A DNA stretch of 64,000 bases, from positions 48,864 through 112,863 of the forward strand of contig CAWADV010000006.1 of assembly GCA_963781115.1 (NCBI GenBank), in the 5' to 3' direction. Shown piece after piece: positions 1 to 64,000 of the stretch. The notes beneath the pieces were generated by a model that worked only from the letters and a program-made list of their open reading frames with translations, was not told the DNA's origin and did not search any database. Every line of letters starts with the position of its first letter. Positions within the stretch are counted from its first letter, which is position 1. This stretch comes from an uncultured Actinomycetota bacterium. Lineage in GTDB: Bacteria > Actinomycetota > Actinomycetes > Actinomycetales > Dermatophilaceae. The translations under genes and the position numbers were made by a program.

Positions 1-1532
1 ACAGGGTCCACGGGAAGGCCGCCGGAGCGGCGAACGCCAGCCCGGTCTGCTGAGCCGCGGCCCAGAAGGCCAGCGCCTCACGGGCCCCCGAGTCCGGCGA
101 GGCCACGACGAGCGCCTCGTCACCGGTCAGCGGCAGACCCGCCTCGCGCAGCGTCCGCGCGGCCCAGGCGGCCACCGTGTCGGCGGTCGCGGTCAGCGGC
201 GGGCTGACCCACTCCAGCTCGGTCACCTCAGCGGCTGCCGGGGACGCTGCCGGGGAGGCTGCCGGGGCGGCTGTCGGGCCGTCTGCCGCCGGCCAGTGCC
301 CGCCCTCGGCGTCGGACCGCCCGAGCAGCAGCGCAGAGTTGAGCCCGCCAAAGGCGAACCCGTTGCTGAGCACCCACTGCGCCTCCGGAGCCGGTCGCGC
401 CGCCAGCACGACATCGAGCCCGAGCGCCGCATCGACCTCGCCGACACCCGCGGTGGGCGGCAGCACCCTCTCCTGCAGCGCCTGGATCACGACGACCGCC
501 TCGACCGCCGTCGCCGCCCCGAGGCTGTGCCCGAGGGCACCCTTGACGCCGCTCACCGGCGGCACGGAGTCGCCGAACACCGTGTGCAGCGCCAGCGCCT
601 CGGCCGCGTCCGAGCGCGGAGTGCCGGTGCCATGCGGGCTGACCCAGCCGACACGGTCCGGCGTGAGGCCCGCGGCCGCGATCCCGGCGCGCATCGCCGC
701 CGCCGCCATCGAGCCGTCCTCCCGTGGCGCCGTCGGGTGGTGTGCGTCCGCGCTCAGCCCCAGGCCGCCGACCAGGGCACGCACCGGCCGGGCCGCCGTC
801 GAGCGCGTCCTCCTCACGGCACAGGACGACGAACGCCGCGGCCTCACCCAGCGTCATCCCCCGCCGACCCGCCCCGAACGGCGCACAGCCCTGGGGCGCC
901 ATCGCCCGCATCCGCGCGAACCCGACCATCGCGATCCGGCTGAACGGCTCGACACCCCCGGCCAGCGCAAAGTCCAGCTCCCCTGACGCGACCGCCGCAG
1001 CAGCCGCGCCGATCGCATAGTTCCCCGCCGCGCAGGCCGTGCCATAGGTCGCTCGCCGACCGGTGAGACCCCACCGCCCCGCGACGGCCTCGGCGAACAC
1101 CTGCCCGCCCCCCTCGGCCAGGTCGAACACGCCGTCCGACCACGCGGCCTCATAGACCGCCGACTCGCCCATGGTGGTGCCCACGAAGCAGCCCACCCGC
1201 GTCGGGTCGACGCCGTCGGCCAGCGTGTGGCCGTGCAGGGTCTCGCCGCGCAGGGTCTCACCGCGCAGGGTCTCACCGTCCAGCAGCCCGGCCTGCCGCA
1301 ACGCCTCCTGCGCCGCGACCAGCCCCAGTGCCCTCCCGCGCTGCCGCGGGTCAGATGGAGCCCAGCCGCCGTCCTCGACGCGGCAGGCGACGTCGAGCGG
1401 GTGGCCCTCGGTGCGCAGGTCGGGCCAGGCGCGCACCGCCGAGGCTCCTGACACCAGTGCCGCCCAGGTGCTGGCCACATCGCCGCCCAGCGCGCTGACC
1501 AGCCCGGTCCCGATGACGGCCACCCGGGTCAC
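1..1532 (-). CDS. beta-ketoacyl-ACP synthase (FabF-like) with fused C-terminal degenerate KS/chain-length-factor-like domain; frameshift ~790; runs off left edge
   Basis: N-term MTRVAVIGTGLVSALG and active-site TACAAG. After a 1-nt shift near 790 the frame gives DAHHPTAP, HGTGT, KGALGHSLGA and SNGFAFGGLNS, then continues without a stop through a PAAS linker into EALAFWAAAQQTGLAFAAPAAFPWTL at the window edge. Confidence 0.85.
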
Positions 1533-2514
1533 GAGGCGACCTCCTCCCGGCGCGGCAGGCCGAAGGCCGGCCCGTCCACCAGGGGTGCCGTCGGGTCGCC
1601 GGTCAGCCGGTAGTAGGCGGCGTGCGGGTCGTGTGGTGCCACGGCCACGACCAGGTCGCCGATGGTGGCGGCGGTCGGCAGCGCCCGGGTGATCCGCAGC
1701 GCCCAGCGGGCGTTCGCCGTATGCAGCGTGGGCCCGACCGCCCCGAGCGCCGCGGCGGCGACGCCGAGCAGCGGCATCGCCTCGGCGAACGACAGGCCGG
1801 TCCGCTGGCGGCTGGCGGTCCGGCAGGTCAACGACACGATCGCGCCGGCGGGTGCGCCCGGCCCTGGGGTCAGGTGGTGCGCGCGCAGACCCGCATAGCC
1901 GACCCAGCCCACCGGCCGGCCGTGCCCGACATAGACGCCCACGGCGGGCCCGCTGGCCAGCAGGTCGGCGAGGTCCTCGCGGGTCAGGTCGTACGCCGTC
2001 GCGCGCAGCGTGGGCTGGCCCATCGAGCGGCTGAGCCCGACGATCCGCTCGGCGAGGTCGTCATAGCGCGGATGCCGCTCACCGAGCACCGTCAACGTGC
2101 GCGAGGGTGCGGTATGGCGGTCCGCTGCGGCCGAGCCGCCCGCCGGTGCACGGCGGCCGCAGCCTCGGCGAACCGGCCCAGGGCTTCAGCACCGGTGTCG
2201 GGCAGGAACGCGACCGGCACCGTCCGCCCGTCCAGTGCGGTCACCACCGGGCCCGGGAGCACGGTGTGTGGCGACCGGCGCCGGGGTGCGACCACGAGCA
2301 GGGCGTCGGCGTCCGCCGCGAGCTCGGCGAGCCGCGCGACAGCGGCGCGGTCCGGCCCTCCGCCGGGGCTGCCGGCGCAGGGTCGGTCCACCCCGCTGTG
2401 CTGCCAGGGGAGCACGCGCACCGAGCCGCGCGCGCGCCATACCGACAGCAACGGGAGGAGGGCCTGCGTGGCCGGCGCGTCAGCCACCACGCAGACCCTC
2501 GTCGGGGGGAGCAC
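1529..2514 (-). CDS. peptidase C25 (gingipain)/caspase-fold cysteine protease-like protein; frameshift ~2095
   Basis: ORFs 2092..2514 and 1529..2095 join. Motifs VYVGHG..W (His), IVSLTC (Cys), SFAE and YRLTGDP match the C25 catalytic domain. No signal peptide; overlaps the KS start codon. Confidence 0.7.
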
Positions 2515-2517
2515 CGC

Positions 2518-5421
2518 TCAGGCCGCCCGGACCAGGTCGACGTAGGGCCGCCACGCGGTGGCGTCCAGAGCCGGAGTGGCCAGGAAGGTCCGGGCATACC
2601 AGTGCATGATGATCTGCGCCTGCATCTCGGGGTTGAAGGTGTCCCAGTTGGAGGCGTCGGCGACCAGGTCGTCGGCTCCGTCCTCGCCGGTGAACTGGCC
2701 GACCGGCCCGGACTCCGTCGCGGTGCCGAAGTCCTTCTTCAGGCTGATCGTCGGGCTGTCGGTGTCGTTGTAGCCGTAGTTGTAGCCGCTGGTCCCGACA
2801 CCTGCTCCGGTCGCCTGGGCGAACACGGCGTCAGCCAGGTAGGCCGAGCCGTTGTGCTGGTACTGCCAGACGTGGGTCAGCTCGTGGATCATCGTGCGCC
2901 GGCCCAGACCGCCCTCGTCGACGTCGAAGTTGACCAGCGAGTTGGTCACGAAGGCCCGGGACGCCTCGTTGCCGGAGAAGAAGTCCTGCACCGCGAAGAT
3001 GATGTCGTTGACCGGGTCGTCGACCGCGAAGTAGATGTGGTCGTAGTCCAGCGAGTCCTCGAACACCAGCCTGGCCTCGGCGATCTCCTGTGCGGTCATC
3101 GCGCGGTATCCGGCCAGCCCGCTGAGCAGGATGCTCACGGCCGCTCCGAGCGCAGCACCAGCCGCGCTGAGTGCCGCCTGCAGGATCGCCGCCATGCTCT
3201 GCCCGACCGCCTTGGCCGAGCGGATGAACGCCTCCCACGCGGTCTCGCCGAGGGTCCAGACGTTGTCGGCGATCTCGCCCAGGGTCTTGCCGATGGCGTC
3301 CAGCGCCTTGAGCAGGTTGTCCAGCCCCTGGCCGGGGTTGGCCAGCGTCGCGGCGGCGAGCTGGGCGATCGTCTTGCCCAGCGCGAGCAGTGACTTGACC
3401 GACTCGGTGAGCACCTGCAGCGAACGGTCCAGCGCCCAGGCGAGCACCTCGACCAGCTGCTTGCCGGCGTCGAGCGCACCCTTGATCGCTGCCCCGAGCG
3501 CCGGAAGGGCGTCCTTGGCGATGTAGGACAGGACGTACTCGATGCTGTTGCCGACGCGGACGGTGGCCTCGGCCAGCAGCTCGATCGCCGCGTTGCCCAG
3601 CGCCTGCGCCCACTCGATCGCCGTGGAGATCGCCTCGCCGGCGGCCTCGATGGTCAGCAGGATCGAGTCGAACATCGCCGCCCCCTGGGCACGGGCCCAG
3701 TCCAGGATCTCGGTGACGCTCTTCTTGACGAAGCGCACCGCGAGGACGGCCTGCCGCCACATCTCGCTGGCGAGTGCCTCGCCCCGCTGGATCAGCCACT
3801 CGAAGACGTCGCCGACCGGGCCCAGGGCCTGCAGCACGCCGGTGACCAGCTTGCGCAGGACGAAGTAGCCGGAGGTGACGACCGCTTCGAGCAGGTCGGC
3901 CACCGCCGCCCCGGCCTGCAGCGCCGCGTGCACGAACCGGGCCGCGACCCGGTAGGTGAACTCGACCATCGACTTGGCGAACTCGGCGACCGTCTTGCCG
4001 AGCTCGAAGGCCGCCTTGAGGACATCGCGCAGGATGCCGAAGGCGATGTTGGTCAGGTCCCTGATCACGGTGATCAGCGACTTGCCCAGGTCGAAGAGGA
4101 CCTGCACGACGTTCTTGACCGCGTTGAAGCCGGCGGCCGCGATGTTGTTGAACAGGTCGACGAAGGTCTTGCCGGCGGACAGGATGCCCTGGACGATGGC
4201 GCGGCCGATGTCGGCGGCGACCGAGGCGGCGTGCGCCAGCAGGTCGGCGAGCGACTCGCCGATCTGGGCCAGCGCCTGGGCCACCCGCTGCACGAAGGCG
4301 GCGCCCGCCGCGATGGTCGAGTTGACGATGTCGGTCAGCGTGCGGCCGAGGTCGCTGAACGAGCGGACCACCTGGGTCAGCAGGTCCTGCGGGCGGGTCA
4401 GCAGGGTCAGCATGATCTCGCCCATCGCCTTGCCCATCGCCACGAGCGCGCGCACGACATTGTCGACCAGGGTGAGGCCGACCAGGATCGCCTGCTCGAG
4501 GATGTTGCCGATCGTCTTGCCGATCGTGATCAGCGCCTCGACCGCCTTGCGGACCAGGGACACGGTGGCGTTGGCGATCGTCTGGAGCAGCTGGACGAGC
4601 GTGCGTCCGAGCTGGTCGATGGCGCGGAAGACGTCGACGATGACGCTCTGCGCCAGCTCGAGGGCAGCCATCACGATGTTCTTCATCGCGATGCCGATCT
4701 GCTCCAGGCCTTGCAGCATCTTGCGGAGCACGGCCAGGCCGGCCGTGGCCAGCTTGTCGACGAGGGCGACCAGGCTGCTCGCGGCCTGGTAGAGGGCGAA
4801 GGCCAGGTTCTTGACCTCCTCGATCGCCCAGTTCACGACGTCGGAGATGGCGTCGACGAACGCCTGGCCGATGGTGTTGAGGGCGCCGACGACGGCGTTG
4901 ACCGCGTCGGAGAGGGCATCGCCGATGTCGTCGATGAGGTCGCCGATCGGGTCGTCGAAGTCCGGCTCGGGCAGGCCGGCGGCTCGGGCGCGCATGACCC
5001 CTCCGGCGTCGCGCAGCCACGCCCCGACCTCCTTGGCCGCGGCCTTGTCCACGTTGCCGTCCGGCTTGGTGACCAGGGACTCCATCAGGGCGTGGCCCTG
5101 GACGCGCGGCAGCAGCGAGATGGCCTGCACGACGCCGCGGCCCTGGCCCTCCTGGCGGTAGCCCTTGATCAGCGCCCGGCGGTGGGTGTCGTCCATCGCG
5201 GCGACCGACTGGAACAGCTGGCGGTGGTCGTCCTGGGTCTCCAGCGTCGCGGCATACCCCCGGGCCAGCGCGACGGCCCGGTTGGGGCTGCGGTCGAAGG
5301 CCGCGGTGAAGGCCGGGGCCACCTCGACGGCGACGAACTCGGTCTTCTTCAGCTCCGAGCGGAGCGTCTTGAGGTCGGCGATCGGGATGGTCTCGGTGGC
5401 GGCGGTGATGCGGTTGCTCAT
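2518..5421 (-). CDS. large helical-repeat protein (~20 x 29 aa) with C-terminal HExxH metallopeptidase-like (DUF4157/eCIS-core-like) domain
   Basis: Start MSNRITAAT at 5421 with GGAG upstream; repeats begin (L/I/A)G(K/R)(T/S); C-terminal MIHELTHVWQYQ, YNYG and FNPEMQAQI. Confidence 0.8.
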   Translation of the reverse strand: MSNRITAATETIPIADLKTLRSELKKTEFVAVEVAPAFTAAFDRSPNRAVALARGYAATLETQDDHRQLFQSVAAMDDTHRRALIKGYRQEGQGRGVVQAISLLPRVQGHALMESLVTKPDGNVDKAAAKEVGAWLRDAGGVMRARAAGLPEPDFDDPIGDLIDDIGDALSDAVNAVVGALNTIGQAFVDAISDVVNWAIEEVKNLAFALYQAASSLVALVDKLATAGLAVLRKMLQGLEQIGIAMKNIVMAALELAQSVIVDVFRAIDQLGRTLVQLLQTIANATVSLVRKAVEALITIGKTIGNILEQAILVGLTLVDNVVRALVAMGKAMGEIMLTLLTRPQDLLTQVVRSFSDLGRTLTDIVNSTIAAGAAFVQRVAQALAQIGESLADLLAHAASVAADIGRAIVQGILSAGKTFVDLFNNIAAAGFNAVKNVVQVLFDLGKSLITVIRDLTNIAFGILRDVLKAAFELGKTVAEFAKSMVEFTYRVAARFVHAALQAGAAVADLLEAVVTSGYFVLRKLVTGVLQALGPVGDVFEWLIQRGEALASEMWRQAVLAVRFVKKSVTEILDWARAQGAAMFDSILLTIEAAGEAISTAIEWAQALGNAAIELLAEATVRVGNSIEYVLSYIAKDALPALGAAIKGALDAGKQLVEVLAWALDRSLQVLTESVKSLLALGKTIAQLAAATLANPGQGLDNLLKALDAIGKTLGEIADNVWTLGETAWEAFIRSAKAVGQSMAAILQAALSAAGAALGAAVSILLSGLAGYRAMTAQEIAEARLVFEDSLDYDHIYFAVDDPVNDIIFAVQDFFSGNEASRAFVTNSLVNFDVDEGGLGRRTMIHELTHVWQYQHNGSAYLADAVFAQATGAGVGTSGYNYGYNDTDSPTISLKKDFGTATESGPVGQFTGEDGADDLVADASNWDTFNPEMQAQIIMHWYARTFLATPALDATAWRPYVDLVRAA

Positions 5422-5495
5422 CGTGTCTCCTGGTGGGCGTGCCCGGCTCGGGCGGATGGCTGGTGTGCGCGGTGGATCTGGCAACGGGGGCCGCC

Positions 5496-5744
5496 TCAGA
5501 CGGCGACGAGGCTCTCCTGCAGGTAGTCGACGACCAGGTCGACCGAACGCAGCCGGTCGTAGTCGCGGTCGTCGACGGCGATGCCGAAGCGGAACTCCAG
5601 CCGCGCGACGAACTCCAGGACCGTCAGGCTGTCCAGGTCGAGGTCGTACTTGAACTCCGCCGAGCCGTCGACGCCCTCGGGCAGCTGCGGTGCAGCGGCC
5701 TTGAGCTCGTCGCGGACGATCTGGGTGACGGTGTTGCGGTCCAT
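5496..5744 (-). CDS. acyl carrier protein
   Basis: 82-aa acidic protein with DLDLDSL phosphopantetheine Ser motif and LEFRFGIAV. Confidence 0.9.
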   Translation of the reverse strand: MDRNTVTQIVRDELKAAAPQLPEGVDGSAEFKYDLDLDSLTVLEFVARLEFRFGIAVDDRDYDRLRSVDLVVDYLQESLVAV

Positions 5745-5866
5745 CGAGGTCTCCAGTGGCTCGGCGCGGGCGCGACCGGATGGGGCCGCTGTCAGATCAG
5801 GAGCCGGCCGGGGGTCTGGTGATACACGCGGGGTCCCGTCGTCTGCGACATACCGCGGGGCCTGTG

Positions 5867-5898
5867 CACTCACCGCGGGAGATCGCCCGCGGTGAGTG
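5867..5898. promoter_or_regulatory. perfect 13-bp inverted repeat upstream of the ACP operon
   Basis: cactcaccgcggg-agatcg-cccgcggtgagtg in a divergent intergenic region. Confidence 0.45.
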
Positions 5899-5980
5899 AC
5901 GATGTAGGCGTGGAGTGGCGGGCCGAGCTGTCACGTATGCCGTGGGGCCGGCTCCGTCACCGGGTCCCGCACATTTCTGG

Positions 5981-6009
5981 TTGACAGGATCCTTGGCTGC
6001 TCCCACGAT
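5981..6009 (+). promoter_or_regulatory. sigma70/HrdB-type promoter
   Basis: TTGACA-N17-CACGAT, ~55 bp upstream of ATG 6064. Confidence 0.65.
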
Positions 6010-6063
6010 GTGCCGATCGGCGACGCCGAGTCGGGGGTTCCGCACACCGTGAAAGGACGCACT

Positions 6064-6511
6064 ATGGCTGGGCACAAGACGATGACGCGCGCACGCGCCA
6101 TTGCCGGCACCACCGCTGCACTGGTCCTCGCCGGGGCCGCCAGCGCCTCGGCGCACCACTGTTACAAGGAGTGGTGGGCCGACGCGGCCTACCAGCACCA
6201 CCTCGCCGGAGGGACCGCCTGGGTCCCGCTGAGCGACCTCGGCACGATGTTCATCATCGGCCCGGAGTATGCCGAGGAGTGCGGCTATGTCGCCGACGAC
6301 GCCGTCAAGGCGTGGATGGTGGACAACGGGCTCACCCAGGAGCCGCTGATCCACAGCAAGGCGACGGTCGGCAGCGGGTCGTTCTACAAGAAGGGCAAGG
6401 AGCCCAAGCCGTTCAGCTATCTCAGTGAGGACGACTTCGGTTGCGCTGACGATGGGCATCATCGCCGGCATGGAGGCGTGCGCCCCGGACTGGGAGCCGC
6501 CGGAGGAGTGA
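6064..6511 (+). CDS. secreted hypothetical protein (frameshift ~6440)
   Basis: AAGGA RBS; signal peptide ending ASASA|HHCYK; shifted C-terminus ALTMGIIAGMEACAPDWEPPEE*. Confidence 0.65.
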
Positions 6512-6536
6512 CCTGCGCCTAGGGCAGTCCTGCGGT

Positions 6537-6582
6537 TGTGTCCTGCACTCACAGCGCTCCAGCGCCGTGGGTGCAGGACACA
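6537..6582. terminator. long hairpin between convergent genes
   Basis: tgtgtcctgcactcac...gtgggtgcaggacaca imperfect inverted repeat. Confidence 0.55.
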
Positions 6583-6628
6583 GTCCGTCGGCAGGTCGGC
6601 GTGAGGAGCAGCCGCCCGAGCGACGGGG

Positions 6629-7819
6629 TCAGCCAACCGCCTCCGCCGGGCGGATGACCGGAACAGCCCCGCGCGGAGGGGCTGCCGCCGTCGATCCCGA
6701 GGCGCCCAACGCATGCTCGGCCTGCAGCGGCGCCAGTGCGCTCAGCGAGCTGGCGACCACGACGACGTAGTCCCCCTGCTCGATCCGGAAGCCGTGCGGA
6801 GGGTTGGTGTGGCTGACGCCGTCCCGAGCGACCGCGACCATCGTGGCGCTGTGCTCGGCGCGCAGCCTGCCGCTGATCTCCTCGACGGACAGGCCCGCCC
6901 AGTCCGCCGGCAGCAACACCCGGTAGAGCTCGGAGCCGGCCCCGCCGGAGACGATGTCGGTGATCAGCGAGGCCAGCCCCGGATAGAGCGCCGACCGGGC
7001 CAGCAGCCGGGAGGCCAGCCGTGGGGTCACCAGGATCTCGTCGGCCCGGGCCCGCTCGAAGTGCTCGACGTGCTTGGGGTTGTTGACCTCCACCACCGTG
7101 CGCACGGCCGGCGCGATGGTCTCGATCGCCAGCACGGTCAGGATCGAGCGCATGTCGGCCTCGTCGGAGGCGTTCGACGGGCAGACGATCGCCGCCACCG
7201 CGTCCTGGATGCCGGCCCGGCCGAGGTCCTCGGCGCTGGTGGCGTCGCCGCGGATGAAGTAGGTGCCCGCCCCGGCCGGGTTGCGCTCGGTGTCGTGCAG
7301 CACGACGACCTGGGCGGTGAACTCATCGCCCTTGAGCTCCTCGATCAGCTCTCGGGCGGTGGAGTTCCACCCGCAGACCACGATGTGCTCGGAGTATCCG
7401 GCGGCACCCATGCCTTGTCCTTCCTTGAGGATGAAGTCGATGACGAACCCGGCAGCCGCCGCCGTCAGGGCCGCCACGATGGCGACGCCGACGAACGCCA
7501 GGCCCCACCCCACGACATACCCGCCCGGCCCTTGGACGAAGCTCGCGTCGCCGGAGCCGATCACGGTCGTCACAGCCCAGTAGGCGGACTGGCCGAACCC
7601 CTCCAGGCTGCGCCGCTGGGGGTCCATCAGGACGACCAGCAGCGTGGCGATGACGACCACGACGGTCAGCGCGATCATCAGCGCACGGAAGAAGTGCAGG
7701 TCGAGCTCGGTGCGGATCCGTCTGGCGTGGAACCCGATGCGGCGGAACAGCGGCACGGCCAGCAACGGCCGGAGCGGGCGCAACGGCGCAGCCACCACCG
7801 AGCGCACGTGTGGGCGCAT
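6629..7819 (-). CDS. two-TM ion channel with TrkA-N/TrkA-C (RCK) domains
   Basis: TM–pore–TM (YWAVTTVIGSGD), then HIVVCGW, RGDAT and RCK C-lobe. Confidence 0.85.
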   Translation of the reverse strand: MRPHVRSVVAAPLRPLRPLLAVPLFRRIGFHARRIRTELDLHFFRALMIALTVVVVIATLLVVLMDPQRRSLEGFGQSAYWAVTTVIGSGDASFVQGPGGYVVGWGLAFVGVAIVAALTAAAAGFVIDFILKEGQGMGAAGYSEHIVVCGWNSTARELIEELKGDEFTAQVVVLHDTERNPAGAGTYFIRGDATSAEDLGRAGIQDAVAAIVCPSNASDEADMRSILTVLAIETIAPAVRTVVEVNNPKHVEHFERARADEILVTPRLASRLLARSALYPGLASLITDIVSGGAGSELYRVLLPADWAGLSVEEISGRLRAEHSATMVAVARDGVSHTNPPHGFRIEQGDYVVVVASSLSALAPLQAEHALGASGSTAAAPPRGAVPVIRPAEAVG

Positions 7820-7925
7820 GTGCGCTCCTCTCGTTCCAGGGCTTCGGTCACAGGAGCCTCGAGCGGCGCTCCTGATACCGACCAGGCCCTCCGCGGGGCC
7901 ACGGCTGGCGGTTAGCCTGGTGCCG

Positions 7926-9395
7926 GTGAGTCTCCCGAGGAGTGCACCGTCCGCGCAAGGCCTCGACCCCCGCGCCGTGCTGCGGCTGCTGGACGACGTG
8001 CAGTCACGCGGGATCGAGCTGCACAGCCTGATGGTCGCCCGGCATGGTCACGTGGTCGCCGAGGGCTGGTGGCACCCCTACTCCGCCGACCAGGTGCACC
8101 TCGGCTACTCGCTCAGCAAGACGTTCACGGCCAGCGTCATCGGCATGCTCGTCGACGAGGGCAGGTGTGGTCTCGACGACCCGGTGCTCGGCCTGCTGGA
8201 GCCGGGTTCGGTCGCCGAGGCGCACCCGCGGTGGCGCGAGGTGACGGTGCGGCACGCCCTGACGATGACCGTCGGCCACGACCATGACGCGTGGAGCTGG
8301 GCTGACCGCGCTGCGACCGGCATCGTCGGCAGGGGCGAGGGAACGGCCGCTGACCCGCTGCTGGTCCGCATCCTCAGCTCGCCGCCGGACCACGCGCCGG
8401 GCAGCGGTTTCGCCTACAACCAGGTCGCGACCTACCTGCTGGCCCGCGTCATCGAGCACGTGACCGGTCGGCCGCACGCCGCCGAGGTGCACGACCGCCT
8501 GCTCGTCCCGTTCGGTGCGACCGGCCTGCGCCGGCACCTCACCCCGGCCGGGCTGGACCTGGGCTTCTCCGGCCTGCACGTGCACACCGCGGCGATCCTG
8601 GCGTTGGCGCAGACCTACCTGGACGAGGGCGTATGGCGTGGTGAGCGCCTGCTCAGCCAGGAGTGGGTGCGCCAGGCGGTGCGCCCGACCGGCATCCCGG
8701 TCTTCGGCGGCTCGTGGGACGTCGACTGGGCCCGCGGCTACGGGTTCTCGTTCTGGGTGAGCGACCACGGCGTGCGCGGCGACGGGGCGTTCGGCCAGCT
8801 GGCCATGGTGGAGCGGGAGCACGGGCTGGCCGTGGCGATGACGGGTGAGGCCGAGATCGAGGACGAGCTGCGGCTGGTCTGGGACCACCTGCTGCCCTCG
8901 CTGCAGGCGGCCACCGGGACTGCGGACCCCGGCCTGGCTGAGGTGGAGGCTGAGCTCGCCGCCCGGCTGGACGGACTGAGCATCCCGGCGCTGGGTGGTG
9001 CGGCCGACGTCGTGGCTGGTCAGAGGCGGGGCGGCGGGCGGTTTGTCCGCTCGAGCGACTCGGACCTGCCGCAGGACTATCACGCGGTGAGCATCGAGCC
9101 GGCCGGCGGCGGCCATCGCGTGGTGCTGCACCACACGTCGGGTGCCATGCGCATCGACGTGGGCCAGGGTGAGTGGGCCGCGTCGACGCTGCGCACCGAG
9201 CGCGGCGACCTGCCCGTCGTCGCCAGTGGCGGGTGGTCGAGCCCAGAGGTCTTCGAGGCCGAGGTGCGCGTCATCCAGACGCCGCACCGGATGCTGGTGC
9301 GTGCCGATCGCCCCTCCGGCGCGGTTCGGCTGACCTGGCGGATGGTGCCGCTCAACGGGGCTGACCCTGCGGCCCTGGTGTCAGCTCCGCTCTGA
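7926..9395 (+). CDS. serine hydrolase, beta-lactamase class C-like family
   Basis: SLSK (SxxK), FAYNQ, RGDGAFGQ. Confidence 0.85.
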   Translation: MSLPRSAPSAQGLDPRAVLRLLDDVQSRGIELHSLMVARHGHVVAEGWWHPYSADQVHLGYSLSKTFTASVIGMLVDEGRCGLDDPVLGLLEPGSVAEAHPRWREVTVRHALTMTVGHDHDAWSWADRAATGIVGRGEGTAADPLLVRILSSPPDHAPGSGFAYNQVATYLLARVIEHVTGRPHAAEVHDRLLVPFGATGLRRHLTPAGLDLGFSGLHVHTAAILALAQTYLDEGVWRGERLLSQEWVRQAVRPTGIPVFGGSWDVDWARGYGFSFWVSDHGVRGDGAFGQLAMVEREHGLAVAMTGEAEIEDELRLVWDHLLPSLQAATGTADPGLAEVEAELAARLDGLSIPALGGAADVVAGQRRGGGRFVRSSDSDLPQDYHAVSIEPAGGGHRVVLHHTSGAMRIDVGQGEWAASTLRTERGDLPVVASGGWSSPEVFEAEVRVIQTPHRMLVRADRPSGAVRLTWRMVPLNGADPAALVSAPL

Positions 9396-9534
9396 CCCCG
9401 CGGCCCTGGCGCTCTGTCGCCCTAGTGCTCTGTCGCTCGGCCGCTCTGCCGCTCTGGTTCTCGCCGCCCTGGCACTCTGCCGCCCCGGCGCTCTGCGCCC
9501 TGCCGCCCTGGCCCGGCCGTCCCGAGGCCGCCCC

Positions 9535-9606
9535 ACGAGGACCCGGAAATGTCGACTCCTGGCCTGTTATATGAGGTCGTCGGTTGACTTTTCCGGGTCA
9601 TAGTCG
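9535..9606 (-). repeat. 72-bp palindromic element, distant copy of the 47501/47718 elements
   Basis: minus strand cgactatgacccggaaaagtcaac...cctcatataacagg...gagtcgacatttccgggtc aligns without gaps to 47719..47790. Confidence 0.75.
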
Positions 9607-10466
9607 CCATGCGACCGAAGCGCAGCTCGAAGGTCGACGTCCCCGGTCACCACCGACACGACGTCGCCGCCGACCCAGACCTGGCCGTCGACCGTGTCGA
9701 GGAAGATGCGGCCGTCACGCCTCAGGCGGGTGCCCTGCCCAGCGACATACGAGGTCGGCAGCCGTCCCTCGCCGACCAGCCACTGGGCCAGGCCGGCGTT
9801 GAGGCTGCCGGTCACCGGATCCTCCGCGAAGTCCCGGTCGTCGCCATAGAACGCCCGGACCTCGACGTCGCGCCCGTCGCGAGCCGGATCCTGCGCTCCC
9901 CAGCGCCCGACCAGCCCCACCTTGAGCCCTCGGCACAGCGTGGGGTCGGGCTCGACCGCCAGCACGTCGGCGGCAGCCGCCAGCTCCAGGCCCACCCAGC
10001 CCGGTCCGTTGTCGATCCACGCCGAGGACACGACGCTGGCCGGGTCGAGCCGCAGCCCGCTCAGGATCCGGTCGAGATGGGCCGGCTCGACCGCACCTGA
10101 CCGCCTCAGTGGGGGCGCGGCGAAGGCGAGGCGTTCACCTCGGCGGACCTGCACCAGCCCCACGCCACACTCCTGGACGACGACGTCGGGGGCGGCCGCC
10201 ATACCTCCGGCCTCGAGCCAGGCGTGCGCCGACCCGAGGGTGGGATGCCCGGCGAACGGCAGCTCGCCGCCGGTGGTGAAGATGCGCACCCGGTAGTCCG
10301 CCGCCGGGTCGGTCGGCGACAGCAGGAAGGTGGTCTCCGACAGGTTGGTCCACCGGGCGAACGCGGCCATCTGCTCCTCGCTGAGGTCGTCGGCGTCGTG
10401 CACGACCGCCAGCGGGTTGCCGAGCAGGGGGACAGCGGTGAAGACGTCGACCTGGCTGAACCGCAT
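9567..10466 (-). CDS. PhzF family isomerase
   Basis: QVDVFT..GNPLAVV, NLSETTF, ELPFAGHPTLG, EDPVTGS. Confidence 0.92.
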   Translation of the reverse strand: MRFSQVDVFTAVPLLGNPLAVVHDADDLSEEQMAAFARWTNLSETTFLLSPTDPAADYRVRIFTTGGELPFAGHPTLGSAHAWLEAGGMAAAPDVVVQECGVGLVQVRRGERLAFAAPPLRRSGAVEPAHLDRILSGLRLDPASVVSSAWIDNGPGWVGLELAAAADVLAVEPDPTLCRGLKVGLVGRWGAQDPARDGRDVEVRAFYGDDRDFAEDPVTGSLNAGLAQWLVGEGRLPTSYVAGQGTRLRRDGRIFLDTVDGQVWVGGDVVSVVTGDVDLRAALRSHGDYDPEKSTDDLI

Positions 10467-10537
10467 GCCGCCATGCAAGCACAGCCGCCCGCTGAGCTCG
10501 CCGCGACCAGCGCAGCCCCGCCCGCTGACCGGCTCAG

Positions 10538-10614
10538 GTGCGCACGTGTACACGTGGGCCGACAGATCAGCCCGTCTCACCGGCCTGCGTGTGCACGTGC
10601 ACACGTGGGCCGAC
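10538..10614. repeat. two 26-bp direct repeats with palindromic core
   Basis: gtgcgcacgtgtacacgtgggccgac (10538) and gtgtgcacgtgcacacgtgggccgac (10589). Confidence 0.7.
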
Positions 10615-10673
10615 CTCAGTCCAGGCGGGGCTCGGCCACCGGGCCGTCAGGGTGCCGCCGTACGGTGGCCGGT

Positions 10674-11144
10674 ATGGAGCAGCCTGAGTCGGTCTGGGAC
10701 TACCCGCGCCCGCCTGCCGTGCGAGCCAGCGACGAGACGGTGGTCATCCGCCTCGGCGGAGTGGTGGTCGCGCAGAGCGCACGCAGCCTGCAGGTCCTGG
10801 AGACCAGCCACCCGCCGACCTACTACCTGCCGGCGCAGGACTTCGCCGACGGCGTGCTGCACCCGGTGCCCGGGACGACGGTGTGCGAGTTCAAGGGGAC
10901 CGCCCAGTACTTCGACCTGGTGTCCGGCGAGCGCACCGCCGCCCGCGCCGCCTGGCACTACCCGTCTCCGCGCGCGGGCTTTGAGGCGCTCATCGGTCAC
11001 GTCGCCGTGATGCCCGGCCTGATGGACGAGTGCCTCGTCGACGGTGAGCGGGTGACGCCGCAGGAGGGCGGCTTCTATGGCGGGTGGATCACCAGCCGCG
11101 TGGTCGGCCCGTTCAAGGGGCCGCCCGGGACGCTCGGCTGGTGA
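10674..11144 (+). CDS. DUF427 domain-containing protein
   Basis: ESVWDYPRPP, ETSHPPTYY, CEFKG, FYGGWIT. Confidence 0.85.
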   Translation: MEQPESVWDYPRPPAVRASDETVVIRLGGVVVAQSARSLQVLETSHPPTYYLPAQDFADGVLHPVPGTTVCEFKGTAQYFDLVSGERTAARAAWHYPSPRAGFEALIGHVAVMPGLMDECLVDGERVTPQEGGFYGGWITSRVVGPFKGPPGTLGW

Positions 11145-11590
11145 GCAGCGCCGCACCGCACGCGGACGGCACGGAGTGGAGCAGGACCCTGGGCCGCTGG
11201 CTGCTGGCGCTCGCGCTGGCGTTCGCCGGCGTCATGCACCTCCTGCGGCCCCAGGAGTTCCTGGCCCAGGTGCCCAGTGTCTTCCCCGCCCGCGAGGCGA
11301 TCGTGCTCGTGTCGGGCCTGGTCGAGATCGGCATCGCTGCGTTGCTCGTCGCGGCCCAGTGGTGGTCGCCGTCGCGCCGGGCGGTGCTCGGCTGGGCCGT
11401 CGCCGCGTTCTTCGTCGCGGTCTTCCCCGGCAACCTCGCGCAGTGGTGGGAGGGCACTGACGCCTTCGGCCTGGACACCGACACCAAGCGTCTGCTCCGC
11501 CTGCCGTTCCAGCCGGTCCTCGTGGCGTGGGCACTGTGGAGCACCGGCGCCTGGCGGCACTGGCGCAGCCGTCAGCGCGTCCGCGACTGA
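11141..11590 (+). CDS. DoxX-like membrane protein
   Basis: AGVMH, SGLVEI, VAVFPGN, RLPFQP; GTGA overlap with the upstream gene. Confidence 0.8.
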   Translation: MSSAAPHADGTEWSRTLGRWLLALALAFAGVMHLLRPQEFLAQVPSVFPAREAIVLVSGLVEIGIAALLVAAQWWSPSRRAVLGWAVAAFFVAVFPGNLAQWWEGTDAFGLDTDTKRLLRLPFQPVLVAWALWSTGAWRHWRSRQRVRD

Positions 11591-11680
11591 CCCCGGGCGG
11601 TATCACCGTCCCCGCCGTTCGTCTCCTCCCTCTGTCCAGGCGCAGACATCAGGCCTGCGCCACAGCTCGGGGAGCACACC

Positions 11681-14018
11681 ATGGCAACAAAGCAACGCCA
11701 GCCGCTGGGCAGGCGTCGGGAGGCCGTCGAGGTCACCCAGACTCTCAGTGAGGCGCGCAAGCGCACGCTGACCCTCACCGCCCTCGGTCCACAGACCGAC
11801 CTCGCGGCCAAGCTGCTCGGCATGGAGTCGGGCAACACCACCTTCGAGGAGCTGTCCTGCGTGGGCCTGACGCCCTCGCTCGACCAGCTCACCGCCGTCG
11901 TCCTGCTCAACGCCAACGGCGGCTACTCCGGACCACTGTGTGGTGCCGGATCGACCGAGCACGTCAGGTTCTACGTCAGCAACGACGGCGGCGGCACCTG
12001 GAACGACGCCGGCGCGGACTCGTTCTCGGCCTACGACACGCCCGGCCCACGCCCGCTTCACCAGGCGGTCAACGTCGTCGCGCCGATGCGCAAGACCTTC
12101 TGCTGGGTCACCAACCACCCGATGGTGCGCGCCATCCTGTCGTGGGCGGTCGCGCCGCCCGCCGGGCAGCCGGACTGGGTGCCGGTATGGGGTGACGTCC
12201 GCACCGTGCGGGTCCGTCCGCGCAGCCGGCGGTTCCCGTTCTTCGGCGACCTCGTCGAGATCGGCTCGGTGACCATCAGCAAGGAGCTCGCCCAGCTGGT
12301 GGAGATGAAGACGCCGATCACGCTGGTCCCGCAGCCCTCGCCCACCGTGCAGGAGCTGGCCAAGGCCTACCGCAGGGCCAAGGTGGAGCCGCACCGCATC
12401 GCCTTCCCGACCTTCCTCAAGGCACAGGCGACGGGCAGCCTGCTCGAGCCATCGGTGCACCGTCAGCGAGTCGGGCTCACGCCCGACCCCGACGGTGGTC
12501 CCGGGCCCGTTCCCGCCCGGCCCGTTCCCGCCCGGGCCGTTCCCGCCGGACCCCCCCGGTCCGTTCCCGCCCGATCCCCCGGTGCCGCCGCCGTTCCCGC
12601 CCGTCGGCCCCCCGTTCACCCTCGGCCTGGAGGCGGTGCTGGCCGACCTCAAGATCGACCTGTCCGAGTTCCTCGAGCTGGTCGCGACGACCGACGGCAA
12701 CACCACCTACGAGGAGCTGGGCTGTGTCGGCTACGACCCGGTGCAGGACGCGCTCAACGGGGTCTTCACGGTCAAGCGGTCCTCCGGCTACAGCGGCGGC
12801 CCGTGCACCGACGGCTCGACCGAGTACGTCGCCTTCTGGGTCGACTGGGGCTCCGGCTGGGACTACGTCGGCACCACGTCGACGACGGTCTACGACGAGG
12901 ACGTCCCCGACGAGGGCCTGCAGTTCGCGGTCTACCACCCGGTGGGGTCCTACCCGCACCGCCGGCACTGCACCGACGGACCCGTGCAGCCGCAGGTCAG
13001 GGCGATCCTGTCGTGGCAGCAGCCGCCACCGCCGGGCAACCCCGACTGGGTGCCCACCTGGGGCAACCGCGAGGAGGGCGACGTCGAGCTGCCCAAGGGA
13101 GCGGTCACCCCGCTCATGCCGGTGCTCGAGAGCGTCAGCGGGTATGCCGTGTGCCAGATCCACCCGGTCACCGGGCTGACCCACTCCCACGACCGTCCGT
13201 TCGGGGCCACCCTGGGCATCGCCGGCTTCATCCCCGGCGCTCCCGACCTGGCCCTGCCGCCGATGGCCTACCAGGTCACCGCCCACCAGCTCGACGGCTC
13301 CGGTGCGGTCATCTCCAGCGAGGTGCTGGACGACGACTTCACCACCTATGTCACCGAGTCCACGGGCGGCGGCTCACCGGTGCAGTACCCCGTGCTGCAG
13401 CAGGCGGACGCGGCCGGCTGGTTCACCTACCTGGCCGACCCCAACCCCAGCGGCAGCGGCTGGCGCCAGGTGCTGGGCAACCTGCTCTATCCCTGGAACA
13501 GCGCGCCCCGCACGGGCCGGTGGCAGATCGAGCTGCGGGCCAAGGACGCCGGCGGGATGGAGTATGCGGCGCAGGTCGTCACCTGCACCGACGGCTCCAC
13601 CCGTCAGCAGGCCAGGGTCCGGCTGGACCAGGCCAAGCCCGGCGTCGACCTGCAGATCCTCACCTACCAGCTGCCCGGCGACCCGGAGATCCCGGCGGGC
13701 AGCTGCATGAAGTTCCCGGTCGGCGCCATCCTGTCCGGCTCCTTCTCGGCCACCGACCAGCACTTCGACCACGTCTCGTTCTCGGTCGAGGGTGCCCCGT
13801 TCGGTGACCCCACACCCAGCGGCGACCCGCGGTGGACGATCACCGGCGCCACGGCATACCCGGCGGCGAGCACGAACGGCACGTCGGGAACGTGGAGCTT
13901 CAACACCGAGGGCATGCAGGCCTGCGGCTACGTGATGCGCCTGGTCGCCCGTGACCGGACCGTCAACGGCTCCGGCGGCTGGTGGGACGACGACGTGTTC
14001 GGGTTCTCCCTGGAGTGA
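11681..14018 (+). CDS. hypothetical protein with tandem duplicated Cys-containing domain and PGPFP linker; frameshift ~12470
   Basis: GGGAG RBS; GNTT(F/Y)EEL.CVG...GYSG..C..GSTE.V.F...VRAILSW..PP...PDWVP.WG occurs twice, once in each of the two ORFs. Confidence 0.75.
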
Positions 14019-14043
14019 CCCCGGCTCGCCGCAGCAATGAGCT

Positions 14044-14079
14044 GTCCCACCCGGTCCGCGGTTGCGGGCCGGGTGGGAC
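14044..14079. terminator. hairpin between convergent genes
   Basis: gtcccacccggtccgc-ggtt-gcgggccgggtgggac. Confidence 0.6.
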
Positions 14080-14118
14080 CGTGTCCGACAGTCGCGTGGT
14101 CCCCCACGGCGGCTGCGG

Positions 14119-14574
14119 TCAGCCTGGGGTCTGCAGGCCGTCCCAGGACCAGCGCGGGATGGTCAGGCCGTCGGGAACGTCGTCGGCCGAGGCGTGGTAG
14201 CGCGCCATGGTCGTCGAGGTGGCCCACGCGAAGTAGTCGCGCAGCACCACTCCCACGCCGTCGCCTGCATCCAGGCCGACATCGGCCAGGGCACCCTCGA
14301 AGCAGGCCACCGCTCGCTCGTCCATCTCCTCGTGCGGGCCGTTGCCACTGTGCCGCCGAACCACCGAGGTCTCGCTGCCAAACCGCTCGGTGTAGGTCGG
14401 CGGCCCCCCGAGCGCCTCGCCCCAGTAGGCGGCGAGCCGCTCGGTATGGTCCGGCAGCGCCCCACCATGGAACGCATGGCTGACCACCTCATCGGCCATC
14501 ACCCGGCGGTGCCAGGCCTCGGCGAGGCGGTGCATCCCGGGACCCCCGCCGGCAGCGTCATAGACCGTGTCCAT
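14119..14574 (-). CDS. group II truncated hemoglobin
   Basis: TVYDAAGG, HTERLAAYWGEALGGP..Y, VVRRH. Confidence 0.85.
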   Translation of the reverse strand: MDTVYDAAGGGPGMHRLAEAWHRRVMADEVVSHAFHGGALPDHTERLAAYWGEALGGPPTYTERFGSETSVVRRHSGNGPHEEMDERAVACFEGALADVGLDAGDGVGVVLRDYFAWATSTTMARYHASADDVPDGLTIPRWSWDGLQTPG

Positions 14575-14718
14575 GCGGCGAGCGTAGGGCCGCTCGACCA
14601 GCAGGAGCGGACCCAGCTGCGCCCTCGGCTGGCGTTCGTCCTCAGCCTGACCCCGTCGCGCATCGCCGCTATCGTGTGACGCAGATCACTGCGCGGACGC
14701 TCGCCGACCACTTGTGTA

Positions 14719-14754
14719 TTCCATCTGGCAGAAACTACTATCCGCTATACGGAA
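14719..14754. promoter_or_regulatory. paired putative IclR/AllR operator boxes
   Basis: ttccatctggcagaa (14719) and atccgctatacggaa (14740), 21-bp spacing. Confidence 0.7.
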
Positions 14755-14783
14755 TCAGAGCAGATCCCTTCGGAAGGACCTTC

Positions 14784-16232
14784 ATGTCACGCCCCAGTCC
14801 CGGCCACGCGATCACGATGCGGGTGTCCGCCCCGGCGGGCTTCAGCGCCACGTCCGAGCTGACCGCCGCGGCTGCCGCGGTAGGAGCCGAGATCACCGCC
14901 CTCGACATCGTGGAGTCCAGCCACCGCGACCTGGTCGTGGACATGACCTGCAACACCGAGGGTGACGAGCACGCCGCCGCCGTCGCGGCAGCCGTGGACG
15001 CCCTCGAGGGCGTGCACGTCCTGAAGACGAGCGACCGCACCTTCCTCATGCACCTGGGCGGCAAGCTCTCGGTGGAGTCCAAGGTGCAGCTGCGCAACCG
15101 CGACGACCTGTCCCGCGCCTACACCCCCGGCGTCGCCCGCGTCTGCCTGGCGATCGCGGCCAACCCCGAGGACGCCCGGCGACTCACCATCAAGCGCAAC
15201 ACCGTGGCCGTGGTCACCGACGGCACCGCAGTGCTCGGCCTCGGAGACATCGGCGCCGCCGCAGCGCTGCCGGTGATGGAGGGCAAGGCGGCGCTGTTCA
15301 AGCGCTTCGCCGACGTCGACGCCTGGCCGGTGTGTCTGGACACCACCGACACCGAAGAGATCATCATGATCGTCAAGGCGATGGCCCCCGTCTACGGCGG
15401 GATCAACCTGGAGGACATCGCCGCCCCCCGCTGCTTCGAGATCGAGCGCCGGCTTCGCGAGGAGCTGGACATCCCTGTCTTCCACGACGACCAGCACGGC
15501 ACCGCCATCGTGGTGCTGGCCGCCCTGGTCAACGCCCTGCGCGTGGTCGACAAGGACATGACGTCGGTCAAGATCGTCGTCAGCGGCGCCGGCGCAGCGG
15601 GCCACGCGATCATCCAGCTGCTGCACGCCGAGGGAGCCACCAACATCGTCGCGTGCGACCGGTCCGGTGCACTGCACCGTGGCGCGGACTACGAGGACGA
15701 CCACCGCCAGTGGATCGCCGTCAACACCAATCCCCAGGCCGAGTCCGGCACACTGCACGAGGTGCTCGTCGGGGCCGATGTGTTCATCGGGGTCTCGGCG
15801 CCAAACCTGCTCGGCGCCGAGCAGGTGGCCACGATGGCCTCCGACGCGGTCGTCTTCGCCCTCGCCAACCCCGATCCGGAGATCCACCCGCTGGACGCGG
15901 CCAAGCACGCGACGGTGGTCGCCACCGGTCGCAGTGACTTCCCCAACCAGATCAACAACGTGCTCGCCTTCCCCGGCCTGTTCCGCGGTCTGCTGGACGC
16001 CGCTGCCAGCGAGATCACCACCCCGATGCTGGTCGCGGCGGCCAACGCCATCGCGGACTGCGTCGCCGCCGAGGAGCTCAACGCGAGCTACATCGTGCCG
16101 AGCGTCTTCGACCCCCAGGTCGCGCTCGACGTCGCCGCGGCCGTCGTGCGGGCCAGCGGCAAGACCACGGTCGCCCACGAGTCCGACCGCTCCGACCTGG
16201 CCACCCCCCGCCCGGCTGGCGGCGCAGCATGA
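14784..16232 (+). CDS. NAD(P)-dependent malic enzyme with N-terminal ACT domain
   Basis: [43 protein letters not shown]. Confidence 0.95.
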
Positions 16233-17827
16233 GCATCGTCGTCACCGACCCCCATCCCACGCCGGGCGCGGAGGAGATCCTGACCGCGCATGCCCTGGCC
16301 TTCGTCGAGGCCCTGCACCAGCGCTTCGCCGCTCGCCGGGATGAGCTGATCGGCGCCCGCGCCACCCGCCGAGCGCGGGCCGTGTCCGAGGGTGGCCTGG
16401 ACTTCTCCGCCTCGACCGAGCAGATCCGGTCCGGCGACTGGGTCGTGGCGCCCGCCCCACCGGCCCTGCAGGACCGCCGCGTCGAGATGACCGGCCCCGC
16501 CACACCGGCCAAGATGGCGATCAACGCGCTCAACTCCGGCGCCAAGGTCTGGCTCGCCGACCTCGAGGACGCCAGCGCCCCGACCTGGCCCAACGTGGTC
16601 TCCGCGATCCGCAACCTGCGCGACGCGGCGGACGGCACCTTGTCGTTCACCAGTGAGGACGGGCGGGACTACCGGCTGCGTCAGGACGCCCCGCTGGCCG
16701 TGGTCGTCACCCGCCCGCGCGGCTGGCACCTGGACGAGGCGCACGTCCTGGTCGACGGCCACCGCACGGTCGGAGCCCTCGTGGACTTCGGGCTGCACTT
16801 CTTCCACCTCGCCCAGCGCCTCATCGACAACGGCCACGGCCCGTACTACTACCTGCCGAAGATGGAGAGCCACCTCGAGGCCAGGCTGTGGAACGACGTC
16901 TTCACCTTTGCCCAGTCCGAGCTGGGCATTCCGCACGGCACGATCCGGGCCACGGTGCTCATCGAGACCATCCCCGCCGCGTTCGAGATGGAGGAGATCC
17001 TCTTCGAGCTGCGCGAGCACGCCTCTGGCCTGAACGCCGGCCGGTGGGACTACCTGTTCAGCATCATCAAGTTCTTCCGGGACGCCGGGCCGGCCTACGT
17101 CCTGGCCGACCGGGGCGACATCACGATGACGGCGCCGTTCATGCGCGCCTACACCGAGCTGCTCGTCAAGACCTGCCACAAGCGTGGCGCCTTCGCGATG
17201 GGCGGCATGGCGGCGTTCATCCCGAGCCGCCGCGACGAGGCGATCAACGCTGCAGCCTTCGCCAAGGTGCGCGCTGACAAGACGCGTGAGGCCGGTGACG
17301 GCTTCGACGGGTCGTGGGTCGCCCACCCGGACCTGGTGCCGGTGTGCCGGGAGGTCTTCGACGAGGTCCTCGGAGATCGGCCCAACCAGGTCGACCGCCG
17401 GCGCGACGAGGTCGAGGTGTCCGCCGCCGACCTGCTCGACGTCAGGTCCGCGCAGGGCACGAACACCGAGGAGGGGCTGCGCGGCAACATCTATGTCGCC
17501 TTGGCCTACACCGCGGTCTGGCTCTCCGGCAACGGCGCCGTCGCGATCCACAACCTCATGGAGGACGCCGCCACCGCGGAGATCTCCCGCTCACAGGTCT
17601 GGCAGCTGATCGCCAACTCCGTGACGCTCACCGACACCGGCGCCGTGGTCACCCGCGACCTCGTGGCGCGACTCATCGAGGAGGAGACGGAGCGGCTGCG
17701 GACCGAGGTCGACGAGCAGTCCTTCACCGCTCACTACCTGCCGGCTCGGCGGCTCATCTCCGGACTGTGCCTGGACGAGGACTTCGTCGACTTCCTCACG
17801 GTCCCGGCCTACGAGCTGGTGATCTGA
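16229..17827 (+). CDS. aceB: malate synthase A
   Basis: DRRVEMTGP, RPRGWHL, GLNAGRWDY, LMEDAATAEISRSQ. Confidence 0.97.
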   Translation: MSIVVTDPHPTPGAEEILTAHALAFVEALHQRFAARRDELIGARATRRARAVSEGGLDFSASTEQIRSGDWVVAPAPPALQDRRVEMTGPATPAKMAINALNSGAKVWLADLEDASAPTWPNVVSAIRNLRDAADGTLSFTSEDGRDYRLRQDAPLAVVVTRPRGWHLDEAHVLVDGHRTVGALVDFGLHFFHLAQRLIDNGHGPYYYLPKMESHLEARLWNDVFTFAQSELGIPHGTIRATVLIETIPAAFEMEEILFELREHASGLNAGRWDYLFSIIKFFRDAGPAYVLADRGDITMTAPFMRAYTELLVKTCHKRGAFAMGGMAAFIPSRRDEAINAAAFAKVRADKTREAGDGFDGSWVAHPDLVPVCREVFDEVLGDRPNQVDRRRDEVEVSAADLLDVRSAQGTNTEEGLRGNIYVALAYTAVWLSGNGAVAIHNLMEDAATAEISRSQVWQLIANSVTLTDTGAVVTRDLVARLIEEETERLRTEVDEQSFTAHYLPARRLISGLCLDEDFVDFLTVPAYELVI

Positions 17828-17828
17828 G

Positions 17829-19115
17829 ATGGCGCAGCCGATCCTGGCAGAGTCCTTCCTCGCCGACGTCGACCACTCGCTGCGCGAGAGCGACACCCTG
17901 CTGGCCCAGGCCTACCCCGGAGACGACGGTCGCCGCCAGCCGGTGCACACCGTCTACGTGCCCGCCGACCGGTTCACCCCCGACCTTCCCCAGCAGTGGG
18001 GTGAGCAGGCGCTCGCCCTCGTGGCCGAGCACGGTGGGCTGGCCGCCCTGGCTGCCCACCTGGGGCTCGACGACGCGCTCGCCGGCCAGGTCTGCCAGCC
18101 CGTGGCGGCCAAGCTGCGCACCGACCCGATCGAGGACCTTCGCCTGGACTTCGAGGACGGCTACGGCGACCGGGGTGACGACACCGAGGACGCCGATGCC
18201 GTGGCGGCGGCGCACGCGATCGCCGACGCACTCGCGGCCGACACGTGCCCGGACTTCGTCGGCATCCGGTTCAAGTGCTTCGAGGAGCCCACCCGCCGCC
18301 GCGGCATCCGCACCCTCGACCTCTTCCTCGGCGCCCTGCTCGCTCGCACGGGAGCGGTGCCGGACCAGCTCGTCCTCACCTTCCCCAAGGTCAGCACGGT
18401 GGGCCAGGTCGAGGCCATGGTCGCCGTCTGCGGGGCGCTGGAGAGCGCCTACCGGCTGCCGCAGGGTGCGCTCGGCTTCGAGATCCAGGTCGAGACGCCG
18501 CAGCTGATCCTCGGGGCGGACGGGTCCGCGCCCCTGGCCCGCTCCGTCCATGCGGGGCAGGGCCGGGTCACCTCCTTGCACTACGGCACCTACGACTACA
18601 GCGCCTCGCTCGGCATCTCCGCCGAGTTCCAGGCCTCGGACCACCCGGCCGCCGACCACGCCAAACAGGTGATGCAGCTCGCGGTCGCCGGGACCGGCGT
18701 CCACCTCTCCGACGGGTCGACCAACGTCGTGCCGACCGGGTCGGCCGAAGCCGTCCACGCCGCCTGGGCGCTGCACGCGGGCCTGGTCACCAGGGCGCTG
18801 GGCAACGGCTTCTACCAGGGCTGGGACCTGCACCCCGGTCAGCTGCCGACCCGCTACCTGGCGACCTTCGCGTTCTACCGGTCCGGCTATGAGCGGGCGG
18901 CGACCCGGCTGGCCAACTACGTCTCGCGAGGGGGGTCCGGGATCATGGACGAGCCGGCGACGGCCCGGGCCCTGGCCCGCTACCTCCAGCGCGGCCACGC
19001 CTGCGGTGCCATCGGGAGCGCCGAGCTCGCCGCCGACACCGGTCTGGATGCCGAGGCGGTGGCCACCCTGGCCCGTCCCCGGTCCGACACCGAGGGCATC
19101 CGGAGGCCGGCATGA
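17829..19115 (+). CDS. HpcH/HpaI aldolase / citrate-lyase-like protein (DUF6986-like)
   Basis: RQPVHTVY, DLRLDFEDGYG, FEIQVET, HYGTYDYSA, LSDGSTN, QGWDLHP. Confidence 0.8.
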   Translation: MAQPILAESFLADVDHSLRESDTLLAQAYPGDDGRRQPVHTVYVPADRFTPDLPQQWGEQALALVAEHGGLAALAAHLGLDDALAGQVCQPVAAKLRTDPIEDLRLDFEDGYGDRGDDTEDADAVAAAHAIADALAADTCPDFVGIRFKCFEEPTRRRGIRTLDLFLGALLARTGAVPDQLVLTFPKVSTVGQVEAMVAVCGALESAYRLPQGALGFEIQVETPQLILGADGSAPLARSVHAGQGRVTSLHYGTYDYSASLGISAEFQASDHPAADHAKQVMQLAVAGTGVHLSDGSTNVVPTGSAEAVHAAWALHAGLVTRALGNGFYQGWDLHPGQLPTRYLATFAFYRSGYERAATRLANYVSRGGSGIMDEPATARALARYLQRGHACGAIGSAELAADTGLDAEAVATLARPRSDTEGIRRPA

Positions 19116-19609
19116 GCGACCTCACCCCCCAGGCGGGCTCCAGCCGCATGGCCGTCGAGGTCGGCGACCTCGCACCACCGCTCGAGCTCACCAACCAGCA
19201 CGGCGCGGCGCGTTCCCTGGCTGACCTGCGCGGCACACCTGTCGTCGTCTACTTCTTCCCTGCGGCGTTCTCACCGGGGTGCACCACCGAGGTGTGCGAC
19301 TTCCGGGACAGCCAGGTCCCCTTGGCCCGCGCTGGCTACGTGCTGCTCGGCGTGAGCGGCGACCCCGTGCCGGTGCTGCTCGACTTCGCCACCGCCCACG
19401 GCGTCGACCACGACCTGCTGTCCGACCCCGGGCACGTCAGCGCGGTCCGCTGGGGCGCGTATGGGCCCAAAGTCGTCGCCGGCGTGGCCCGGGAAGGGCC
19501 CTTGCGGTCCACCTTCGTCGTCGACGCGGACGGCCGGGTGCAGTCCGTCGAGCACAACCTCGACGCCTCCACCCACGTCGCCGCCCTGCGTCAGGGCCTT
19601 GGCGCCTGA
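19112..19609 (+). CDS. bcp: peroxiredoxin (Bcp/PrxQ)
   Basis: YFFPAAFSPGCTTEVCDFRD, RSTFVVD. Confidence 0.85.
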   Translation: MSDLTPQAGSSRMAVEVGDLAPPLELTNQHGAARSLADLRGTPVVVYFFPAAFSPGCTTEVCDFRDSQVPLARAGYVLLGVSGDPVPVLLDFATAHGVDHDLLSDPGHVSAVRWGAYGPKVVAGVAREGPLRSTFVVDADGRVQSVEHNLDASTHVAALRQGLGA

Positions 19610-19702
19610 ACCCCGGGGCCGGCCGTCCGGACGCGACTCTCAAACCGCAACATCGCTCAGCACCAGCACCAGTGCACAGCCCAACCCTCAAAGGAGAGCA
19701 CC

Positions 19703-21268
19703 ATGATCGAGCAGGACGCGGCACCGTCGACGGGGACACACCCCGTCGACGAGATCCTTCCCATCCCCCAGATGTTCCTGTACGGCCTCCAGCACGTGCT
19801 GAGCATGTATGCCGGTGTCGTCGCCGTGCCGCTGATCGTCGGCAACGCCCTGGGGCTGAGCGGCGACAGAGATCACCTACCTGGTCTCGGCAGGCCTTTT
19901 CATCTCCGGTCTGGCGACCATCCTGCAGACCGTCGGGATCTGGAAGATCGGGGCCCGCCAGCCCATCGTGCAGGGCACCTCGTTCGCCGCCGTGTCGACC
20001 ATCCTGGCGATCGGCACCGACGAAGGGGGGCACCGACGGGCTACTGGCCGTCTTCGGTGCCCTGATCGTGGCCGGCACGGTTGCGTTCCTCATTGCTCCT
20101 GTCTTCACCAGCCTGCTGCGCTTCTTCCCCGAGGTCGTCACCGGCACGGTCATCACCGTGATCGGTGTGTCACTGCTGCCGGTGGCCATCCGTTGGGCTG
20201 CCGGCGGCGCTGGCTCGCAGACCTTCGGGGCTCCGAACAACATCGCGCTCGCGGCGATCACGGTGGCCATCATCGTGCTGATCTACCGGTTCGCGCCGCC
20301 CTTCTTCAGCCGGGTGGCGATCCTGCTCGGCCTCGTGCTCGGCACCCTCGCGGCGATCCCCTTCGGCGTGACCGACTTCGGCAGGATCTCGGACGCCGCG
20401 GTGTTCCAGCTGACCACGCCCTTCCACTTCGGGCTGCCGACCTTCGCCGTCGGTGCCTCCATCTCGATGTTCATCGTGATGCTGGTGATCATGACCGAGA
20501 CGACAGCCGACATCCTGGCGATCGGCGAGGTCATCGGGAAGCCAGCCGACCGCCAGACCGTCACCAACGGCCTGCGCGCCGACATGGGATCCACCGTCTT
20601 CGCGGGCTTCTTCAACGGGTTCTCGGTCAGCGCCTTCGCCCAGAACGTCGGGCTCGTGGCGATCACCGGCATCAAGAGCCGGTTCGTCGTCGCCTGCGGG
20701 TGGCGTCATCCTCGTGCTTCTCGGGCTGTTCCCGGTCCTCGGCGCGCTCGTCGCGCTCGTCCCGCTTCCCGTCCTGGGTGGCGCCGGCCTGGCCCTGTTC
20801 GGCACGGTGGCCGCCAGCGGCATCCGAACGCTGACGCGGATCGACTTCTCCGGCAACGCCAACCTGGTCATCGTGGCGCTCTCGCTGAGCATGGGCATCA
20901 TCCCGATCGCCGTGCCTGAGTTCTACGACGAGTTCCCCTCGTGGTTCGCCGTCATCTTCGACTCCGGCATCACGGCCGCTGCCATCACGGCCGTGCTGCT
21001 CAACATCGTCTTCAACATCGTCGGACGCTCCGGCGACGTCGAGGGCCCGATTTTCAGCGAGGCCCCGCCCGTGGCGACGATCTCCGACGCCGACGAGGAG
21101 CGGCTCATCAACGAGGTCGCGCGCCCCGGGCGACACCCGCCCCTACGTCCGCGACCAGGGCCAGGCCACGGGACCAGGCGCCCCTGTCCGCGACCCCGAC
21201 GACCGACCCGCGCGCCACCCCGACCACCGAGCACGACCACCACCCAGACGAAGGAGTCCGGATCATGA
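19703..21268 (+). CDS. NCS2 family xanthine/urate permease (several frameshifts)
   Basis: GLQHVLSMY, QGTSF, AFAQNVGLVAITG, PVLGGAG; pieces lie in different frames. Confidence 0.88.
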
Positions 21269-22147
21269 GTGACGTCACCCTGACCAGCAACCAGTACGGC
21301 AAGGCGGAGAACCGGGTGGTGCGGATCGTCCGCGACACCGACCGCCACGAGATCCGCGACCTCAACGTCACCTCCCAGCTCCGCGGCGACTTCGAGGCCG
21401 CGCACACCGAGGGCGACAACTCCCACGTCGTGCCGACCGACACCCAGAAGAACACGGTGTTCGCCTTCGCCAAGGACGGCATCGCCTCCCCGGAGGCCTT
21501 CCTGCTCCGCCTCGCGGACCACTTCACCGGTGAGTTCGACTGGGTGAGCGGTGGCCGCTGGGCCGCCGAGGAGTTCGGCTGGTCGCGGATCCAGGACCAC
21601 GACCACTCCTTCTACAAGAGCGCGCCGGAGACCCGCACCGCGGTCGTCGTCCGGGACGGCGAGGACACCACCGTCATCACCGGCTTCTACGGGTTGACCG
21701 TGCTGAAGTCCACCCAGTCCGGCTTCGTCGGCTATCCCAAGGACAAGTACACGACGCTGCAGGAGACCGAGGACCGCATCCTGGCCACCGACATCGCCAC
21801 GCGCTGGCGCTACAACACCACGGACGTGGACTTCAACGCCGTCTACGACAGCGTCAAGAACACCATGCTGAAGACCTTCACCGCCGACTACTCCAAGGCG
21901 CTGCAGCACACGCTCTACCAGATGGCCCAGGCGGTCATCAGCGCGCACGACGAGATCGACGAGGTGAAGTTCTCCTGCCCCAACAAGCACCACTTCACCT
22001 CCGACCTCTCGCCCGTTCGGGCTGGAGAACCCCAACGAGGTGTTCTACGCCGCCGACCGGCCCTACGGGCTGATCGAGGCGACGGTCGCCCGCACGGGTG
22101 CTCCGGCCAAGGACGCCCCGTGGGTCGGCATCGCCGGCTACTGCTGA
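21265..22147 (+). CDS. pucL: urate oxidase (factor-independent urate hydroxylase); frameshift ~22015
   Basis: [44 protein letters not shown]. Confidence 0.95.
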
Positions 22148-22238
22148 GCCGCCGACCGCAGCCGCAGGGCGGACAGGCCCGACCGGGCCGGCGCCGCACG
22201 TTCACTGGTGCACCCGCACCGAAGGAGAGAGAGACCCG

Positions 22239-24969
22239 ATGAGCCACACGACCCCCAGTGACAGCCACGACCACCTGATCGATCGGGAGGAGCTGGGGGA
22301 GTGGGCCGAGTCCTTCGACCAGCTCCTGCAGGCTCGCGGGCCCAGCAATGCCGCCGCTGTGCTGAGGATGCTCGGAGAGCGAGCATCCTCAGCCGGGGTC
22401 GGCGGGGCGGAGCCGGTGACCACCGACTACGTCAACACCATCCCGGTCGCGCAGGAGGCCCAGTTCCCCGGCGACGAGGAGATCGAGCGCAGCTACCGGC
22501 GGCTGCTGCGCTGGAACGCGGCGGTGATGGTGCACCGGGCCCAACGGCCGGACATCGGTGTCGGCGGCCACATCTCGACCTATGCCGGGGCGGCCACCTT
22601 GTATGAGGTCGGCCTGAACCACTTCTTCCGCGGCGCCGGGCACCCCGGCGGCGGAGACCAGGTCTTCTTCCAGGGCCACGCCTCCCCCGGTATGTATGCC
22701 CGCGGCTTCCTCGAGGGGCGTCTCACGACGGCCGACCTCGACGGCTTCCGCCAGGAACGGTCCCGGGCAGGTCACGCCCTGCCCTCCTACCCCCACCCGC
22801 GGATGATGCCGGAGTTCTGGCAGTTCCCGACGGTGTCGATGGGCATCGGACCGATGCACGCGATCTACCAGGCCCAGTTCAACCGCTACCTGGCGGGGCG
22901 AGGCATCAAGGACACGAGCGACCAGCACGTGTGGGCCTTCCTCGGCGACGGCGAGATGGACGAGCCGGAGTCCCGTGGCCTGCTCCAGCTGGCCGCCAAC
23001 GACGGGCTGGACAACCTCACCTTCGTGATCAACTGCAACCTGCAGCGGCTCGACGGCCCGGTGCGCGGCAACGGCAAGATCGTCCAGGAGCTCGAGGGCT
23101 TCTTCCGCGGCGCCGGCTGGAACGTGGTCAAGGTGCTGTGGGGCCGGGAGTGGGACCCCCTGCTCGCGGCAGATGCCGGCCGCGACCTCGTGGACGTCAT
23201 GAACCAGACCAAGGACGGCGACTACCAGACCTACAAGGGGGAGTCGGGCGCCTACATCCGCGAGAACTTCTTCGGTCGCACCCCGGCGACAGCCGCTCTG
23301 GTCAGCCACCTCACCGACGACCAGATCTGGAACCTGCGCCGCGGGGGCCACGACTACCGCAAGGTCTACGCCGCCTACCACGCGGCCAGCGTCGGCAACA
23401 CCAGCGGCCGTCCGACGGTGGTCCTGGCCAAGACGGTCAAGGGCTATGGCCTGGGCGCCAACTTCGAGGCGCGCAACGCGACGCACCAGATGAAGAAGCT
23501 CACGGCGCAGGACCTGAAGTCGTTCCGCGACCTGCTGCACATCCCGGTCAGCGACGCGCAGATCGACGCCGACCCCTACGCCGTGCCCTACTACAAGCCC
23601 GCCGAGGACTCGCAGGAGATCCAGTACCTCCTCGAGCGTCGCCGCGAGCTCGGCGGCTTCGTGCCCGAGCGACGCGTCCAGGGCCGGTCCCTCACCGTGC
23701 CCACCGCCGCGTCCTTCGCGACCTCCCGCAAGGGGTCAGGCAAGCAGCTCGCCGCGACCACGATGGCGTTCGTCAGGGTGCTGCGAGACCTGATGCGCGA
23801 CAAGGAGATCGGGCACCGGGTGGTGCCGATCATCCCCGACGAGGCGCGCACCTTCGGGATGGACTCGTTCTTCCCGACCGCCAAGATCTACAACCCCCAC
23901 GGCCAGCAGTATGCCGCGGTCGACCGCGCGTTGTTCCTCACCTACAAGGAGTCCGAGCAGGGTCAGATCCTGCACACCGGCATCAACGAGGCGGGCTCGA
24001 TGGCCGCGTTCACCGCGGCCGGCACGGCCTACGCCACGCACGGCGAGCCGATGATCCCGGTCTACGTCTTCTACTCGATGTTCGGTTTCCAGCGCACCGG
24101 AGACCAGATGTGGGCGGCGATGGACCAGATGGCCCGCGGCTTCATCATCGGCGCCACCGCCGGTCGCACCACGTTGACCGGGTGAGGGCCTCCAGCATGC
24201 CGACGGGCACTCGCCGATCCTGGCCGCCACCAACCCCGCGATGAAGATCTACGACCCGGCGTACGGCTACGAGATCGCGCACATCGTCGCGGCGGGACTC
24301 GAGCAGATGTATGGCGAGTCCAGCGACGACCCGAATGTCATGTACTACCTCACCGTCTACAACGAGCCGATGACCCAGCCCGCCGAACCCGAGGGTGTCG
24401 ACGTGGACGGCATCCTGCGCGGACTGCACCAGGTGGCGTCCGCGCCGGCCAGTGACCGGCCACGGTGCCAGCTGATGGGGTCGGGGGTGTCGGTGCCGTG
24501 GGCCCTGGAGGCCGCTCGACTGCTCGACGAGGACTGGGGCGTCGACGCCGACGTCTGGTCGGTCACCTCCTGGACCGAGCTGCGTCGCGACGGGCTGGCC
24601 GCGGAGAAGCACGCGTTCCTGCATCCCGACGAGCCGCCGCGCCGGGCCTACGTCGCCGAGAAGCTCGGCGGCGCCCAGGGGCCGGTCGTGGCCTCCACGG
24701 ACTTCGCCTCCGAGGTGCCCGACCAGATCCGCCAGTTCCTCGACCGCCCCTTCGCGACCCTCGGGGCCGACGGTCACGGCTTCTCCGACACCCGCGCGGC
24801 CGCCCGCCGGTGGTTCCACATCGACGTGCACTCGATGGTCGTCCGAGCCCTCCAGCTGCTGGCTGACGAGGGCACGGTGGACCGCTCGGCAGCCGTCGAG
24901 GCCAGCGAGCGCTACCGCCTGCTGGACGTCAACGCCGGCACGACGGGCAACGCGGGGGGCGACTCCTGA
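22239..24969 (+). CDS. aceE: pyruvate dehydrogenase E1, homodimeric type; frameshift ~24181
   Basis: [52 protein letters not shown]. Confidence 0.93.
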
Positions 24970-25026
24970 GCAGGCCCGCGCCCACGCGAACGCGGGGTGG
25001 CCCGGGCCGGCGTGCTGCGGCCCGGG

Positions 25027-25839
25027 TCAGCCCTGGCTGCGGCCCGGGTCAGCCTGGCTGCCGAGCTCGGCCCGGATGGCCGCAGCAGCGTCCCGCAGGG
25101 GCCCGACGGCGCCCTCGATGACCTCGTCACCCATCCGGGACAGCGGGCCCGACATCGACAGGGCCAGCCGGTGCTGGGAGTCGGGCACCTCGACCGCGAC
25201 ACAGCGCACTCCGATCTCCTGCTCCTGGTTGTCCAGGGCATAGCCACGGGAGCGGACCTGGTCGAGCTCGGCCAGGAACGCCTCCGGCGTCGCCAGCGTG
25301 TGCTCGGTCTGGCGGGCCATGCCGGTGCGGCGGAGCAGCCCTCGCACCTCGTCCTCCGACCGGTGGGCGAGCATCGCCTTGCCGACGGCGGTGGTGTGCG
25401 GGTCGACCCGCCGGCCGACCTCGGTGAACATCCGCATCGAGTTCTTGGCGGCCATCGTCTGGGCGACGTAGACGATCTGGTCGCCGTCGAGCGTGGCGAG
25501 GTTCACCGACTCGCCGAGGATGGCCACGACCCGCTCGAGGTGTGGTCGGGACCAGGCCGAGAGCCGGCGTGAGGTGATGTCGCCGAGCCGGATCAGCCGA
25601 GGCCCCAGGGAGTACTGGCGGGAGGGCTCCTGGCGCACGTAGCCGAGGTCGACCAGGGTGCGGATCAGCCGGTGGATGGTCGGCAACGGCAGCGCGGTGT
25701 CGGTGGCCAGCTGGGAGAGCGTGGCGACCCCACCCGCGTCGGCGATCGCCTCCAGGATGAGGAAGGCGCGGTCGAGCGACTGCACCCCGCTGCGGGGGCG
25801 TTCGCCCGGGATGGCCTCGGGCTCGGGCTGCGCGGACAT
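25027..25839 (-). CDS. IclR family transcriptional regulator (AllR-like)
   Basis: VQSLDRAF HTH, RMFTEVG, HTTAVGKAML, GYALDNQEQEIGVRC. Confidence 0.92.
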   Translation of the reverse strand: MSAQPEPEAIPGERPRSGVQSLDRAFLILEAIADAGGVATLSQLATDTALPLPTIHRLIRTLVDLGYVRQEPSRQYSLGPRLIRLGDITSRRLSAWSRPHLERVVAILGESVNLATLDGDQIVYVAQTMAAKNSMRMFTEVGRRVDPHTTAVGKAMLAHRSEDEVRGLLRRTGMARQTEHTLATPEAFLAELDQVRSRGYALDNQEQEIGVRCVAVEVPDSQHRLALSMSGPLSRMGDEVIEGAVGPLRDAAAAIRAELGSQADPGRSQG

Positions 25840-25892
25840 CGGTCTCCTTGTCACGGACGGGCCTGCTCCACGTGCGGTTGGCGAGGAACCGT

Positions 25893-25907
25893 TTCCGTCC
25901 ACCGGAA
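25893..25907. promoter_or_regulatory. single putative IclR box upstream of the regulator gene
   Basis: ttccgtccaccggaa. Confidence 0.55.
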
Positions 25908-25932
25908 TTTTACCGGACGCCCGTGCCAGTCC

Positions 25933-26773
25933 CTACACGAACTGCCGGGACAGCGTCGCGTGCCGGTTGACGTCCTTGTAGAGCAGGTAGCGGAACCGGC
26001 CCGGACCCCCGGCGTAGCAGGCCTGCGGGCAGAACGCGCGCAGCCACATGAAGTCGCCCTCCTGCACCTCGATCCAGTCCTTGTTGAGCAGGTAGACCGC
26101 CTTGCCCTCGAGCACGTAGAGACCGTGCTCCATGACGTGGGTCTCCGGGAACGGGATGGCACCGCCGGGCTCGAAGCTGACGATGTTGACGTGCATGTCA
26201 TGCCGGGTGTCGGCCGGGTCGGTGAACCGCTGGGTGATCCAGCGGCCCTCGGTGCCGGGCATCGCACCGCCCTCGACCTCGGTCTCGTTGGTCACGAACG
26301 CCTCGGGCACGTCCAGCCCCTCCACGACCTGGTAGGCCTTGCGGATCCAGTGGAAGCGCGCCGGCCCCGCGGCGTCGGCGTCGACGTGCAGGCTCCAGGT
26401 CGCGCCCGGGGGGATGAACGCGTAGCCGCCCGGCGTCATCACGTGCTCCTGCTCCCCCAGGGTCAGGCGCATGGTGCCCTCGACGACGAACAGGACGCCC
26501 TCGGCACCGGGATCCAGCTCGGGACGGTCGCTGCCACCGCCGGGGGAGGTCTCGACGATGTACTGCGAGAACGTCTCGGCAAACCCGGACAGCGGGCGGG
26601 CGATCACCCACAGGCGGGTCTTCTCCCAGAACGGCAGCAGGCTGGTGACGATGTCGCGCATCGTGCCGCGCGGCAGCACGGCATACGCCTCGGTGAACAT
26701 GGCGCGGTCGGTGGTCAGCTCGGTCTGCGCGGGGTGCCCGCCGGTGGGTGCGTAGTAGTAGGGCGGTGGTCAT
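25933..26773 (-). CDS. allE: (S)-ureidoglycine aminohydrolase-like bicupin (frameshift near the start)
   Basis: [39 protein letters not shown]. Confidence 0.9.
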
Positions 26774-28152
26774 GATCGTGATCCTCTCCGGAGCAGCTGA
26801 CCCGACGGCGGGGCGCCGGGGTCGAGGTCGATCCGCGCGCCGCGGAGCCAGGTCTGGCGCACCACGCCCTGCAGGGTCCGGCCGGCGTAGGCGGTGACGG
26901 CGTTCTTGTGGTGCAGGGTCGCCGGGTCGACGACGAAGGACTCGTCGGGGCTGAAGACGGCGAGGTCGGCATCGGCGCCGACGGCGATCCGGCCCTTGGC
27001 GAGCAGACCCATCTGGTCGGCGGGTCCCTGCGCCATCCAGCGCACGACGTCGGGCAGGGAGTGCCCACGCGCGCGCGCGGCGGACCAGACCGCGGCGAGC
27101 CCGACCTGCAGGCCGGCCACGCCGCCCCAGGCCTGCCCGAAGTCGCCGGTCTCCAGGGTCTTCAGGTCGATCGTGCAGGGGGAGTGGTCGGTGACCACGA
27201 TGTCGATCGTCCCCTCGGCCAGGGCCGCCCCACAGCTCCTCGCGGTTGCCGGACTCGCGGATCGGCGGGCAGCACTTGAACTCGGTGGCGCCGTCCGGAA
27301 CTTCTTCTGCTGTGAAGGTGAGGTAGTGCGGGCAGGTCTCCACGGTCAGCGGCACGCCGTCCGCGCGCGCCTCCCGGATGACGGGCAGGGCCTCGGCGCT
27401 GGACAGGTGCAGGATGTGCGCGCGTGACCCGGTCGAGCGCGCAACCTCGATGACGTGGGCCACGGCCAGGTTCTCGGCGGCGCGTGGACGAGAGTGGAGG
27501 AAGCCGGAGTAGGCCCGGCCTTCGGCGGGCTCGGCGTCCTCGATCGTCTGCCGGTCCTCGGCGTGCACGATCATCAGCGCGTCGATCCGGGCCGTCTCGG
27601 TCATCGCGGCCTCGAGCTCGTCCGGCTCCAGGTGCGGGAACTCCTCGACGCCGGAGTGGAGCAGGAAGCACTTGAACCCGAACACCCCTGCTTCGTGCAG
27701 TGGCGCCAGGTCCGCGATGTTGCCGGGGACGGCGCCGCCCCAGAAGCCGACGTCGACGAAGACCTGGTCCCGGGCGACCGCTTGCTTGGCCTGCAGGCCG
27801 GCCAGGGTCGTCGTCGGGGGGACCGAGTTGAGCGGCATGTCGATGATCGTGGTGACGCCACCGGCCGCGGCCGCCCGCGTGGCGCTGGCGAAGCCCTCCC
27901 ACTCGGTGCGTCCGGGCTCGTTGACGTGGACGTGGGTGTCGACCAGGCCGGGGATGAGCACCTCGTCGTCCCCGAGCTCGATGACGGTCTGCGCCGACAG
28001 GTCGGCATCCAGATCCGTCACGACGGTGACCCGCCCGCCGAGGACACCGACGACGCCGGGCGTTCGGCGCCGTCGATGACGGCGCGCGGGGCACGGAAGA
28101 GCAGGTCGAGGGGGGCGGAGTGACCGGGCAGGTGATCGGGCATGGTGCTCAT
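26770..28152 (-). CDS. allB: allantoinase (frameshifts)
   Basis: [40 protein letters not shown]. Confidence 0.93.
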
Positions 28153-29277
28153 GATGTCCCCTCGCTGAGTCCAGCACCGAGGCGCCGGCCAATCGCCTCC
28201 AGCAAGGGTCCCGGCGCTCTCATCGACTCCTCCGGGCTGGCCAGCTCCAGCGTGGTCAGCACCTCGGCGAAGCCGGCTGCGCGCCAGACCTCCGGCGACA
28301 GCGTGCAGCGACCGGCCACTGCCACCACCCGCACCCCGGCGGATCGTGCGACCTCCGCGACGGCCGCGGGGGCCTTGCCGCGCAGTGACTGCTCGTCCAG
28401 TGACCCCTCGCCGGTGATGACGAGGTCTGCCCCCTCGACCGCCGCCGGCAGCCCGGTCAGCTCGAAGACCAGGCCTGCTCCGGGCCGGGACTGGGCGCCG
28501 GCCAGCGCCACCAGCCCGAAACCGACCCCGCCGGCGGCGCCGGCGCCCTCGTCGTCGCGGTGGTCACTGCCCGTGGCGGCGGCGACCAGGTCGGCCCAGT
28601 GGCGCAGCGCACCGTCGAGCTGGGCCACCATCGCCGGGGTGGCGCCCTTCTGCGGACCGTAGACCGCGGCGGCGCCGTGCGGACCGGTGAGCGGGTTGTC
28701 GACATCGCACGCGACGACGATCTCGGCACCGGCCAGGCCCGGGTGCACGCCTGCCAGGTCGATGGTCCGGGCGTCGGCCAGTGCCGCGCCACCGTCGGCG
28801 ACCTGCTCCCCCTGCTGGTCCAGGATGCGGACTCCGAGTGCCGAGACCAGCCCGGCGCCGCCGTCGGTGCAGGCGCTGCCGCCGATGCCGACGACGACCC
28901 GCCGGCATCCAGCGTCGAGGGCCGCCGCGATGACCTCGCCGGTCCCCCGGCTGGAGGCCTCGAGTGCGACGCGCCGACCCCCGGGGAGCCGGGCCAGGCC
29001 GCTGATGTCGGCGAGCTCGACGACGGCCTCGGTGCCGGACCTGGCCCACCACGTGGACACCGGCTCACCAGTCGGCCCGCTCGCCTCGACCGGCACCCGC
29101 TCGAAGCCGGCCGCCACCGCCGCGTCCACCGTGCCGTCGCCGCCGTCCGCCACCGGGACGACGATGATCTCGGCGTCAGGGGCGGTCGGCGGACAGCCCG
29201 GCTGCCAGCGCACGGGCGACGCCGGCGGCGTCCAGGGTGCCCTTGAACTTGTCGGGGGCGATGACGACGCGGGGCAT
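28149..29277 (-). CDS. glxK: glycerate kinase (frameshift near the start)
   Basis: [40 protein letters not shown]. Confidence 0.92.
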
Positions 29278-29279
29278 GG

Positions 29280-31058
29280 TCAGTCCAGGTTGGCGAACAG
29301 CGCGGAGGGTGCGTCCTGGTGGTTCGCGGCCAGCTCCTCGAACTCGGTCACCGCGGCGATCGAGGCGCCCATCGAGACGTTGGTCACCCGCTCGAGGATC
29401 ACCTCGACGATGACCGGGACCGAGAACTCGACGAGCATCTTCTTCGCCTTCTCCAGCGCGGGGAGGATGTCGTCCGGCTCGAAGACCCGGATCGCCTTGC
29501 AGCCCAGCCCCTCGGCCACCTTGACGTGGTCCACGCCATACCCGTTGAGCTCGGGGGAGTTCTGGTTGTCGAACGACAGCTGCACGCAGTAGTCCATGTC
29601 GAAGCCACGCTGGGACTGACGGATCAGGCCGAGGTAGGCGTTGTTGACCAGGACGTGGATGTAGGGGATCTGGAACTGCGCACCGACGGCGAGCTCTTCC
29701 ATCATGAACTGGAAGTCGTAGTCACCGGAGATCGCGACGACCGTGTCCTCGGGCGCTGCCGTGGCCACGCCCAGCGCGGCAGGCACGGTCCAGCCCAGTG
29801 GCCCGGCCTGGCCGGCGTTGATCCAGTGCCGCGACTCGAAGACGTGCAGCAGCTGGGCCGCCTGGATCTGGGACAGGCCGATGGTGCTGACGTAGCGGAC
29901 GTCCTTGCCGAACGCCTTGTTCATCTCCTGGTAGACGCGCTGCGGCTTGATCGGGACCACGTCGAAGTTGGTCTTGCGCCACATCGTGCGCTTGCGCTCG
30001 GCGCAGGACTCGGCCCAGTCGGAGCGGTCGGCGAGCGAGCCGGCGGCGTGGCGCTCCCGGGCGACCTCGACGAACAGCTCCAGCGCCGCCTTGGCGTCGG
30101 AGACGATGCCGAAGTCGGGGGCGAACACGCGGCCGATCTGGGTCGGCTCGATGTCGACGTGCACGAAGGTGCGGCCTTGGGTGTAGGTCTCGAGGTCACC
30201 GGTATGGCGGTTGGCCCAGCGGTTGCCGATGCCGAGCACGAAGTCGGACTCCAGCATCGTGGCGTTGCCGTAGCGGTGGCTCGTCTGCAGGCCGACCATC
30301 CCGGCGTTCAGCGGGTGGTCGTCGGGCAGGGTGCCCCAGCCCATCAGGGTGGGGATCACCGGCACACCGGTGAGCTCGGCGAACTCCTGCAGGAGCGCGG
30401 CGGCGTCGGCGTTGATGACCCCGCCACCGGAGACGATGAGGGGGCGCTCGGCGGCCTCCAGCATGGTCAGCGCCTTCTCGACCTGGGCGCGCGTCGCCGA
30501 CGGCTTCCAGGCCGGCAGCGGCTCGTAGGTCTCGACGTCGAACTCGATCTCGGTCATCTGGACGTCGATCGGCAGGTCGATCAGGACCGGGCCCGGACGT
30601 CCGGAGCGCATCAGGTGGAAGGCCTGCTGGAAGGTGCCGGGCACCTGGGCGGCCTCCAGCACGGTGACCGCCATCTTGGTCAGCGGCTTGGCGATGGAGG
30701 CGATGTCCACCGCCTGGAAGTCCTCGGTGTGCAGCTTGGCGACGGGCGCCTGCCCGGTGATGCACAGGATCGGGATCGAGTCGGCGCTGGCCGAGTAGAG
30801 ACCGGTGATCATGTCCGTGCCGGCCGGGCCACTGGTGCCCACGCAGACGCCGATGTTGCCGGCCTTGGCGCGGGTCCACCCCTCCGCCATGTGTGAGGCG
30901 CCCTCGACGTGGCGCGCCAGGGTGTGGTGCAGACCTCCGTTGGTCTTCATCGCCTTGTAGAAGGGGTTGATCGCCGCGCCGGGGAGTCCGAACACGTGGG
31001 TGATCCCCTCCTTCTTCAGGATCTCCACCGCGGCCTGGGCTGCTGTCATTCGTGCCAT
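29280..31058 (-). CDS. gcl: glyoxylate carboligase
   Basis: [29 protein letters not shown]. Confidence 0.97.
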
Positions 31059-31100
31059 TGCGTCGTCGTCCTCGTCGTTGGGGGGGTCGTCGTCAGGGGG

Positions 31101-32000
31101 TCAGGAAGTGGTGGTGGGGGCGGGGGACTGGCCGGAGAGGCGCTGCACCCCGCGGAGCAGACCGGAGTGGTCCAGGCCGCCGTCGCCGTTGGCTCGAGCC
31201 GAGGCCATCAGGGTCTGCACCAGGTTGCCGAGGGGGAGCACCACGCCGGCCTCGCGGGCGGCTGCGCCCACGATGCCCATGTCCTTGTGGTGCAGGTCGA
31301 TCCGGAAGCCCGGGGCGAAGCTCTCCGACATCATGTTCTCGCGCTTCTGCTGCAGCACGGTGGACCCCGCGAGCCCGCCACCGAGCACGGTGAGCGCGGC
31401 GTCGAGGTCGACGTCATAGGCGTTCAGGAAGACGACCGCCTCGGCCAGGGCCTGGATGTTGGCGGCCACGATGAGCTGGTTGGCCGCCTTGACCGTCTGG
31501 CCGGCTCCGTTGCCGCCGACGTGGACGACGGTCTTGCCGACCGTCTCCAGCAGGGGACGCGCCTCCTCGACGTCGGCGGCCGCCCCGCCGACCATGATCG
31601 ACAGCGCCGCGTTCTTGGCGCCGGCCTCTCCTCCGGAGACGGGGGCGTCGATCAGCCGGAAGCCCTTCTCCGTCGCCTGGGCGGCCAGGGCGCTGGTCAC
31701 GTCGGGGCGGATCGAGGAGAAGTCGATCACCAGCGTGCCGGGCCGTGCGTTGGCGAAGACGCCGTCCGGACCGGCCAGCACGGACTCCACATCGGGGGAG
31801 TCCGGCACCATCACGGCGACGACGTCGACGTCCTTGACAGCCTCGGCGGTCGACGGGGCGGCGCGGCCACCCGCGGCGACCAGAGCGGCGGTGCGCTGCG
31901 GGCTGGGGTTGTAGCCGACGACGTCGTGGCCGGCCTCGGCGAGGTGGACGGCCATCGGGCTGCCCATGATGCCGAGCCCGATGAAGGCGATGCTGGTCAT
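31101..32000 (-). CDS. glxR: 2-hydroxy-3-oxopropionate (tartronate semialdehyde) reductase
   Basis: FIGLGIMGSPM, DAPVSGG, KAANQ, FRIDLHHKD; adjacent to gcl. Confidence 0.92.
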   Translation of the reverse strand: MTSIAFIGLGIMGSPMAVHLAEAGHDVVGYNPSPQRTAALVAAGGRAAPSTAEAVKDVDVVAVMVPDSPDVESVLAGPDGVFANARPGTLVIDFSSIRPDVTSALAAQATEKGFRLIDAPVSGGEAGAKNAALSIMVGGAAADVEEARPLLETVGKTVVHVGGNGAGQTVKAANQLIVAANIQALAEAVVFLNAYDVDLDAALTVLGGGLAGSTVLQQKRENMMSESFAPGFRIDLHHKDMGIVGAAAREAGVVLPLGNLVQTLMASARANGDGGLDHSGLLRGVQRLSGQSPAPTTTS

Positions 32001-32033
32001 GTCGTGCTCCTTGCAGTCGTGGTGAACAGGTGT

Positions 32034-32865
32034 TCAGGCGTCAGGGGAGGTGCGGCCGAGGAAGCCCAGGCTCTCCAGCGTCGTGGTCGTGGGCTTGTAC
32101 TCCAGGCCGACCCAGCCGTCATAGCCCCCGGCAGCCAGGGCGGCCAGGTGCTGCTCGATGTCGAGGCTGCCGGAGCCAGGCTCGCCGCGTCCGGGGAGGT
32201 CGGCGATCTGGACGTGGGCGATCCGGTCGGCGTAGCTGTCGATCGCGCGCCCGAGGTCGTCACCGTTGTTGGCCAGGTGGAAGAGGTCGCAGCAGGAAGC
32301 CGACGTTGGCGGCGCCCGCGGCCCGCACGTCGTCGACGACCGACACGGCGTCGGCGGCGGTGCGCAGCGGGTAGGGCTTGGGTCCGCTCACCGACTCCAC
32401 CAGCACGGTGCCGCCCTGCCGCTGCGCGGCGCGGGCTGCCTGCTCGATGCTCTGGCGTCCGAGCTCGTCCTGCTCCTGGGCGCTCACGCCGTCGACGCGG
32501 TTGCCGAACAGGGCGTTGAAGGCCGGTGTGCCGAGCCGCTCGCCGATGCCCAGGGTCACCGCGATGTTGTCGGTGAACTCCGCCACCCGCGCCGGGATGG
32601 ACAGCACGCCGCAGTCCGGTCCGGTCAGCTCACCGGCGAAGAAGTTGAGGCCGGCCAGGTGCACACCCGAGTCCTCCACGGCGCGGACGAAGGCGTCGAC
32701 GTCGCGCTCGCTCGGCACCGGCTGGTCCGGCCAGGGCCACCAGAACTCGATGGCGTCGAACCCGGCAGCGTGCGCCGCCGCAGGCCGCTCGAGCAGCGGC
32801 AGCTCGGTGAACAGCATGGAGCAGTTGGCCAGGTAGCGCAGGCCGCTCGGCGAAGTGTGCGTCAT
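32034..32865 (-). CDS. hyi: hydroxypyruvate isomerase (frameshift ~32290)
   Basis: ANCSMLFTE, GFDAIEFWWP, HVQIADLPGRGEPG, GWVGLEY. Confidence 0.9.
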
Positions 32866-32874
32866 CGTGTGCTC

Positions 32875-32910
32875 TTCCGTTCAGTGGAAAATAGATTCCG
32901 TTGTGCAGAA
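32875..32910. promoter_or_regulatory. paired putative IclR/AllR operator boxes
   Basis: ttccgttcagtggaa (32875) and ttccgttgtgcagaa (32896), 21-bp spacing. Confidence 0.7.
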
Positions 32911-32947
32911 TATAGAGCAGGGCGGGACAGGCCGTCAAGCGAGCAGC

Positions 32948-33274
32948 TCAGCTGCCCCGGTAGGTGGAGTAGCCGAAGGGGTTGAGCAGGACCGGCACGT
33001 GGTAGTGCGCCCCGGGGTCGGCGATCGTGAAGGCGATCGCGATCTCGGGGTAGAAGGCGGTCGTCCCGGCCGCGGAGTAGTAGGCACCGGAGTCGAAGCG
33101 CAGCCGGTAGTCACCGCTCGCCATCGTGTCCGGGCCGATCTGGGAGACCCGGCCATCGGCGTCGGTGACCCCGCTGTCCAGGGCCTCGCCGGCCAGCGTC
33201 TCCAGCGTGATCGAGACGCCCTGCGCGGGGCGGCCGAGGCTGGTGTCCAGGACGTGCGTGGACAGCGTTCCCAT
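32948..33274 (-). CDS. uraH: 5-hydroxyisourate hydrolase
   Basis: LSTHVLDT, HYHVPVLL, C-terminal YRGS. Confidence 0.96.
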   Translation of the reverse strand: MGTLSTHVLDTSLGRPAQGVSITLETLAGEALDSGVTDADGRVSQIGPDTMASGDYRLRFDSGAYYSAAGTTAFYPEIAIAFTIADPGAHYHVPVLLNPFGYSTYRGS

Positions 33275-33801
33275 CAGAGCATCTCCTTCAGTCGCAGGAC
33301 GGCGATCTCCCGGAGCTGGGTGGTCGTCTCGGTGCGTTCGGTGGCGTCGTCGTTGTCGAGCCGGCGGCTCAGCTCGGCGAGGATCTCCGGTGCGGAGCGT
33401 CCGGCCGCGCGGATCAGGAAGACCCGGTCGAACCGCTGCTCGTAGGCCGCGTTGCCGGCCGCCAGGGCGGCGGCGACCTGGGTGTCCGCCGGGTCGACGC
33501 CGGCCTGCTCGCGCTCGGACAGCTCGCTCTGGTGCTCCGGGGAGCTGGCGCGCTCGCCGATCCGGGGATGTCCGGCGAGTGCGGCGGCGAGCTCGTCCTC
33601 GCTGAGCTCGGAGGCCGCGTCGGCTGCGGCAGCCAACGCGTCGTCGACGGTGGCGTAGGGCCGACCCGCGGCCACCTGGTCCGCCCATCGCGTGACGCCC
33701 AGGCAGGCCATCAGCAGCGCGTGTGCCTCCGGCAGGGGCAGCGCGTTGAACGCCGCGGGCACATCCCGTGACTCTGCGGCTGATGAGACGTCGTTGGTCA
33801 T
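33274..33801 (-). CDS. uraD: OHCU decarboxylase
   Basis: ALAGHPRIGE, SEREQAG, YEQRFDRVFLIRA, IAVLRL. Confidence 0.93.
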   Translation of the reverse strand: MTNDVSSAAESRDVPAAFNALPLPEAHALLMACLGVTRWADQVAAGRPYATVDDALAAAADAASELSEDELAAALAGHPRIGERASSPEHQSELSEREQAGVDPADTQVAAALAAGNAAYEQRFDRVFLIRAAGRSAPEILAELSRRLDNDDATERTETTTQLREIAVLRLKEML

Positions 33802-33818
33802 CGGTCGATCCTCCTGCA

Positions 33819-33854
33819 CTCCGAAAAGCGGAAAACAATTACCGTCTGATGGAA
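33819..33854. promoter_or_regulatory. paired putative IclR/AllR operator boxes
   Basis: ctccgaaaagcggaa (33819) and taccgtctgatggaa (33840), 21-bp spacing. Confidence 0.65.
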
Positions 33855-33896
33855 CTCTAGAACCAGCCCCGGCCAGGGTCAAGGTCTCTGCAGACG

Positions 33897-34860
33897 CTAG
33901 CGCTGCCGAGCCGCGACCGTCTCGCTGAGGCCCACCTCGAGGCTGCGCGGGCGCCAGCCCAGCTCCCGCTCGGCCTTGGCGCGGGTGCCGAGGTAGGAGG
34001 CGAGCGCGACCCGCAGCGTCTCGGGGTGCATCGTCTGGGGCATCGGCAGGACTCTGGCGGCCAGGCCCATCGCGGCCGCGGCCGCCCGGATCACCGGGTC
34101 GGGCACGGTCATCGGCCCCTTGGTGCCGGCGATCGCCGCCACCCGGCGCAGCACTCCCCCCAGAGTGTCGGCGTCGCCGGCCAGCATGTAGGCCTCACCC
34201 GGGACACCCCTGCTCCATCGCCAGGACGTGCCCGTGTGCGACATCGGCGACGTGGCTCCAGTCCAGCCGTCCCCCACCCCGCGGAGCGGCGGGACGGCCG
34301 CCGGCCACGACCTGCTCGATCAGACCGCCGGTCTGTGCGGTGTCGCCCGGGCCGTAGACGGCACCCGGCATGACGATGACGACCGGCAGCCCGGCAGCGG
34401 CGAAGCCCTCGGCGATGGCGTGGGCCTCGGCCTTGGTGGCGTCGTACGTCGACAGGTGGGGGCCGGTATGGCGGTAGGTCTCGTCGCGCACCTGCCCGCC
34501 GGTGTCGGAGTTGACGGCCAGCGTGCTGGTGTAGACGACCTTGGCCGTGCCGGCGCGCTGAGCGGCGGCGAGCGCGTTGCGCGTGCCGTCGACGTTGACC
34601 CGACGGCCGATGGAGGTGTCGCTCTCGCCGACGCGGTACCACCCGGCCACGTGGAACAGCCCGTCAGCGCCTTCGAGCAGCCGGTCGAGGGCGGCCGCGT
34701 CGTCGAGGTCGCCGGTGACCAGCTCGACGCCCAGATCGGCGAGGTCGGTGGCCTTGGCCGGGTTGCGGACCAGGGCCTTGACCTCGTGGCCGGCGGCACA
34801 GAGCTGTCGGGCGAGCTCGCCGCCGATGAAACCGGTCGCCCCGGTGAGTGAGTAGCGCAT
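33897..34860 (-). CDS. NAD-dependent epimerase/dehydratase (frameshift ~34200)
   Basis: LTGATGFIG, YDATK, VYGPGD. Confidence 0.88.
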
Positions 34861-34881
34861 GCCGCCATCATCCTCACCACC

Positions 34882-35025
34882 CCCCACCGGACGCGCCAGC
34901 CAGCGACAAAACACCCCACCGGACGCGCCAGCCAGCGACAAACCACCCCACCGGACGCGCCAGCCAGCGACAAACCACCCCACCGGACGCGCCAGCCAGC
35001 GACAAACCACCCCACCGGACGCGCC
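34882..35025. repeat. 32-bp tandem repeat, ~4.5 copies
   Basis: unit ccccaccggacgcgccagccagcgacaaacca at 34882, 34914, 34946, 34978 and partial 35010. Confidence 0.92.
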
Positions 35026-35034
35026 GGCCGGCGG

Positions 35035-35421
35035 TCAGGAGGCCGACCGGACCAGCCGCCGCAACGCATCCCGGGCCACCGGCGCATACACGCCGACGAT
35101 GACGGCCGGCCCATGCAGCTCAGCCCACGCCACGGATCCGCCCCCGGCGGCCGCGGTCACGCCATGGTCCAGCCGCAGTGCGACCGGGCCGGCCCGCACG
35201 CGCCACGACCACAGCCGGGCCACCTCGTCCACCGACTCCACGACGAAGTGGACACGCAGGCCGAGCGGTCCGTGCACCACACCCTCAGCGCCCGCCGTGA
35301 CCCGTTCGCCGGCGAAGTCCACCGACTGGATCAGCGGGGCCCACCCGGACCAGCGCGACGGCACGACATACCGCTCCCAGACCTGAGCCGGGTCAGCCGG
35401 TCCGCTGGCGTGGACGCGCAC
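35035..35421 (-). CDS. SRPBCC family protein
   Basis: VWERY..PSRWSGWAP, WSWRV. Confidence 0.7.
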   Translation of the reverse strand: MRVHASGPADPAQVWERYVVPSRWSGWAPLIQSVDFAGERVTAGAEGVVHGPLGLRVHFVVESVDEVARLWSWRVRAGPVALRLDHGVTAAAGGGSVAWAELHGPAVIVGVYAPVARDALRRLVRSAS

Positions 35422-35430
35422 GCGGCGACC

Positions 35431-35988
35431 TCAGCGCAGCACGTCGTAGGCCAGCAGGACGACACCGGAGTCGAACCGGCGCTCCTCGCGCAGAGCCAGC
35501 CCCCCGGCATACCCGAGGGGCAGCAGCGGCGTGCCGCCACCGGTGACGTAGGGCACGACGTAGGCCTCCACCCGGTCGACCAGCCCGGCGCGGAGCGCCT
35601 GACCCGCCAGGTCAGGTCCGGCGATGGTGACCTGGGCCGGGCTCGCGGCGACGAGCTCGCGCAGCCGCTCGAGGTCGAGGTCACTCCACAGCTCGGTCCG
35701 CGGCAGCCCGCCGACATCGGTGAGGCTGCGCGACACGACGACCTTGTCGGCGTCCTGCCAGAGGGACGCGTAGTCGCGGTGGACCGGGTTGGGCAGCTCG
35801 GGCGGGTCCTGCCAGAAACGCATCGTCTCCCACATCCGCCGCCCGTAGACGTAGGTGCCGGTCGGCCGCTCACGGTCGTTGATGAACGCGTGCAGGTCGT
35901 CGTCGGGCTCGGCGAAGTCGAAGCTCCCGTCCGGGCGGGTGACGTAGCCGTCCAGGGAGGTGATCATGCCGTAGGTGAGGGTGCCCAT
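35431..35988 (-). CDS. dihydrofolate reductase / RibD C-terminal family protein
   Basis: ITSLDGY, YGRRMWE, KVVVSRSL, VPYVTGGG. Confidence 0.88.
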   Translation of the reverse strand: MGTLTYGMITSLDGYVTRPDGSFDFAEPDDDLHAFINDRERPTGTYVYGRRMWETMRFWQDPPELPNPVHRDYASLWQDADKVVVSRSLTDVGGLPRTELWSDLDLERLRELVAASPAQVTIAGPDLAGQALRAGLVDRVEAYVVPYVTGGGTPLLPLGYAGGLALREERRFDSGVVLLAYDVLR

Positions 35989-36024
35989 CGCCTCAGCCAA
36001 CCACCTCCCCGCGGTCGGGCGTGG

Positions 36025-37752
36025 TCAGCAGACCACCCAGTCGCAGCCGATCGACGTGGCGTTGCGGACGTCACGGTAGGTCGGCCCGGTGCCCCACATG
36101 TGGTCGTTGCCGGTGCCGCCGAACGCATCACCGATCGACATCGAGCTGGCCCAGATCGTCGGACCGTTGGGCGGGTCCCACCCGTTCGGCGAGTTCTGGA
36201 TCTCCTGGGCGGCGCGGAACCACGCGTCCCGGATCGACATCCCGTCCCGGCAGTAGCGGACCAGGCGCCGACCCTCCTCGGTGTTGTCGCTGGTCACCGA
36301 GCCATAGCCGAGCATGAGGTGCAGCCCGTCGAAGGCTCCGTCCCAGCGTCCGAGGACGTCGCCGCCGCCGGCACTGATGATGTCGTCCTGGTGCGGGCCG
36401 CAGGCCGCGATGACGACCCATTCCAGGTTGTTGCGGCCCCACAGGTCCGACATCTCGCTGGGGGTGTTGCCCACCTGGGAGAAGTTGATGTCGGTGATCC
36501 CACCGGCGCCGTCGGACAGGACCCAGGTGTTCATGTCGGCGTGGCCGGTGTAGAAGACGAAGTCGACGTTGTCGACCCAGTTGTCGTCGTCCTCGCGCCA
36601 GTCGGACACCCACGCGTCGCCGTTGCCCCAGTTGAACGGCGTCTGCCAGCCCAGGCCGGCCAGCTCGTCGATGAAGCCCTGGGCGTTGCCGGCACTGCCG
36701 TGGAGGTTGGACCAGTCGTAGACACCGATCCAGGACGCGCCGCCGGACCGCGGGCGGCGGGCCTCCAGCAGGGTGCGCAGCAGCTCGGGGTCCCACTTGG
36801 GGAACGGCTGCAGGATCAGCTCCTGCAGGTCCAGCTGCTCGGGCTTGAGCTTGTTGAGGTCCAGCGCCAGCCCCGGTGGGACCTGGAGCCCCTGGGCAAA
36901 CCACCGCCGGTCGAACGGCAGCGGCTTGAGCTGCAGCTTCTCGGCCCGCGGGGTCGTCTCCGGCTGGCGCCAGTCCAGGCTGCCCATGTCGGTGGCCGGC
37001 ACGTAGGTCGTGCGCATCGGCAGCACGCGGTCGTCGAGGCGGACCTCGGCGCGCACGGCATACACCGGGAAGAGCAGGTCCTGCCCGGTGAAGGCGGGCG
37101 AGCAGTAGTAGCCCAGGCTCGCGCCGGTCACGGTGACCCGGTCGCCCGAGCTCTTCTGCACCTCGCGCATCACGTCGGCGGCATCGCGCACCTCGCGCTC
37201 GTCGACCAGGTAGGGCTCGCGCCAGGTGCCGAGCGCCCCGACGATCTGCCCGGCCTCGCCGATGGTCGCGCGGAACCGGCCGCCACCGCCGAACATCGGC
37301 AGGCGCGATCCCTCGATGTCGTCGCGGTCCGACACGTCGAGCTCGACGTCGCGGGAGTATGTCGCGGTGGTGGTGAAGTCCTCGCGCTCGCCGTCGCCCT
37401 CGCGGCGGCAGCGGCGGTTGAGCTCCAGGCCGGCGTCGCCGAGGCGGAACTGCCCGCTCAGCTCGGGCAGCAGCCGGCTGCGTCGCAGCGCGTCGAGGCC
37501 GATCTGCCGCAGCGCCCGACGGTTCGGCAGCTCGACCGGCTCGAACGGGTGCAGCCGCGTCGGGTCACCGGCCCAGATGCCGCCTCGCCCGCTGTCGAAG
37601 TCGAGGTGCAGCTCCGGGCCGCGCATGTCGACCTGCGGGCCGCGGGACTCGACGTTGACGTCGCGGCGTCCGAACAGCTCCTTGGCGACCATCTCGGGCT
37701 CGGCGCGCTCCTGCACCGTGGGGTCGACCTGGTAGACGGGCAGTGTGGGCAT
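36025..37752 (-). CDS. DUF6345-like protein with caspase/gingipain-like His-Cys motifs
   Basis: GGAGG RBS; C-terminal DNVDFVFYTGHA, LEWVVIAACGP, FDGLHLMLGY, AWFRAA. Confidence 0.7.
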   Translation of the reverse strand: MPTLPVYQVDPTVQERAEPEMVAKELFGRRDVNVESRGPQVDMRGPELHLDFDSGRGGIWAGDPTRLHPFEPVELPNRRALRQIGLDALRRSRLLPELSGQFRLGDAGLELNRRCRREGDGEREDFTTTATYSRDVELDVSDRDDIEGSRLPMFGGGGRFRATIGEAGQIVGALGTWREPYLVDEREVRDAADVMREVQKSSGDRVTVTGASLGYYCSPAFTGQDLLFPVYAVRAEVRLDDRVLPMRTTYVPATDMGSLDWRQPETTPRAEKLQLKPLPFDRRWFAQGLQVPPGLALDLNKLKPEQLDLQELILQPFPKWDPELLRTLLEARRPRSGGASWIGVYDWSNLHGSAGNAQGFIDELAGLGWQTPFNWGNGDAWVSDWREDDDNWVDNVDFVFYTGHADMNTWVLSDGAGGITDINFSQVGNTPSEMSDLWGRNNLEWVVIAACGPHQDDIISAGGGDVLGRWDGAFDGLHLMLGYGSVTSDNTEEGRRLVRYCRDGMSIRDAWFRAAQEIQNSPNGWDPPNGPTIWASSMSIGDAFGGTGNDHMWGTGPTYRDVRNATSIGCDWVVC

Positions 37753-37879
37753 GGGGGCTCCTCCAGTCACGGGTCATGGCAGCCCGCCGCCGGGCGGCCT
37801 CGCCATGAGGAGCGTTCGGGCGGGGCCGCTGATACGTCGACGCCCGCACCCAGCCAACGCGATCGCTCGTTCCGCCGGG

Positions 37880-37925
37880 AAGGCTACGACTTTTGGCCCC
37901 CAGAGGGGCCACAACACGAAGCCTT
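37880..37925. promoter_or_regulatory. imperfect inverted repeat in divergent intergenic region
   Basis: aaggctacgacttttggcccc...ggggccacaacacgaagcctt. Confidence 0.4.
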
Positions 37926-37990
37926 GATGCACCCGTGCAGGATGGCGCGATGCCGCCGCCCCGCACCCCGCCCCGTCCCTGCATCCCACC

Positions 37991-38863
37991 TTGGCTCGTC
38001 TGGACGACCTCGCCCAGGAGTTGTCGCGCGACGCCGATGTGCTCGCCGTCCTCGGCCTGGGCTCCGCCGGCATCGAGACCGACCGTTTCGACGAGCACTC
38101 CGACATCGACTTCTTCGTCGTGGTCGGCGGGTCGGAGGCCAAGGCGCGCTACCTGGACGACATCGGCTGGCTCGGGGGCTTCGGCGGCGAGGTGTCCTAC
38201 AGCTTCGTCAACGACCTGAACGGCCGCAAGGCGCTCTTCGCGGACGGCCTGTTCGTGGAGTACGGGGTCTTCACCGCCGAGGAGCTGGCCGCGATCCGAC
38301 TCGCCGGTGTTCGGACGGTATGGCGGCGGGACGGCGTCATACCGGCGGACCAGCACCTCCCGCCGGCCCCGCGTTCGGCCCTCGACACGGTGGACTTCCA
38401 CCTCAACGAGGCGCTGACCAACCTGTTCGTCGGGCTGCACCGGCAGCTGCGCGGTGAGCTCCTCACCGCGATGCGCTTCATCCAGGTCTTCGCGGTCGAC
38501 CGCGTGCTGGCCCTGAGCCGGCTCGCGCAGCAGGAGCACCTGGCACAGCCCGACCCGTTCGACGCCACGCGGCGGGTGGAGCAGTCGGGCCAACCTGACC
38601 CGCTGCCGCTGGAGTCAATGGTCGCCGGGTACTCCCGCAACCTGGAGGCCGCGCAGGCAGTGCTGAGCTGGCTGACTCGTCACTACACCCCTGAAGTCGT
38701 CATCGTGGGCGCGATCGAGGAACTGCTCGAGCAGGTGTCGACCAGGAGCCAACACGGACCAGCACCCATGAGGGACACAGAAGAAGGAGAAAACCCCCGG
38801 ACCGAGGGTCCGGGGGCTTCCGATGTCCGCAGACGGGACATGAGTGCGCGAGGGGGGAGTTGA
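37991..38863 (+). CDS. Pol-beta-type nucleotidyltransferase (lincosamide/aminoglycoside NTase-like); 3' end uncertain
   Basis: LGLGS...DEHSDIDF motif plus helical C-domain; the ORF tail overlaps the tRNA antisense. Confidence 0.7.
   Translation: MARLDDLAQELSRDADVLAVLGLGSAGIETDRFDEHSDIDFFVVVGGSEAKARYLDDIGWLGGFGGEVSYSFVNDLNGRKALFADGLFVEYGVFTAEELAAIRLAGVRTVWRRDGVIPADQHLPPAPRSALDTVDFHLNEALTNLFVGLHRQLRGELLTAMRFIQVFAVDRVLALSRLAQQEHLAQPDPFDATRRVEQSGQPDPLPLESMVAGYSRNLEAAQAVLSWLTRHYTPEVVIVGAIEELLEQVSTRSQHGPAPMRDTEEGENPRTEGPGASDVRRRDMSARGGS
38794..38816 (-). terminator. intrinsic terminator downstream of tRNA-Leu
   Basis: cccccggacc-gag-ggtccggggg followed by a T-rich tract on the minus strand. Confidence 0.7.
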
Positions 38864-38928
38864 ACCCCCACGTCCTTTCGGACACACGGACCTGAACCGT
38901 GCGCGTCTGCCTATTCCGCCACTCGCGC
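38845..38928 (-). tRNA. tRNA-Leu(CAG)
   Basis: GCGCGAGTGGCGGAATAGGCAGACGCGCACGGTTCAGGTCCGTG...GGTTCAACTCCCCCCTCGCGCA; long variable arm; divergent from fhaA. Confidence 0.97.
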
Positions 38929-39148
38929 GAGTGCCGGGCAAGGCTAGCACGGCCCCGCCGCAGGTCAGGAACCCGCAGGCCAGCCCAGGGGACGCATCAC
39001 CACCACCGCCCGACGAACCTCCCCGGCCCTCCCACCTGCACCAAGTACCATCAAAGCGCGGTCAGCCGGCGCTCTGAACCGGCGCCCGCGGGAAGTCCGG
39101 CGGGCCGTTCACTCGTCGTCCCGGCACCAGCAGAGAGGAGGCAGCGAC

Positions 39149-40348
39149 GTGGGAGTGTTCGACAAGTTCGAGCGCGGCCTGGAGCGCGCCGTCAAGGCGC
39201 CGTTCGCCAAGGTCTTCAAAGCCGAGGTGCAGCCGGTCGAGATCGCCAGCGCCGTCCGCGGCGCGATGGACGAGCGCGCCGCCGTGCTCGGCCCCGGCCG
39301 CACCATGGTGCCCAACGTCTACACGATCGAGCTCGCGAGCACCGACTTCGAGCGGCTGGCCTCCTTCGACACCGCACTGACCGACGAGCTCGTCGCTGCC
39401 GCCGAGGACCACGCCGACGCCCAGCGCTACACCCCGGCCGGCATCGTCGAGGTGCGGCTGACCAGCGACGAGGAGCTGGAGACCGGCATCTTCCGGGTCC
39501 GCCCGGCCAGCCGTGGCCGAGGCAAGTCCAGCGCGCAGAACCCCGCAGCACCCTCGGGTATGGCGCCCGCTCGCCCCGAGCGGCCCGCTCCCCACCCGAG
39601 CCGTGCGGCCGACCCGGCAGCGGACTACGACCCGGAGGAGTTCCGCCCCCTCCCGGCAGCCGAGCGGCCGGCATCCCAGCGGCCCGCACCCCAGCGGCTG
39701 TCGCCCCAGCGCCAGGAGCAGCAGCGCCCCGACGGTCCGCCCATCCGCCCCGCCACGATCAACAGCGGTCGCGCCCCGGCCGGCCTCGGCGGCGCCGGAG
39801 CCATCGCCGCAGCAGCGCAGCGCGCGGGCGCGCCCGTCGGCCCCGGCACTCCCCTGCACGCAGAGCCTGAGCAGCCCCCCGGTCACGACGCCCACCACGA
39901 CGCCCCAGCCGCGCCGCCCCACCAGGCGCCGCCCCAGCAGGCGCCGCCCCAGCAGGCGCCGGCCACACCGCATACCGACGGCCCCAGCACCCGCGAGCTC
40001 CCGGCGGCCAACACCGACCGGCGCTCGACCGGCAACCCCGGCGTCCGTGGGCCGCGCCCGTTCCTGGAGATCGACGGCGCCGAGGTGCCGCTGGTCAAGG
40101 CGGTCACCACCGTGGGCCGCGACCAGAGCGCCGACATCACCCTGGACGACCCCGGCGCCTCCCGCCGGCACGCCGAGCTGCGGATCAGCCACGACGGGCC
40201 GCACCTGCAGGTCGTGGTCCGCGACCTCGGCTCGACCAACGGCACCTACCTCAACGGCGACCAGGTCGGCACCGAGCAGCTGCAGGAGGGCGACCGGCTG
40301 ACCATGGGGCGCACCACGATGACGTTCCACCTGGAGGGCGGCCGGTGA
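39149..40348 (+). CDS. fhaA: FhaA (DUF3662 + FHA domain)
   Basis: FERGLER..FKAEVQPVEIA; C-terminal GR, SRRHA, DLGSTNGT. Confidence 0.93.
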   Translation: MGVFDKFERGLERAVKAPFAKVFKAEVQPVEIASAVRGAMDERAAVLGPGRTMVPNVYTIELASTDFERLASFDTALTDELVAAAEDHADAQRYTPAGIVEVRLTSDEELETGIFRVRPASRGRGKSSAQNPAAPSGMAPARPERPAPHPSRAADPAADYDPEEFRPLPAAERPASQRPAPQRLSPQRQEQQRPDGPPIRPATINSGRAPAGLGGAGAIAAAAQRAGAPVGPGTPLHAEPEQPPGHDAHHDAPAAPPHQAPPQQAPPQQAPATPHTDGPSTRELPAANTDRRSTGNPGVRGPRPFLEIDGAEVPLVKAVTTVGRDQSADITLDDPGASRRHAELRISHDGPHLQVVVRDLGSTNGTYLNGDQVGTEQLQEGDRLTMGRTTMTFHLEGGR

Positions 40349-40830
40349 GCGAGCTCACCGTCACGATCATCCGGATCGGGCTGCTCGCGCTGCTCTGGGC
40401 GTTCGTGTTCAGCGTCGTCGGCGCGCTGCGCGGCGACCTCTACGGCACCCGCGTCCTGTCCCGTGGCTCCGCCGCCGGAGCCCCCCAGCGCCGCGACCGC
40501 CCGACCGGCCGCGCCGCCGCCCGTCAGGTGCGCCGCGGCCCGACCCACCTGGTGGTCACCGAGGGCTCGTTGCGGGGCACCGCCGTCCCGCTCTCCGAGG
40601 GTGGCCTGCTGATCGGCCGCAACCCCGAGTGCTCCCTGGTGCTCGACGACGACTTCGCCAGCGGCCGGCACCTGCGGCTCTACCCCGGCCCCGACGGCAC
40701 CTGGGTGGCCGACGACCTCGGCTCCACCAACGGCACCTACGTCAACAACCAGCGGATCGGCTCCGGCGCCCGGCTCGAGCCTGGCGCCCAGATCAGGATC
40801 GGCAAGACCGTCCTGGAGCTGCAGCGATAG
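40345..40830 (+). CDS. fhaB: FHA domain membrane protein FhaB/FipA
   Basis: N-terminal TM; IGRNP, ASGRH, DLGSTNGT. Confidence 0.9.
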   Translation: MSELTVTIIRIGLLALLWAFVFSVVGALRGDLYGTRVLSRGSAAGAPQRRDRPTGRAAARQVRRGPTHLVVTEGSLRGTAVPLSEGGLLIGRNPECSLVLDDDFASGRHLRLYPGPDGTWVADDLGSTNGTYVNNQRIGSGARLEPGAQIRIGKTVLELQR

Positions 40831-40836
40831 GCGCCG

Positions 40837-42272
40837 ATGGTCTCCCTCCGCTATGCCGCGAGGTCCCACACGGGGCTGGGCACCAAGTCGCGCAACGAGG
40901 ACTCCGCCTATGCCGGGCCCGAGCTGCTCGTGCTCTGCGACGGCATGGGCGGCCACGCGGCCGGTGACGTCGCCAGCAGCCTGGTCGTCGGCGAGCTGGT
41001 CCACCTGGACGGTGAGTCGCACGGCGCCGACGACATGCTCGACATCCTCGAGTCGGCGGTCGTCGCGGCCAACGAGCACCTGGCCGACGTCGCCGGGCAG
41101 ACCGAGGCGCTCGAAGGGATGGGCACCACCTGCATCGCGATGCTCCGCTCCGGCACCAAGCTCGCGGTGGCCAACATCGGCGACTCCCGTGCCTACCTGC
41201 GCCGGGGCCAGCGGGTCACCCAGATCACCAAGGACCACAGCTTCGTCCAGAAGCTGCTCGACGAGGGCCGGATCTCCCCCGACGAGGCGCTGCACCACCC
41301 GCAACGCGCGCTGGTCACCCGGGTCCTCACCGGCCGCCCCGAGGACCACCCCGACCTGTCGGTGCGCGAGCTGCGCAGCGGCGACCGGCTGCTGCTCTGC
41401 TCCGACGGCCTGACCGACTACGTCGCCGAGGACACCGTCGCCGAGCTGCTCCGCGACCCCGGCAACCCCAGCCAGATCGCCGACCAGCTGGTCGCCATCG
41501 CGCTGCGCGCCTCCACCCGCGACAACATCACCGTGATCGTCGCCGACGTCGTGCCCGCCGGCGACGGCGCGACCAAGCCGCAGATCGTCGGGGCCGCCGG
41601 TCGCCGCCGGCCCGGTGAGTCCGTCGCCCCGATGACCCCGGCCGAGAAGGCCGCTGCCCTGGCCCGCGAGGTGCACGGCGACGGCGTCGACGCCGGTCCC
41701 GAGCTGGCCGAGGAGGGCAGCTCGACGATGGCCACCTGGCTGCGGCGTATGGCGGTCGCGCTGGCGATCGTGCTCGTCACCGCGGGCGGGGCCTGGGCCA
41801 CCTACGACTGGTCGCAGCGCCAGTACTTCGTCGGCGAGCAGGACGGCCTGGTGACCATCTTCCGCGGGGTCTCCCAGGACCTCGGCCCACTGACCCTGTC
41901 CCGCTCCGAGCAGCAGACCGACCTGCAGGTCCTCAGCCTGCCGGAGTTCTACCAGGAACGCGTCCGCGGCACCCTGACCGCCGACGACCGCCCTGGTGCC
42001 GACGCGATCGTCGCCGAGCTGCGCGGCCTGTCGCTGCCCCCGTGCGCCGACCTGGCCGACGACCTCGACGCACCGCCACCAGCAGCCCCAGCGACACCGC
42101 GACCGTCACGGGGGCTCCCTCCGACGACGCCAGCGCGACGACGACCCCGCCCACCAGCACCGGCGACGTCACCGACCAGACCAGCGCGACCGCCATACCG
42201 GACGACCAGGCGACGACCAGCGCCCCGGCCCAGCCCGACCCGCCGGTCCCCGGCGTGGACTGCCTGCCGTGA
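40837..42272 (+). CDS. pstP: PP2C Ser/Thr phosphatase (a frameshift ~42100 artificially fuses it to rodA)
   Basis: RNEDS, DGMGGHAAG, NIGDSRAY, LCSDGL, DNIT, TM. Confidence 0.92.
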
Positions 42273-42291
42273 CCGGCCCGGTGATCCCCCG

Positions 42292-43662
42292 ATGACCACG
42301 ATCAGCACCGCCAACCCGCGCACCGGCCGCGGCACCGAGCTGCTGCTGCTCGCCTTCGCCTGCGCCATCGTGCTGCTCGCCTACGTCAACCTCGGCCTGG
42401 TCACCAGCGGCGAGGTGCCGGCCAACCTGGTCGCGCACGCCGTCGGCCTCTGCGCGATGGCGCTGGTCTTCCACCTGGTCGTCCGCTGGAAGGCGCCCTA
42501 CGCCGACCCGCTGATGCTGCCCATCGCCACGCTGCTCAACGGCCTGGGCCTGGTGATGATCCTGCGGCTCGACCTGGCCGTCGGACGCGACCCGTCCAGC
42601 GGCACCGCGAGCCGCCAGCTGATCTGGACCGCGCTGGCCGTCGGCGCCGCGCTCGCCGTGCTGATCGTGGTCAAGGACCACCGGGTGCTGCGCAAGTTCA
42701 CCTTCATCTCGATGCTCGCCGGTTTCGTCCTGCTGCTGCTGCCGATGCTCCCGGTCATCGGTGAGGCGCAGAACGGCGCGCGGCTGTGGATCCGGGTCGG
42801 CGCGTTCAGCTTCCAGCCCGGCGAGCTGGCCAAGATCGCGGTCACCATCTTCTTCGCCGGTTACCTGGTCTCGACCCGGGACGCGCTCAGCCTGGTCGGC
42901 CGCAAGGTGCTCGGCCTGCAGCTGCCCCGCGGCCGCGACCTCGGCCCGTTGCTCGTCGTCTGGGCGCTGTCGGTGCTGATCCTGGTCGCGCAGCGCGACC
43001 TGGGCTCCTCACTCCTCTTCTTCGGCATCTTCATCGCGATGCTCTATGTCGCGACCGAGCGGGTGAGCTGGATCGTCATCGGTCTCGGCCTCTTCGTCGG
43101 TGGCGCGTATGTCGCGTGGCGGCTGTTCGCCCACGTCCAGTCCCGCGTCCACCTGTGGCTCGACCCGTTCGCGGCCGACCAGTCCGACCAGGTCGCCAAG
43201 GGGCTGATGGGGATGGGCCACGGCGGCCTGCTCGGCACCGGCCTCGGCGAGGGCTATCCGCACCTGACCTACTTCGCCAACAGCGACTACATCATGGCCA
43301 GCTTCGGCGAGGAGCTCGGCCTGGTCGGGCTGTTCGCGATCCTCATGCTCTATGCGCTGCTCGCCGAGCGGGGGCTGCGCACGGCGATCGGCGCCCGGGA
43401 GGGCTTCGGCAAGCTGCTCGCCGTCGGCCTGGCCTTTGCGGTGGCGCTGCAGGTCTTCGTCGTCGTCGGCGGCATCACCCGGGTCATCCCGCTCACCGGC
43501 CTGACCACGCCGTTCCTGTCGGCGGGCGGCTCCTCGCTGCTGGCCAACTGGATCATCGTCGCGCTGCTGCTGCGGATCAGCGACCATGCCCGGCGGCCGA
43601 TCAGCGAGCGGGTCACCGGGCCGGCTGTCACCACGCCGACCCGGGAGGTGGTCGCGCCGTGA
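42292..43662 (+). CDS. rodA: RodA/FtsW family SEDS protein
   Basis: SFQPGELAK, RDLG, PLTGLTTPFLSAGGSS. Confidence 0.93.
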   Translation: MTTISTANPRTGRGTELLLLAFACAIVLLAYVNLGLVTSGEVPANLVAHAVGLCAMALVFHLVVRWKAPYADPLMLPIATLLNGLGLVMILRLDLAVGRDPSSGTASRQLIWTALAVGAALAVLIVVKDHRVLRKFTFISMLAGFVLLLLPMLPVIGEAQNGARLWIRVGAFSFQPGELAKIAVTIFFAGYLVSTRDALSLVGRKVLGLQLPRGRDLGPLLVVWALSVLILVAQRDLGSSLLFFGIFIAMLYVATERVSWIVIGLGLFVGGAYVAWRLFAHVQSRVHLWLDPFAADQSDQVAKGLMGMGHGGLLGTGLGEGYPHLTYFANSDYIMASFGEELGLVGLFAILMLYALLAERGLRTAIGAREGFGKLLAVGLAFAVALQVFVVVGGITRVIPLTGLTTPFLSAGGSSLLANWIIVALLLRISDHARRPISERVTGPAVTTPTREVVAP

Positions 43663-45139
43663 ACAGCCCGATCCGCCGCCTGGCGCTCGTGGTCTTCACG
43701 ATGTTCACCGCCCTGCTGGTCGCCAGCAGCTGGATCCAGTTCGTCCAGGCCGACGACCTGCGCGAGCGCCCCGGCAACCGGCGCACCCTGCTGCAGACCT
43801 ACAGCCGCGACCGGGGCGCGATCCTGGTCTCCGGCGAGCCCGTCGCCGAGTCCGAGCCGACCGACGACGACCTGCGCTACATCCGGGTCTATCCGCAGGG
43901 GCCGCTCTACGCGCACGTGACCGGCTACTACTCCTTCACCTACGGCGCCGGGGCCGGCGTCGAGCGCTCGCGCAACAGCCTGCTCGCCGGCACCGACGAC
44001 TCCCTGTTCTACCGCCGGCTGCCGGACCTGCTGACCGGCCGGGACCCCCAGGGCGCCACGCTCGAGCTGACCCTCGACCCCGTCGTGCAGGAGGCCGCCG
44101 AGCAGGCTCTGGGCGACCGCCGCGGTGCCGTCGTCGCCCTCGACCCCCGCACCGGTGCGATCCTGGCGATGGTCAGCCACCCGACCTACGACCCCAACCT
44201 GCTGGCCGGCCATCAGCTCACCGACGTCGACGAGTCCTGGACCGAGCTGACCACCGACTCGGGCCGCCCGATGGTCAACCGGGCGGTCGCCGGCGACCTC
44301 TACCCGCCCGGGTCGGTCTTCAAGCTGGTCGTCGCGGCGACGGCCCTGGAGTCCACCCAGTTCACGCCCGAGTCGGTGCTGCCGGCGCCGCTGCGCTACA
44401 CCCTCCCGCAGACCTCGACCTCGCTGCCCAACTTCGGCGGCGCGGCCTGCGGCGCCGATGACGAGGCGACGCTGTTCCGCTCGATCCAGGTCTCCTGCAA
44501 CACCTCGATGGCCTGGCTGGCCGGCGAGCTCGGTCCCGAGGCGCTCAACGCCCAGGCCGAACGGTTCGGCTTCGGCCAGAACCTGCAGGTGCCGATGCCG
44601 GTCACCCCCAGCACCTACCCGGTCGCCGCCGACGCCCCGCAGGTCGCGCTCACCGGGATCGGGCAGTATGACGTGCGCGTCACCCCGCTGCAGGTCGCGA
44701 TGATCTCGGCGGCGATCGCCAACGACGGCGTGGTGATGACGCCCTACCTCATCGACACGGTGCGCGACAGCGACCTCGACGTCATCGAGGAGACCGCGCC
44801 GCGCGAGCTGTCCCGCGCCGTCAGCACGCAGACCGCAGAAGAGCTGAGCGCGATGATGGTGGCCGTCGTCAACGAGGGGTCGGGCACCGCGGCCGCCCTG
44901 CCGGACATCCAGGTCGCCGGCAAGACCGGCACGGCCGAGTTCGGCAGCAGCGGGGCGGCGCACGCCTGGTTCACCGGGTTCGCGCCGTCGCAGGACCCGA
45001 CGATCGCGGTGGCGGTCATCGTCGAGAGCGCCACCGACGACTGGACCGGCGAGACTGGCGGCCGGGTGGCCGCGCCGATCGCCCAGGCCGTCATCGCCGC
45101 AGGCGCCAACCGGGCTCAGTCCGACTCCGAGGGAGACCG

Positions 45140-45143
<4 letters not shown>
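43659..45143 (+). CDS. pbpA: class B penicillin-binding protein
   Basis: PGSVFK, SCN, GKTGTAE. Confidence 0.93.
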
Positions 45144-47331
<2,188 letters not shown>

Positions 47332-47357
<26 letters not shown>

Positions 47358-47500
47358 CCTGGCCGGCTGGGTGCGCGGCTGGCGCCACTCCGCCGACGCC
47401 CACCGACGCTGCAAAACCCCTCTGACCCGGCTCCACCCAGAGCCCGCCGACGCCCCAAACCCCTGTGACCCGGCCCACCCAGAGCCCACCGACGCTCCGA
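47332..47500. repeat. duplicated pknB 3' end and degenerate 42-44-bp repeats
   Basis: ccactccgccgacgcccaccg at 47332 and 47385; ccgacg...tgacccgg...cacccagagccc units at 47403 and 47447, partial at 47489. Confidence 0.7.
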
Positions 47501-47578
47501 GCCCACTATGACCCGGTTATGTCGACTCCGACCCTCCTATAACCGGTTGGTAGTCGCTATAACAGGGTCATAGTGGGC
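47501..47578 (+). repeat. palindromic element, copy 1
   Basis: 27-bp arms gcccactatgacccggttatgtcgact / agtcgctataacagggtcatagtgggc (24/27 complementary). Confidence 0.88.
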
Positions 47579-47717
47579 GAGAGTCGTAGCGACCGTGGTG
47601 GCAGCGGCGCCGCTGCCCTACCGACGCCACCATGAGCCGACGGCCCACTCTCCTCGGGCCGCCCCAGAGCCACCGCCCATCTCTCCCCGGGCCACCCACA
47701 GTCAGCCGCCGTCTCGC

Positions 47718-47793
47718 CCGACTATGACCCGGTTATGTCGACTCCGACCCTCTTATAACCGGTCGAGAGTCGCTACAACAGGGGCATAGTCGG
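47718..47793 (+). repeat. palindromic element, copy 2
   Basis: ccgactatgacccggttatgtcgactccgaccctcttataaccggtcgagagtcgctacaacaggggcatagtcgg. Confidence 0.88.
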
Positions 47794-47901
47794 AGCAAGA
47801 GCACTCCAGCGGCCGTCCACACCTCACGCCCGCGGCGGTCGTGGTCCACAGATCGAGCCGCCGGCCACCCATCGTGGAGCGGCACGACCCAGGCTGGCGC
47901 G

Positions 47902-48885
47902 ATGGACGGCGAGAGCCACACAGGCAGCGACCCCGCGGACGACGCACGGCAGCGCGAGCTGGCCACGAGGCTTGCCGCGACTGAGGGTGTCGCTTCGAGG
48001 TCAGATCTGACGAGCTGGGGCTACACGACGCAGACGATCGAGCGGCTGTTGCGCCACCGCCTGCTCCGCCGGGTGGCTCACGGCGCTTATGTCGAGGCGG
48101 CGACCTACGCCAAGGCCGGCCGACAGGAACAGCACCGGCTGCGGACTCTCGCCCTCCTGCGCTCCCGCCCCGCCCTGGCGGCCAGCCGCCTCAGCGCGGC
48201 GGTGGTGTGGAAGCTGCCGGTGGCGCCGGCCGGTCTCGGGCGCGTCCACCTCAGCCGGCCTGGTGGCAGCGCGACGCACAAGCGAGCGGGTTACACCGTG
48301 CACGGCGGGTTCGTCGTGCCCGCCACCGTGGTGGAGGTCCACGGCGTCCGCGTGGAGTGCCTCGCGGTGGCGGTCATCTGGGTGGCGATCATGCAGGGCG
48401 TGACCAGCGGTGTCGCGGTGGCGGACTGGGCACTCCACCGGGGGATGACCACCCAGGATGAGCTCGCCGACTGGCTCGAACGGATGCGCCGCGTGCCCTA
48501 TCTGGCGATGGCCCGTCGCGCCGTGCAGCTGGCCGACGGCCGCTCCGAGTCGCCTGGCGAGTCGCGGCTGCGGATGGTGCTCCTGGCCCTGGGCTACGTC
48601 GTCGAACCTCAGTGGCGGGTCCACACGAGCAACGGGGCTGTCATCGCGGTCGTCGACTTCTATCTGCCCGAGCTCGGCGTGGTCGTGGAGTTCGACGGAG
48701 CGGTGAAGTACACACGAGGGCGGGCCGAGGACGGCGCGCTCGTCGTGTTCGCCGAGAAGCAGCGGGAGGACCGTATCCGGCGGCTGGGGTATGGCGTGGT
48801 GCGAGTCGTGTGGGCCGACCTCGACCACCCCGACGGCATCCGGCACGCCATCGCTGCCGCCGCGCAGGTCGCGACCGTGCGGTGA
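47902..48885 (+). CDS. AbiEi-like N-terminal domain + DUF559/Vsr-like PD-(D/E)xK nuclease domain
   Basis: LRRVAHGAY, SRLSAAVVW, SESPGESRLR, VDFY..VVVEFDGAVKY, EKQREDRIRRLGYGVVRVVW. Confidence 0.8.
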   Translation: MDGESHTGSDPADDARQRELATRLAATEGVASRSDLTSWGYTTQTIERLLRHRLLRRVAHGAYVEAATYAKAGRQEQHRLRTLALLRSRPALAASRLSAAVVWKLPVAPAGLGRVHLSRPGGSATHKRAGYTVHGGFVVPATVVEVHGVRVECLAVAVIWVAIMQGVTSGVAVADWALHRGMTTQDELADWLERMRRVPYLAMARRAVQLADGRSESPGESRLRMVLLALGYVVEPQWRVHTSNGAVIAVVDFYLPELGVVVEFDGAVKYTRGRAEDGALVVFAEKQREDRIRRLGYGVVRVVWADLDHPDGIRHAIAAAAQVATVR

Positions 48886-48918
48886 GGAGTCGCGTGGGCG
48901 TCAGGCGCCGAAGCGGCG

Positions 48919-49718
48919 TCAGCCGGTGGTGGCGGCCTCTGCGTCTGCGTCGTCGAGGATCTCGGCGTGCTGAGGCCGCACGGTCCCCTCGAAGGCCGGG
49001 AGCTCGGCGGTCTCGAGCGCCTCCACGGCATACCCCAGCCCGAGGATGTCGGCCCACGCGCGGTAGTTGGCGACGACAGGGTCACCGACCAGCGCCAGCG
49101 ACATCCCCTCGACATCGCCCACGGCGGTGATGGTGTAGGGCGGGGAGTAGACCCGTCCCTGCAGGTAGAGCGTGTTGCCGACGCACTGCACCGAGCTGGT
49201 CGAGACGATCCGCTGGTCCTGGATCATCATCGCCTCGGCGCCACCGGTCCACATCGCGTTGACCACGGACTGCACGTCCTGCTGGTGGACGACGACGTCG
49301 TCGACGGTGTAGCCCTCGGGCAGCGTGTCCAGGGTGTAGCCGGCGTCGTCGAGGGTGACCCGCAGCGCGGGGCCGCTGACGGCGCCGAGCCCCACCATCG
49401 GCGCGAGCTGGTCGGCGCCCACCTGGGTGACGTCCTGCGGTCCCTGGTCGCTCAGCTGGTCGACCTGAGCCTGCAGCGCGGCCCGCTGGGAGGTCAGGCT
49501 CTCGACCTGGCTGTTGCGCGCCTGGATCAGCTCGGCCAGGTCACGCGGCTCGTCGCCCAGCTCTCCGGTGTCCGCCAACACCGCCGAGGTCCCGAACAGC
49601 AGCCCCGCCGCCAGGCTCATCACCGGGACGGCCGCGCGCCAGGCCCCCCGGTGCGCCGGGGACGCGGCGCCGGGCACGGGCGCCGAACGCGGGACGCCGG
49701 CGGCGTCGGTGTCGTCAT
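48919..49718 (-). CDS. DUF881 family membrane protein (start uncertain, probable frameshift)
   Basis: VVHQQDVQSVVNAMWTGGAEAM, QCVGNTL, YSPPYTITAVG; divergent from crgA. Confidence 0.85.
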
Positions 49719-49837
49719 CGGGTTCCCCTGGTCGGCCAGCGTGAGCGGTCGGTCCGCTCAGGTCCCAGGTTAGCCCCGGCCACCCTGCGCCAACCCGTAT
49801 CCTTGCCCCGACCCACACACGAACGAGGAGTGCTGCC

Positions 49838-50278
49838 GTGCCCGATGCTGAGGACCGCGCCGAGGTCGAGACCGACGACGTGAGGCAGCAGGCTGCCCAG
49901 GTGGGTCGGGACGCCGCCAAGGCCGCCCAGACGTCCACCTCGGACAAGACCGCCAAGGACCAGACCTCCAACCCAGACAAGACCGCCAAGAAGGACAAGA
50001 AGGCCAAGGACCCGCTGCGCTCCGGCTCACCGGCCACCCGGGCCGCCGCCGCCCGCGCCGCCGAGTCCAAGAAGCCGCGCAACCGCACCCCGCAGAAGGT
50101 CGGCAACCCCACCTGGTGGGTCCCGGTGATGTGCGCGCTGATGATCATCGGCGTGCTCTGGGTGGCGACGTTCTACATCTCCGGCGGCAGCCTGCCCGTG
50201 GACATCGGCTACTGGAACCTCGGCATCGGTCTCGGCCTGATCATGGTCGGCTTCGCGATGACCACCCGCTGGACCTGA
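49838..50278 (+). CDS. crgA: cell division protein CrgA
   Basis: NPTWWVPVM..LMIIG.LW...FY, WNLGIG, MTTRW. Confidence 0.9.
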   Translation: MPDAEDRAEVETDDVRQQAAQVGRDAAKAAQTSTSDKTAKDQTSNPDKTAKKDKKAKDPLRSGSPATRAAAARAAESKKPRNRTPQKVGNPTWWVPVMCALMIIGVLWVATFYISGGSLPVDIGYWNLGIGLGLIMVGFAMTTRWT

Positions 50279-50293
50279 GTTACACCCCTGTAG

Positions 50294-50325
50294 TTATCCC
50301 CAGATGGTGGATAACCTGGGGATAA
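50294..50325. promoter_or_regulatory. cluster of three DnaA-box-like nonamers
   Basis: TTATCCCCA (50294,+), TTATCCACC (50306,-), TTATCCCCA (50317,-), each 1 mismatch from TTATCCACA. Confidence 0.55.
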
Positions 50326-50329
50326 CCCC

Positions 50330-51257
50330 TCAGCCGACCAGGTCGGGCAGCCCAGCGGACTGGATTCGCGTCCAGGTGACGGCGGCCAGCACCAGCACGA
50401 TGAGCACCAGCCCGGTCCAGAACCAGGTCCGCCGCGCCTCCCGCTTGACGCGGTCCTGCGGTGAGGTCAGGGCGAGCAGACCCGCGACCGCTGCACCGGT
50501 GAGCGCCCCGCCCAGGTGCGCCTGCCAGGCGATGTTGGGCAGGGTGAAGCCGAGCACCGCGTTGATCGCGAGCATCCCCAGGATCGGACCGGTCTGCCGG
50601 CCCAGGTGCCGGTTGAGCACCAGCAGCGCGGCGAACAGCCCGAAGACCGCTCCCGACGCGCCCAGGACCGGTGTCCCCCAGTCGGAGCCACCGCCCTGGC
50701 TGAAGACCGGCACCAGCATGAGGAAGCCGACCGAGCCGCCGACCGCGCTGACCAGGTAGAGCGCCAGGAACCGCGCCCGCCCCATCATCGGCTCGAGGTA
50801 GTTGCCGGTGATCCACAGCGCATACATGTTGAACAGGATGTGCAGGTAGTTCGACGGCGAGTGCAGGAACGCCGCGGTGAGCATCCGCCACGGCTCGGAC
50901 TCGGTGAGCACCGGCGCGTAGGCCAGCGAGCGGGTCACCTCGCTGCTGCACCTGCTGCCCGATGAACGCCAGCGCGCACACCGCGATGAGGCTCATCGTG
51001 ACCAGCGGCCGGGCGGCGCCCGGGCGAGCAGCCACCGCGCCGCCATACCGCTGGCGGACCTGCGGGGTCTCCCGCGCGGCGCGCGCCACGCAGTCGACGC
51101 ACTGGATGCCGACCGGCGCGACCCGCTGGCACTCCGGGCAGGTGGGTCGCCCGCAGCGCTGGCAGGTGACGTATGCCGTGCGGTCGGGGTGGCGTGGACA
51201 GACCGGCGGGCCGGCCGGTCCAGGAGGACCGGCGTCGGGTCCCGGGGCCTGGCTCAC
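50330..51257 (-). CDS. rhomboid intramembrane serine protease with N-terminal zinc finger (frameshift ~50945)
   Basis: CPRHPDR..CQRCGRPTCPEC; HILFNM, GASG, AHLGG. Confidence 0.9.
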
Positions 51258-51264
51258 CGTGAGC

Positions 51265-51783
51265 TCACTGCTCGACGGTGACCCGCTCGATGACGACCGG
51301 GTCGACCGGCTTGTCGCCGCCCCCGGTGCGCACCGCGGCGATGGCGTCGACGACCTCGCGGCTGGGGCCGTCGGCCACCTCACCGAAGATCGTGTGCTTG
51401 CCCTGCAGCCAGGTCGTCGCGCCGACGGTGATGAAGAACTGCGAGCCGTTGGTCCCCTTGCCCATCCGCTTGCCGGCGTTGGCCATCGCCAGCATGTAGG
51501 GCTGGGTGAAGTTCTTGTCCGGGCTGATCTCGTCGTCGAAGGCATAGCCCGGCCCGCCGACGCCCTCCCCGAGCGGGCAGCCGCCCTGGATCATGAAGCC
51601 GGGGATGATCCGGTGGAAGGTCAGGCCGTCGTAGAACGGCGTGGGGCTGGTGCGGCCCGCGTCGTCGGTGTAGTCCCGCTCGCCGGTCGCGAGGCCGACG
51701 AAGCTGGCCACCGTCTTGGGCGCGTGGTCGGGGAAGAGGGTGACCTTGATGTCACCGTGGTTGGTCTGCAGCGTCACGAACAT
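51265..51783 (-). CDS. ppiA: cyclophilin-type peptidyl-prolyl isomerase
   Basis: FHRIIPGFMIQGG, LAMANAG, NGSQFFIT, HTIFGEV. Confidence 0.95.
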   Translation of the reverse strand: MFVTLQTNHGDIKVTLFPDHAPKTVASFVGLATGERDYTDDAGRTSPTPFYDGLTFHRIIPGFMIQGGCPLGEGVGGPGYAFDDEISPDKNFTQPYMLAMANAGKRMGKGTNGSQFFITVGATTWLQGKHTIFGEVADGPSREVVDAIAAVRTGGGDKPVDPVVIERVTVEQ

Positions 51784-51882
51784 GCGGTCATCCTCGCACG
51801 CAGTCCTGGGGACCTCAGGTAGAGGTTTGGGTGCGCAGGGGTGCAGGATGGAGACCAAGCCACGACCTATAGGAGGCACCAG

Positions 51883-53355
51883 GTGTTTCGCACCAAGAGC
51901 AGGACCGAACGGGTCAAGGACGCCGCGGTCGACGTCAAGGACCGCGCCGTGAGCAGCGCCACCTCGGCCGCATCGAGCGCCCGCGAGTCGGCGAGCGACT
52001 GGGCTCCGGCCGCCAAGGGGAAGGCCGCTGACGCTGCCTCTGCGGCAGCCGACCGCACGGCCGACGCACGACGCAAGGCGGCGACGAGCACCGGAGCGGT
52101 CGCCGTCGCCGTGCTCGGCGCCCTCAAGGAGGTCTTCGACAAGAAGGTCGCCCCGCGCGCCGCCCCGGTCGGGGAGCGCGCCGCCGCCGTGCGTGACCGC
52201 GCGGTGTCCGGCATCGACCATGGCATCGACGTGGCCGTGCCCAAGAGCCAGGAGGCGGTCGAGCATCTGGCCCCCAGGGTCGACCACGCCCGGGACCTCA
52301 TCGTCGACGAGGTGCTGCCCAAGATCCAGGAGCTCCTCGGCAACGTGCAGTCGACCAAGGACGACCTGCTGGCCCGCCAGCAGGGACCGGTCGCCGCGCT
52401 CACCGGCTCACCGAAGAAGCCGCGCCGCAAGGGTGGCGGACTCCTGGTCCTGGGCGCGCTGGCCGCGGCCGGCGCGGGGGTCGCCTGGTTCCTCAACAAG
52501 CAGCAGAACAAGCCCGGTGACGACCCGTGGGCCAGCCGCCCGATCGGCGGCAGCCCGGGTGTCGACACCCAGGTCCGCGAGAGCCTGGCCGGTGTCGGCG
52601 GCGCGACGGCGGCCGAGGCCGCAGCCGATGCCGACTCGGTCAGCGCGGGCACCAGCAACACTCCGACCTACCACGCGCTGGCCGGTGCCGGCGCGGGTGG
52701 CGCCGCTGCGGCCACCGTCGCGACGGCAGATGACCCGTCAACTGAGGAGACGAGCATGAGCGACCAGACCACCAACGACGGTTGGGCTGACCGGGCCGAC
52801 GAGACCACGGCTGACGGCACCGCGACCGACAGCACCTGGGAGGGCGACGCGGGCACTGCCGCCGGCGACACGTGGCAGGCCGACGAGGCGGCGGGCACCG
52901 CTCCGACGACCAACGAGGAGACCTGGGACGGCACCGACACCAGCACCGCTGACGACTCCTGGTCGGGCACCAGCGAGACCGCTGACAGCCTGGCTGCTTC
53001 GCCGGCTGCCGACTACAGCGACGGCACGGACACCACGACCGGTGACCTCGGCGACACCACCTCTGCTGACGCAGGGACGGGCGAGGGCGCCGACGGTGGT
53101 CCCGCCTTCCACATCCTGGAGAGCGAGGAGATCGACAACCTCGCCGTGACGACCCCGGAGTCTGCTCCGATCGACGAGAACGTCGTGCCGGCCGGAGCCG
53201 AGGCGGCAGCTGAGCGCGGCGACGGTGGGCTCGGCGGCGACGCTGTCGACTCCACCGACGAGTCCGAGGACGTCGCGGACGCACGGACCGACGAGGGCTG
53301 GGCCGACCGCGCCGAGGACAAGGTCGACCAGTCCTGGGACCGCGACGGGAAGTAG
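51883..53355 (+). CDS. membrane-anchored hypothetical protein with long acidic tail (CwsA-like position)
   Basis: AGGAGG RBS before GTG 51883; helical N-part, KKPRRK-TM, D/T/E-rich tail; divergent from ppiA. Confidence 0.65.
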   Translation: MFRTKSRTERVKDAAVDVKDRAVSSATSAASSARESASDWAPAAKGKAADAASAAADRTADARRKAATSTGAVAVAVLGALKEVFDKKVAPRAAPVGERAAAVRDRAVSGIDHGIDVAVPKSQEAVEHLAPRVDHARDLIVDEVLPKIQELLGNVQSTKDDLLARQQGPVAALTGSPKKPRRKGGGLLVLGALAAAGAGVAWFLNKQQNKPGDDPWASRPIGGSPGVDTQVRESLAGVGGATAAEAAADADSVSAGTSNTPTYHALAGAGAGGAAAATVATADDPSTEETSMSDQTTNDGWADRADETTADGTATDSTWEGDAGTAAGDTWQADEAAGTAPTTNEETWDGTDTSTADDSWSGTSETADSLAASPAADYSDGTDTTTGDLGDTTSADAGTGEGADGGPAFHILESEEIDNLAVTTPESAPIDENVVPAGAEAAAERGDGGLGGDAVDSTDESEDVADARTDEGWADRAEDKVDQSWDRDGK

Positions 53356-53383
53356 GCAGTAGCCCACGCACGACGCAGTTCCA

Positions 53384-53418
53384 CGCGACGCCCGGTGCCT
53401 GGTGCACCGGGCGTCGCG
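53384..53418 (+). terminator. hairpin terminator
   Basis: cgcgacgcccggtgc-ctggt-gcaccgggcgtcgcg. Confidence 0.6.
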
Positions 53419-53529
53419 CGTCGTCCCGGTATGGCGTGCGCTCCCCGCGTGCCTCCCCGCTGGTCAGGCCCCTGCGTCCTACGCTCGCAGTGATCTGTCC
53501 CACAGGCCGCCTGCGGGCGAGGAGGCGCG

Positions 53530-55746
53530 ATGTCGGCACCGCACGCCGAACGTTCCTTCGAGCCAGCCCTCGAGCCGGACAGCCGTGACAGCGCGGCCGC
53601 CGACGCCGACCGCACGGCTCCCGCCCAGCCGGCCAGGTCGTTCGACCCGGGGGCCAGCCGCCATACCGACACGATGACGCTGCCCCCGGCCACGGCCCCC
53701 GCAGCCCGGCAGCCGGCCCCGTCGAGCACGCCGCCACGCCCGCGGCGCCGCCGCAGGGGCCCGAGCGACATCACCCCGCGCCCCGGCCGGATCCACGGGC
53801 TCGACGGCCTGCGAGCGCTGGCGATCATCGCGGTCCTGGTCTTCCACCTCACGCCGGCCGCACTGCCGGGCGGGTTCCTCGGCGTCGACGTCTTCTTCGT
53901 CATCAGCGGCTTCCTGATCACCACGTTGCTGCTGCGCGAGCTCAGCGAGCACGGCCGCCTGGACCTGCCGCGCTTCTGGCTGCGCCGCGCCCGCCGGCTG
54001 CTGCCGGCCCTGGCGGTCGTCGTCGTGGTGAGCATCGCTGCGGCCCGGCTGGTCGGCTCCGACCTGCTCGTCGACATCGGCCGGCAGGCGCTCGGGGCGA
54101 TGACCTTCAGCACCAACTGGCTGGAGATCAACGCCGGGGCGAGCTACTTCCACCAGACCTCGCCCCAGCTGTTCATCAACTTCTGGAGCCTCGCCGTCGA
54201 GGAGCAGTTCTACCTGCTCTGGCCGCTGGCGCTGGCGGTGCTGGTCGCGCTGAGCCCCGGGCTGCGTTCGCGGGTGGGGATCGTGGTCGGCATCGCCGTC
54301 GCCTCCGCGGGCGCCATGGCGCTGCTCTACCAGCCCGACACCGACGCCACGCGGGTCTACTACGGCACCGACACGCACGTCTTCGCGCTGATGGTCGGCG
54401 TGGCGGTGGCGCTGGCCTGGGCCGATCCCTCACGGGCCGGACTGCGTTCGGCGCTGTGGCGCCGGTGGCGGGGCACCGCGGTCGCCGGTGCGTTCGCGCT
54501 GCTGCTGGGGCTGATGCTGGTCCTCGACGAGCTCAACCCGTGGACCTTCCGCGGCGGCATCCTGCTGGCCTGCCTGGCCACGGCGGTGCTGCTGGCCGGC
54601 CTGCTCGAGTCCGGGTCGGTATGGCGCACGCTGCTCCAGGCCCGCCCGCTCACCTGGCTGGGTGAGCGCTCCTACGGCATCTACCTGTGGCACTGGCCGA
54701 TCCTGATGATCGCGGTGACCCTGGTGCCCTTCGCCCCCGGATCGGTGACCGGATGGATCGTTCTCAGCGGAGCACTGGTGACGACGCTGGGGCTCAGCGC
54801 CGCGTCCTACCGGTTCATCGAGACGCCGGTGCGCCGGCACGGCTTCACGGCGGCGCTGCATGCCGTCCGTGACTGGGCCATGACGCCCTGGGAGCGGTCG
54901 CGGGTGCCGCGCCTGGTGGCCGCCGGACTGGCCGTGCTGCTCGCCGGGGTGGCGGTGGCCGTCGCGACAGCACCGGACAAGTCACAGACCCAGCTGGCCA
55001 TCGAGCGCTCCCAGGCCGAGCTCGACGGCGCCGCCGCGGGGACCGGCGACGAGCCCGCGAACGCAGGGTCCGGCGAGCCGGCCCGGGGCGGCACCACCGA
55101 CAGCTCACCAGACGGCACTGACGACTCGCCTGCGGCGGGTGGCACCACGGGCGAGAAGCCGGCCACAGCCGACGAGCCAGCTGAGGCCGACAAGCCCGCG
55201 GACAGCGGCACGGTGACCCCGCCGGCCGGCTACACCAAGGACGACGACGGCCTCTACGTCCCCGACGGCAAGGCGATCACCGCGATCGGCGACTCGCTCA
55301 TCGTGACCAGCGCCGACGGTCTGGAGTACCGCTTCCCGGGGATCGGGTTCGCCGCCAAGTCCAACCGTCAGTGGAAGGACGCGCTGGGGGTGCTGGACGC
55401 CGCCCTGGCCCAGGGCAGCGTGCGGGACAACGTCATCGTGCACTTCGGCACCAACGCCGGCGTCGACGAGGAGAAGCTGCGGGCCTTCCTCGACCGGCTC
55501 GGACCCGACCGCCGGGTGGTCGTGGTCAACCTCTATGGCTCGAGCACCTTCACCGAGCCGAGCAACAAGATCATCGACAAGGTCGTCGCCGACTACCCCC
55601 ACGCGGCGGTCGGTGACTGGCAGGCCGCCGCGTCGGCCCAGCCCGACACGCTGCAGTCAGACCGGGTGCACCCCGACATCGAGGGCATGCACGTCTATGC
55701 GGAGATGGTCGCCGAGGCCTTCGACGAGCTCGCCCGCCGCGGCTGA
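53530..55746 (+). CDS. acyltransferase-3 + SGNH domain protein (OatA-like O-acetyltransferase)
   Basis: LDGLRALA, GVDVFFVISGFLIT, WSLAVEEQFY, GDS, GTN, DRVHP. Confidence 0.9.
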   Translation: MSAPHAERSFEPALEPDSRDSAAADADRTAPAQPARSFDPGASRHTDTMTLPPATAPAARQPAPSSTPPRPRRRRRGPSDITPRPGRIHGLDGLRALAIIAVLVFHLTPAALPGGFLGVDVFFVISGFLITTLLLRELSEHGRLDLPRFWLRRARRLLPALAVVVVVSIAAARLVGSDLLVDIGRQALGAMTFSTNWLEINAGASYFHQTSPQLFINFWSLAVEEQFYLLWPLALAVLVALSPGLRSRVGIVVGIAVASAGAMALLYQPDTDATRVYYGTDTHVFALMVGVAVALAWADPSRAGLRSALWRRWRGTAVAGAFALLLGLMLVLDELNPWTFRGGILLACLATAVLLAGLLESGSVWRTLLQARPLTWLGERSYGIYLWHWPILMIAVTLVPFAPGSVTGWIVLSGALVTTLGLSAASYRFIETPVRRHGFTAALHAVRDWAMTPWERSRVPRLVAAGLAVLLAGVAVAVATAPDKSQTQLAIERSQAELDGAAAGTGDEPANAGSGEPARGGTTDSSPDGTDDSPAAGGTTGEKPATADEPAEADKPADSGTVTPPAGYTKDDDGLYVPDGKAITAIGDSLIVTSADGLEYRFPGIGFAAKSNRQWKDALGVLDAALAQGSVRDNVIVHFGTNAGVDEEKLRAFLDRLGPDRRVVVVNLYGSSTFTEPSNKIIDKVVADYPHAAVGDWQAAASAQPDTLQSDRVHPDIEGMHVYAEMVAEAFDELARRG

Positions 55747-55811
55747 GCACGCGCCGAACGCACCCCGTCGGGGACTCCTGCTGAGGCCGCGCTGACGTTA
55801 GGCTCACTGTC

Positions 55812-57032
55812 GTGAACATCATCTTCGTCGAGCCCAACTTCCCCCGGAACCAACGGGAGTTCGTGCGGGCGCTCGCCGAGGCGGGCGCCACGGTGTTCGG
55901 GATCGGCGAGACGCCGGCCGACTATCTCGACGACCAGCTCAAGGGCTGGATGTTCCACTACGAGCAGATCGGCTCGGTCACCGACGTGGCCGCGTTGACC
56001 GCGGTGACCCGGCGGCTGCAGCGGATGGTCTGGGTCGACCGGATGGAGTCCTCGATCGAGGCCCACGCGATGGCGGCCGCACAGGCCCGCGAGGCGACCG
56101 GCATACCCGGCACCTCGGTGCAGACCACCTGGCTGTGCCGCGACAAGCCCTCGATGAAGGAGGCGCTGCGGGCCGCCGGCGTGCGCACCGCGATGTCGAC
56201 CGGGGCCTCGAGCGCGCAGGAGGTGCGCGACTTCGCGGCACGGGTCGGCTACCCGCTCATCATCAAGCCGCGCGACGGCGCCGGCGCCGCGGGCACGCAC
56301 CGGGTCGACGACGACAGCCACCTGGACGCCGTGCTGGCCACCTTCGGTCCCGGGGTCGCCTCGATCGCCGTCGAGGAGTTCATCGAGGGGCACGAGGGGT
56401 TCTACGACACGATCACGATCAACGGGGAGGTCGCGCTCGACTGGGTGAGCCACTACTACCCCAACGTGCTCGAGGCGATGCGCACCCGGTGGATCAGCCC
56501 GCAGTTCATCGCCACCAACCGGATCGACAGCGGCGGGCTCTATGACGAGCTGCGGGTGATGGGGCAGCGGGTGATCAGCGCGCTGGGCATCGGCACCTCG
56601 GCCACCCACATGGAGTGGTTCCACGGGCCCAAGGGCCTGGTCTTCTCCGAGATCGGCGCCCGCCCGCCCGGGGTCGGCTGCTGGGACCTCTACAACGCGG
56701 GCAACGACATGGACGTCTACTCCGCCTGGGCGCACGCGGTGACGCACGGGTCGGTCCCCCAGCGGCCGAGCCGGTCGCACTCGGCCGGCATCATCGCGCT
56801 GCGGCCGGACCGGGACGGCACGATCACCGGCTACAGCGGGCTGGAGGATGTCGAGAACCGCCTCGGGCGCTGGCTCATCGACGCCAACCTGCCCGGTGCC
56901 GGCACGCCGACCCAGCCGGTGGAGGCCGGGTTCATGGCCAACGCCTGGATCCGGCTCAAGCACCCGGACTACGACGTGCTCCGGACGATGCTCGACGACG
57001 TGGGCGCCACCGTGCAGGTCCATGCCGGCTGA
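55812..57032 (+). CDS. ATP-grasp domain protein
   Basis: CRDKPSMK, YPLIIKPRDGAGA, EEFIEG, THMEWF, EIGARPPG. Confidence 0.9.
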   Translation: MNIIFVEPNFPRNQREFVRALAEAGATVFGIGETPADYLDDQLKGWMFHYEQIGSVTDVAALTAVTRRLQRMVWVDRMESSIEAHAMAAAQAREATGIPGTSVQTTWLCRDKPSMKEALRAAGVRTAMSTGASSAQEVRDFAARVGYPLIIKPRDGAGAAGTHRVDDDSHLDAVLATFGPGVASIAVEEFIEGHEGFYDTITINGEVALDWVSHYYPNVLEAMRTRWISPQFIATNRIDSGGLYDELRVMGQRVISALGIGTSATHMEWFHGPKGLVFSEIGARPPGVGCWDLYNAGNDMDVYSAWAHAVTHGSVPQRPSRSHSAGIIALRPDRDGTITGYSGLEDVENRLGRWLIDANLPGAGTPTQPVEAGFMANAWIRLKHPDYDVLRTMLDDVGATVQVHAG

Positions 57033-57975
57033 GTCGGACAGCCCTGCCCCCCTCCGTCCCGCCACCACCCTGCTGGGCCCGCAGCGCAACCCCTCGCTCG
57101 ACAGCGTGCTCCAGGGGCAGGGCCTGTATGGCGCGCACATCGGCCTGCTCAACAGTGGCTGGCAGGAGCGGGAGGCCGACGACGGCCTGCTCGCCTCGCT
57201 GGCCGGCGGCAACACGGTCAACCTGCGGCTCTGGCAGCGGATGCAGCAGGTCTGGGAGGCCGACCCGGACTTCGCCGCGGCTGACCGGCACCGCCGCGCC
57301 CAGCTCGAGGAGTCCCAGGAGCTCTACCTGGTCGGGCTGGAGCACACCGTGCTCGCCCTGCGCGCGCTGCTCGACCGCAACCCGCGCACGCCGTGGGTGC
57401 ACGACCTGGCGGTGCAGGACGCCGAGAACGTGCTGCGCAGCCTGGACGAGCTGCACATGCGCCGGGTGCGCGACATCTACGACAGCTTCTGGGACGACTG
57501 GCCGCCGCACCAGCGGCCGATCGTCGCCGCCCACCGGGCCCGGATCGCCGAGCTGCTCTCCGGGGTGGACGCCGTGGTGATCGCCGGAGGGCATATCGGG
57601 GTGCTGCTGGGGGCGATGCACCTGTTCAACGTCGCCCCGCACCTGGAGGTCCCGGTCATCGCCTGGGGTGCCGGAGCGATGGCGATGAGCGAGCGGGTGG
57701 TGCTGTTCCACGACTTCGCCGCGCACGGTCCGGCGATGGCCGAGGTGTTCAGCTCCGGCGTGGGGCGGGTGCAGGGCGCGATCGTGCTGCCGTCGGCCCG
57801 GGAACGGCTCGAGCTCAGCGACCAGGCCCGGATGGGCATCATCGCCCGGCGCTTCCTGCCCTCCTCGTGCCTGCTGCTCGATGAGAAGGTCCAGGTGGAG
57901 TTCGGCGCCGACGGTGTGCTCCCGCCCGGTGCGCCGGTCCTGGCGCTGGACGGCAGCCTGGGGGTGAGCGCATGA
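57022..57975 (+). CDS. peptidase S51/cyanophycinase-like class I GATase-fold protein, apparently catalytically degenerate
   Basis: VVIAGGH, VIAWGAGAM (canonical SAGA), IVLPSAR (canonical PH). Confidence 0.65.
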   Translation: MPAESDSPAPLRPATTLLGPQRNPSLDSVLQGQGLYGAHIGLLNSGWQEREADDGLLASLAGGNTVNLRLWQRMQQVWEADPDFAAADRHRRAQLEESQELYLVGLEHTVLALRALLDRNPRTPWVHDLAVQDAENVLRSLDELHMRRVRDIYDSFWDDWPPHQRPIVAAHRARIAELLSGVDAVVIAGGHIGVLLGAMHLFNVAPHLEVPVIAWGAGAMAMSERVVLFHDFAAHGPAMAEVFSSGVGRVQGAIVLPSARERLELSDQARMGIIARRFLPSSCLLLDEKVQVEFGADGVLPPGAPVLALDGSLGVSA

Positions 57976-59156
57976 GCACCAGCACCACGGCATACCCGCT
58001 GCGCGGCGCGACCACCCGCAAGCTGGCGATCAACCAGCTCCGGCAGAACAGCCCGGTGACCGAGGAGGCGATCGACCACTTCCTGGCCGAGCACCAGATG
58101 CCCATCATCGAGGGCCCCAAGTGCACCTTCCTCTATCGCGGCGGGGCCGATGAGGTGCACGTGCTGCACCGGATCGTCAACCAGCCGCAACGGGTGGCGA
58201 TGCGGCGGATCGAGCTCACCTCGCTCTGGTATGTCGTCATCGAGCTGCCCGAGCAGTCGCGGGTGGAGTACCAGCTCGAGGTGCGGCACGGCGACCACAT
58301 CGAGCATGGCAACGACCCGCTGAACCCCTATGTCGCGCACTCTCCGGTCGGGTCGAGCTCGGTCTGCCAGGCCACCGGCTACGTCACGCCCGACTGGACG
58401 CTGCCGGACCCGGACGCCCGACCTGGTGAGCTGGTCGACCTGGTGATGCACTCCCGCGCGCTGCGCCGGCAGACCCTGAGCCGGGTCTACCTGCCGGCGC
58501 GGTTCCGGCGCAGCACGACCTACCCGCTGCTGGTGGTGCACGACGGCGACGACTACATCAACTACTCGGCGATGAAGACGGTGCTGGACAACCTGATCCA
58601 CCGCCTCGACATGGCCGAGACGATCGTGGCCTTCAGCAACCCCGGCGACCGGCTGCGGGAGTACCCGAACCACGCCGGCCACGCCCGGCACATCAGCGCC
58701 GAGCTGGTGCCGCACCTGGAGGAGGCCTATCCGCTGATCCCGCGGCGCGAGGCCCGGGCGCTGATGGGGGCCTCGTTCGGGGCGATGGCCGCGCTGTCCA
58801 CCGCGTTCCGCAACCCGACGATGTTTGCCTCGCTGCTGCTGCAGTCCGGATCGTTCGTGTTCACCGACATCGGCGACGAGCACGGTGGTGGGCCTGCGTT
58901 CGACCCGGTCGTGAAGTTCATGAACCGCTACCGGGCGCGGCCGCGGCACATCGCCGACCGGATGTTCATCTCCTGCGGGGTCTATGAGCCGCTGATCGTG
59001 CCGAACCGGTCGATGGTGCCGGTCTTCGAGGGCACCGGCGCGACCGTGCGGTATGTCGAGGCGCGCGACGGCCACAGCTGGGAGAACTGGCGGGACCGGC
59101 TGCGCGACGGGCTGTCCTGGATCTATCCGGGCCCGCAGAAGTTCTACTACGAGTAG
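57972..59156 (+). CDS. Fes-like alpha/beta hydrolase (esterase) with N-terminal beta-sandwich domain
   Basis: YPLLVVHDG, RLREY, GASFG nucleophile elbow, DGHSWENW. Confidence 0.85.
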   Translation: MSTSTTAYPLRGATTRKLAINQLRQNSPVTEEAIDHFLAEHQMPIIEGPKCTFLYRGGADEVHVLHRIVNQPQRVAMRRIELTSLWYVVIELPEQSRVEYQLEVRHGDHIEHGNDPLNPYVAHSPVGSSSVCQATGYVTPDWTLPDPDARPGELVDLVMHSRALRRQTLSRVYLPARFRRSTTYPLLVVHDGDDYINYSAMKTVLDNLIHRLDMAETIVAFSNPGDRLREYPNHAGHARHISAELVPHLEEAYPLIPRREARALMGASFGAMAALSTAFRNPTMFASLLLQSGSFVFTDIGDEHGGGPAFDPVVKFMNRYRARPRHIADRMFISCGVYEPLIVPNRSMVPVFEGTGATVRYVEARDGHSWENWRDRLRDGLSWIYPGPQKFYYE

Positions 59157-59212
59157 TCGCCCGCGACAGCGGGGTGAGCCACGGCGGGCGGGACGCGCAT
59201 ACAATCCGCCGC

Positions 59213-59833
59213 ATGGCCATCGCCGCGACACCTGCTGACGTCCCGCACCACGGCGCGACGGCGGCGGTGCTGCCGGCCAACCCCACGTCATACCTGCTGG
59301 TCGACGGGGAGAACATCGACGCCACGCTCGGCACCTCGATCCTCGGGCGCCGGCCGATGCCCGACGAGCGGCCGCGCTGGGACCGGCTGCTGGCCTTCAC
59401 CCGCGACCAGTGGGGCGGCACGGCCCGCGGGCTGTTCTTCCTCAACGCCAGCAACGGCATGCCGATGTCGTTCGTGCAGGCGCTGCGCACGATGGGCTTC
59501 CTGGCGGTGCCGCTCAGCGGCGGGCCGGAGGACAAGGTCGTCGACATCGCCATCCAGCGCACGCTGCGGGCGATCAGCGAGCGCGCCGGCGACGTCATGC
59601 TGGTCAGCCACGACGGCGACTTCCTCGAGGACATCAGCGCGCTGCTCGGCTCCGAGCGCCGGGTCGGCGTGATGGGCTTCGCCGAGTTCCGCAACAACGG
59701 GTTCTCCGCGCTGGAGGCCCGGGGGCTGCAGAGCTTCGACCTCGAGCACGACGTGCACGCCTTCACCGCGCCCCTGCCGCGGATCCGGGTCATCCCGATC
59801 GAGCAGTTCGACCCGGCCGCCTTCCTGGGCTGA
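59213..59833 (+). CDS. NYN domain (PIN-like) protein
   Basis: LLVDGENID, KVVDIAI, LVSHDGDF. Confidence 0.88.
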   Translation: MAIAATPADVPHHGATAAVLPANPTSYLLVDGENIDATLGTSILGRRPMPDERPRWDRLLAFTRDQWGGTARGLFFLNASNGMPMSFVQALRTMGFLAVPLSGGPEDKVVDIAIQRTLRAISERAGDVMLVSHDGDFLEDISALLGSERRVGVMGFAEFRNNGFSALEARGLQSFDLEHDVHAFTAPLPRIRVIPIEQFDPAAFLG

Positions 59834-59983
59834 TCGACCGTCGCGCGGCGGGACCGCGGCGCTGGTCGTGGTGCTTGTCGGGCCCCGGACGCAGTCCAGC
59901 CGGTGGGAGCGGTCCCGTGAGGGAGGCTCCCACCGGCTGGCACCGGCATGCTCAGGCGGGCTGGCCCACCTGGTCGACCTGAC

Positions 59984-61568
59984 TCAGCGTGAGGCTGCCT
60001 CGTGGTCGTGGTCGTGCGCGTCTCCGCCGAGCGGACCGGCGAAGCTGTGCTCCGGACCGGCCGGAGCTCGGGGACGACCAGCCCGCCGGGGACCTTCTTG
60101 CCGACGACACCGTTGACCGACTCGGTGCTGTAGGCGTAGGTCAGGACCGCGAACGCCACGGCGTCACTGTTGACGTCGAGCGCGTGCAGGTCGAGATTGG
60201 CGATCGTGTCGCAGGCCTGGTGGTAGCACGGGTCGAACTGCTGACCCGCCGTGCCACCCCAGATCGCCTGCTGCGCCGGTGTCTTGACACTGCTCGGCGC
60301 CAGTGAACAGCCCGCTGGACGGGATGCCCTTGTTGATGAACGCCTGGTAGTCGCTGCGGCCACTGAACGCCGAGTCGTCATACGGCTCGCCGACCCAGGT
60401 GTAGTAGGACTCGAACGTGTCCTCCAGGGCGATCGACCCCTCGGGGACCGGGACCGGCGCCTCGAAGCTGGACTCGTCAGCGTCATACACGCCGAAGTAG
60501 TAGTTCGGCGACCCGATCATGTCGAAGTTCATGTAGAGAGCGATCTCGTCGAGCTCGGCCTGGGTGCGCTGCGCGACCCACTGGGTGGAGCCGATCAGTC
60601 CGAGCTCCTCGGCGCCCCACCAGGCGAACCGCACGGTGTTCTGCGGCTTGTGGTTGCCCAGTGCCTGGGCCACGTCGAGCAGGCCCGAGGAGCCACTGCC
60701 GTTGTCGTTGATGCCCGGGCCCGGCCGGGACCGAGTCCAGGTGCGCGCCGGCCATCACGATGTTGCTCGTGTTAGTGCCGGCGAGCTCGCCGATGACGTT
60801 GAACGACTCGCGGGTGACGAAGTCGACCTTGAGCTGGGCGGTGGAGCCGGCCTGGGCCAGCGCGGCACCATCGGCAAAGCTGACGCCGACGACAGGAATG
60901 ACTGCCTGGAGTGGAGCCAGCGTCGGGTTGATCGCGTTGTTGCGGTCCGGTGCGGCAGTGTCACCCTGGTTGAAGATGATCACGCCGCCGGCGCCCGCGT
61001 CCTGGGCGTTCTGCGCCTTGACGACGAACCCGCAGCCGCCACGCTGGACGAGGGCGATCGCCCCGGCGGGAAAGACGCCGAAGTCGGCTGCCTCGCAGCC
61101 GCTGGTGTTCGCTCGCGGGGGGACGAGGTTGATGTCCACAGGAACGACCGCGGCTGTCACGTCGCCCTCGCCGCTGCCGACGGCCACGTTGTGCTGGTAG
61201 ACGGCACCGATCGGGGTGAGCTGCTGCAGGGTGGAGTCGGTGCCGTTGTAGGTGAACGGGACGACCTCTGCTGACCAACCAGCGTCCTCCAGGGTCTCGA
61301 CGACGTAGTCGACGCTGGCCTGGTAGCCCGGGGTCTGGTCAGCGCGCGTGCCGCCGTTGGCATCGGCGATCGCCTGCAACGCCTGCTCGTGCTCGAGCAC
61401 ACCGTCGACGGTGACGCAGTTGAGCAGCTTGGCGTAGGTGTTGCTGTTCTGGGTGTTGCAGTTGACGGCCTTGCCCGGCTTGGCGCTGGTCGGCGCCGCC
61501 GTGAGCGTCGCCGTGAGCAGCAGTGCCGCTCCTGCGACGACCACGGCCCTGGTGGTGCGTGAGGACAT
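59984..61568 (-). CDS. secreted M28 aminopeptidase with PA domain (frameshifts)
   Basis: signal peptide, IALVQRGGC, GAHLDSV, NDNGSG, WWGAEELG, NFDMIGSPN, YHQACD. Confidence 0.9.
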
Positions 61569-61723
61569 GGAGTTCTCCTTCTGATGGGGTCCTCGCGCAA
61601 CGTAACGCGGGCTTGTGAGAAGGGGCAGACGAAGGCGAAAACCTTTACCTGCGCCTGACCAAATCGTGACCTTTCACCGCGGCGAACGCGCGGGAGTCAC
61701 CCAGTCCTGGCAAGCTGCCCCAG

Positions 61724-61890
61724 GTGACGGACGAGAAGGACAGCCTGCTCGAGGGGCTGTACGAAAGTCTGCTCACCCGCGCGCTGGAGGAGCGCCTCGC
61801 CAGACTTTCCACTCTTGAGGCTCAGCGAGGATTGATCGACGAGGCCGACGAGCCCAACGTTCTTGCACGACACGTCCGTGACGTCTTGGA
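61724..61890 (+). pseudogene. N-terminal fragment resembling PLD–DEAD helicase–DUF3427 proteins
   Basis: GLYESLLTRAL...IDEADEPNVLARHV resembles that family's N-terminus; coding character is lost after ~55 aa. Confidence 0.5.
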
Positions 61891-62852
61891 CAGCGGCCGC
61901 CTGGGCACCTCATGCGGCAGGCGGATGCTCGGATGGTTCGCCTGCTATGTCAGCGATGTCAGACCGGGACCAGGACCACGACAACCAGACCCCCTGCCTG
62001 CAAAGACTTTGGAACGCGACAAGAGCCCCTTTCAACGCACGATTGGCCGGGTGGGGGCCGAAGCATCGACGGGTTCAACAGCCCTACTGCTGCAGTTTGC
62101 TTCTGCACTGCAGCGACGCCCGCATCCGCTACCTGTTCCAGCCGTGGCCGAAGACGCGGCATGTCTGAACGTATACCTCTCCGCAAGGCTCGCCGAAGAA
62201 GGGACTCCCATCCCGTGCGTCAGAAGGACTTATTTGCGCACGCGCGTTTGGCCGTCCTCCCTCCAGTTGGGTTCGGGGCGATCAAGAAGAGGTGCCGAAC
62301 GTCGGGGGTGAGGCGCGCCTTCCACGTGTCCTTGAGGTCGTGGTTGACCCTTGCCGGTGCCGCCTCGCTCTCACCTCGGCGATCACGCCCTCGGCAAAAT
62401 AGATTCGAAGGTGGGAGCCAGGCCGAGGTCTCGACGCCATGCTGTCCTCACGGGGTCAGCAGCACCTCCTCATCGAAGCCCAGCTGGTCCATGAGGACTG
62501 CGGAGACGATCCTCTGGACTGCCGAGCTGCTCGCTCCGTCCACGCGGGGGATTGCCGATCGCAGCGGGCTGGAGCTCGACAGGCGTTCGAAGCCGCTCAG
62601 CCAGCCGATCGACGCCCAGGACGGGCGCTGGCTGAGTGACGGGCTGATCCCGACCCCCAGGGTGCCCACTGTGCACTGCGCTCCGCTGTCCTGTGCGTTG
62701 CGCCCATTCGAGCGAACTGGCTGCCTCGAGCCGCGTGACGCTCGACGCGGCTGGACGCGGGTGGCTGCCACGTCGAACTCGTCCCGGGTACCCGCGTCTT
62801 CGTCAAGGCTGAGGATGCCAGCGCCACCCCCGGAGTTCCACTGACGGCGCTC

Positions 62853-63725
62853 ATGACGGTCGGCGAGACGGTCATCGCCACGGTCGTGAAGGTGGGGGAG
62901 CCGGAGGGCAAGGGCTGGCGCCTCACCCTCATCGACGTAGACCATGATGCCGAGCCGCTGGCGGCCGCACTCCTGCCTGGCGGGCCGCCGTGGCTGACCA
63001 CAGTGGCCGTCGAGGCCCCGGACTCCGCCGAAGACGGGGCTGAGGCCACGGTGGCCACCCCGGCACCGTCGCCCGTCGAGACGTCGACAGTTCCGACCGT
63101 GCTGCCGGCCGACCCTACGGAGATTGCCGCCCTTCAGTCCGAGCGAGACGCGTTCCTCAATGAGCTTGAGGTCGTCCGTGCCAGAGTGGAGCGACTGGAA
63201 CGATCCCGCGAACAGCTTCGGCGCCAAGCTCGGGAGGCCGGCAATGATGCAGAGCGTCGTCGCCGCGAGGTGCAGTCCCTGACGGAGGAACTGGGCCGGG
63301 CGGCGAACAATGCGAACCTGTTTGGCGACCCGAGGGAGCAGCTCGAGTTCGACGTTCGGCTCACGTGGGCGCGTCGCGTTCCTGCCGCCGAGAAGGTGGC
63401 ATTGCCTCTGGCGAGATACGAGGTCGGCCCGAGGTTCTTCGAGTCCTGGCAGTCGACGGAGGGCATCGACCGACAGAAGGTGGTGGAGGTCGTCGTCGAG
63501 ATCCTCACCGGCAGGGTCCACCAGCTGGCGGGCCGCGAAACGCATCAGCTCCGGAGGTCCGACGGCGGCAATGCCGCCTATGTGACTCGCCCGGACGGGT
63601 CGACTTGTTGGCGGGTGGCCCTGCAGGTCAACGCTCCTCAAGCCAGACGCCTGCACTACTGGCAGCGTGCCGACGGGAGCGTCGAGCTGTCGAGCGTCCG
63701 CCAGCATGATGATTTCCGACCATGA
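62853..63725 (+). CDS. C-terminal part of a coiled-coil protein with RelE/ParE-like terminal domain; 5' part degraded or frameshifted
   Basis: coiled coil ERDAFLNELEVVRARVERLE; ETHQLR...CWRVALQVNAPQARRLHYW...VELSSV. Confidence 0.55.
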   Translation: MTVGETVIATVVKVGEPEGKGWRLTLIDVDHDAEPLAAALLPGGPPWLTTVAVEAPDSAEDGAEATVATPAPSPVETSTVPTVLPADPTEIAALQSERDAFLNELEVVRARVERLERSREQLRRQAREAGNDAERRRREVQSLTEELGRAANNANLFGDPREQLEFDVRLTWARRVPAAEKVALPLARYEVGPRFFESWQSTEGIDRQKVVEVVVEILTGRVHQLAGRETHQLRRSDGGNAAYVTRPDGSTCWRVALQVNAPQARRLHYWQRADGSVELSSVRQHDDFRP

Positions 63726-63806
63726 GGAGCTCCGGCTGCCGGTGTGGGAGAGGGGGAGCCATACGTAGCCGCGCGCCTGTCGGTGGTCTCGCCTAGGGTC
63801 GAGATC

Positions 63807-64000
63807 ATGACAACGGCACTCATCTACGGCGAATCGCCCTATGGCTACCTGACCATCGTCCCCGAGGGCGCGATCGAGGAGGCCACGGCCGAGATCCGCC
63901 GTGTCCTGTCGCTGTCCACGTACGGCGAGGCGCGTGCCGCAGACGCACCAGGCGCCGATGACGATGAGATTGCGGACGACGAGCCCTACGACGTGCGCGA
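63807..64000 (+). CDS. hypothetical protein (runs off right edge)
   Basis: MTTALIYGESPYGYLTIVPEG... open to the edge, GC3-rich codons. Confidence 0.5.
   Translation, partial: MTTALIYGESPYGYLTIVPEGAIEEATAEIRRVLSLSTYGEARAADAPGADDDEIADDEPYDVR

What the first reader, a model, noticed from the sequence alone, without database searches (positions are those of the whole stretch)
1..5744. Operon coupling fatty-acyl machinery (ACP, ketosynthase) with a giant repeat-metalloprotease protein and a gingipain/caspase-fold protease
Seen: four co-oriented genes in the order ACP (5496-5744), repeat/HExxH protein (2518-5421), C25-like protease (1529-2514), KS fusion (<1-1532). The last three are separated by a 3-bp gap and a 4-bp overlap. 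Known: type II FAS/PKS clusters do not normally contain proteases or large repeat proteins. Acyl-ACP-dependent protein acylation occurs in RTX toxins, and lipidation with caspase-like activation occurs in bacterial gasdermins. Inference: a dedicated system builds an acyl chain on its own ACP, cleaves the large protein (perhaps near the PEPDFDDP hinge before the repeats) and lipidates or lipid-loads it. The Cys-His enzyme could alternatively act as the acyltransferase. I do not recognise this architecture.
Basis: partly seen in the sequence, partly recalled or inferred. Interest (0 to 1): 0.85.

Follow-up and report, generated by a model that had tools for sequence, protein, structure and literature searches.

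The report
Protease-matured, lipid-linked rod protease operon
Bacteria from eight phyla carry an undescribed gene pair for a long helical protein tipped with a toxin-like zinc protease and a cysteine protease that likely cuts off its front cap, and about half add a three-gene fatty-acyl module that is predicted to attach a lipid to the cut end.

Summary
The operon is real and conserved. The 967-aa protein has a helical cap, a hinge, ~21 29-residue amphipathic repeats and a VgrG2b-like zinc-protease head with all four active-site residues. A C25 (PorU/gingipain-family) His-Cys protease follows it in 40 of 44 homologous loci. ACP, ketosynthase and a half-ketosynthase follow in 20 of 44, across five phyla. 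So rod plus protease is the core and the acyl module is optional. Corrections: the protease and KS genes are frameshifted in this assembly; ACP-first order and the KS fusion were seen only here. New leads: the hinge resembles a caspase-type site, Asp then Gly-hydrophobic in many module-less loci, Asp then a non-Gly, often acidic tip in all 17 module-linked ones. Heads are exchangeable (metallophosphoesterase variants). Carrier genomes more often hold a gp19-type tail-tube gene (18/27 against 71/320). Best model, untested: cleavage after the hinge Asp, then acylation of the new N-terminus, giving a membrane-anchored antibacterial rod. I found no paper describing it. This scan flagged the same operon in another genome (e1-4225205; part of that report later fell).

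The parts
5496..5744 (-). Dedicated acyl carrier protein, 82 aa; Ser codon of the DSL motif at 5628-5630
   Evidence: PF00550 E 5e-10; 51% identical to the ACP of the L003 operon
2518..5421 (-). Rod-gluzincin protein, 967 aa, intact
4981..5421 (-). N-terminal helical cap domain (residues 1-147); no signal-peptide-like hydrophobic stretch
   Evidence: AlphaFold pLDDT 95.8, pTM 0.89; no clear fold match, best Z 8.1; hydropathy check
4927..4980 (-). Hinge (residues 148-165); predicted cleavage after Asp156 (codon 4954-4956), inferred
   Evidence: low pLDDT 142-192; hinge classes across 139 homologues
3112..4953 (-). About 21 repeats of 29 aa forming an amphipathic helix (period 3.63), tape-measure-like, up to about 90 nm if extended
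   Evidence: PHROG tape-measure hits, best E 7e-18
2518..3111 (-). C-terminal VgrG2b/DUF4157-type zinc protease head; H846, E847, H850 (2872-2886) and E932 invariant
   Evidence: profile hit to PDB 6h56, E 5.9e-12; invariant columns; third-ligand Glu described in PMC6899460
1529..2514 (-). C25 (clan CD) cysteine protease, His codon 1922-1924, Cys codon 1823-1825; frame change at about 2152-2170 in this assembly
   Evidence: PF01364; family profile best matches PorU 6za2, E 1.5e-7; Cys invariant, His nearly invariant in 37 homologues
231..1532 (-). FabF-like ketosynthase with Cys-His-His triad (codons 1032-1034, 632-634, 527-529) plus Ala/Pro linker; frame change at about 781-807
   Evidence: PF00109/PF02801; triad kept in 20 aligned KSs; reads
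1..230 (-). Half-KS (CLF/CYF-like, no catalytic Cys), here fused to the KS; continues to 220 nt beyond the window edge
   Evidence: 166 bits here against at most 63 bits in 400 genomes of the same phylum

Best explanation
The operon encodes a capped helical rod with a VgrG2b-like zinc-protease tip and a C25 cysteine protease that likely cuts the rod after the hinge Asp, and its ACP/KS/half-KS trio is predicted to build an acyl chain that would be attached to the freed N-terminus. Shown: the anatomy, the intact catalytic residues, the linkage and the hinge pattern. Inferred step 1 (about 0.7): the protease removes the 156-residue cap. Inferred step 2 (about 0.4): KS/half-KS condense a host acyl-ACP with malonyl on the dedicated ACP. 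The C25 His-Cys pair, the only candidate transferase in the operon, moves the acyl group to the new amino end. The lipid would stand in for the hydrophobic Gly-Phe-Phe/Gly-Leu-Trp tip that many module-less relatives expose directly. Inferred step 3 (about 0.5): the matured protein anchors in a membrane and presents its protease head, most likely as an antibacterial effector released by lysis or through a tail tube.
For: Cognate C25 directly downstream in 40 of 44 loci; rod and C25 distances correlate at 0.77. Of 139 de-duplicated hinges, a regex classed 40 as Asp|x-[AP]-[VI], 31 as Asp|Gly-hydrophobic (at least L016 wrongly), 46 as non-Asp|Gly and 22 as other. All 17 de-duplicated module-linked hinges are Asp|non-Gly; about 12 of 17 module-less loci have Gly there (read by eye). 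A separate lineage with an Asp|non-Gly hinge (L103, L105) has a different, FabB-like KS plus ACP convergent on the protease. The closest solved relative of the protease is PorU, a C25 enzyme proposed to work through an acyl-enzyme to lipid-anchor proteins (PMC4560394, passages). The head matches an antibacterial gluzincin. Relatives with the same cap and rod end in a metallophosphoesterase (5 of 51 scanned), as polymorphic toxins do. N-terminal acylation from an ACP-bound chain is known in RiPP hybrids (10.1101/2023.10.25.564083, passages).
Against: No experiment. The hinge/module match is confounded by descent: the module maps to about one gain and one loss on a quick tree. L015 and L020 have Asp|non-Gly hinges with no module nearby and no half-KS orthologue found in their genomes. 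In one search the first three residues of 6 Gly-type tips scored 0.8-2.1 in hydropathy and 12 module-type tips -0.2 to 2.6, so the ranges overlap. PorU passes the cut protein to an amine, the opposite polarity to the transfer proposed here, and PorU's marker Arg is not conserved. There is no reductase, so a long saturated chain needs host enzymes. No conserved immunity gene or export gene was seen among neighbours. 46 of 139 hinges lack the Asp.
Confidence: 0.35

Rival explanations
1. The rod is a tape-measure-like cargo of a contractile injection system or orphan tail tube encoded elsewhere. The protease only matures it for loading, and the acyl module is accessory. This can be combined with the best explanation as its delivery route.
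For: gp19-type tube gene (PF06841) in 18 of 27 carrier genomes, against 14/60, 13/80, 14/50, 6/50, 7/40 and 17/40 in six lineage samples (pooled Fisher p 3e-6). Rod hits tape-measure families. DUF4157 marks eCIS effectors (PMC11297309, passages). Tme and Sle1 are tape-measure-related cargoes.
Against: 9 of 27 carriers have no tube hit. In G000, G074 (complete chromosome), G084 and G086 the tube gene is an orphan with no sheath or baseplate J found. No CIS genes were among 78 operon and neighbour proteins scanned. The head scores only E 0.055 on PF13699 and is C-terminal. Controls were drawn around tube-positive carriers, were not size-matched, and kin are not independent; against the richest control p is 0.08.
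Confidence: 0.2
2. It is an intracellular anti-phage or stress suicide module: activated C25 cleaves the rod, and the released fragment damages the producer's own membrane.
For: No part has a recognisable signal peptide (for the rod; C25 alignment). Distribution is patchy: none in 60 relatives, and the tree is mixed across phyla. Caspase-like protease plus EACC1 modules cleave near an Asp to free a membrane-active fragment (PMC12642450, passages).
Against: No sensor domain on the protease. No PADLOC match for 11 proteins except weak ZorA helix hits. Neighbours are mostly housekeeping genes; one GmrSD-domain gene was seen. VgrG2b-type heads are harmless in the cytoplasm and toxic in the periplasm.
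Confidence: 0.15
3. The acyl module makes a free or non-covalently bound lipid or polyketide. The amphipathic rod wraps or carries it like an apolipoprotein or phasin, with no covalent lipidation.
For: Strong single-face amphipathy. Recurrent Phasin_2 hits and one apolipoprotein hit. No recognised acyltransferase in the operon.
Against: No thioesterase or release enzyme. Phasin hits are mostly near or below cut-off. It does not explain the protease head or the hinge pattern.
Confidence: 0.12
4. The protease acts as the starter-loading enzyme. It cuts after Asp and passes the cap's C-terminal aspartyl group to the ACP thiol. KS/half-KS then extend it with malonyl, giving a protein-polyketide hybrid, possibly an aspartyl ketone that shuts the protease off.
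For: Minimal cispentacin-type clusters are ACP + KS + truncated partner + a ligase loading a dicarboxylic starter (PMC10698177, passages). Here the protease sits where the ligase is missing. This keeps PorU's polarity of transfer. All 17 module-linked hinges keep the Asp, and the clade that lost the module lost the Asp too.
Against: The KS scores 205 bits on the AmcF model against a cut-off of 325, and the half-KS hits no NCBIfam model in L003. A 17-kDa starter in a KS pocket has no precedent that I know of (own knowledge).
Confidence: 0.1
5. The system is real elsewhere, but this copy is decaying: the two frameshifts are genuine.
For: Two of four genes are broken in the assembly. No clean contig spans the protease break.
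Against: Related-strain contigs keep the KS frame. Other genes of this assembly are split too. The long rod gene and all catalytic codons are intact.
Confidence: 0.1

Closest known systems
VgrG2b C-terminal / Tpe1 gluzincin effectors (DUF4157; PDB 6h56)
   Same: Head domain homology (E 5.9e-12), HExxH plus third Glu, position at the tip of a long carrier
   Different: Carrier is a cap plus 29-aa helical rod, not a VgrG spike; no T6SS genes or conserved immunity gene next to it; paired with a cytoplasmic C25 protease
Tape-measure-related eCIS effectors Tme and Sle1/Sle2 (Streptomyces)
   Same: Long tape-measure-like helix plus DUF4157-family domain; carrier genomes enriched for tube genes
   Different: Not inside CIS clusters; peptidase is C-terminal; has its own protease and acyl module
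PorU sortase / gingipains (peptidase C25)
   Same: His-Cys dyad, best structural relatives of the protease family
   Different: Stand-alone ~300-340 aa enzyme without signal peptide or T9SS context; PorU marker Arg not conserved; acyl donor would be an ACP
Cispentacin/coronafacic acid KS-CYF minimal type II PKS (AmcB/F/G/H)
   Same: ACP + active KS + truncated KS-like partner
   Different: No AmcH-type ligase; below the AmcF cut-off; linked to a large protein and a protease
RiPP-lipid hybrids (goadvionins, lipoavitides, lipolanthines)
   Same: Dedicated acyl-building genes beside a ribosomal substrate; N-terminal acylation
   Different: Substrate here is an ~800-residue enzyme-tipped rod; no GNAT or FabH acyltransferase
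Protease-activated defence effectors (gasdermin, EACC1)
   Same: Clan CD protease beside a cleavable, membrane-active-looking partner
   Different: No sensor domain, no defence-library match, enzymatic head and acyl module

Membership tests
VgrG2b/Tpe1 gluzincin effectors | HExxH plus third Glu ligand in a VgrG2b-like fold | tested here: met
VgrG2b/Tpe1 gluzincin effectors | T6SS/VgrG linkage and adjacent immunity gene | tested here: not met
   no such recurring neighbour; gene calling was a simple ORF heuristic
VgrG2b/Tpe1 gluzincin effectors | Periplasmic antibacterial activity | not testable with these tools
   needs expression
eCIS tape-measure-related effectors | Encoded in or beside a CIS cluster | tested here: not met
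   own genome has only an orphan tube gene
eCIS tape-measure-related effectors | Host encodes a CIS tube and sheath | tested here: inconclusive
   tube in 18/27; sheath hit close to the tube hit in 11 of those, read from coordinates
eCIS tape-measure-related effectors | PF13699 domain above cut-off | tested here: not met
   14.1 bits against 22; relatives 19.7-21.6
Peptidase C25 (clan CD) | His-Gly and Cys dyad, PF01364 | tested here: met
   several homologues score around the cut-off
PorU sortases | Conserved Arg 32 residues after the catalytic Cys; T9SS context | tested here: not met
   aligned column is variable; feature from PMC4560394
KS-CYF minimal type II PKS (AmcB/F/G/H) | ACP + KS with catalytic triad + truncated partner | tested here: met
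KS-CYF minimal type II PKS (AmcB/F/G/H) | AmcH-type ligase and AmcF orthology | tested here: not met
   no ligase in module loci; 204.6 bits against 325
RiPP-lipid hybrids | GNAT or FabH-type acyltransferase and short precursor peptide | tested here: not met
   no recurring gene of this kind
Protease-effector defence modules | Sensor-fused protease, defence-library match | tested here: not met
Protease-effector defence modules | Phage protection | not testable with these tools
   needs phage challenge

The most novel reading that the evidence does not exclude
A new route to protein lipidation: a gingipain-family enzyme both uncaps a 90-nm polymorphic rod toxin and acylates it with a chain built on a dedicated ACP by a minimal KS/half-KS pair, and the product is delivered through tail tubes encoded in trans.
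Probability: 0.25. Interest if true: 0.9.

Novelty: categorically new. Interest (0 to 1): 0.72.

Why it matters
Each part has known relatives, but I found no described system joining them. If right, it adds a protease-coupled, ACP-dependent way to lipidate a large protein. It also adds a new carrier for polymorphic toxins spread by transfer across eight phyla. It would give a testable role to C25 enzymes outside the type IX secretion system and to some orphan tail-tube genes. An intact copy exists in a cultured isolate with a complete chromosome (L003), so the key tests are ordinary biochemistry.

Tried and rejected
Complex prediction of C25 with the cap-hinge region: no verdict (score 0.08, mark 0.32); not used as evidence. 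Whole-protein AlphaFold model: pLDDT 64, pTM 0.34, one long helix; Foldseek had no match at E <= 0.001, and the top row, an umbrella-toxin subunit at TM 0.13, was set aside. Cap-domain fold searches gave only generic helical repeats; a death-like adaptor fold was not listed, which does not exclude it. C25 columns that track the hinge Asp: many differ, all confounded with one clade. No RNA holder listed. Viral contigs: 4 head-only matches. Plasmids: no match with the L003 protease. Atlas search with homologue P0001 returned unnamed or auto-named clusters only. A larger cluster to the left: rejected. Half-KS orthologue elsewhere in 10 module-less genomes: only matches of 41.5 bits or less in 286-781-aa frames. 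Cognate C25 elsewhere in the genomes of L010, L021, L022, L030: not found. The careful tree did not finish; the quick tree was used. Literature searches for this architecture listed nothing describing it; subscription journals and supplements were not seen.

Full report
Observation. The four minus-strand genes, the 3-bp gap and the 4-bp overlap are as described. Two points were not in the finding. The protease gene changes frame at about 2152-2170 and the KS at about 781-807. Contigs from runs X1 and X2 lack one base at 798/801 and keep the KS open. Support at the protease break is one low-depth contig. Three of 21 test matches in this 85%-complete assembly are split, including this KS, so assembly error is the likelier cause. 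The KS runs 220 nt past the window and is fused to a half-KS; the next gene is an LCP protein.

The large protein. Residues 1-147 form a confident helical domain (pLDDT 95.8) with no clear fold match (best Z 8.1). A flexible hinge follows. About 21 repeats of 29 residues have a hydrophobic period of 3.63, a straight amphipathic helix of up to about 90 nm. This part hits phage tape-measure families (best E 7e-18), which may reflect shared periodicity rather than descent. The head is homologous to the VgrG2b gluzincin (E 5.9e-12), with both His, the catalytic Glu and the third-ligand Glu invariant. Lengths in the aligned loci run from 580 to about 1050 aa. Five of 51 scanned relatives end in a metallophosphoesterase instead.

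Conservation. The gene was not found in 60 relatives of the host. Homologues occur in eight phyla among 26 genome loci. A cognate C25 gene follows the rod in 40 of 44. The full ACP-KS-halfKS module follows in 20: 14 of 26 genome loci from five phyla (two with only weak ACP scores) and 6 of 18 metagenome loci (two are near-duplicates). Three have a different FabB-like KS and ACP on the opposite strand. Seventeen have rod plus protease only, and 4 have no cognate protease, though L030 has another C25-family gene. Pairwise distances correlate between genes (0.50-0.78); GC content was not controlled. The half-KS looks dedicated: 166 bits here against at most 63 in 400 genomes of the same phylum, with 8 candidates scored per genome; that tally includes unpublished G434. 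On a quick tree of 40 rows (L028 left out) the module is about one gain and one loss, and host phyla are interleaved.

The enzymes. The protease keeps Cys in all and His in nearly all of 37 homologues. Its profile best matches PorU, then gingipain R. PorU's marker Arg is not conserved. The KS has the Cys-His-His triad and falls below every NCBIfam cut-off, including FabF and AmcF. The half-KS lacks the Cys. ACP + KS + truncated partner resembles the cispentacin minimal set, which also has a starter ligase (PMC10698177, passages). Here no ligase, reductase, thioesterase or recognised acyltransferase recurs.

The hinge. Across 139 de-duplicated homologues a regex found Asp before the first amphipathic helix in 71 (40 + 31, at least one misassigned), a Gly without Asp in 46, and neither in 22. 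Many read Asp|Gly-Phe-Phe or Asp|Gly-Leu-Trp, which I recognise from own knowledge as a caspase-type site before a membrane-seeking helix. All 17 module-linked hinges read Asp|non-Gly (here Asp156|Asp-Pro-Ile). About 12 of 17 module-less loci have Gly. L015 and L020 are exceptions, the pattern rests on one or two evolutionary events, and tip hydropathy overlaps between classes. It is a lead, not a proof.

Tail tubes. A gp19-type tube gene is in 18 of 27 carrier genomes against 71 of 320 controls. Controls were centred on tube-positive carriers, were not size-matched and were not screened for the rod gene except the 60 relatives. In this genome and three others the tube gene is an orphan without sheath or baseplate J, and nine carriers have none. 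Tube delivery is possible but cannot be obligatory.

Mechanism. I commit to cleavage after the hinge Asp followed, in module-carrying operons, by acylation of the new N-terminus, giving a membrane-anchored rod with an antibacterial protease tip (0.35 overall; cleavage alone about 0.7). Rivals are CIS cargo (0.2), suicide defence (0.15), non-covalent lipid carrier (0.12), protease as starter-loader (0.1) and a decayed copy (0.1).

Comparison and novelty. It works most like a cross between protease-activated effectors and RiPP-lipid hybrids, but fails membership tests for VgrG2b/T6SS effectors, eCIS-cluster effectors, PorU sortases, KS-CYF clusters and known defence modules. Papers: I read search passages only of PMC11126660, 10.1101/2025.11.06.686954, PMC11297309, PMC6899460, PMC10698177, PMC4560394, PMC12642450 and 10.1101/2023.10.25.564083; other papers were seen as listings. 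Four searches aimed at the architecture listed no description. Supplements, such as the amcG-cluster tables and polymorphic-toxin tables, were not read and could list these genes. I re-derived the order, spread and VgrG2b link here.

Noticed in passing
window 11681-14018 (+): Two overlapping ORFs (708 and 507 aa) in different frames appear to form one frameshifted protein with a duplicated Cys-containing domain around a Pro-Phe-Pro-Pro-Gly repeat; no Pfam match.
   Followed up: partly
G000:C2:811860-812249 (L176:11600-12259): Orphan gp19/TIGR02241 tail-tube gene with no sheath or baseplate J found in the genome; about 2.5 kb away is a papain-family protease fused to peptidoglycan-binding domains.
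   Followed up: partly
L015:7953-9710, L018:7889-9886, L020:8180-9775, L096:5249-7381: Four module-less loci have an LGFP-repeat protein directly upstream of the rod gene, a possible cell-wall targeting partner.
   Followed up: no
P0050, P0135, P0148, P0161, P0171: Same rod family ending in a calcineurin-like metallophosphoesterase instead of the zinc protease; gene context unknown.
   Followed up: partly
L030:11919-13514: A shorter rod subfamily member is followed by a different, longer C25-family protein (531 aa); many relatives of this subfamily have basic C-terminal tails.
   Followed up: no
L005, L006, L007, L008, L009, L088, L092; P0002-P0008 in part: Several rods carry a Lys-rich N-terminal extension of about 40-80 residues before the cap.
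   Followed up: no
L182:8175-10431: Two tube genes plus a CIS_tube/AAA fusion gene stand without nearby sheath genes, a reduced CIS remnant in a carrier genome.
   Followed up: no
window 1235-1276: A 15-nt tandem repeat inside the KS gene has one unit fewer in a contig of run X1.
   Followed up: no

Follow-up and report, generated by a model that had tools for sequence, protein, structure and literature searches.

The stretch of DNA analysed here (the window; 64,000 nucleotides from an uncultured Actinomycetota bacterium of the Dermatophilaceae) contains an intact 327-aa ORF (47902..48885, + strand) preceded by two palindromic elements. The question that this locus raises is whether the encoded protein, a predicted DNA-binding nuclease, and the palindromes form a gene-repeat pair comparable to that of REP sequences and their RAYT transposases, and if so, what such a protein would do at its repeats.

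The locus and its palindromic elements

The cassette of gene and elements is located between a gene that we take from its sequence to be pknB and a conserved convergent neighbour gene. Copy 1 (47501..47578) and copy 2 (47718..47793), neither assigned to a strand, have the same orientation. Delimited as 76 nt each (47502-47577 and 47718-47793), they were 89% identical and spaced 216 bp apart, and both folded as DNA hairpins (z about −7), with equally good folds in 0 of 200 shuffles. Each arm of copy 1 contains a motif twice, 20 bp apart (left, TATGAC and TCCGAC; right, TATAAC and TATAAC). The co-varying outer bases described in an earlier reading of the sequence without database searches (the sequence-only reading) were found as a single two-sided change in the outer arms, CCCAC/GTGGG versus CCGAC/GTCGG. 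A solitary dispersed copy of the same family, which that reading had placed at 9535-9606, was located on the − strand between convergent genes at about 9533..9607, in inverted orientation and with a weaker fold (z −2.4). A profile built from the copies detected eight copies on three contigs of the host genome, five of them outside the window. A search of 400 further genomes of the order, of which 25 belong to the host's family and 1 to its genus, did not detect the element. The seven matches from a pattern scan of metagenomes were all judged to be chance, as none came with a hairpin or a clear family gene. Unlike most of its relatives, the window gene has elements upstream only (own-flank score, 23).

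The 3′ end of pknB and a near-perfect 25-nt duplicate occupy 47328..47405 (+); the stop at 47355-47357 reads TGACCTGG and resembles the element end TGACCCGG. The duplication had been recognized earlier as one of 21 bp; its presence held but its length did not, as 24 of 25 nt were identical between 47328-47352 and 47381-47405. It is followed by degenerate 43-bp tandem units (47398..47516, +), each of which terminates in the terminal motif of the element, TGACCCGG. The motif TGACC.GG recurred at 47423, 47466, and 47509, a spacing of 43 bp, where degenerate 42-44-bp repeats had been reported before, and was also present at the pknB stop codon (47355). These units are likely to be local duplication scars.

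A putative −10 hexamer, CAGGCT (47890..47895, +), was noted by eye 6 nt before the ATG, and the gene may have a leaderless promoter. Scans with the sigma-70 promoter consensus and a terminator consensus gave no match.

Among the 29 best-matching loci of relatives (of 54 with the neighbour gene), none had the nuclease within 1.5 kb at this site, and pknB lay within the span in 24. Insertion-sequence-like ORFs adjoin the same neighbour gene in two relatives (L092:2259-3362 and L076:2454-3287). DNA contigs of related strains span the gene and the elements, and none has a joint that skips the cassette. In these contigs, the region 47500-47850 differed at 9/192, 14/215, and 15/154 letters versus 4/492 and 6/714 in coding sequence, at low depth and with a possible contribution from other element copies. 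One contig of run X3 hinted at an element copy with other flanking sequence; this candidate was rejected, as the flank concerned was not found in the host genome.

Several reading frames near the locus are broken. The pknB frame (45140-47357) is split in two near 46330-46530, what we presume to be PstP and RodA read as a single fused ORF (40837-43662), and a region that we take to be rhomboid is broken too. The broken frames around pknB are likely assembly indels, because contigs of runs X1 and X2 miss single bases at 50326 and 50948.

Predicted structure of the protein

Pfam matches of the 327-aa protein to AbiEi_4 and DUF559 were weak and below the cut-offs; AbiEi_4 was found in 106 of 122 family members. 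The closest named homologues, from Ornithinimicrobium and Serinicoccus, are labelled 'AbiEi family antitoxin domain-containing', 'DUF559', or 'very-short-patch-repair endonuclease'. A PDB search with the protein sequence returned nothing significant, and NCBIfam had no family for it. The sets searched contained no close homologue (at best 51-52% identity, along most of the sequence or half of it); the cognate pairing of the exact window element is therefore drawn from the host genome alone.

Folding from the single sequence was poor (pLDDT 42), and an alignment-based model, which was confident (pLDDT 94.4, pTM 0.90), was used instead. Residues 15-212 of the predicted model, comprising a winged helix and an AbiEi-type middle domain, matched AbiEi 6y8q (Z 10.1, rmsd 5.7, 183 aligned). 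Residues 217-325, a Vsr/EDxHD-type nuclease domain, matched the homing endonuclease I-Bth0305I 3r3p (Z 10.7, rmsd 3.1, 95 aligned) and Vsr 1cw0 (Z 9.8, rmsd 2.8, 105 aligned). The model thus matches AbiEi plus Vsr/EDxHD across the whole protein length, in agreement with the winged-helix/AbiEi-like N-terminus and Vsr-like C-terminus proposed from the letters, and the protein is predicted to be an AbiEi-fold DNA-binding part fused to a Vsr/homing-type nuclease. The middle domain (48124-48540; residues about 75-212) also resembles nucleotidyltransferase folds (MenT1, Z 8.1); its residues S95, H96, H116, H134, and D175 are conserved in the family, H96 being replaced by R96 in the window protein.

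An alignment of 122 homologues contained ten invariant columns, E220, E263, D265, G266, K269, Y270, E285, R288, E289, and R301, all of which lie in the nuclease domain (the last third) and are kept by the window protein; D252 is conserved in at least 90% of the homologues. The catalytic residues of Vsr are E25, D51, H64, H69, and D97, and the EDxHD family has an extra acid at the F62 position, as given in the portion of PMC3239194 that was available. In a by-eye alignment, E220 and D252 correspond to Vsr E25 and D51, E263 corresponds to the acid at the F62 position, and the canonical histidine positions of Vsr and I-Bth0305I read D265 and K269/Y270, so that the histidines appear to be replaced.

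Pairing of family genes with their own repeats

The gene family was present in 33 of the 41 genomes searched, with 12 members in the host genome, of which one is split. The flanks of 149 family genes (600 bp upstream and 450 bp downstream; 142 genes with full flanks) were compared, and an upstream/downstream match score of at least 45 was taken as a shared two-sided repeat. Such a repeat was found at 97 of 142 homologues versus 8 of 775 ordinary host-genome genes, these and the following counts being made over related genomes and hence on samples that are not independent; it was found at 4 of 91 ordinary genes with intergenic space on both sides and in 33 of 1500 swapped pairs. The other 45 family genes, including the window gene, had no shared two-sided repeat. 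In 15 genomes, 36 of 63 upstream flanks matched the downstream flank of the same gene, and 0 of 269 comparisons gave a match to that of another paralogue. Among 117 genes with a repeat, 4 of 6292 pairs below 50% protein identity shared it, and so did 127 of 158 pairs at 60% identity or more. Many syntenic gene pairs below 60% identity carry different repeats, which indicates motif turnover while the locus stays in place.

The repeats are also dispersed. Each of the 12 host paralogues had flank matches elsewhere in the genome, ranging from one or two to more than 30 loci. The paralogues were scattered over a quick tree, in which there was only one close pair; this pair has one repeat class in common. 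When 1238 intergenic regions were clustered de novo, 10 repeat communities were obtained in at least four regions, and 9 of them abut a family gene; the tenth was tRNA-like by eye, and the window element class fell below this threshold. The sequence-only reading had proposed a REP-RAYT-like pairing of gene and palindrome, and the association, its cognate nature, and the dispersed copies bear it out. Of the outcomes named there as refuting, a lack of association and a lack of dispersed copies did not materialise.

Orthologues were syntenic; the gene is chromosomal, rarely duplicated, and mostly vertically inherited. The same intergenic site in L002-L004, L006-L008, L010, and G000:C5:336504-337460 holds family genes that are 37-43% identical and have different repeats, the gene at G000:C5:336504-337460 being opposite in orientation to those of its relatives; this site is either an ancient residence or a reuse hotspot.

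Further repeats were seen in the course of this survey. Solitary elements at 5847-5913, 6537-6582, 10522-10604, 34883-35033, and 37880-37929 of the window represent five other classes, and each of these classes is linked to a different paralogue at another place in the genome (the class of the 6537-6582 copy was assigned by eye). The classes at G000:C5:265900-266520 and G000:C3:587400-588650, found in 28 and 21 intergenic regions, have a 32-bp direct period and are not long palindromes. A tandem array of about five 51-bp units at G000:C5:156703-156995 shares its outer palindrome of 16 bp with the C2:111300 class, whose gene is split into two ORFs.

Presence and absence in sister species

The sister pair G001 and G073 is about 86% identical. 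G001 has a family gene (L022) and about 25 element sites, and G073, which is 98% complete, has neither. Filled and empty sites, which had been envisaged from the window alone, were thus found when eight G001 loci were compared with G073: the gene locus measured 1382 versus 237 nt, five solitary sites were empty in G073 with alignable flanks, and two more lay inside larger rearrangements. Filled sites bring extra flanking DNA relative to the empty ones. No target-site duplication or clean ends were seen by eye between filled and empty sites of this pair, in which, at about 86% identity, old target duplications could be eroded. One G001 site was also empty in the outgroup G010, which has the gene, and is therefore likely a gain; this is the only gain that was polarised, and loss in G073 could explain the remaining sites. 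The L022 repeat class was matched in 3 of 13 genomes with an orthologue and in 0 of 47 without; the other 10 had no class match at the threshold used, and diverged repeats were seen in them by eye.

Where both sisters keep the gene (G023 and G010), 7 of 7 paired element sites were shared, and each genome had one further unpaired copy. Movement is therefore slow, and persistence may reflect a benefit to the host and not enzyme action. These comparisons establish the pairing of gene and repeat, the specificity of one gene for one repeat, the dispersal of the repeats, and their joint presence or absence in sister species.

Internal structure of the elements

Direct 4-mer repeats in 45 unrelated class representatives peaked at 19 and 20 bp (counts of 77 and 95; shuffles that kept the palindrome gave 10 and 13; z 11-13). 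A helical periodicity of 10.5 bp, our first guess, was rejected, as 19-20 bp fits instead. The 19/20-bp period was the best one in about 15 of 44 classes, with a motif near −35 to −25 and again at −16 to −6 from the axis, and the axis lay between two bases in 38 of 44. No fixed position of a sub-palindrome emerged across the element classes. In the host genome, the 19-20-bp period ranked top in 3 of 7 profiled classes, including that of the window, and was absent in the other four, three of which belong to distant paralogues as judged by tree or HMM score. A motif repeated at 19-20 bp in each arm is a feature of the subfamily of the window protein.

Copies within a class kept their length, and their spacers varied in sequence and pairing; neighbouring copies often have spacers in common. 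Covariation of the arms was not in excess: 141 of 449 cells were paired versus 153 expected from permuted copies, and none of the 6 testable classes exceeded expectation. Because the motif occurs twice per arm and the arms do not covary, double-stranded protein sites are favoured over an RNA stem, and the elements are read as a probable array of protein sites on duplex DNA. AbiEi and Rv2827c bind duplex inverted repeats in their own promoters, with four sites for Rv2827c, whereas TnpA-REP acts on folded single strands, as far as the accessible parts of PMC7319586 and PMC8266576 describe them.

Short tandem duplications were present in 19 of 132 element flanks and in 101 of 2255 control windows.

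A DnaA-box-like motif upstream of family genes

A DnaA-box-like 9-mer, TGGTCCACA (47842..47850, +), precedes the ATG of the window gene by 60 bp, the modal spacing of the family. A 9-mer with a TCCACA core within 130 bp of the estimated start was found for 94 of 138 family genes and for 21 of 939 host-genome genes with comparable upstream space; for strict TTRTCCACA, the values were 69/138 and 8/939. Box-to-start distances clustered at 59-62 or 49-53 bp for forward boxes and at 47-49 bp for reverse boxes. Of 23 strict boxes in the host genome, 6 precede family genes. Strict boxes were also seen at G000:C2:641157, C4:264446, C2:672807, and C4:332843-334405, each preceding a gene; these genes are presumably DUF4192, dnaB, divIVA, and dnaA. 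At 50293-50326 of the window (L001:3892-3925), downstream of crgA, there is a palindrome with DnaA-box-like halves, and both G001 and G073 have a conserved palindrome like it. The DnaA box of Mycobacterium tuberculosis is given as YWRTCCACA in the available part of PMC5043019, and the window 9-mer matches it at 8 of 9 positions. From this resemblance we infer that DnaA may bind at the promoter 9-mer.

Proposed mechanism and alternatives

We consider it somewhat probable that the protein binds its cognate array as duplex DNA and nicks it, and that host repair then duplicates, homogenises, or relocates the elements, with expression tied to replication. Several protomers would fill the four motif sites in a head-to-head arrangement, and the nuclease domains would nick inside or beside the array. 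Recombination or template switching primed by the nick could duplicate the element locally, which would leave tandem pairs and the 43-bp scars, and occasionally could carry it, together with part of its flanking DNA, into a new intergenic site, with no target duplication. DnaA would couple expression to replication, when the sister chromosome can serve as template. Movement of the gene itself, whether by this route or through horizontal transfer, would be rare, and protein and motif would then drift together. Against this explanation, a nuclease without known strand-transfer chemistry cannot insert DNA alone.

In a wider form, which we put forward only tentatively and regard as doubtful, the family would constitute a class of self-propagating bacterial DNA, in which an antitoxin-fold reader joined to a homing-type nickase spreads copies of its own four-site duplex array over the chromosome by nick-primed, DnaA-timed repair. 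Such a class would account for essentially all dispersed intergenic repeats in the host genome, and likely in many others, and reader and site would be re-specified every few speciation events.

The placement and conservation of the elements bear on whether the protein is instead a domesticated regulator or chromosome organiser, with the elements as host-selected operators or 3′-end signals and the nuclease irrelevant to spread. Elements occupied 30 of 366 convergent gaps versus 38 of 1506 gaps between tandem genes and 11 of 345 between divergent ones, a preference that such a role could explain. Element ends were also conserved in place between the gene-keeping sisters G023 and G010, differing at 5/126 positions versus 78/399 in interiors and 98/318 at third codon positions; since off-by-one copies blur the element column classes, only the ends count as conserved. 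Binding of AbiEi and Rv2827c to inverted repeats in their own promoters (PMC7319586, from the part available) points in the same direction. The invariant residues, however, all lie within the nuclease domain, and element sites arise at new positions. Nor does the arrangement look like a regulon: the twelve paralogues have mostly private repeats, and motifs turn over rapidly at loci that stay in place. We therefore regard a purely regulatory role as unlikely.

The gene neighbourhood speaks to a second alternative, a defence or addiction module in which the dispersed arrays keep a toxic nuclease inactive until site loss or a replication signal frees it and the cell is killed. The single-gene cassette with a DnaA-box-like motif, the joint loss of gene and repeats, and weak matches of PADLOC AbiEi models in 13 of 15 members would suit such a module. 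On the other hand, among 70 neighbouring genes scanned with Pfam (mostly downstream, picked from 156 called; 7 without a match), there was neither AbiEii nor any toxin-antitoxin or defence family, and those with a match were mostly housekeeping enzymes. No AbiEii toxin was found in the host genome, which is 85% complete, and beside the window gene itself, whose neighbours are pknB and the convergent conserved gene, the toxin is lacking just as had been observed at the outset. A search with the family gave 0 phage matches and 2 weak plasmid matches. This alternative seems quite unlikely to us.

The elements might also partner the protein as folded single strands, in the form either of structured RNA or of ssDNA hairpins like those of RAYT systems. 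They lie just 3′ of stop codons (median distance, 52 bp), many of the copies next to genes form near-perfect hairpins, and the window copies fold strongly with one two-sided change, all of which would fit a folded partner. Arm correction by template switching would, however, account for single two-sided changes. The absence of covariation at variable arm positions in 6 of 6 testable classes and spacers that conserve length but not pairing argue against folding, and a scan of the window matched no Rfam family. The structured-RNA or hairpin-partner option, which the sequence-only reading had left beside its main proposal, is thus very unlikely. Finally, that the elements are MITEs moved by another transposase, the gene being a passenger or a regulator caught between two copies, agrees with the fixed length and inverted ends of each class and with relatives that have no cassette at this site, but is highly improbable given that by eye no target-site duplication or clean ends occur at empty sites, that no Y1 transposase was found in the 85%-complete host genome, and that one-to-one pairing with a gene family is not expected for a passenger.

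Comparison with known systems

Duplex binding followed by nicking and host repair, the explanation preferred here, recalls in its genomic pattern the REP/REPIN-RAYT systems, REPtrons, and TIRtrons. In the parts of PMC5581495, PMC3733652, and PMC8266576 that were available, these comprise a rarely duplicating chromosomal gene with cognate palindromes in its flanks and dispersed intergenically, as here, and several repeat-specific genes per genome, as in the host genome. The enzyme of REP-RAYT is an HUH/Y1 tyrosine transposase that cleaves its repeat and transfers the strand, whereas the present protein is predicted to combine AbiEi with a Vsr-like nuclease without an HUH/Y1 fold, and no Y1_Tnp was among the Pfam matches of the 122 members. 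REP sequences have a short stem with a GTAG/CGTC tag that is recognised as folded single strand; no such tag was seen in the class consensus lines viewed here, and the present elements, at 50-90 bp, are arrays whose spacers vary and do not pair, which points to duplex recognition. The system resembles REP-RAYT in its genomic pattern and differs from it in both enzyme and repeat type.

The type IV antitoxins AbiEi and Rv2827c (PDB 6y8q and 1zel) have the same two-domain fold as that predicted for residues 15-212. They bind inverted repeats upstream of their own genes, according to the accessible text of PMC7319586; here, repeats occur also downstream and genome-wide, mostly away from promoters. 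Unlike in AbiE toxin-antitoxin systems, a nuclease is fused to the antitoxin-like part, and the AbiEii toxin was not found adjacent, among the 70 neighbours elsewhere, or in the 85%-complete genome.

The predicted nuclease fold is that of I-Bth0305I (EDxHD) and of Vsr/DUF559 (Z 10.7 and 9.8), with the catalytic acids conserved, as judged from parts of PMC3239194 and PMC3424549. In contrast to EDxHD and Vsr proteins, the window gene is free-standing and intergenic, is not in an intron or intein, and has no partner methyltransferase among the neighbours scanned. It differs from a homing endonuclease in that its own site lies beside the gene and is not interrupted by it; by eye, the histidines appear to be replaced. 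The Myt-1 and Myt-8 stem-loops of Mycobacterium and MITEs are likewise dispersed 60-90 bp intergenic inverted-repeat families in actinobacteria; Myt-1 and Myt-8 are linked to no gene in the available part of PMC2267715. No description of this gene-repeat pairing was found in the literature searched, although loci of this kind could be listed in the supplements of PMC3733652 or PMC2267715.

The pairing provides a candidate cause for dispersed palindromic repeats in actinobacteria. It also suggests a candidate function for this gene family, which is very common and currently carries the labels 'AbiEi antitoxin domain' or 'DUF559'. Because a predicted target lies beside each protein, binding and nicking can be assayed directly, and the family might serve as a source of many orthogonal site-specific nickases; if reader and site are indeed re-specified together, they would form a large natural library of such orthogonal, sequence-specific enzymes. 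Next to REP-RAYT, the system is an independent second case of the same puzzle, the persistence of a rarely moving enzyme together with its private repeats.
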